Source of the DNA: Octopus sinensis
Taxonomy: Eukaryota
Length of the DNA: 64,000 nucleotides
Assembly (NCBI RefSeq): GCF_006345805.1
Contig: NC_043003.1
Span: 17,360,001 to 17,424,000 of the forward strand
Reading direction: 5' to 3'
The notes under the pieces are model-generated. The model ran no database searches and was not told where the DNA came from. It was given only the letters and a program-made list of their open reading frames with translations. The number at the start of each line of letters is the position of its first letter. The first letter of the stretch is position 1. The position numbers and the translations under genes were made by a program. Below are positions 1 through 64,000 of this stretch, piece by piece.

Positions 1-40
1 TATTATTATTATTGTTATTATTATTATTATTATTATTATT

Positions 41-250
41 AAGGCGGCAAGCTAGCAGAATCATTGCATGTTGAGCAAAATGCTTAATGGTATTTTGTCT
101 GCCACTACGTTCTGAGTTCAAATTTCGCCAAGGTTGACTTTGCCTTTCATCCTTTTGGGGTAAATAAATTAAGTACCAATCTAGGGTCAATGTGATTGAT
201 TTACCCCCTCTCCCAAAATTTCAGGCCTTGTGCCTACAGTAGAAACAATT
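41..250 (+). mobile_element. SINE-like family A (tRNA-like head AAGGCGGCGAGCTGGCAGAA, GTTCAAATT B-box), variant 3' end
   Basis: Similar to about ten other copies in the window. Confidence 0.75.
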
Positions 251-274
251 ATTATTACTATTCTTCTGAGGAGA

Positions 275-485
275 TGGACCAGCAGAAGTTTTTGAGCATC
301 AGGAAAAAAAATACCTTGTGGTAGTTGTTCTGGTTCTTTATGTTTTGAGTTCAAATTCCATCAAAGTTCATTTTGTCTTTCACCCCTCTGAAGTTGATAA
401 AATAAAGTATCAGTCAAGTAAAGGGGCTGGTGTAATTAATTAACTCCCTTTTCCTTGAAAATTGCTGGCCTTGTGCCTAAATTAG
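275..485 (+). mobile_element. SINE-like family A, degenerate
   Basis: gagttcaaattcc...tttcaccc...ccttgtgcc similarity to other copies. Confidence 0.6.
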
Positions 486-589
486 AAATATCACTTATAG
501 TTTCAGTTAATTAAAAATTTTTTTCTACCTCAAATCTCTCAAACTATTAAGAATATTTGCTGATCTCCTCTCTAAAATTTTTATTTTAG

Positions 590-41874
<41,285 letters not shown>

Positions 41875-42543
41875 GTAGGTGACACATTCAGTATTTGGAA
41901 AGGCAATATAACACATCGAAATATGTTTTTAGATACGACTCTTATTATACTTATATATATTTATGTGAATTAATTATTATATGATAGTGATATTTTTCAG
42001 TGGGATCAAGTTTTATTTTGAATTTTAGAAAAATTCGAAATGGATGTGAAGAAATAAAAAGAAATAAAATAATCATTCAATACATTTGAACCATTAAGCA
42101 TATTTAACTTTCATGACAGTTCCATAAACAGCGTGAAATAATAGCAGTAGGATATAATATCCTATTCAAATATCATAATGCATACTAACTATTTTATTTC
42201 GTATATATTTAGTATGGATGCTTTCATTATGTACTTGGCATGTTCATTGTTTAATAATGAAAAAATAAATTATCATGTCATGTCTCATAATTAGACAATT
42301 AAATTTGGCCTCAGGTAGTGAAGGTCTCTGAGCTAAAAATCTCAAATTATTTTCTTAAAAAAATTTACATTATTATAAATGATTAATAATTGTAAATTAG
42401 GATCAAGAACTCTAGGGTAGCAGTTGGGTCTAAAAAGAAATGTCCATGACATTTTAATTCCCATTTGAAGTCACCCTACTTCAGCTTTGTTATTAATACC
42501 TTGGAAAATAAATTAATGTATTACTCCCTATCCCTAGTGTTAA

Positions 42544-42763
42544 CCCTTTCATTACCAACCCAGCTGAAACGGGCTCTGGCTTTGAGTACAAATGTCTTGT
42601 TTTCATAAGTTTTGAATTAAAATCTTCCACCAAGCCTTAGTCACAAATTATGTTCCTAAGACTAGCTGAATGATAACTAAGTCATTTTACTAAATTGTTT
42701 GTTATATTTAAAGTAATTGAAAGAAACACAGAGCATCTCAAAATAAATACAGTAACGAAGGGG
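42544..42763. mobile_element. piggyBac-like MITE with TTAA TSD
   Basis: TTAA|CCCTTTCATTAC ... GTAACGAAGGGG|TTAA. Confidence 0.85.
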
Positions 42764-43351
42764 TTAAACTTCATAAACCACATGCCTATATACAAATAAT
42801 TATGTTTTTATATTTGTTAATACAAGCTATGCTGATGATCTAAATACTATTTCTTTTGAAATGTTGGGTGAATATAAGTGTAGCTGTATAAATAAAGTTA
42901 GAGAATGAAAGAAGGTTCACATAGATAACTGCAATGCAAACTGAGAGCATAAATGTTTAAATCAAAAGCTGAAAAAGTTGGCAGTTCATGTTATGTCAAT
43001 AATAGTGTTCTGTGTACATGTAGCTAAAATATAACTCTCAATAGCTGAGTCCATCTGCCTTATAGTGTACTGCATAATCAGCAGCTACACTATAAAATTA
43101 ACAATCATTTGTCAAGGTCAGTTTGTTCCCTACTTAGCACTGATCAGAGAGAGTGATAATCATGCTATTTATACTACTACTACAAAAAAAAGTGTCAAAT
43201 TACTAAAATTGTAATTCTATGTTATAAGTAGCAGGTATAGTTGTGTATGTTTGTTTTGACTAATATACATATATTGATGAAAACAGCCTTCCACATTAGG
43301 TGAGGTTTATGATATTTGATGATACTATAATATCTCTGTATATACTACTGT

Positions 43352-43687
43352 GAAGGCGCATGGCTCAGTGGTTAGAGCATCGAGCTTATGATCGTGAAGT
43401 TGTGAGTTTGAATCCCAGACTGGGCTGTGTGTTGTGTTCTTGAGCAAGACACTTTATTTCATGTTGCTCCAGTTCACTCAGCTGTAGAAATGAGTTGCAG
43501 TGTCACAGGTGCCAAGCTCTATCGGTCTTTGGCCTTTCCCTTGGATAACATTGGTGGCATGGAGTGGAGAAGGTGGTATGTATGGGTGACTTTTGGTCTT
43601 CCATAAACAACTTTGCCCGGGCTTGTGCCTGGGAGGGTAACTTTCTAGGTGCAATCCCATGGTCAGTCATGACAAAAGGGGGTCTCA
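43352..43687 (+). mobile_element. tRNA-derived SINE family E, full length
   Basis: gaaggcgcatggctcagtggttagagc A-box, gagtttgaatccc B-box. Confidence 0.8.
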
Positions 43688-44999
43688 ATATACTACTAAG
43701 GAGTCTAATTTGGTTAACCAGGCCAATACCTAAGCTCTTATAGATCAACATTCTACCAAAGAATAAATTTATTTTTTATCTATTTAATGTCTCAGGAACT
43801 AAAACTGGACAACAGTGTAATCAATCACAGAGATCTATGAAAATACAACTCTGATACAGATATATATATTAAAAAAAACTGACTAAATTAAAATAACACA
43901 CTAATAAATTGAGCCTGGATAGACTTAGCAGAAGAGTTTTATTAAAGCAATTCCGTTTTATATTAATTTGTTTCAACATATTATATAAATATCTAACCAT
44001 TGATGAGGGTATATAATGAAAAATAAATATTTGGTTAATATAGGAACTAATGAGGAACTATTCAAAATTTTAATGAGAAATTCACTACCTGAAAGCCAAA
44101 ATACTTCATAAAAACATTTTCATTGTCATCCACATGCAACTAATGTTATTAGCTTGTTTCATTCACTCAAAAATGTTCATCAGTTATTCAGTGTGTTGCA
44201 TGCTGATGACAGACCAAAACATACATAAAATCAATGGAGGACATATGAACATCAGAGTTAACATAATATGATACACAATTTAAGAGTTTGACTTTTCTTT
44301 ATAAATAGGAAATGTAATTTTTATACAATGGACTTGTATTTTATTAACTTTATTTATTTCATTTAGATGAAAATATATGACTGTTTTAAACATTACTGGT
44401 ATGTTTCTGTTTCATATATAAAGTGATTAATGGATTTATATAATGTATTGATGTACAAGCATAAGAGGAGGATATAAAGAGAAGATAGTTGGTAATATAG
44501 AAGTAGTTAATATTTCCTTGTATATATAAAATTGATAGAGAAACTGTTCTAAAATGTATACATTATATATCTAATATGCAATATAGTATATATATATTTC
44601 TTTTAATTTAGAGCCTTCGTTTTATCCATTAAAAGAATTACTTAATTTTATTTCCTAAATTTCTTAGAAGTGACAATTTGTAATCTAAAAAAAATTGCGA
44701 ATTTTTCTTGTTATTATCAGAAACAATGACAAAAATATATGACAGTGAAGGCAATTTCAAACCTCACTGGGTATTCTAAGAAATGAATCTTATTCTGCAG
44801 ATTCTCATATAAAATATATATATTGTAGATTCTAAGATAGATAGCTTATCCAGTATATGGTATTTCTATTTTGTTGTATTTCCCTTTTCCCCCAAAATTT
44901 TATTATTTATAACTGGGGGTTAATCAAGAATCCTAGAAAAACAATAAGATTCCCAAAGATAAACAACTCAGAATTTACTAGGGTTTCATCCATGACTGG

Positions 45000-46100
45000 G
45001 GCCTTTCTGTTTCAATTTCCTCATTAATTGTTGTATGGTTAAGATAGGTGTTGTTAATATTGGATTTTAAATATTATATCTTAGTTGTAGAAAAGCTACA
45101 TCTCTGGGAAAGAATTTGGCTCTTTAATGCAAGTTCTGGACAGCAAGTTAGCTGTTGAAAATATGCATCTTTGAATAAAAAAAAAGAAAATTGGCTCCTT
45201 AGTGCAGGGTGTAGAAAAAACACATTGGGTATGCCAGAAGGGAATGAAGAAAGTTCATCACATGGGTTAAGGTGGAGGTGATATAATGAAAAAATAGAAA
45301 GACCCCTTGCACTTGTAAAAAGAAATGGGGAACAGGAATTTAATTTTATGCGTTAGGTGTTGATGAATAACACATACTTAAAGGTGGTGAAATTTTCTTG
45401 AATGAATTCTAAATGTGTGGCAAATGTATGGGATGCGTTGTCTCATGTGTGTGAGTGTGTGGGAGGCAGAGAAGGAAGCATTGTCATGTTTGAGCAGTAT
45501 TAAATACTAGCAGTTGGTCAGGGATCAAATATTGGTCTAAAGGAAGAAAACGAATTTTTGTGGTAGTCTTTGCAATGTAGAATATCCTTGATAGATTTTT
45601 CAGGATTTATTAAGTCAAAATTGAGTTTGGATATTTGAATCAATAGTGTTAAATGCTTGTTTACGATATATCACAAATGTATTTTAGTGTTTTTAAATGG
45701 TTCTAAGGTGTCAAGTCCCTGCAATTGAATATTTTCATGATTTCTTTTCATGGTGAGTATGCATGCTTGAATAATTGCTGATAACTGAGAAAGTAAGGTG
45801 ATTGATAGTGGAAACATATGATCTTAATGACATATATTTCCACCAGAGTAGTTAAAAGTCTTTGCTGTAGATGTCCAAGTTCAATATACAGGTGAAAAGG
45901 GAAGGGAATAGGATCCACACATATACAAACTTTGCAAACTTAGTGGAAAAGTTCAAGTAGAAATTAGCTTTTGAATAGAAAGTATTTACTGAAATACTCT
46001 TAAAGAATAGGCAAAGATAAGATTTTTTAAAAAAATGTTCTATATATATTCTAAAAGAGATTGTGTTGGGTGATTCTTGATAAAGTAAAGTCATGTGATA
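45000..46100 (-). mobile_element. Highly degenerate retroelement-like remnant
   Basis: Compositional shift; minus-strand fragments such as ILFPSLFTC and HLPHI.NSFKKIS loosely resemble RT/Penelope motifs. Confidence 0.3.
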
Positions 46101-47058
46101 TACTTAAATACACAACACTGTATATATAGTACAATTCTTTTCTATGAATAGAATTGTGGTACTAAATATTCTGAAACGCTTTCAGAATTTTCCACTATTA
46201 GTTTAGGAAAATAATTATTTTGAACTTAATCAGATTATTTATATTCTTTATGGCATTTGACACACCAAAATTGACTTTGAATTTGTAAGTGTTTATCAAA
46301 AACGTTAGATGATGTATTGATAGTGTATTTAACAATAAAATCACCTACATTAATTATGCTGATATGATCTTAAGGTTCTCCTTTGATTGTATTATAGAAA
46401 TTATTCTATATATCTATATATATATAAATATTGTTAAAAAATAAAAATGTATTAAAGAATTTAAAATTTTAATAATGAGGCAGAGAATTAAATTTTCCAA
46501 TATTTTTCTATGCATATTCTTTTAAATAATTTGAAACAAATTAGCTTAGAATTTACATGTTACAATAAGGAATATTTAGCATAATTGACAAAATAACAGA
46601 TGAGCAGCCTTATGAATTTAATAAACTCTTTGTTTTAGAAAACAGAAGGAAAAGTAAAATGACAACCAATAAAAATTTTAGGAAGCTCATACAAGTAAAT
46701 ATAGGAAAATAAATAAAATTATTTGCAGTTAGTTAATAATATACTCGATAAAAGTACATTAATTTTTTTTTTTCAAAGATGAATGTATTAACAGTCATAG
46801 TCTTCATTTGTAGTCTGTAAATAATGCAAACCTTACTCCTAAATTTTTTCAAGGAAGAAATGGGCTTAAATCATGTAACTATTTTGTTACAGTTGACATA
46901 TAGAGTGACCACTACAACTATAATTAATTATTCAATTATTGGTTTCCCATTATATCTTATTTAGTTATCATACATTTCAAAACTATCTACTAATCTAATA
47001 ATTTTTACATATTAGAATTATGAACTTATTATGATGACCAATTTATTATAAATCTGAG

Positions 47059-47093
<35 letters not shown>

Positions 47094-47169
47094 AGTATGT
47101 ATGTATCGTTTGGCAAAAACTTGAAGCCCTAGTCCATTGAATATTCACAATATATATATTTACATATAC

Positions 47170-47200
<31 letters not shown>

Positions 47201-48559
47201 TATATACTTACATATAATATTCACTGTTTTATTCAAATCTTAGTGGGTTAACTAAACATGTAAATAATTATCCATAAAATAATTCTAATTTCAAATGATT
47301 AAATAATATTGAGAGATATCCTTCATGGCTCACTCTTTAAAGATTACTTTATTAAATTAGTGAATTAGAGTAGATATATTTCCTGCAGGCAAGTTCTTGA
47401 TGTAGGTTTGAGTGATATATGTTAATCTTATTTCACTTATATCCCTGTTACTCTCGAGGAAAGACATAACATAATTTCATTTATCTTCTGCTGTAAATCT
47501 TTCTACGAATAAGGCACATTTTCCATATCAGCTGAGCTTAGAGGATGTCAGAAATCGATGTACGTTTTTATATTTGGATTTACCCTTTAACAGTTACATA
47601 AATATGAATAATAGTATACTATGAAGTGGAACTGAATTAAACTAATCACTAAATTTAAAGTTTATAGAACATCCTTTTACAAGAGTTTAAGGATGTTTTA
47701 ATTGTCATTTTAAATTTATGGAAAAATTATCTAAAAGTTGGATTTAATAATTTTGGAAAAAGAATCACAAAAAGTCAATGACATGAAAATAGAAAATTAC
47801 TATTTTTAAATCTCACAAAAAGAGATATTTAGCTACAGTATTTTGGAGTAAAGATTGTTTGTCGACATAACATGGCAGTCTTGGTTTAGGACATGAAAAT
47901 ACTTGCAATCTCTTTTATTAGACAGTCGTTTCCAGTGAACAATAAACAGCAAAATAAATCTTGATAAGAAAAAATAAAGCAATAGATACTCTTTCAGAAT
48001 ATTATTAAAACACAGGAAAGAAACTGGCAGCAAAAGAAAGAATTCAAGCTAAATGTAATATTAATGAAAGAAAAACTAATACACACCACATAGTACAACT
48101 GGTATTTATGCAGTCTACAATGTAATTTTAGCAAAAAGGCAAAGTTTATAAAACCATCTGAAAGAACCAAAGTAGTTGGATTGTCTTTTCCTTTTTCTTC
48201 ATCTCTTTTTCTTCTTACTGTTATAATTTCATCATCACCAATGTATTAATATCAAATTATTTAAGAAGGCATAAATTGAGTCTACAGAATCTACAAAATA
48301 ACACAGCATATCTAAGTCTTTTTCTGTTTCCTTCTGATCTCATTACTGTACAATTTCAGATGTACCTAAATAACGAAACTTGTCTACAACCTTCAACAAT
48401 GTGTATGGCTTTTTATGATCCCGTATATTGGATTCAACTCTTGCCATGCTTGAAATTCCATTTCTTCTGTGCACACATAAATAAAGTAGTCAAATAAAGT
48501 AGTCAAATGAACTAATTAACTGGGAATCATATTTATATATTCATGTTAATGAAGCAATT

Positions 48560-48860
48560 TTTAGGTACCCCTGAGAAAGGCCTATTGCCACTTATCTCTG
48601 CCAATGACATCTCATATATAAAATACAATAATTTGAGATCTGAACTCACCATATTTTCCCATAGCTTCTTTGTCATCTTTTTACAAGCATTTTCCACTGT
48701 CGTAACATGACATTATCTCCTTCTGCGTTTATCAATTATTGCCATCACGTATCTATACCATTGCTGTCATCTCTCTTGCATATATCAGCCATCGCTCTCT
48801 CAGCCCATTTGCATCTGGCTTATCTTGTTCATGCAAGTAAAATCAGCTTATTCAGTTGAT
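48560..48860 (-). mobile_element. Degenerate RTE ORF2 3' fragment
   Basis: Minus strand QER*QQWYRYVMAI...LWENMVSSDL...GRDKW. Confidence 0.55.
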
Positions 48861-49689
48861 CGTTGAAGAGCTTTGAAGGAAATAAAATTACTACGTTTCA
48901 TTTCTGAAACATAAAACAGTAACACTTTTGAGAAATGAAGGAATGAAGTAGGTATAGCTGTGTGGTTAAGAAGTTTGCTTTGGAATCACATAATTTCAGG
49001 TTCAATCTCACGATGCAAATTCTAGGTCAAGTGTCTTCTACTATAACCCTGGGCTAACCAATGCTTTGTGACTGAATTTGGATTAATTTGTTGAAGGTGT
49101 TCAAACTATTTTAATAGGATTCAATCAAAGAAGCAAGAAAATATTCATCAGTTCTCAGTCATTTTCCACTCAAAATATAAAATTTTCATTCAGTTTCCAG
49201 CCTATTGACATAAACACACTTCACGTTATGTTTTTTATAACTGAATTAAATTCAGCTGATGCAAGTTCTTGTGCTTACTTTAGTTTTAAGACACCTGGGC
49301 AGACCATTATGCAGTCATTCAGTCTCTCATTTCAACCCATGCTTCCTCACCATTTTTCTGCTTTTATCACCATATTTCTTTCTGTGATTCCGTCTTTCTG
49401 TCTTTGATCTTTCTGGCTTATTACCAGATAAATTTAGTGCCTTTTGCAAAATTACATCACCAATGATGAGAAAATTACAATTCAAAAGCTGAAAGTTCAA
49501 TACCTTGTTTAGTATAAAAACTTAAATGTGATTAAGCTTAACTTTTCCAAACACTTTATCAAAGTAACTTTTTTAAAAATATTTACTGAGAAAAAAAGAG
49601 GTGGTGTCCATGATCTTTGAGGCTCTCCCAGATTGGTTATAAGATTACAGCTGATTTTTAGCTTGAATTAATATCTGTAAAAAAATGTA

Positions 49690-51450
49690 GTTAAGAAGAG
49701 AATTCCAGCTGAAACCAGTAGGGGGTGAGGAAGGATTGCACTGCGAGAAACTCTTAGGTGAAACACAGTAGAAATTATAAATAAGAACATGCGGTTATCT
49801 CAGATGGGCTTGATTAGGGATAGCATACAGTTTCCTAGTTCAGTGGATCAGTAACCATTTTGGTAATGATCACAGAGGCAGAGAGAGGGATGTAAGTTGT
49901 CAATCACCTGAATGATATTTTTGTAGTGGAGCCATGCCATCTAATATGTTTGTGTAGGAAGAGCAACATCCCAAATATGTAAGCAATACTATATAATTCC
50001 CACTTCAGTTATAGATCTTAATTTAGATTAATTCTGAAGCTTGAGCAAGGGTCTAGTGTTTTTGTCAATATGTGAGATTGCCATATGATCCTTAGCAAAG
50101 ATTCTGAAGCTTAGCAATTGCAGTGGCTTTGACAGCTTTAGTTCTGTGTTGAAAGGGGGAAGTACAAGTGCAACACTGTTTCTTTACTATGTTAGTAATT
50201 GTATCTTGATACTGTTGAAGTTTACTAGGTTATTTTGTCCCAACTGGAGGATGTTTTTAGGGCCAAAATTATTTTAAGGAGTAAGTATGAAGACATCTTG
50301 CTAGGGTGAGTGAAGTTGAGCACTTTATGATGCATGAGAGGAATTAGGAAATGAAAATGTGAGAACATTTTTTTGTGTGTTTCTGTGTGCAAGAGGGAAT
50401 TCAGAACAAAATGAGGAAGGTTGCTTCTTACAGGCTTTCCCAGCAACTACTCATCATCAGAAATGTAAATAACTAGTCTGCTGTTTGTATGGCTTGGCGG
50501 ATAGGAGAGTTTGGAAACATTATCAGGAATAGGAGGTTTGGAAACATTATCAGGAATAGGAGGGTTTGGAAAATTTATCAGGGATTCCTTTGACAATCAC
50601 CACAGGGTTGCAATTTAGGGGGCAAGAGAGCTTGCATGCTGTGCAAAGCATAGATGCATATTTTCCTTTTCTTTGGGAATGTGAGTGTTAAATGTCTCAG
50701 TCGGGGTATATTTACGAGTATAGTATCAATCACCTGATTAGCAGTCCCAGAAGAATTAGGGGAGAGCACATTTTTTTAGTTATGGATAGACAGCATAGAA
50801 TTTGAGGAGTTCTATTCAGTTAGAAGGAGAGATGAACTTAGAGGAATAGGTAAAAGTGACTTTTAGCCAAAATAAATGAATTTAGGTTTCGTGAGTGGGA
50901 TGAGTGTTACAGAGAATAGATTCTACACAAGCAAAGAACCCACTTTTTTGAAAAATGCTTGAAATAGATAAAGCAAACTTGGCAGCATAAATGGATTAGA
51001 GGCAGAGGATGAGACTATATTTCAAACAAGAATTGTAATTTACATATAGGAGTTAGAAAGTTATGAGGGATTAAACTGTGGTCCATGATATAATCTATTG
51101 TTATTTTTAAACTTTAAAATAATTCTAAGTTTAAATGATTGTTTGATAGAGAAGATGAAGATGGTAACTAGTTTCAGGAATTATCACTAAAAATCCAGAC
51201 GCAGTTAAATAGGCTGTGTGAGTGCCTCAAAATGTTGTTGAAAGTCACAAAGTGAGATAACAAGATACAGGGTTAATACCAGATAGTAGGGCATTACTGA
51301 ATTATTACGAGGATTTTGGGCCCTTGTACTTCCTGAACTCCAACAGTAGGACTTGAGAACTTTTTCTAACAATCAGTGGCATTACCCTGTAGGAAATGTA
51401 ACTGGAAGCCATGATGAGTTATTATCCTTAAATACATACAAGAACAAACT
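49690..51450 (-). mobile_element. Degenerate L2/CR1-like LINE remnant, includes a 3x ~22-bp tandem repeat at 50505-50583
   Basis: G-rich plus strand in AT-rich background; no intact motif. Confidence 0.3.
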
Positions 51451-52543
51451 TCAGTTAAGGCATTTAGGAGCCAAGTATCAGTGTCAAATTAAATAGTATG
51501 TTAGGCGCTATCCATGAAAAAAAAAACACAATTTATCTTGAATAAATAAATCTTATATATACATAAGCTTGTTGGAAATCTAATTAACTACACAAAGTAA
51601 TTATAGTGTCTAATTCAAGTGACATAGATCAATTATTTTTAGTTTTTTTTTATTAGTGAGCTCAATCATATTGTCAATGCATTAAGATCACAGCTAAATG
51701 AATGCTAAATAAACATTTTATTGAAAATAAAAGGAAAATAGAAAAATATAGAATTAGACTAAATAAATCAGACATTTATAACATTAAAAGTCTCCATATA
51801 TTTTAGTTTATATATAATTAGTGCTTAATATCAGTTTTTAAGTTTGTGAGAAGAATTAAAAACTAATTGTTTTTAAGATGGTTTAAAATGTTGGTTTTGC
51901 AAAGATAGATGAAATGGTTTTGCTATAGAAACATATTTTACTGTTTGGAATCCCACTGATTTATGAATAGCAGTTGAATACCTAAGCAACTGAGAATTAT
52001 ATTCTCTGCAAAAGGAAAACAAAATTACAGTCTACTCAACACTAATTTGCTTATAAACAGTAGACTTGAAACCCATTGTAGAGTGCAACCCTTGCATTAT
52101 CAGCTTCAATACTACATACAAGTTGTAGTGCACCTGAGCTCTGCAGACAATAAGCTCATTATTATTTTTTTTTTCAACTGTACATAAAAGTTACATTCTC
52201 AAATGAAATAACATTTCTTAATGTTATGATAGAGCCTATGTTATGTCTGAGATATTAAAACTTGGGGAACTCTGAAAAATATTGAAATATAAATATTTAC
52301 AACTTTCATGATCAGTTGAAGCATTTGACAGTATCTAATCATTTGTATTAATTCCCTTCCTTTTTAAACAGAAGTATATTTTAAAACATTAGTTAATGGA
52401 CTAATATATGGTTATGGGGAAGTACCTCAGGGAAAATTTTGTATACAAAGTATAAATGTAATAAGGATTAACATAGATAATATAGTGAGATGAAAACTTT
52501 GATTAACTGAGAATATTCCTGCAGTCAATATACAAAAAAGTTG

Positions 52544-52760
52544 AAGATGGCAAGCTGGCAGAAACGTTAGCATGCCAGGTGAAATGCTTAGTGGTATTTT
52601 GTCTGTCTTTACGTTCTGGGTTCAAATTCCACCGAGGTCAACTTTGTCTTTCATCCTTTTGGGTTCGATAAATTAAGTACCAGTTGCATACTGGTGTTGA
52701 GCTAATGGACTGGTCCCCTCCCCCAAAATTTTGGGCCTTGTGCCTAGAGTAGAAAAGAAT
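52544..52760 (+). mobile_element. SINE-like family A variant
   Basis: Matches 41-250. Confidence 0.75.
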
Positions 52761-54079
52761 ATGCAAAAACTTCCCCTAGTAGTGTTTAAAAAATCTAAAA
52801 ATCAACAAACAAGGGAGTTAACTTCAATAAAACCAACTAACTAATATTTAAAAAAATATAGACAATGCAGGTGTGAATGCATTTTGTTTTTTATAAACCT
52901 AAAAGGTGAAAGAAAAGAAGCCTATTAAGTCTCAGTGAAGCAGATACATCTAATTACCCACCCCACTTCTGTATGTGTGTGTTTGTGTGATAAGTAGTAA
53001 TGCATAAATTTTATAATTTTATAAAGTTCATAATTTAATTATGAGCTTTGTGTGAAATTTATGCTTTTCACTTTAAATTCTAAATATGCTGGTCTCAGCA
53101 ATTATTCAGTCCAATTTTGTATATACATGCAAATTTGTTCAACCAAGGAATTACTGCATTGTAATAATATATAGCGATTTTAATGCTGGATTGTGAGTTG
53201 AGCACTAAATTACCATGGATATATTTTTTGATATTTATACATCAATTATATATATATATAGATATTGTGATGAGTGTTAGTTTTGTCAACAGCATAGAAT
53301 ATGGAGATCTAATAAAACTGAAACATGTCCATTGTTTTCACCAGTTGACTTTAAAGATATGATCCACTTCCATAGTCATCTTCTATATTTTCTACAAATT
53401 TCACTTATTTAATTTTGTTGGAGTTATTTCTCTTGTTTGTTGTTTTTAGACTTAAAACACTCATAGAGGGAGATTTTGTCTACTGACTGCATTAATTAAT
53501 CTCAAGTGACTGAAATTTTTCATCCTACTATATTTCTATAACTGATATATTCGTTTAGTAAGATAGTTTTTTCTATATATTTTTATACGTTGATTAATGA
53601 AATTATTTGCAGACAAGGAGACTAGTTTAATTAATTTTTAGGTTTAAGATATTGTAACATTACTTAAGATTAAATGAAAAATCTAGAATTTCATTGGTCA
53701 ACTATAATTGAATAGTAACTTTATTTAGGATATTTGTCTGTCAGCCTTCTGTAACTGAGCTCTGTATGAACCACTATAGCATGCAATGTAAAAAAATTAT
53801 CTTCTAAAGTAGAAACAAATATAGATATATTCAGATATTCTCATAAATAGAATAAAAATTACAGCCTTATAATTTTAAATGAACAGGAGTTAAATTTTAT
53901 TTTTAGTATATATCAAAATAATGTTATCAAAAGAGTTCATATTGACATTATTTTTATGAAAGGGGGAATAAGGTTTAAGTGTATGGGACATATTGTATTT
54001 GATTTTGAGGACCCAGCAACAATGTATAGGCCAGAACATTGATACTGGCATGCTATTGTTCGTTTTTCACTTTTTCCAG

Positions 54080-54118
54080 GTTTTCGAGGAGGAAGTCCAA
54101 AATACTGACCGAGGGAAG
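54080..54118 (+). CDS. Candidate alternative twitchin micro-exon (13 aa, VFEEEVQNTDRGK)
   Basis: cgtttttcactttttccag| purine-rich 39 nt AAG|gtatag; phase 0/0 matches the exon-36 donor; no stop. Confidence 0.55.
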
Positions 54119-56049
54119 GTATAGACTTCATGCTAAGTTTTTACCCCTACTGCCTCTTCTGATCATTTCCTTAAAAACTGTGTTCAGAAGTTTTACAAAC
54201 CATTGGTTTTTGATATACTGTTTTTGCTGATCTTAATTGTATATCTTTAAAAAAAAAATTCTATACTTGAAAATGTCTACACACTAAAACCCTGATCTAA
54301 TTTTCTCAAGGAGCATCTTTCTCAGTGTTTTATGTATATCCCTAATGCTAATGAGCTGCTAGAGAAATACAGGATATACGTAATAATCTACTGAACTATT
54401 TCTATTTTACTTAATATTCATTTGATTCTTTTTGCAGTTTTGCAGTATTGAATCAAAATGTGACGAGAAATTAATTGTACTAACAGTATTAATTCTTTTC
54501 TAATTTAGATTGTGAATTGATAAAGGGCAAGATAAACAAAACAAATATGTGGAACGATATATATTTATTATATGATATCGTTCTTTAAATAATATAACTA
54601 GGAACACTTACATAGGTATTAAACAAATAGTTTATATCTATAATTTTAAAATATAACGAAAATCTATGGAAACTGAAATAATAGTCATATCACTTAAATG
54701 TTTCTGTCAAAAATAAATACGAAATTTATTAAATGAAAAAGCCGAAATTCTTCCAACAAACGATATAAAACAATATGTTTTATGACTTATTAGTTATATA
54801 CACTGCTTCTCTTAACTTAACAAACTTTTATCATTACTAATTAGAATAAAATAGCAAAGTATTTTTGGATTACATATACATGTACATGCTTCTGTTATAG
54901 TAAGTTTATATATAATGCATTCTTACATGATCATCACTTTGTATACATCAATCCATGCTAGCATGGTTTTGGATGGATCACACAGTATTTTTCCCCTTGG
55001 TGCATTCTCTCATCATCTAGTTACATGCTGCAACAGAGAAAACGGGGTCATCTCTGAAGTCATGAATGCAGTTATTTTTGGAATGTTTTTGATGGCTGGA
55101 TGTCCTTCATATCATCAATCACTTTACGGTGTGGACTAGGTGCATTATATCTTGCCACCAGAATTAGTGAGGTTGTCTGAAGTGAATCAAAAGAATCCTC
55201 TCTAGATTGTTCATTCCTTTCATTTTTTTTTTGTTTTTGTTTATTTGATACAATTTTTTTTAGCTGGATTCACATCCTCTCAGCTTCACACTTCACAGTG
55301 TGGCTGGTGTATCATATCACACAGCCAGTAGGAGACATGTTGTCTGTGGTGGAATTTAAAGAGTATGCTATGCACTTCCATCATTTGCTCCTTTTTATTT
55401 TGGCAGAATTTCTTACAGATATATGCCCTTTCTATCACCAACCACCTGACGGTGAAGACTGGGAGAATTTTATCACGCTACTGGCATTAGAGCCAGTATC
55501 TGTGCCAGGATCCCCACTTGACTTTTAGTTATTCAAAGTTACTACTAGGTGGGTGTGTTTGGAGTACCTAACCTTGTAGGGAGGACATGTTCACAACAGC
55601 CATGTATTTCTTTAAGCAGTGAGAGATGTAACCATCAAGGGACTGATCGTGGCAGTTGACCTCTGGGGTAAATACTGCTTTTGTTATGTATGTAGGTAGT
55701 AAATAACATACAAAGACTATCTGAGAATAAAACTGATTCTGGGAATTGAAAGCAGATATACAGAAAAGAAAGCAAAGAGTCATGATTTTATAAGTTAGGA
55801 CCAAAACTGTGTCATTGATCAAGATGACCATGAAAGTGCTGCAGCATGGCAACAGCCACTTGGCTGAAATGAATAAAAGAATAACTTTTAAATCAAAAAA
55901 TATATAAGTAAAAATAAAAGAATTATTTGGAAAATATAATACTGAGCTAGTTTTCTCTTACGTGTTAACATATGAAAGCAATATTTAATTAACATCTATG
56001 ATTCATTTATTATAATATGATATAACATATTTTAGTCGTGAGTACTGAT

Positions 56050-56280
56050 TAAAACAAGTAAAAGATATATATATATATATAGATAGATATATATATATAC
56101 ATACATACCTATACAACAGGCTTCTTTCAGTTTCTGTTTACCAAATCCACTAACAAGGCTTTGGTCAACCCAAGGTTATAGTAGAAGACACTTGCCCAAG
56201 GTGCCACACAGTGGAACTGAACCCGGAACCATGTGGCTGGTAAGCAATCTATCTACCACACAGCCACTCCTGCACCTATG
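56050..56280 (-). mobile_element. SINE family B, 5' half
   Basis: ggcttctttcagtttc ... cagccactcctgcacctat. Confidence 0.8.
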
Positions 56281-56744
56281 CTATACATATGCACTTTAAA
56301 TGTGTCTATGCGTAAGATCAGAAGCCTGTGATGTGTTCATTCATTCAAACGAAACAAAGAAGAAATAAGTAAACTTCAAGTCCCCAACTATAAAATTGGT
56401 GGCAGCAGGCCATGGGCATTGAGCTAATGGTGCTGGTGTTCACATACTATCAGGATAAGTTAAGACATGATACAGAGCCAAAATCTGAAATGATGATTTC
56501 TAATTTTGACACCTTACACCAATAAAATGTGGAGAGTCATTTAACCATTTTGGAAGCCTCCTGCATTCTCAAACAAGCTGAGGTGTCTTGAATTCATCTT
56601 GTGACACTGGATATAGTATGTAGGAATGAGAAGGTAGATTGATGTGTGCACACATTATTTTCACCAGAAAAAATACGTATGATAATCTCAAATCTACTTA
56701 GACCATCATCATAGTTGATGGGCAAACTATCAATGACAAGTGGG

Positions 56745-56787
56745 TGTGTATGTATATGTATATATATATATCAATGTATGTATGTAT

Positions 56788-56834
<47 letters not shown>

Positions 56835-56931
56835 ATATTTATATATATCTGCATATATATATACATATATAAAAGCATTCATTTTCATCATTCAACATTT
56901 ACATACATACATATATACATACATATATATA

Positions 56932-56967
<36 letters not shown>

Positions 56968-57095
56968 CACATGCACACATATATATATATATATACATAC
57001 ATATACATATATATATATACACACACACATATATATATATATACACACACATATATATATATGTGTGTGTATATGCATATATATGTGTATAATGT
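56745..57095. repeat. (TA)n/(CA)n/(TG)n compound microsatellite
   Basis: Directly visible. Confidence 0.9.
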
Positions 57096-57924
57096 GTTTG
57101 GTATATGTTTATACAGCTCCTGAAGTTGTTTGGACGGTCTGTAATTTTTTAATTTTAAACTTTCTAGGCAGATAAAATAGCTAAACATTTATATTTAAAT
57201 ATATTTAAATGGTAACCCAAAATAACTCTATACATAGCCCTTTACCTGGAGTGTGGGTTGGTCTGAGCATGTTTCATAGCTGTTTGCAACTGATATGTAT
57301 AATACATTAATGGAAAGTACTCCTTTAACTGGTACTGATTTTGCCTTACTTCATATATTTTTATATATAAAAGACAAATCAGGGAAACTTTGGTAAGCTG
57401 ATTCTCTGAGCGAACCTTTTTCATATATTGCCTTTTATAGCATGAGAAATTCTTTATCCTAATCTTCTACATGATATGGTTAGATATACTAGGAACAGAA
57501 AGGCAGACAAAACTATATTAGATTGTAGCTCGTCAATGTTAACTCAAATAATGTCCTTGATAGGTATTTTCTGAAACTTCATTTCATGTTAAAATATTAT
57601 TTAAATTTCTTCCTAATAGTTAATACAGCTAACACACTTGTTTTTTTCTTTTGATTTATATTGGGGTAAAAGCAGAAAAATAATGACTGAATAATTAACT
57701 GAAATTAGTTAAATGTGATATTAATTAATTTTACAAACTATATATTAAAATTAATTGACATCGGGAAAACCAAAAGTGTACATTTTGCATATTTAATGAA
57801 ATAGCTTTAATAACAAAGAGTAAGAACTGTGTTTTAAGCCTAGAATTATTTATCTTTATGTAACTTATTTGGCTTATTCATAAATTAAGCATTATTTAAT
57901 AAATTTTTCTAAAGGCATTAAGCT

Positions 57925-58130
57925 GAATTGAAAGAGTGTCAGAAAAATTGCTTTACAATATTTCCTCTGACTCTTTACATTTTGAATTCAAATCTTGCTA
58001 AATTCAACTTTGCCTTTCATCCTTTCAGGGTCAAAAAAATAAAGTAGGAGTCAAGCACTGGGGTTGATTGATTTTACTAAATTCCTCCCCTTAAAATTGC
58101 TGGCCTTATGTTTAAATTAAAAACAGTTAT
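57925..58130 (+). mobile_element. SINE-like family A, degenerate
   Basis: caactttgcctttcatcctttcagggtc. Confidence 0.55.
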
Positions 58131-59203
58131 TTAATATAGGATTTAAGATTAGTTCTACTTTTTCACTACTGTAGGATTCTAAATATGGAAATTATATATA
58201 TTTAGAAAATTATGATTATAATTATGATTTAGAAACTATCATATTTTTAATTTTTGAAAATTATGATGTATGTTCTCACATTATGATCTGCAGCCTAATA
58301 TAATTAAATGTTAAATGACTTGAGAATTTTACTTTTCTAAATTTTAACCGAAATATCATATGCATGATCGCTTTGTGAAAATCTGTATTTTTGTGCTTAT
58401 TTTGCCGTATAGAGCATGGTGTTTTGAGTTTCTTAAACAAATCATGAATTTTTTGATGTAACACTTTTTCCTTGTTTTATTTGTACCTTTATCATATTTT
58501 CTCATGTTCAAGATTTTGAAAGTAGAGAATATAATCTTTAGTAATATTAAATAATTTCTTTAAAACATTATGCAAATTCCTTTTCATGCAAAAAATTAAT
58601 CTCTGCCCTGTAGCTCACCAGATTTTTTCCTCAGTTTTCAGTTAAATTAGTATTTTATAACCAAATTGTAATTTCTCTTTATTTACTTGCTCAGCTGCTG
58701 GTTAAGTTGACCTGTTAAGGGTACTTCCTTAACACTGATGGGGGGACAAAGATCAAAACATTACAGCTGGAGTTTTAATACATTAAAAAAAAATCACAAA
58801 TATAAATTTTCATATGAATAATTGAGCATTTAATATTTCTTTTGTCCAGACTCAAGACCAGAGCACAAAACAATGTGCATTGTCAATTGACTGCCCTGTA
58901 GTTTATCATAAGTTTTTTTATGGTTTTTTATAGATAAATGGTGACGTCAGTCCCAGAATTAATTTTACTCTCTTAAGAATAATTCCAAACTAGATAAATA
59001 TAAACATTTGCAGAGTGTTGGTAAATGTACCCATCCAATTACAGAATAATTCTAATGGATAATATATTTCGTTGTGCGTGGGAGGGGCTCTCATTAAATT
59101 AACTATATTAAACTCAAATTATATTATATTATATTATATTAATCAAAGCAACCTTCAAATATTCAGGAACTTATAAACATTATTACAAATTAATAAAACT
59201 CTC

Positions 59204-59281
<78 letters not shown>

Positions 59282-59317
59282 ATGGAATAATTACTATGAA
59301 GCATTGTGTAGAATATA

Positions 59318-59734
59318 TTGTATAAAAGATTGTGGGTAAGGCCAAAATAATGCGAAATAAATGCAAGGTAAATCTCAAGTAAACAGATATGTGAATTAAT
59401 GTAGACTTACCTTGTATTCAATATTTCGGGGTTACGACTCCATTTTCAAGAAATTGACGAATGTTGCCAATGTGCATGTGTGGAGTGGACATGCACAGAA
59501 GGGTGTTGCTATAAGGGTGTTACAAGAAACTAGCTGGTTGCTATAGCAACACCCTTCTGCGCATGTCCACTCCACATACACTCACATACATGCACATCGG
59601 CAAAATTCATCAATTTCTTGAAGATGGGTTCATAGACCCCGAAATATTGAATACAAGATAAGTCTACATTAAATCACATATCTGTTTTCTTGCATTTGCT
59701 TCGCATTGTTTTGGCCTTACCCACAATCTTTTAT

Positions 59735-59738
<4 letters not shown>
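59318..59738. mobile_element. Large palindromic element (~200-bp inverted arms, ~28-bp spacer) flanked by (TA)n
   Basis: ttgtataaaagattgtgggtaaggcc ... ggccttacccacaatcttttatacaa. Confidence 0.85.
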
Positions 59739-59778
<40 letters not shown>

Positions 59779-60684
59779 TATATATAAAAACAAAATAAGC
59801 AACAAAGATATCCAAGGTAGTGTAGTACAATCGTTTCATGCTACTATATATATATAAATAGATAGATAAATATCAAATTATGCGTGAAAATTATCAAAAT
59901 ATTTTTAGCTTATGAATTCAGTTTACATTTATTTTAATGAGAAATTTTAGCTATTATATTTAAAAAAATACATTTATGCATTTATTTATGATTAAATCTC
60001 ATACAAATTTAATAATCCTATGAATATTTTAAAAGAAGGTCTTCATATTGTTACTAAATTTAAGCTTCTCTAACTGCTCATTAACATAATCTAAATGTGT
60101 GATTACTTTTGATGATTCGTAATTTTATGAAGATCTTCATTTAAAATATTAGTAACTGAAATGTTTACTGTAATACATAATCTTATTAGCATTTCTTAAA
60201 TTCTCCAAAACACTGAAGAATCTACCAGTGAAATTCATAAATGTCATTACAAACGAAATAATACCTTAGCTAAGAGATTAAAATATATATCAGAATTTAT
60301 ATCTTAATGTATCATAAATTTAAAATGCTTTTGTTTATAGAGAAAAACAATATAAGAAAAAATTGGAAGAAAATATTCAAATCTTATTTGTTATCCAAAT
60401 TTTCGGATTATAACTTTACACCTTATTCAATGGAGGCATACTGTGGTGCTATGCATTTCGGTTCAACTATAATTTAGGGATGTAATAAGCATTATTAATC
60501 CCTCTGTAATATTAATAGAAAAGAGAATAAGCAGAGAAAGGAAAGAGTATGAAAAACATAGCTTCTAATTAATATTTTAAAAGTTCCTGTATCGTTCTTG
60601 TTTAGAAATATTTCTATTTTCTGATATTAAACCGCAGAGATATAGAAATGCTATAAGATAGGACATAAAAAATAAATGTTTCAA

Positions 60685-60730
60685 TCGATATATATTTATT
60701 TATATATATATGCATATATCTATATACCTT

Positions 60731-60770
<40 letters not shown>

Positions 60771-60794
60771 TATACATATATACATATCTGTATC

Positions 60795-60826
<32 letters not shown>

Positions 60827-60905
60827 TATAATACATATATATTACATATGTAATATATATATAATATACATAATATGATATATAATATATATATATATAT
60901 ATATA
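60685..60905. repeat. (TA)n-rich microsatellite
   Basis: Directly visible. Confidence 0.9.
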
Positions 60906-61160
60906 TGCACGATAAACATTTAATTATAAAAAATATATATGAAGATATTAATCTAGTTATTGGAAATTCTAGTTTGTTATGATACTCAAGTAAAGTAAAT
61001 ATTTATCATAATTTTAAGATCACTTAAAAAAGAAAAAAACCCTAAATTAATATCCACAAATGATAAACTTAACCCCACTCACATTTGGAAGACATTCAGT
61101 GCTTACATAATACCTTATCTCTATACATTCTATAAATACTTTAAAATGTGTTTTTCAAAG

Positions 61161-61355
61161 ATGATGATCAGTGATCAAAGTGATGAATATATCCTTAACA
61201 ACCACAGCAACTACAATTCTACAGAAAATCTTTGGCTCGACCGACATTCCACATGGGTACATTCCAATTGGAAACATTCCACAAGGATACATTCCACAGG
61301 AATACATTCCACTGGGATACATTCCACGGGGATTTACACCAGGTTTTCGGGACTT
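61161..61355 (+). CDS. Candidate alternative twitchin exon (65 aa, HSTGI pentapeptide repeats)
   Basis: gtgtttttcaaag| 195 nt CTT|gtaagt; phase 0/0; only frame 0 is open from this acceptor; repeat variation is mostly synonymous in this frame. Confidence 0.55.
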
Positions 61356-61792
61356 GTAAGTAATAATTACTTTAAAAAAATCAGATCGAAGTTAATGGAT
61401 TTAAGTAGCTCTGTATCCAATTCCTATTTGGGTTAAGGTTTTATGTTCAAAGCTGAACTTATCTGTCCAGAAACTCTTAACATAATATTTCATAAAAGTT
61501 ATATTTGTTAATGATTTCATTGTGATGACAATGTTATTTAAGATGGGAATTTTCTCAGGTACATGTTGAAAAGTTATGTAAATGTGGTTGTGTGTATGTA
61601 TGTCTCTGAGGTATGCATATGTCTTTGTATGTATGTGAGCAAGTGTTAAGATTTTTTATTATATTTAAAGATTTAAGCAGTTTCACAGTTTACACTGATT
61701 TTCAAGTTGAGACAGAAAGATGTGGTTTATGCTGCAACATATATATATATATCAGTTATATATATATATCAGTGTATGTGTGTGTGTGTGAA

Positions 61793-61794
<2 letters not shown>

Positions 61795-61837
<43 letters not shown>
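61795..61837. repeat. (AG)n microsatellite
   Basis: Directly visible. Confidence 0.9.
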
Positions 61838-61840
<3 letters not shown>

Positions 61841-64000
61841 TGTGCATGTCTAAGAGCAAAATGCTATGAATTAGTATCATTGTCCAGACAAATTATTTTT
61901 ATGTCCAACAAATAGCTTTTTTTATTATTATTTTTCATTGGGTATTTTATGCTTTAGAAGTCCTTAATAGATTCTCTGAAACTTTCTAAAACTGTCATTT
62001 CTCTTAAATCATCTCGATGTTGAATGATGATGACACATATTGAAATAAAAAATGCCAAGTTTAAACATTACTCTAACTTATACTTAAATGATAGTTAATC
62101 ATAATTACCAGTGTATAGATCAATATTTTTACTGGTTGATTATTGAAGCTTGCGGTATATATAGATGACAAAATAATTTGATTGAATTTAAGAGTTTTCA
62201 AATTGGGGAATTTACACATTGTAAATTTGAGTATAAATTGAACATAATTATATATATATATACACATCTATATTGAAATAGATATTTAAAAATTTAAATA
62301 TTATACTGCAAGTATAAGTTTAGTTAAAAGAATGCAGATAAGTTACAATTTTCTTAGTAAAACAAAATACTTATTTTACCAGTATTTTGTTATGGTTTAA
62401 ACTATGCTTATTAACCCATAGGAGTCACTATCTCTATGCCATTGGAAATCAACAAGATTCCTATAAAATAATAACCAAATCTATGATTCAATACTTAATG
62501 TTTGAAGTAGGTATTTCACCACTGCCTTAGTTTGTATATAAATGAAACAGTTACCCTACTGAAAACAAAACAGTGATATAAAATTAGTTTGTAAAATAAA
62601 TAAGGCACTAACATTAACAACTATAAAAAGGAGGATATATAATTAGACAGTTAAGGATAGATTTACCCTTGTTTGCTAATTGTTAAAGTTTGTTAGAGAC
62701 AATATAAATTGAAATTATAATTTTGTTTCAGCAGTTATGTATCATTTGTGTTGATTGCACACTGATGTCACGAAAAAAAAAACACATATTATTGAACACT
62801 TAATAATAATTGCTGCATGTTTCCTGTCAATAGTTCGCTTCGTCACTACTAATCTCATTAATATTTGTCATTCCGCAGTGGTAACTTAGTAATGTAGCAG
62901 TTTTCTAAAACCAATAGAAAAAAAAATTGTTATTTAGTTGATCAAATTCCTAACACTATTATGAATAGTGGTATTATAATTAACATGATGAACATGAACA
63001 TTATATCATCACTGTCTTATCACCAGTGTCTTTTCATAAACATCATCATAATGACATCCATCGAATCATCATGCTTTTTTAATATTGTCATCATCATCAT
63101 CATCACAAACATCATATTAAGTTACAATGAAAAGAATCAGAATATTTCTGACTATTGATAATAATAATTGTTTCTCAATAATATATATGTTTATTTCCAA
63201 TTGGATGCATATATATATATATATATATATATATACTAGTGATTTATCTAGAGTTTCTTTTAAACCAGTTCCAGAATATTGGAGAACTTTAGCCTACTTA
63301 TGAAAATATCTTAAAACTATATATATATATCTGAATGTAGTTTTATGTCTGAGTTGATTTATAATATTTATACAGAGTAGAAAGGAAAGAATAAAATCAA
63401 AGTATTTGATTTTAAATTGTTTCATAATCAAAAAATATATGATAAAATATTGGCTTTCCTTAAGACTGTAATACTTTCTACAAATTTCATTATATATTCG
63501 TTTATTATTCTTTTTGTTAATGTTATTGGAAAAATATATATTTTAAGATGGATGCATCTGAAGCATCATATTTTTTTAATTAATTATCTTTGAAAAAAAA
63601 AGTTATATATTTATTTGCCTTTAAGAAGTAATATATTGTTTCTGTTCTTAGCAAAATATATATTTAAAATAATAAATGATAACTACAATGTTTTGTTTCC
63701 TTTTCAGAAATGTAATTCTGTTTTAGACTGTTTTTAATATAATTTTCTATTATTTTGGGCTTCTATATATGGGATAGTGTAGTAACATTGAAATAATTTA
63801 TTGGATTAATTTATCAATAATTCTTGTACTTATATATGTGTGTGTACTAAATGAAAAGGAAATAAACTGATGACCAAAAGATGGAAATGTTCCATCGTGA
63901 CTACAAGCATAACTAACTAAAAGAACGGTAGCAATGGGATTGAGATATTGATACAAATAATTTCTTTGGTTTTAATTTGAAGCAGAATAATGAAAATACA

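Follow-up and report, generated by a model that had tools for sequence, protein, structure and literature searches.

A probable cassette micro-exon ahead of the autoinhibitory kinase tail in octopus twitchin

A 39-nt segment lying deep inside a long intron of the octopus twitchin gene is very probably a genuine cassette micro-exon, placed after the kinase core and ahead of the autoinhibitory tail, where it would encode a flexible acidic loop. The segment was picked out in a 64,000-nt stretch of Octopus sinensis DNA (hereafter the window; coordinates are positions within it), and a reading made from the letters alone had proposed it as an alternative micro-exon following the kinase domain. Such an exon is indeed annotated in a second species: among the RefSeq twitchin isoforms of O. 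bimaculoides, X1 and X3-X8 include it and X2 skips it. It is this annotation evidence, not the sequence alone, that establishes the exon, because the statistics that can be computed from the sequence are model-dependent. The micro-exon is already known at annotation level in the sister species, and the present analysis is a confirmation rather than a discovery.

The window covers part of the twitchin gene, and its exon-encoded sequence matches O. sinensis twitchin, whose gene range is 257 kb. On the + strand a long series of Fn3/Ig exons is followed by five protein kinase exons. The Fn3/Ig-type open frames of the upstream array run from 590 to 34067 and map to residues 1922-3878 of O. bimaculoides X1. 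The kinase itself is of the MLCK type and nearest to the twitchin kinases (1KOB, E = 4.2e-151; 1KOA, 8.7e-107); its exons are identical to O. sinensis twitchin, and its best database match is O. bimaculoides twitchin. Over 1,797 exon-encoded residues of the window we counted no real mismatch to O. sinensis XP_036360273.1, setting aside six apparent mismatches that are common to all models and fall at exon edges as drawn here. Compared with O. vulgaris the same residues show a single additional mismatch, and compared with O. bimaculoides 35. In total, 33 twitchin exon junctions in the window were verified against the protein. The features discussed below are collected in Table 1, where, as in the text, a slash marks a splice site.

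Table 1. Features in and around the post-kinase intron of octopus twitchin, with the corresponding oyster segments.
Feature	Position	Strand	Evidence or remarks
Last exon of the kinase catalytic core, ending ...HAWLK, AAG/gtaggt, phase 0	41829..41874	+	Junction checked against O. sinensis twitchin (P0435); alignment with 1KOB extends to WLK
Intron upstream of the micro-exon, 12,205 nt	41875..54079	+	Without a twitchin-coding segment
Putative branch point ttgAt (yUnAy); its A, at 54042, precedes the AG by 37 nt	54039..54043	+	Proposed from reading only
GCATG, Rbfox-type core without leading U	54048..54052	+	28-32 nt upstream of the exon; preceded by G, not T
Polypyrimidine tract and acceptor, tcgtttttcactttttccAG	54060..54079	+	Generic score 11.7 (real exons max 12.7); gene-trained 4.3, 21st percentile of real acceptors
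Probable cassette micro-exon, 39 nt, phase 0/0, peptide VFEEEVQNTDRGK	54080..54118	+	Exact peptide at XP_052825203.1 (X1) residues 3878-3890, in X3-X8, not in X2
Donor AAG/gtatag, weak, within the gene's real range	54119..54124	+	Gene-trained score 4.1, 15th percentile
Alternative terminal exon, MMISDQSDEY...SYLG and TAA stop	61161..61436	+	Joined to the micro-exon in X8; acceptor gtgtttttcaaag/ATGATG
Oyster orthologous phase-0 intron after HAWLK, 108 nt	L001 7882-7989		Logan SRR327443; peptides equal Magallana gigas twitchin
Oyster alphaR1 exon, 78 nt, GDLSSRTTRIPSSRYDKIRARIKERY	L001 7990-8067		Logan SRR327443

Downstream of the kinase exons, searches of 41875-64000 by tblastn, by a profile of twitchin tails and by regular expressions found no regulatory-tail exon, so the post-kinase intron continues past 64000. 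The autoinhibitory tail (alphaR1-alphaR2-betaR1) is present in the matching proteins as GDHSNLTHRIPSSRY...FSSLRKHRPKEY, and its exons lie beyond the window. After the kinase, every twitchin relative carries the pattern GD...RIPSSRY..IR..I..KY, followed by W.....GR.ANFSSLRK. Elsewhere in the window, intronic microsatellite and minisatellite arrays occupy 17900-18450, 18680-19510, 22559-22786 and 56700-57170; they comprise CA/TA-rich runs, a tandem array reading YSEYMGK in one frame and a GAT/GAC run reading poly-D, and they yield long spurious open frames on both strands.

The annotated isoforms of close relatives carry most of the argument. With the window kinase sequence repeated 14 times as a query, so as to recover full-length twitchins, the top protein match was O. 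bimaculoides twitchin isoform X2 (XP_052825204.1, 4,558 residues). Its 90% cluster holds O. bimaculoides X1-X8 together with three O. vulgaris models, one O. sinensis model and two older O. bimaculoides models. The RefSeq isoforms X1 and X3-X7 read ...DHAWLK-VFEEEVQNTDRGK-GDHSNLTHRIPSSRYNKIRQKIKEKY..., that is, the insert and then GDHSNLTHRIPSSRY, while X2 equals X1 minus these 13 residues and differs from it in nothing else. Counting the isoform with an alternative end, the exon is used in seven of the eight O. bimaculoides models (X1, X3-X8). All XP_ records are computed Gnomon models, and the presence of the exon in mRNA is supported at annotation level only. In our reading the isoform set fits one model per splicing event, and it is therefore silent on abundance. 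The exon is missing from the sole O. sinensis model, from the three O. vulgaris models and from the two older O. bimaculoides models; for O. sinensis this absence is uninformative, because only a single isoform is annotated.

Between the window and O. bimaculoides the insert is identical at 13 of 13 residues, with the frame and the AG and GT intact. This identity has a probability of roughly P ~0.08 under an assumed, not measured, neutral divergence, and is weak evidence of constraint because the two species are so close. Wider searches added no further instance: the exon peptide and the WLK-VFEEEV junction, written as degenerate DNA patterns, gave 0 matches in metagenome contigs, an exact look-up of the window's open reading frames in public assemblies had nothing on record, and a cluster-representative protein search retrieved distant twitchins only. 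In the literature we found nothing specific on twitchin or projectin splicing at the kinase-tail junction or on octopus muscle micro-exons.

Two more alternatively spliced segments are annotated in O. bimaculoides X1, at residues 718-742 and 775-835, both outside the window. RRQS and RRAS motifs, of protein kinase A type, occur in the second, which recalls the phosphorylation region that controls catch in the twitchin of bivalves.

Over 54060-54124 the window reads tcgtttttcactttttccag/GTTTTCGAGGAGGAAGTCCAAAATACTGACCGAGGGAAG/gtatag. The body of 13 codons is stop-free in frame 0 and begins 12.2 kb into the post-kinase intron; its length falls within the definition of a micro-exon (<=51 nt; PMC6600660), and its borders are a canonical AG and GT (ccag/.../gtatag). 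What the sequence-only reading had described here, namely a clean pyrimidine tract, a 39-nt body, an AAG/gtatag donor and no stop, is accurate letter for letter. Its phase assignment of 0/0 also holds, since the upstream exon closes with AAG/gtaggt at 41874 on a complete codon. Donors comparable to that of the micro-exon are in real use in the gene, as CAG/gtataa at 4560 and AAG/gtatta at 33894.

Exons regulated by Rbfox have a (U)GCAUG, conserved across species, at a distance of up to about 200 nt. The GCATG reported about 30 nt before the micro-exon is present; no copy occurs downstream on the same strand, and a single nearby copy is not significant because the 22,126-nt interval contains 20. 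Neural micro-exons that depend on SRRM3/4 (eMIC) have a UGC motif close upstream of the acceptor and are included specifically in neural tissue. The window has a TGC at 54051-54053, some 26-28 nt ahead of the AG, in what is a muscle gene.

How far the sequence by itself can identify the exon depends on the model used for scoring. With a generic metazoan splice matrix the segment comes out first when all 725 AG...GT candidates of the 22-kb interval that are compatible in frame are ranked, and only three candidates in 128 kb, both strands included, score as high (~0.4 expected per 22 kb). Codon usage points the same way: on a log-odds scale trained on 1,797 real codons of the twitchin gene against its introns, the micro-exon scores 7.2, the median of real 13-codon exon windows and a value that only 0.33% of stop-free intron windows reach. 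Its other two frames score about zero or below, so that it is exon-like in the right frame only. Under matrices trained on the gene's own 33-34 verified junctions, however, its sites fall at the 15th-21st percentile of real sites, and 25 control candidates in ~125 kb equal or exceed it at both. The sequence statistics are suggestive yet model-dependent, and could not alone settle exon status. An alternative exon would, besides, be expected to have weak splice sites.

These numbers bear on one reading that we regard as highly improbable, namely that in O. sinensis the segment is a chance exon-like pattern or a disused orthologue, the exon being real in O. bimaculoides only. It would account for the segment appearing in no O. 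sinensis or O. vulgaris model, and the expected number of equally well-formed candidates under the generic matrix leaves some room for chance. That a close relative should have an identical 13-residue peptide in the orthologous intron, in frame and bordered by intact AG and GT, is, however, not coincidence, and the absence of the exon from one annotated O. sinensis isoform carries no information.

Several other origins of the segment were considered and set aside. The window holds no second copy and no tandem repeat that would mark a repeat or transposon origin; no Pfam or Rfam match on either strand indicates a separate gene or RNA at this site; and the VFEEEVQNTDRGK peptide has no paralogue inside twitchin, as an exon duplication within the gene would require. 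The second-best candidate under the generic matrix, at 58029-58043 (tttgcctttcatcctttcag/GGTCAAAAAAATAAA/gtagga, GQKNK), occurs in no annotated isoform and is not coding-like in composition. Separately, a repeated transposon-like element that encodes an open frame is found at 4601-4678 (+), 29589-29666 (-) and about 11100-11283 (+). The splice-like sites of these copies outscore those of the micro-exon under the gene-trained matrices; in this genome, elements of this kind give rise to false exon candidates.

The micro-exon has a second annotated partner. In X8 (XP_052825211.1, P0431; 3,981 residues) it is spliced directly into MMISDQSDEYILNN... (MMISDQSDEYILNNHSNYNSTENLW...), which corresponds to 61161-61433 of the window, X8 residues 3891-3981 matching the window at 91/92. 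The X8 protein ends in this exon and, as annotated, is without the regulatory tail and the C-terminal Ig domains. The sequence-only reading had allowed for the micro-exon to be used alone, together with the 61161 exon, or mutually exclusively with it; the first two uses are annotated (X1 and X3-X7 alone, X8 both), and the third is not borne out, since no annotated isoform joins 41874 directly to 61161. The 61161 exon has a low-complexity look, with HSTGI repeats, and contains an internal CTT/gtaagt at 61355/61356 that could also act as a donor. Its identity of 91/92 is slightly above the mean for constitutive exons (35 differences over 1,797 residues), which hints at constraint or at very low divergence.

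To place the insert among relatives, the length of the tether was taken as the distance from WL to a [YFW]SSL[RK] landmark in 214 twitchin, projectin and UNC-22 proteins, among them over 130 annotated isoforms of gastropod, bivalve, Lingula and Drosophila origin. This distance is 41-48 residues in 208 of the proteins, and exactly 42 in 190; a distance of 55 occurs only in six O. bimaculoides isoforms. Across the >130 gastropod, bivalve, Lingula and Drosophila isoforms there is no variation between WL and SSLRK. Drosophila projectin (bent) and the mollusc twitchins are likewise giant muscle kinases with many isoforms, but they vary elsewhere. The twitchin kinases of Aplysia (1KOB) and C. elegans (1KOA/3UTO) have a core closely similar in sequence, and differ from the inserted octopus form in passing from WLK or WLT straight to GD... 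and the tail.

The intron that houses the exon could be followed into other molluscs. In oyster the orthologous intron after HAWLK spans 108 nt, which leaves no room for an exon, whereas in the octopus window it exceeds 22 kb. The boundary after the kinase core also falls at this place in gastropod genomic open frames. Judged from these sequences, the phase-0 intron position is old and common to oyster and gastropods. On present annotation, the micro-exon appears to be an addition confined to one lineage, within an intron that has greatly expanded.

This restricted distribution is also what might be seen if the segment were low-level splicing noise, a cryptic exon of a very long intron that was captured by annotation and has no selected function. 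Such an exon could well be confined to one genus among 214 proteins, interrupt a tether of otherwise almost invariant length, have splice sites that are weak under gene-trained matrices and have no counterpart in the O. sinensis and O. vulgaris models or in the older O. bimaculoides ones; an isoform set with one model per splicing event is consistent with it too. We nevertheless consider noise unlikely: the frame is kept, codon usage is typical of exons in the right frame only, a second species preserves the peptide together with both splice sites, and seven of eight models use the exon, including the one with the alternative end. The O. bimaculoides records, which are computed models from a species other than that of the window and for which we found no paper on this exon, agree with the window in the 13-residue insert and in the junction, and annotate both skipping and 61161-type joining.

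The consequences of a genuine cassette exon for the protein were explored with an AlphaFold model of the X1 segment, built on a 98-sequence alignment (mean pLDDT 90; an earlier model from a 19-sequence alignment reached pLDDT 46 and was set aside). The insert, residues 281-293 of the model, forms a low-confidence loop with a single short helical turn; mean pLDDT is 57 in block 281-290 and 71 in block 291-300. The core, alphaR1, alphaR2 and betaR1 superpose on 1KOB with TM 0.92/0.96 and an rmsd of 1.1 A. The model thus places the insert where it would leave the autoinhibited fold as in PDB 1KOB. With four acidic and two basic residues, the insert has a net charge of -2, and a role as an acidic spacer, read from the sequence, fits both its position and its charge.

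The helix that follows the insert is alphaR1 (RIPSSRYNKIRQKIKEKY), with alphaR2 further downstream. Of these, alphaR1 is an amphipathic helix that binds Ca/S100A1, and calmodulin weakly, while alphaR2 is the active-site blocker and occludes the ATP site; calmodulin reportedly does not activate twitchin kinases (PMC3114093). The suggestion that the insert lies ahead of an autoinhibitory tail helix was right as to position, and its label for that helix, calmodulin-binding and autoinhibitory, does not fully agree with the published roles of alphaR1 and alphaR2 (PMC3114093).

Taken together, our proposal is that the micro-exon sits in the phase-0 intron between ...HAWLK and the first tail exon, GDHSNLTHRIPSSRYNKIRQKIKEKY, which encodes the alphaR1 helix. 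Inclusion would add 13 residues, with their net charge of -2, to the tether between core and tail, and skipping would restore the spacing of all other twitchins. Splicing of the micro-exon to the 61161 terminal exon would give a kinase without the autoinhibitory tail. The presumed flexible acidic loop would lengthen the tether and alter the ease with which the tail is displaced, whether by S100-type activators, by phosphorylation or by mechanical pull, and autoinhibition would not be abolished.

A partial precedent exists. In CaMKII, alternative exons change the length of a flexible linker beside the regulatory segment of a CaMK-group kinase and thereby tune activation. The likeness has its bounds: the CaMKII linker follows the regulatory segment and precedes the hub, whereas the octopus insert precedes the tail and lies between the core and alphaR1. 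Moreover, calmodulin reportedly does not activate twitchin kinase (PMC3114093).

For the annotation of octopus genomes, these observations mean that both the micro-exon, which the O. bimaculoides RefSeq models have, and the 61161 alternative terminal exon are lacking from the twitchin models of O. sinensis and O. vulgaris. Beyond this, we tentatively raise the possibility that the micro-exon is an octopus-lineage innovation that provides two or three regulatory grades of a mechanosensory kinase, depending on tissue or muscle type. If true, the grades would comprise one with the standard tether, one whose tether gains 13 residues and is more acidic, and one that loses the tail through use of the 61161 exon. 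The insert falls at the hinge between catalytic core and autoinhibitory tail in a kinase that mechanical force is believed to open, a hinge whose length is nearly constant in 208 other proteins. A natural pair of isoforms differing by just these 13 residues, for which we found no published description, would be a ready-made experiment on how tether length relates to autoinhibition.

What the first reader, a model, noticed from the sequence alone, without database searches (positions are those of the whole stretch)
61161..61355. Hidden 65-aa HSTGI-repeat exon, in frame between twitchin kinase and its autoinhibitory tail
Seen: acceptor gtgtttttcaaag|, 195 nt with no stop, strong donor CTT|gtaagt, phase 0/0 matching exon 36 (..HAWLK|). 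The other two frames from this acceptor stop at once. The peptide is MMISDQSDEYILNNHSNYNSTENLWLDRHSTWVHSNWKHSTRIHSTGIHSTGIHSTGIYTRFSGL. In the six 15-bp repeats CAT TCC is invariant, and much of the variation is silent in this frame (Thr ACA/ACT/ACG, Gly GGA/GGG, Ile ATA/ATT), which suggests selection on protein. Established: twitchin kinase is held inactive by the tail that directly follows the W-L-K helix, together with the N-linker. Inference: a cassette exon would insert a Ser/Thr-rich, probably disordered spacer with RxxS/T motifs (RHST, RIHS) at this hinge, retuning auto-inhibition or mechano-activation. I know of no description of such an insert, but I cannot search.
Basis: partly seen in the sequence, partly recalled or inferred. 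Interest (0 to 1): 0.85.

Follow-up and report, generated by a model that had tools for sequence, protein, structure and literature searches.

The report
Alternative last exon of octopus twitchin
The "hidden exon" is real, but a sister octopus already has it annotated as an alternative final exon that ends twitchin just after its kinase, and the invariant core of its repeat equals six perfect target sites for the muscle microRNA miR-1, so the repeat is not evidence of a selected peptide.

Summary
The sequence is as described: AG acceptor at 61161, 195 open bases, CTT|GTAAGT at 61355, and six 15-nt repeats at 61244-61333.

The peptide is not new. RefSeq twitchin isoform X8 of Octopus bimaculoides (XP_052825211.1) ends ...HAWLK-VFEEEVQNTDRGK-MMISDQ...FSGL-VSNNYFKKIRSKLMDLSSSVSNTYLG. 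So the acceptor and frame are in an annotated model, but as an alternative terminal exon. It reads through the proposed donor to TAA (61434-61436). The product lacks the autoinhibitory tail and about 680 C-terminal residues. None of 15 octopus models joins FSGL to the tail.

A real cassette at this hinge is the 13-aa mini-exon at 54080-54118.

The window is O. sinensis-like, yet the 96-codon ORF differs from O. bimaculoides at one residue after about 34 My (P about 2e-5 at 3'UTR-like divergence).

- five of six frames are open across the repeat;
- array changes are 4 silent against 6-7 replacement;
- codon usage is intron-like.

The invariant repeat core ACATTCCA is exactly the published octopus miR-1 8-mer response element. 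It occurs six times, on the sense strand, 15 nt apart. This suggests the truncated-isoform mRNA is a miR-1 target or sponge.

No RNA reads or orthologous DNA could be examined.

The parts
41829..41874 (+). Last exon of the twitchin kinase catalytic core (...[15 protein letters not shown]), with a phase-0 donor AAG|gtaggt
   Evidence: junction 40304->41829 resolved against the O. sinensis protein. Identical in all octopus twitchin models.
54080..54118 (+). 13-aa in-frame cassette mini-exon VFEEEVQNTDRGK (phase 0/0), inserted between the kinase core and the autoinhibitory tail
   Evidence: One search gives the sequence cag|GTT...AAG|gtatag. The exon is present in O. bimaculoides isoforms X1 and X3-X8 and absent from X2 and from the O. 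vulgaris and O. sinensis models. Its codon usage is exon-like at 0.60 bits/codon. Splice scores are 5.1 bits (acceptor) and 4.2 bits (donor).
61161..61436 (+). Coding part of the alternative 3'-terminal exon: 91 codons (MMISDQ...SNSYLG) plus a TAA stop at 61434-61436.
   Evidence: O. bimaculoides isoform X8 (P0246) ends with this peptide, 90 of 91 residues identical. GC content is 0.37 against 0.21 and 0.27 in the flanks. Stop codon read.
61146..61436 (+). 96-codon ATG-to-stop ORF (MCFSK + 91 aa), called as a separate 'uncharacterized protein' in the 2015 O. bimaculoides annotation
   Evidence: One search lists the ORF. P0256 = UniProt A0A0L8HMF4_OCTBM is 96 aa and 95 of 96 residues identical.
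61244..61333 (+). Six tandem 15-nt units. Each starts with the invariant 8-mer ACATTCCA, which is the octopus miR-1 8-mer response element in the sense-strand RNA and also a TEAD/M-CAT-like motif as DNA. Columns 9-15 are variable.
   Evidence: PMC9699675 data file S3 lists 'Ovu-Mir-1 ACATTCCA'. P(invariant run >=8 given 6 variable columns) = 0.018.
61353..61361 (+). Strong in-phase 5' splice-site sequence CTT|GTAAGT inside the terminal exon. It could be a composite-exon donor or a U1-binding element. It is not used in any annotated model.
   Evidence: 9.4 bits, better than 18 of 28 real donors, and only 3 of 1118 intronic GT decoys are as good; no FSGL-GDHS junction in 15 models.
62044..62049 (+). 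First canonical AATAAA after the stop, 608 nt downstream. It is a candidate poly(A) signal for the truncated isoform.
   Evidence: No AATAAA or ATTAAA occurs between 61437 and 62043.

Best explanation
Window 61161-61355 is the first 65 codons of an alternative, possibly composite, 3'-terminal exon of the octopus twitchin gene. It lies more than 19 kb into the >22-kb intron that follows the last kinase-core exon.

In the annotated O. bimaculoides isoform X8, ...HAWLK (41874) is spliced to the 13-aa mini-exon (54080-54118) and then to the 61161 acceptor. The transcript is not spliced at 61355. It reads 26 further codons to TAA at 61434-61436.

The product is a 3,981-aa twitchin that ends 104 residues after the catalytic core. 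It lacks the C-terminal autoinhibitory tail (GDHSNLTHRIPSSRY...SSLRK...) and the roughly 680 residues of Ig and linker domains that follow.

Inferred consequences:
- In C. elegans twitchin kinase, disrupting either inhibitory tail gives partial but significant activity. By analogy this isoform should carry a partly de-repressed kinase that keeps only the N-linker brake.
- The HSTGI peptide itself is probably incidental read-through coding.
- The constrained element of the repeat is its 8-nt core ACAUUCCA, six perfect miR-1 8-mer sites 15 nt apart in the sense mRNA. This predicts that the truncated-isoform mRNA is strongly repressed by miR-1, or titrates it, in muscle.

Shown: the sequence features, the annotated model, the cross-species peptide conservation and the motif identity.

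Inferred: expression in this species, the 3' end, the effect on kinase activity and the miR-1 regulation. I rate the miR-1 part at about 0.3 on its own.
For: - Isoform X8 (XP_052825211.1, P0246) ends ...HAWLK VFEEEVQNTDRGK MMISDQ...FSGL VSNNYFKKIRSKLMDLSSSVSNTYLG.
- An independent 2015 model, A0A0L8HMF4, covers the same ORF.
- The window belongs to the O. sinensis/vulgaris lineage. It agrees with O. sinensis at 35 of the 39 sites that separate it from O. bimaculoides, and it has the O. sinensis DAPGIPG variant. That split is dated at about 34 My (PMC10700109).
- The ORF differs at 1 of 96 residues, against 39 of 1949 (2.0%) in the constitutive twitchin exons of the window.
- With a per-site divergence of about 0.058, derived from control 8-mer conservation in aligned octopus 3'UTRs (PMC9699675 data S2), P(<=1 change and no stop) = 2.4e-5.
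- Exon-like GC content: 0.37 against 0.21 and 0.27 in the flanks.
- The tail exon is absent from 41875-64000, so the exon sits deep in the intron.
- No other copy exists in the window, and there is only one true protein relative in 5.8 billion and 1.8 billion-sequence libraries.
- Effect of tail loss on the kinase: PMC8523150.
- miR-1: the core ACATTCCA occurs six times and equals the 'Ovu-Mir-1' 8-mer MRE. Mir-1 is listed under general musculature, suckers and central heart (PMC9699675 supplements).
- The 15-nt spacing lies within the 13-35 nt optimum for paired sites (PMC1874663).
- Repeat-borne MREs in coding sequence can be functional (PMC11317165).
Against: - No RNA-seq reads, poly(A) sites or cDNA could be examined. 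X8 is an automated model from another species. The O. sinensis and O. vulgaris annotations have no such isoform.
- No canonical poly(A) signal occurs for 608 nt after the stop.
- A top-0.3% donor sits in phase inside the exon, which is what a cassette or composite exon would look like.
- Codon usage is intron-like: -0.23 bits/codon against 0.14-0.86 for real exons.
- Among the 103 of 120 listed twitchin/projectin cluster representatives in which a kinase end was recognised, none lacks the canonical tail.
- For miR-1: the sites lie in the annotated CDS, where sites are usually weaker. The array can self-pair (-31.5 kcal/mol, z = -2.9), which may occlude the sites. Nucleotide-level conservation of the 8-mers could not be checked. 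The motif match was found post hoc. The same 8-mer is also a TEAD-type DNA motif.
Confidence: 0.6

Rival explanations
1. In some transcripts the exon is spliced at both 61161 and 61355. It then inserts 65 residues (78 with the mini-exon) in frame between the kinase core and the autoinhibitory tail, lengthening the tether of the tail.
For: - Phase 0/0 is compatible with both ...HAWLK| and ...DRGK| upstream and with |GDHS downstream.
- The donor CTT|GTAAGT scores 9.4 bits, better than 18 of 28 real donors, with only 3 of 1118 decoys as good. The chance of such a site in phase within a 276-nt exon is roughly 0.015-0.05.
- The only amino-acid difference from O. bimaculoides lies downstream of the donor.
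- The neighbouring mini-exon shows that in-frame inserts at this hinge are tolerated.
Against: - No FSGL-GDHS junction occurs in any of the 15 listed members (of 20) of the octopus twitchin cluster, including eight RefSeq isoforms of O. bimaculoides.
- Codon usage is intron-like.
- Differences within the array are 4 synonymous against 6-7 non-synonymous.
- A 5' splice-site sequence inside a terminal exon can also act only as a U1-binding regulator of polyadenylation (general knowledge, not tested here).
Confidence: 0.2
2. Non-functional cryptic exon. An intronic minisatellite with a weak AG and a chance GT is occasionally spliced in or retained. Annotation pipelines turned this noise into models, and the apparent conservation reflects low local divergence.
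For: - The acceptor is weak: 116 of 1225 intronic AGs are as good.
- Five of six frames are open.
- Codon usage is intron-like and no better than frame 2.
- There is no Pfam domain.
- The exon is absent from the O. sinensis and O. vulgaris annotations.
- No nearby poly(A) signal.
Against: - 95 of 96 residues are identical after about 34 My, with the repeat number unchanged. P = 2.4e-5 at d = 0.058 and still 8.6e-3 at d = 0.03.
- GC content rises to exon level.
- Two independent annotations place a CDS here.
- Variation is excluded from an 8-nt core that equals a known functional motif.
Confidence: 0.12
3. DNA-level reading. The six ACATTCCA cores (reverse complement TGGAATGT) are a homotypic cluster of TEAD/Scalloped (M-CAT/GTIIC-type) binding sites, that is, an intronic muscle enhancer of twitchin. 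The exon-like features would then be secondary.
For: - The invariant 8-mer core with a variable 7-nt spacer fits a binding-site array.
- From memory, the core matches the TEAD consensus and the SV40 GTIIC element.
- The host gene is a muscle structural gene.
Against: - Not tested with any motif library here.
- It does not explain conservation of the whole 96-codon ORF outside the array, nor the annotated splicing into it.
- Orientation carries no information for TEAD, whereas the sites happen to be in the sense orientation that miR-1 requires.
Confidence: 0.08

Closest known systems
Twitchin isoform X8 [Octopus bimaculoides], XP_052825211.1; and UniProt A0A0L8HMF4_OCTBM (96-aa 'uncharacterized protein')
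   Same: The upstream junctions are the same (HAWLK, then VFEEEVQNTDRGK, then MMISDQ).
   Different: These are automated predictions in a sister species that split about 34 My ago. Nothing equivalent is annotated in the O. sinensis or O. vulgaris lineage of the window. They show a terminal exon, not a cassette. No publication or experiment was found.
Alternative last exons that truncate giant sarcomeric proteins: titin Novex-3, Drosophila sallimus giving kettin, obscurin A versus B (all recalled from memory)
   Same: An internal alternative terminal exon yields a shorter isoform that lacks the C-terminal modules of a titin-like protein.
   Different: Those truncations remove the kinase or fall far from it. 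Here the cut falls exactly between the catalytic core and its intrasteric inhibitor, so the kinase is kept and its C-terminal brake is deleted.
Engineered C. elegans twitchin kinase lacking the C-terminal regulatory tail (von Castelmur et al. 2012, as summarised in PMC8523150)
   Same: A kinase core that keeps the N-linker but has no C-terminal regulatory tail. Disrupting either tail gives partial but significant catalysis.
   Different: That is a recombinant fragment, whereas here it would be a natural splice isoform of the full-length filament protein. Activity of the octopus isoform is untested. The new 104-aa C-terminus has no significant similarity to the regulatory tail.
Repeat-borne microRNA response elements in coding regions (Schnall-Levin et al. 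2011; miR-181 targets, PMC11317165) and natural miRNA sponges
   Same: Tandem sequence repeats create many identical seed sites in one mRNA. Here the spacing lies within the 13-35 nt optimum (PMC1874663).
   Different: The known cases are mammalian zinc-finger genes or non-coding sponges. Here the sites sit in an isoform-specific terminal exon of a muscle gene, for the muscle miRNA miR-1. Function is untested.
The 13-aa hinge mini-exon of octopus twitchin (window 54080-54118)
   Different: It is 13 residues and acidic (VFEEEVQNTDRGK), has exon-like codon usage, and is already annotated in most O. bimaculoides isoforms.

Membership tests
Alternative last exon (ALE) / composite terminal exon | Its own 3' splice site is joined to an upstream constitutive or cassette exon | tested here: met
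   The junction ...DRGK|MMISDQ... is present in the O. bimaculoides X8 model. The evidence is a sister-species annotation, not reads from this species.
Alternative last exon (ALE) / composite terminal exon | An in-frame stop inside the exon, so the isoform has a distinct C-terminus | tested here: met
   TAA at 61434-61436. X8 ends at the homologous ...TYLG.
Alternative last exon (ALE) / composite terminal exon | A cleavage and polyadenylation site downstream of the stop | tested here: inconclusive
   The first AATAAA is at 62044, 608 nt after the stop, with no ATTAAA before it. No 3'-end data were available.
Alternative last exon (ALE) / composite terminal exon | Transcript evidence in the species of the window | not testable with these tools
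   No RNA-seq access. The exact ORFs are not on record in the contig index. The genome tools were shut.
   Phase 0/0. Donor 9.4 bits, acceptor 3.6 bits.
   No 'FSGLGD' junction in 15 octopus twitchin protein models. The models are not exhaustive.
   For: 95 of 96 residues are conserved across about 34 My. Against: 4 synonymous to 6-7 non-synonymous changes within the array, intron-like codon usage and five of six frames open. dN/dS needs orthologous DNA, which was not retrievable.
miR-1 response-element array | A perfect 8-mer (seed match 2-8 plus A1) in the sense orientation of the transcript | tested here: met
   ACATTCCA occurs six times on the + strand, the twitchin strand, at 61244, 61259, 61274, 61289, 61304 and 61319. 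It is identical to the 'Ovu-Mir-1' MRE in PMC9699675 data S3.
miR-1 response-element array | The sites lie in a mature cytoplasmic mRNA, ideally in the 3'UTR | tested here: inconclusive
   The sites lie in the CDS of the annotated X8-type mRNA, with the last site ending 107 nt before the stop. The alternative nearby acceptors that would place them in the 3'UTR are poor.
miR-1 response-element array | Nucleotide conservation of the sites, and repression that depends on the seed match | not testable with these tools
   Only the O. bimaculoides protein is available (HST x 6 retained). No orthologous DNA, CLIP or reporter data.
   No second copy in the 64-kb window apart from microsatellite matches downstream. 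Only P0256 matches the full length in the protein libraries, and the rest are unrelated (HSTPL)n low-complexity hits. A genome-wide DNA search was not possible.
Twitchin C-terminal regulatory (autoinhibitory) tail | Sequence similarity to the canonical tail (RIPSSRYxKIRxKI...SSLRK...PRF) | tested here: not met
   BLASTP of the 91-aa alternative C-terminus against the canonical octopus tail gives E = 0.16. No Pfam family.
TEAD/M-CAT enhancer cluster | Match to the TEAD consensus, plus occupancy or enhancer activity | not tested
   The resemblance (TGGAATGT) is recalled from memory only. No motif library or chromatin data were used.

The most novel reading that the evidence does not exclude
The conserved function of this exon is RNA-level rather than protein-level. 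Six cooperative, perfect miR-1 8-mer sites are confined to an alternative last exon, and they make the mRNA for a tail-less twitchin isoform a dedicated miR-1 target. That isoform carries a partly de-repressed kinase. Under this reading it is silenced wherever miR-1 is high (mature muscle) and allowed only where miR-1 is low. Alternatively, this abundant muscle transcript acts as an endogenous miR-1 sponge. The in-phase GTAAGT inside the exon would then be the switch between 'splice on to the full-length, autoinhibited protein' and 'terminate here'.
Probability: 0.3. Interest if true: 0.75.

Novelty: new member of a known kind. Interest (0 to 1): 0.45.

Why it matters
Twitchin and titin kinases are studied as autoinhibited mechanosensors. 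How, or whether, cells ever release the C-terminal brake in vivo is debated.

A natural isoform that ends exactly between the catalytic core and the autoinhibitory tail would give genetic rather than mechanical release. It would also lack the C-terminal domains that, in molluscs, take part in catch regulation (that last point is from memory).

If the six miR-1 sites are functional, this would be a clear case of isoform-specific microRNA gating of a sarcomeric kinase by the pan-bilaterian muscle miRNA. It could be tested with simple reporters.

Practically, the exon and the 13-aa hinge mini-exon are missing from the O. sinensis and O. vulgaris gene models and should be added if reads support them.

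If none of this holds, the finding is an already-annotated minor isoform.

Tried and rejected
So there was no genome-wide copy count and no access to the tail exon beyond the window.
- tblastn of a C. elegans tail recalled from memory, and of 20 retrieved twitchin/projectin tails, found no tail exon in 41875-64000.
- Exact look-ups of the 96-aa and 55-aa ORFs, of X8 and of P0256 in the contig index found nothing on record.
- The O. bimaculoides gene was found, but its 175-kb range is too long for DNA to be returned. So dN/dS and nucleotide conservation of the miR-1 cores could not be computed.
- The first homology search, with the 280-aa kinase, returned only non-cephalopod fragments because of the length filter. 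A 5,500-residue stop-free pseudo-query restricted to one exon solved this.
- Pfam found no family for the alternative C-terminus.
- The representative search found only unrelated (HSTPL)n or (HSTGV)n low-complexity proteins besides P0256.
- Rfam gave only sub-threshold hits on the (TA)n tract upstream.
- The local resemblance of YFKKIRSKL to the tail's YNKIRQKI was considered. BLASTP finds no significant alignment between the alternative C-terminus and the canonical tail (best E = 0.16, over a different stretch), so it was dropped.
- Neighbouring AGs at 61172 and 61181 would stop translation at once and place the array in a 3'UTR, but they are very poor acceptors.
- The projectin and twitchin papers searched gave no description of splicing at this hinge.
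- Structure prediction was not run. A spliced construct is not admissible, and a single low-complexity sequence would be uninformative.

Full report
**Observation.**
- ...gtgtttttcaaag|ATG ATG ATC... begins at 61161. Then 195 nt without a stop encode MMISDQSDEYILNNHSNYNSTENLWLDRHSTWVHSNWKHSTRIHSTGIHSTGIHSTGIYTRFSGL, followed by CTT|gtaagt.
- Tandem Repeats Finder reports a 15-nt array of 6.0 copies at 61244-61333, with consensus ACATTCCACAGGGAT.
- The upstream exon ends CTG AAG|gtaggt at 41874 in phase 0 (...[14 protein letters not shown]).

**Gene context.** The ORFs upstream are the twitchin kinase. A search restricted to one kinase exon, embedded in a long pseudo-query to pass the length filter, found twitchin isoform X2 of Octopus bimaculoides at 100% identity.
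- The window itself is not O. bimaculoides. At 35 of the 39 positions where O. sinensis and O. bimaculoides twitchin differ within the 1,949 residues encoded here, the window has the O. sinensis residue. It also carries the O. sinensis variant DAPGIPG.
- No exon for the autoinhibitory tail (GDHSNLTHRIPSSRY...SSLRK...PRF) lies between 41875 and 64000. The intron after the kinase core is therefore longer than 22 kb, and the candidate lies more than 19 kb into it.

**What it is.** The 90%-identity cluster of the O. bimaculoides protein holds eight RefSeq isoforms plus O. vulgaris and O. sinensis models.
- One of them, isoform X8 (XP_052825211.1, 3,981 aa), ends ...HAWLK VFEEEVQNTDRGK MMISDQ...IYTRFSGL VSNNYFKKIRSKLMDLSSSVSNTYLG.
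But the model does not splice at 61355. It runs on for 26 codons to a stop, which in the window is TAA at 61434-61436.
- The exon is an alternative terminal exon. It replaces the last 681 canonical residues (autoinhibitory tail, Ig domains, Ser-rich linker) with 91 new ones.
- None of the 15 models joins ...FSGL to GDHS....
- The same ORF, from the ATG at 61146, was already a separate 96-aa 'uncharacterized protein' (A0A0L8HMF4) in the 2015 annotation.
It is present between HAWLK and GDHS in isoforms X1 and X3-X7, and absent from X2 and from the O. vulgaris and O. sinensis models.

**Is it more than chance?** I built splice-site matrices from 27-28 junctions of this gene resolved in the window.
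- The donor scores 9.4 bits. That is better than 18 of 28 real donors, and only 3 of 1118 intronic GTs are as good.
- The acceptor is weak at 3.6 bits, and 116 of 1225 intronic AGs are as good.
- One other open phase-0/0 pseudo-exon with equally good sites exists in the intron (56087-56239, a fragment of a repeated element).
- Sequence signals alone would therefore not have settled the matter.
- The exon region does stand out in GC content: 0.37 against 0.21 and 0.27 in the flanks, and 0.41 in a real exon.
- It is single-copy in the window. Its only true relative in the protein libraries is the O. bimaculoides ORF. Other hits are unrelated (HSTPL)n-type low complexity.

- The 96-codon ORF differs at one residue, and the repeat number is unchanged.
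- The constitutive twitchin exons of the window differ at 39 of 1949 residues.
- Control (non-seed) 8-mers in aligned 3'UTRs of the two lineages are conserved at about 0.62 (PMC9699675 data S2). This implies about 0.058 changes per site.
- At that rate 12.4 amino-acid changes are expected, and P(<=1 change and no stop) = 2.4e-5. At d = 0.03 it is still 8.6e-3.
- The region is therefore constrained, but the nature of the constraint is open.

- Five of six frames are open across the array.
- Differences from the repeat consensus are 4 synonymous against 6-7 non-synonymous.
That is no better than frame 2 and below every real exon segment (0.14-0.86, median 0.60). The mini-exon scores 0.60.
- There is no Pfam family and no significant similarity to the canonical tail.

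**The repeat core.** All variation lies in columns 9-15 of the unit. Columns 1-8 are invariant, and P = 0.018 for an invariant run of at least 8 given six variable columns.
- The invariant 8-mer is ACATTCCA. On the sense strand this is the 8-mer response element of miR-1, seed GGAAUGU.
- The octopus microRNA study lists exactly 'Ovu-Mir-1 ACATTCCA' among its 8-mer elements. It assigns Mir-1 to musculature (suckers, central heart) and shows that canonical seed pairing operates in octopus (PMC9699675).
- Only ten copies of this 8-mer occur on both strands of the 64-kb window, and six of them are here.
- The chance that a given 15-nt unit contains this particular 8-mer in the sense orientation is about 2e-4. 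This is my own arithmetic, and the match was noticed post hoc.
- The 15-nt spacing lies in the 13-35 nt range that gives optimal joint repression (PMC1874663).
- Repeat-borne sites in coding sequence can be effective (PMC11317165, which cites Schnall-Levin 2011).
- Caveats: the array can pair with itself (-31.5 kcal/mol, z = -2.9), the sites are in the annotated CDS, and the same 8-mer read as DNA resembles a TEAD/M-CAT site (from memory).

**Mechanism proposed.** *Shown:* an annotated splice path from kinase core to mini-exon to this exon to a stop.
*Inferred:*
- Polyadenylation follows somewhere after 61436. The first AATAAA is at 62044.
- The protein keeps the N-linker but loses the C-terminal regulatory tail. 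In C. elegans, disrupting either tail gives partial but significant activity, and the intact assembly has about 0.5% of maximal activity (PMC8523150).
It could also act as a U1 site that sets the balance between terminating here and splicing on.
- The six miR-1 sites predict isoform-specific repression or sponging in muscle.

**Comparison with what is known.**
- Alternative last exons that truncate giant sarcomeric proteins are a known kind (titin Novex-3, kettin, obscurin; from memory). This one is unusual in cutting exactly at the kinase/tail boundary.
- A kinase end could be recognised in 103 of the 120 listed twitchin/projectin cluster representatives, and all of those keep the canonical tail. 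However, isoforms are hidden inside clusters.
- The exon is already in RefSeq and UniProt as predictions for a sister species. It is not in the models of the window's lineage, and I found no paper on it.

**Limits.**
- No reads, no 3'-end data and no orthologous DNA could be obtained. The gene range is too long for the contig tool, and the genome tools were shut.
- Expression in this species, use of the 61355 donor, dN/dS and nucleotide conservation of the miR-1 cores therefore remain untested.

Noticed in passing
window 54080-54118: A 13-aa phase-0/0 mini-exon (VFEEEVQNTDRGK) lies exactly at the kinase/autoinhibitory-tail hinge. It is included in O. bimaculoides isoforms X1 and X3-X8 and skipped in X2. 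It is missing from the O. sinensis and O. vulgaris protein models, although the window encodes it perfectly with AG/GT sites and exon-like codon usage.
   Followed up: partly
window 61244-61333, minus strand: Read on the antisense strand, the array contains UGGAAUGU six times, which is identical to nucleotides 1-8 of miR-1. The sense RNA folds into a long imperfect hairpin (-31.5 kcal/mol, z = -2.9). No Rfam mir-1 match, so it is not a miR-1 gene. Whether the fold matters is unexplained.
   Followed up: partly
window 61362-61400: The read-through part encodes NNYFKKIRSKLMDL, which locally resembles the start of the canonical regulatory tail (SRYNKIRQKIKEKY). BLASTP finds no significant alignment between the alternative C-terminus and the canonical tail (best E = 0.16, over a different stretch), so this is probably chance.
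   Followed up: yes
window 56087-56299 (+) and 33285-33464 (-): The only other open pseudo-exon with good splice sites in the intron encodes ...[29 protein letters not shown].... A near-identical translated stretch occurs in the opposite orientation in an upstream intron. It is a dispersed repeat (SINE- or TE-like) and a decoy for exon finders.
   Followed up: partly
whole window (exons 568-41874): The window is from the O. sinensis/O. vulgaris lineage, not O. bimaculoides. It matches O. sinensis at 35 of 39 diagnostic residues and at the single A/S site that separates the O. sinensis and O. vulgaris models.
   Followed up: yes
outside the window (proteins P0251, P0252): Two O. vulgaris twitchin models end early with a different C-terminus (...SSSSRTTHK SMFNGDLI). 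This suggests a second alternative terminal exon further downstream in the gene.
   Followed up: no
window 18597-19632 and 17963-18428: Two large intronic arrays: a 21-nt unit x 49 copies (AGTGAGTACATAGACAAATAT) and (CATA)n x 119, between Fn/Ig exons. The window is very rich in micro- and minisatellites (197 TRF rows).
   Followed up: no
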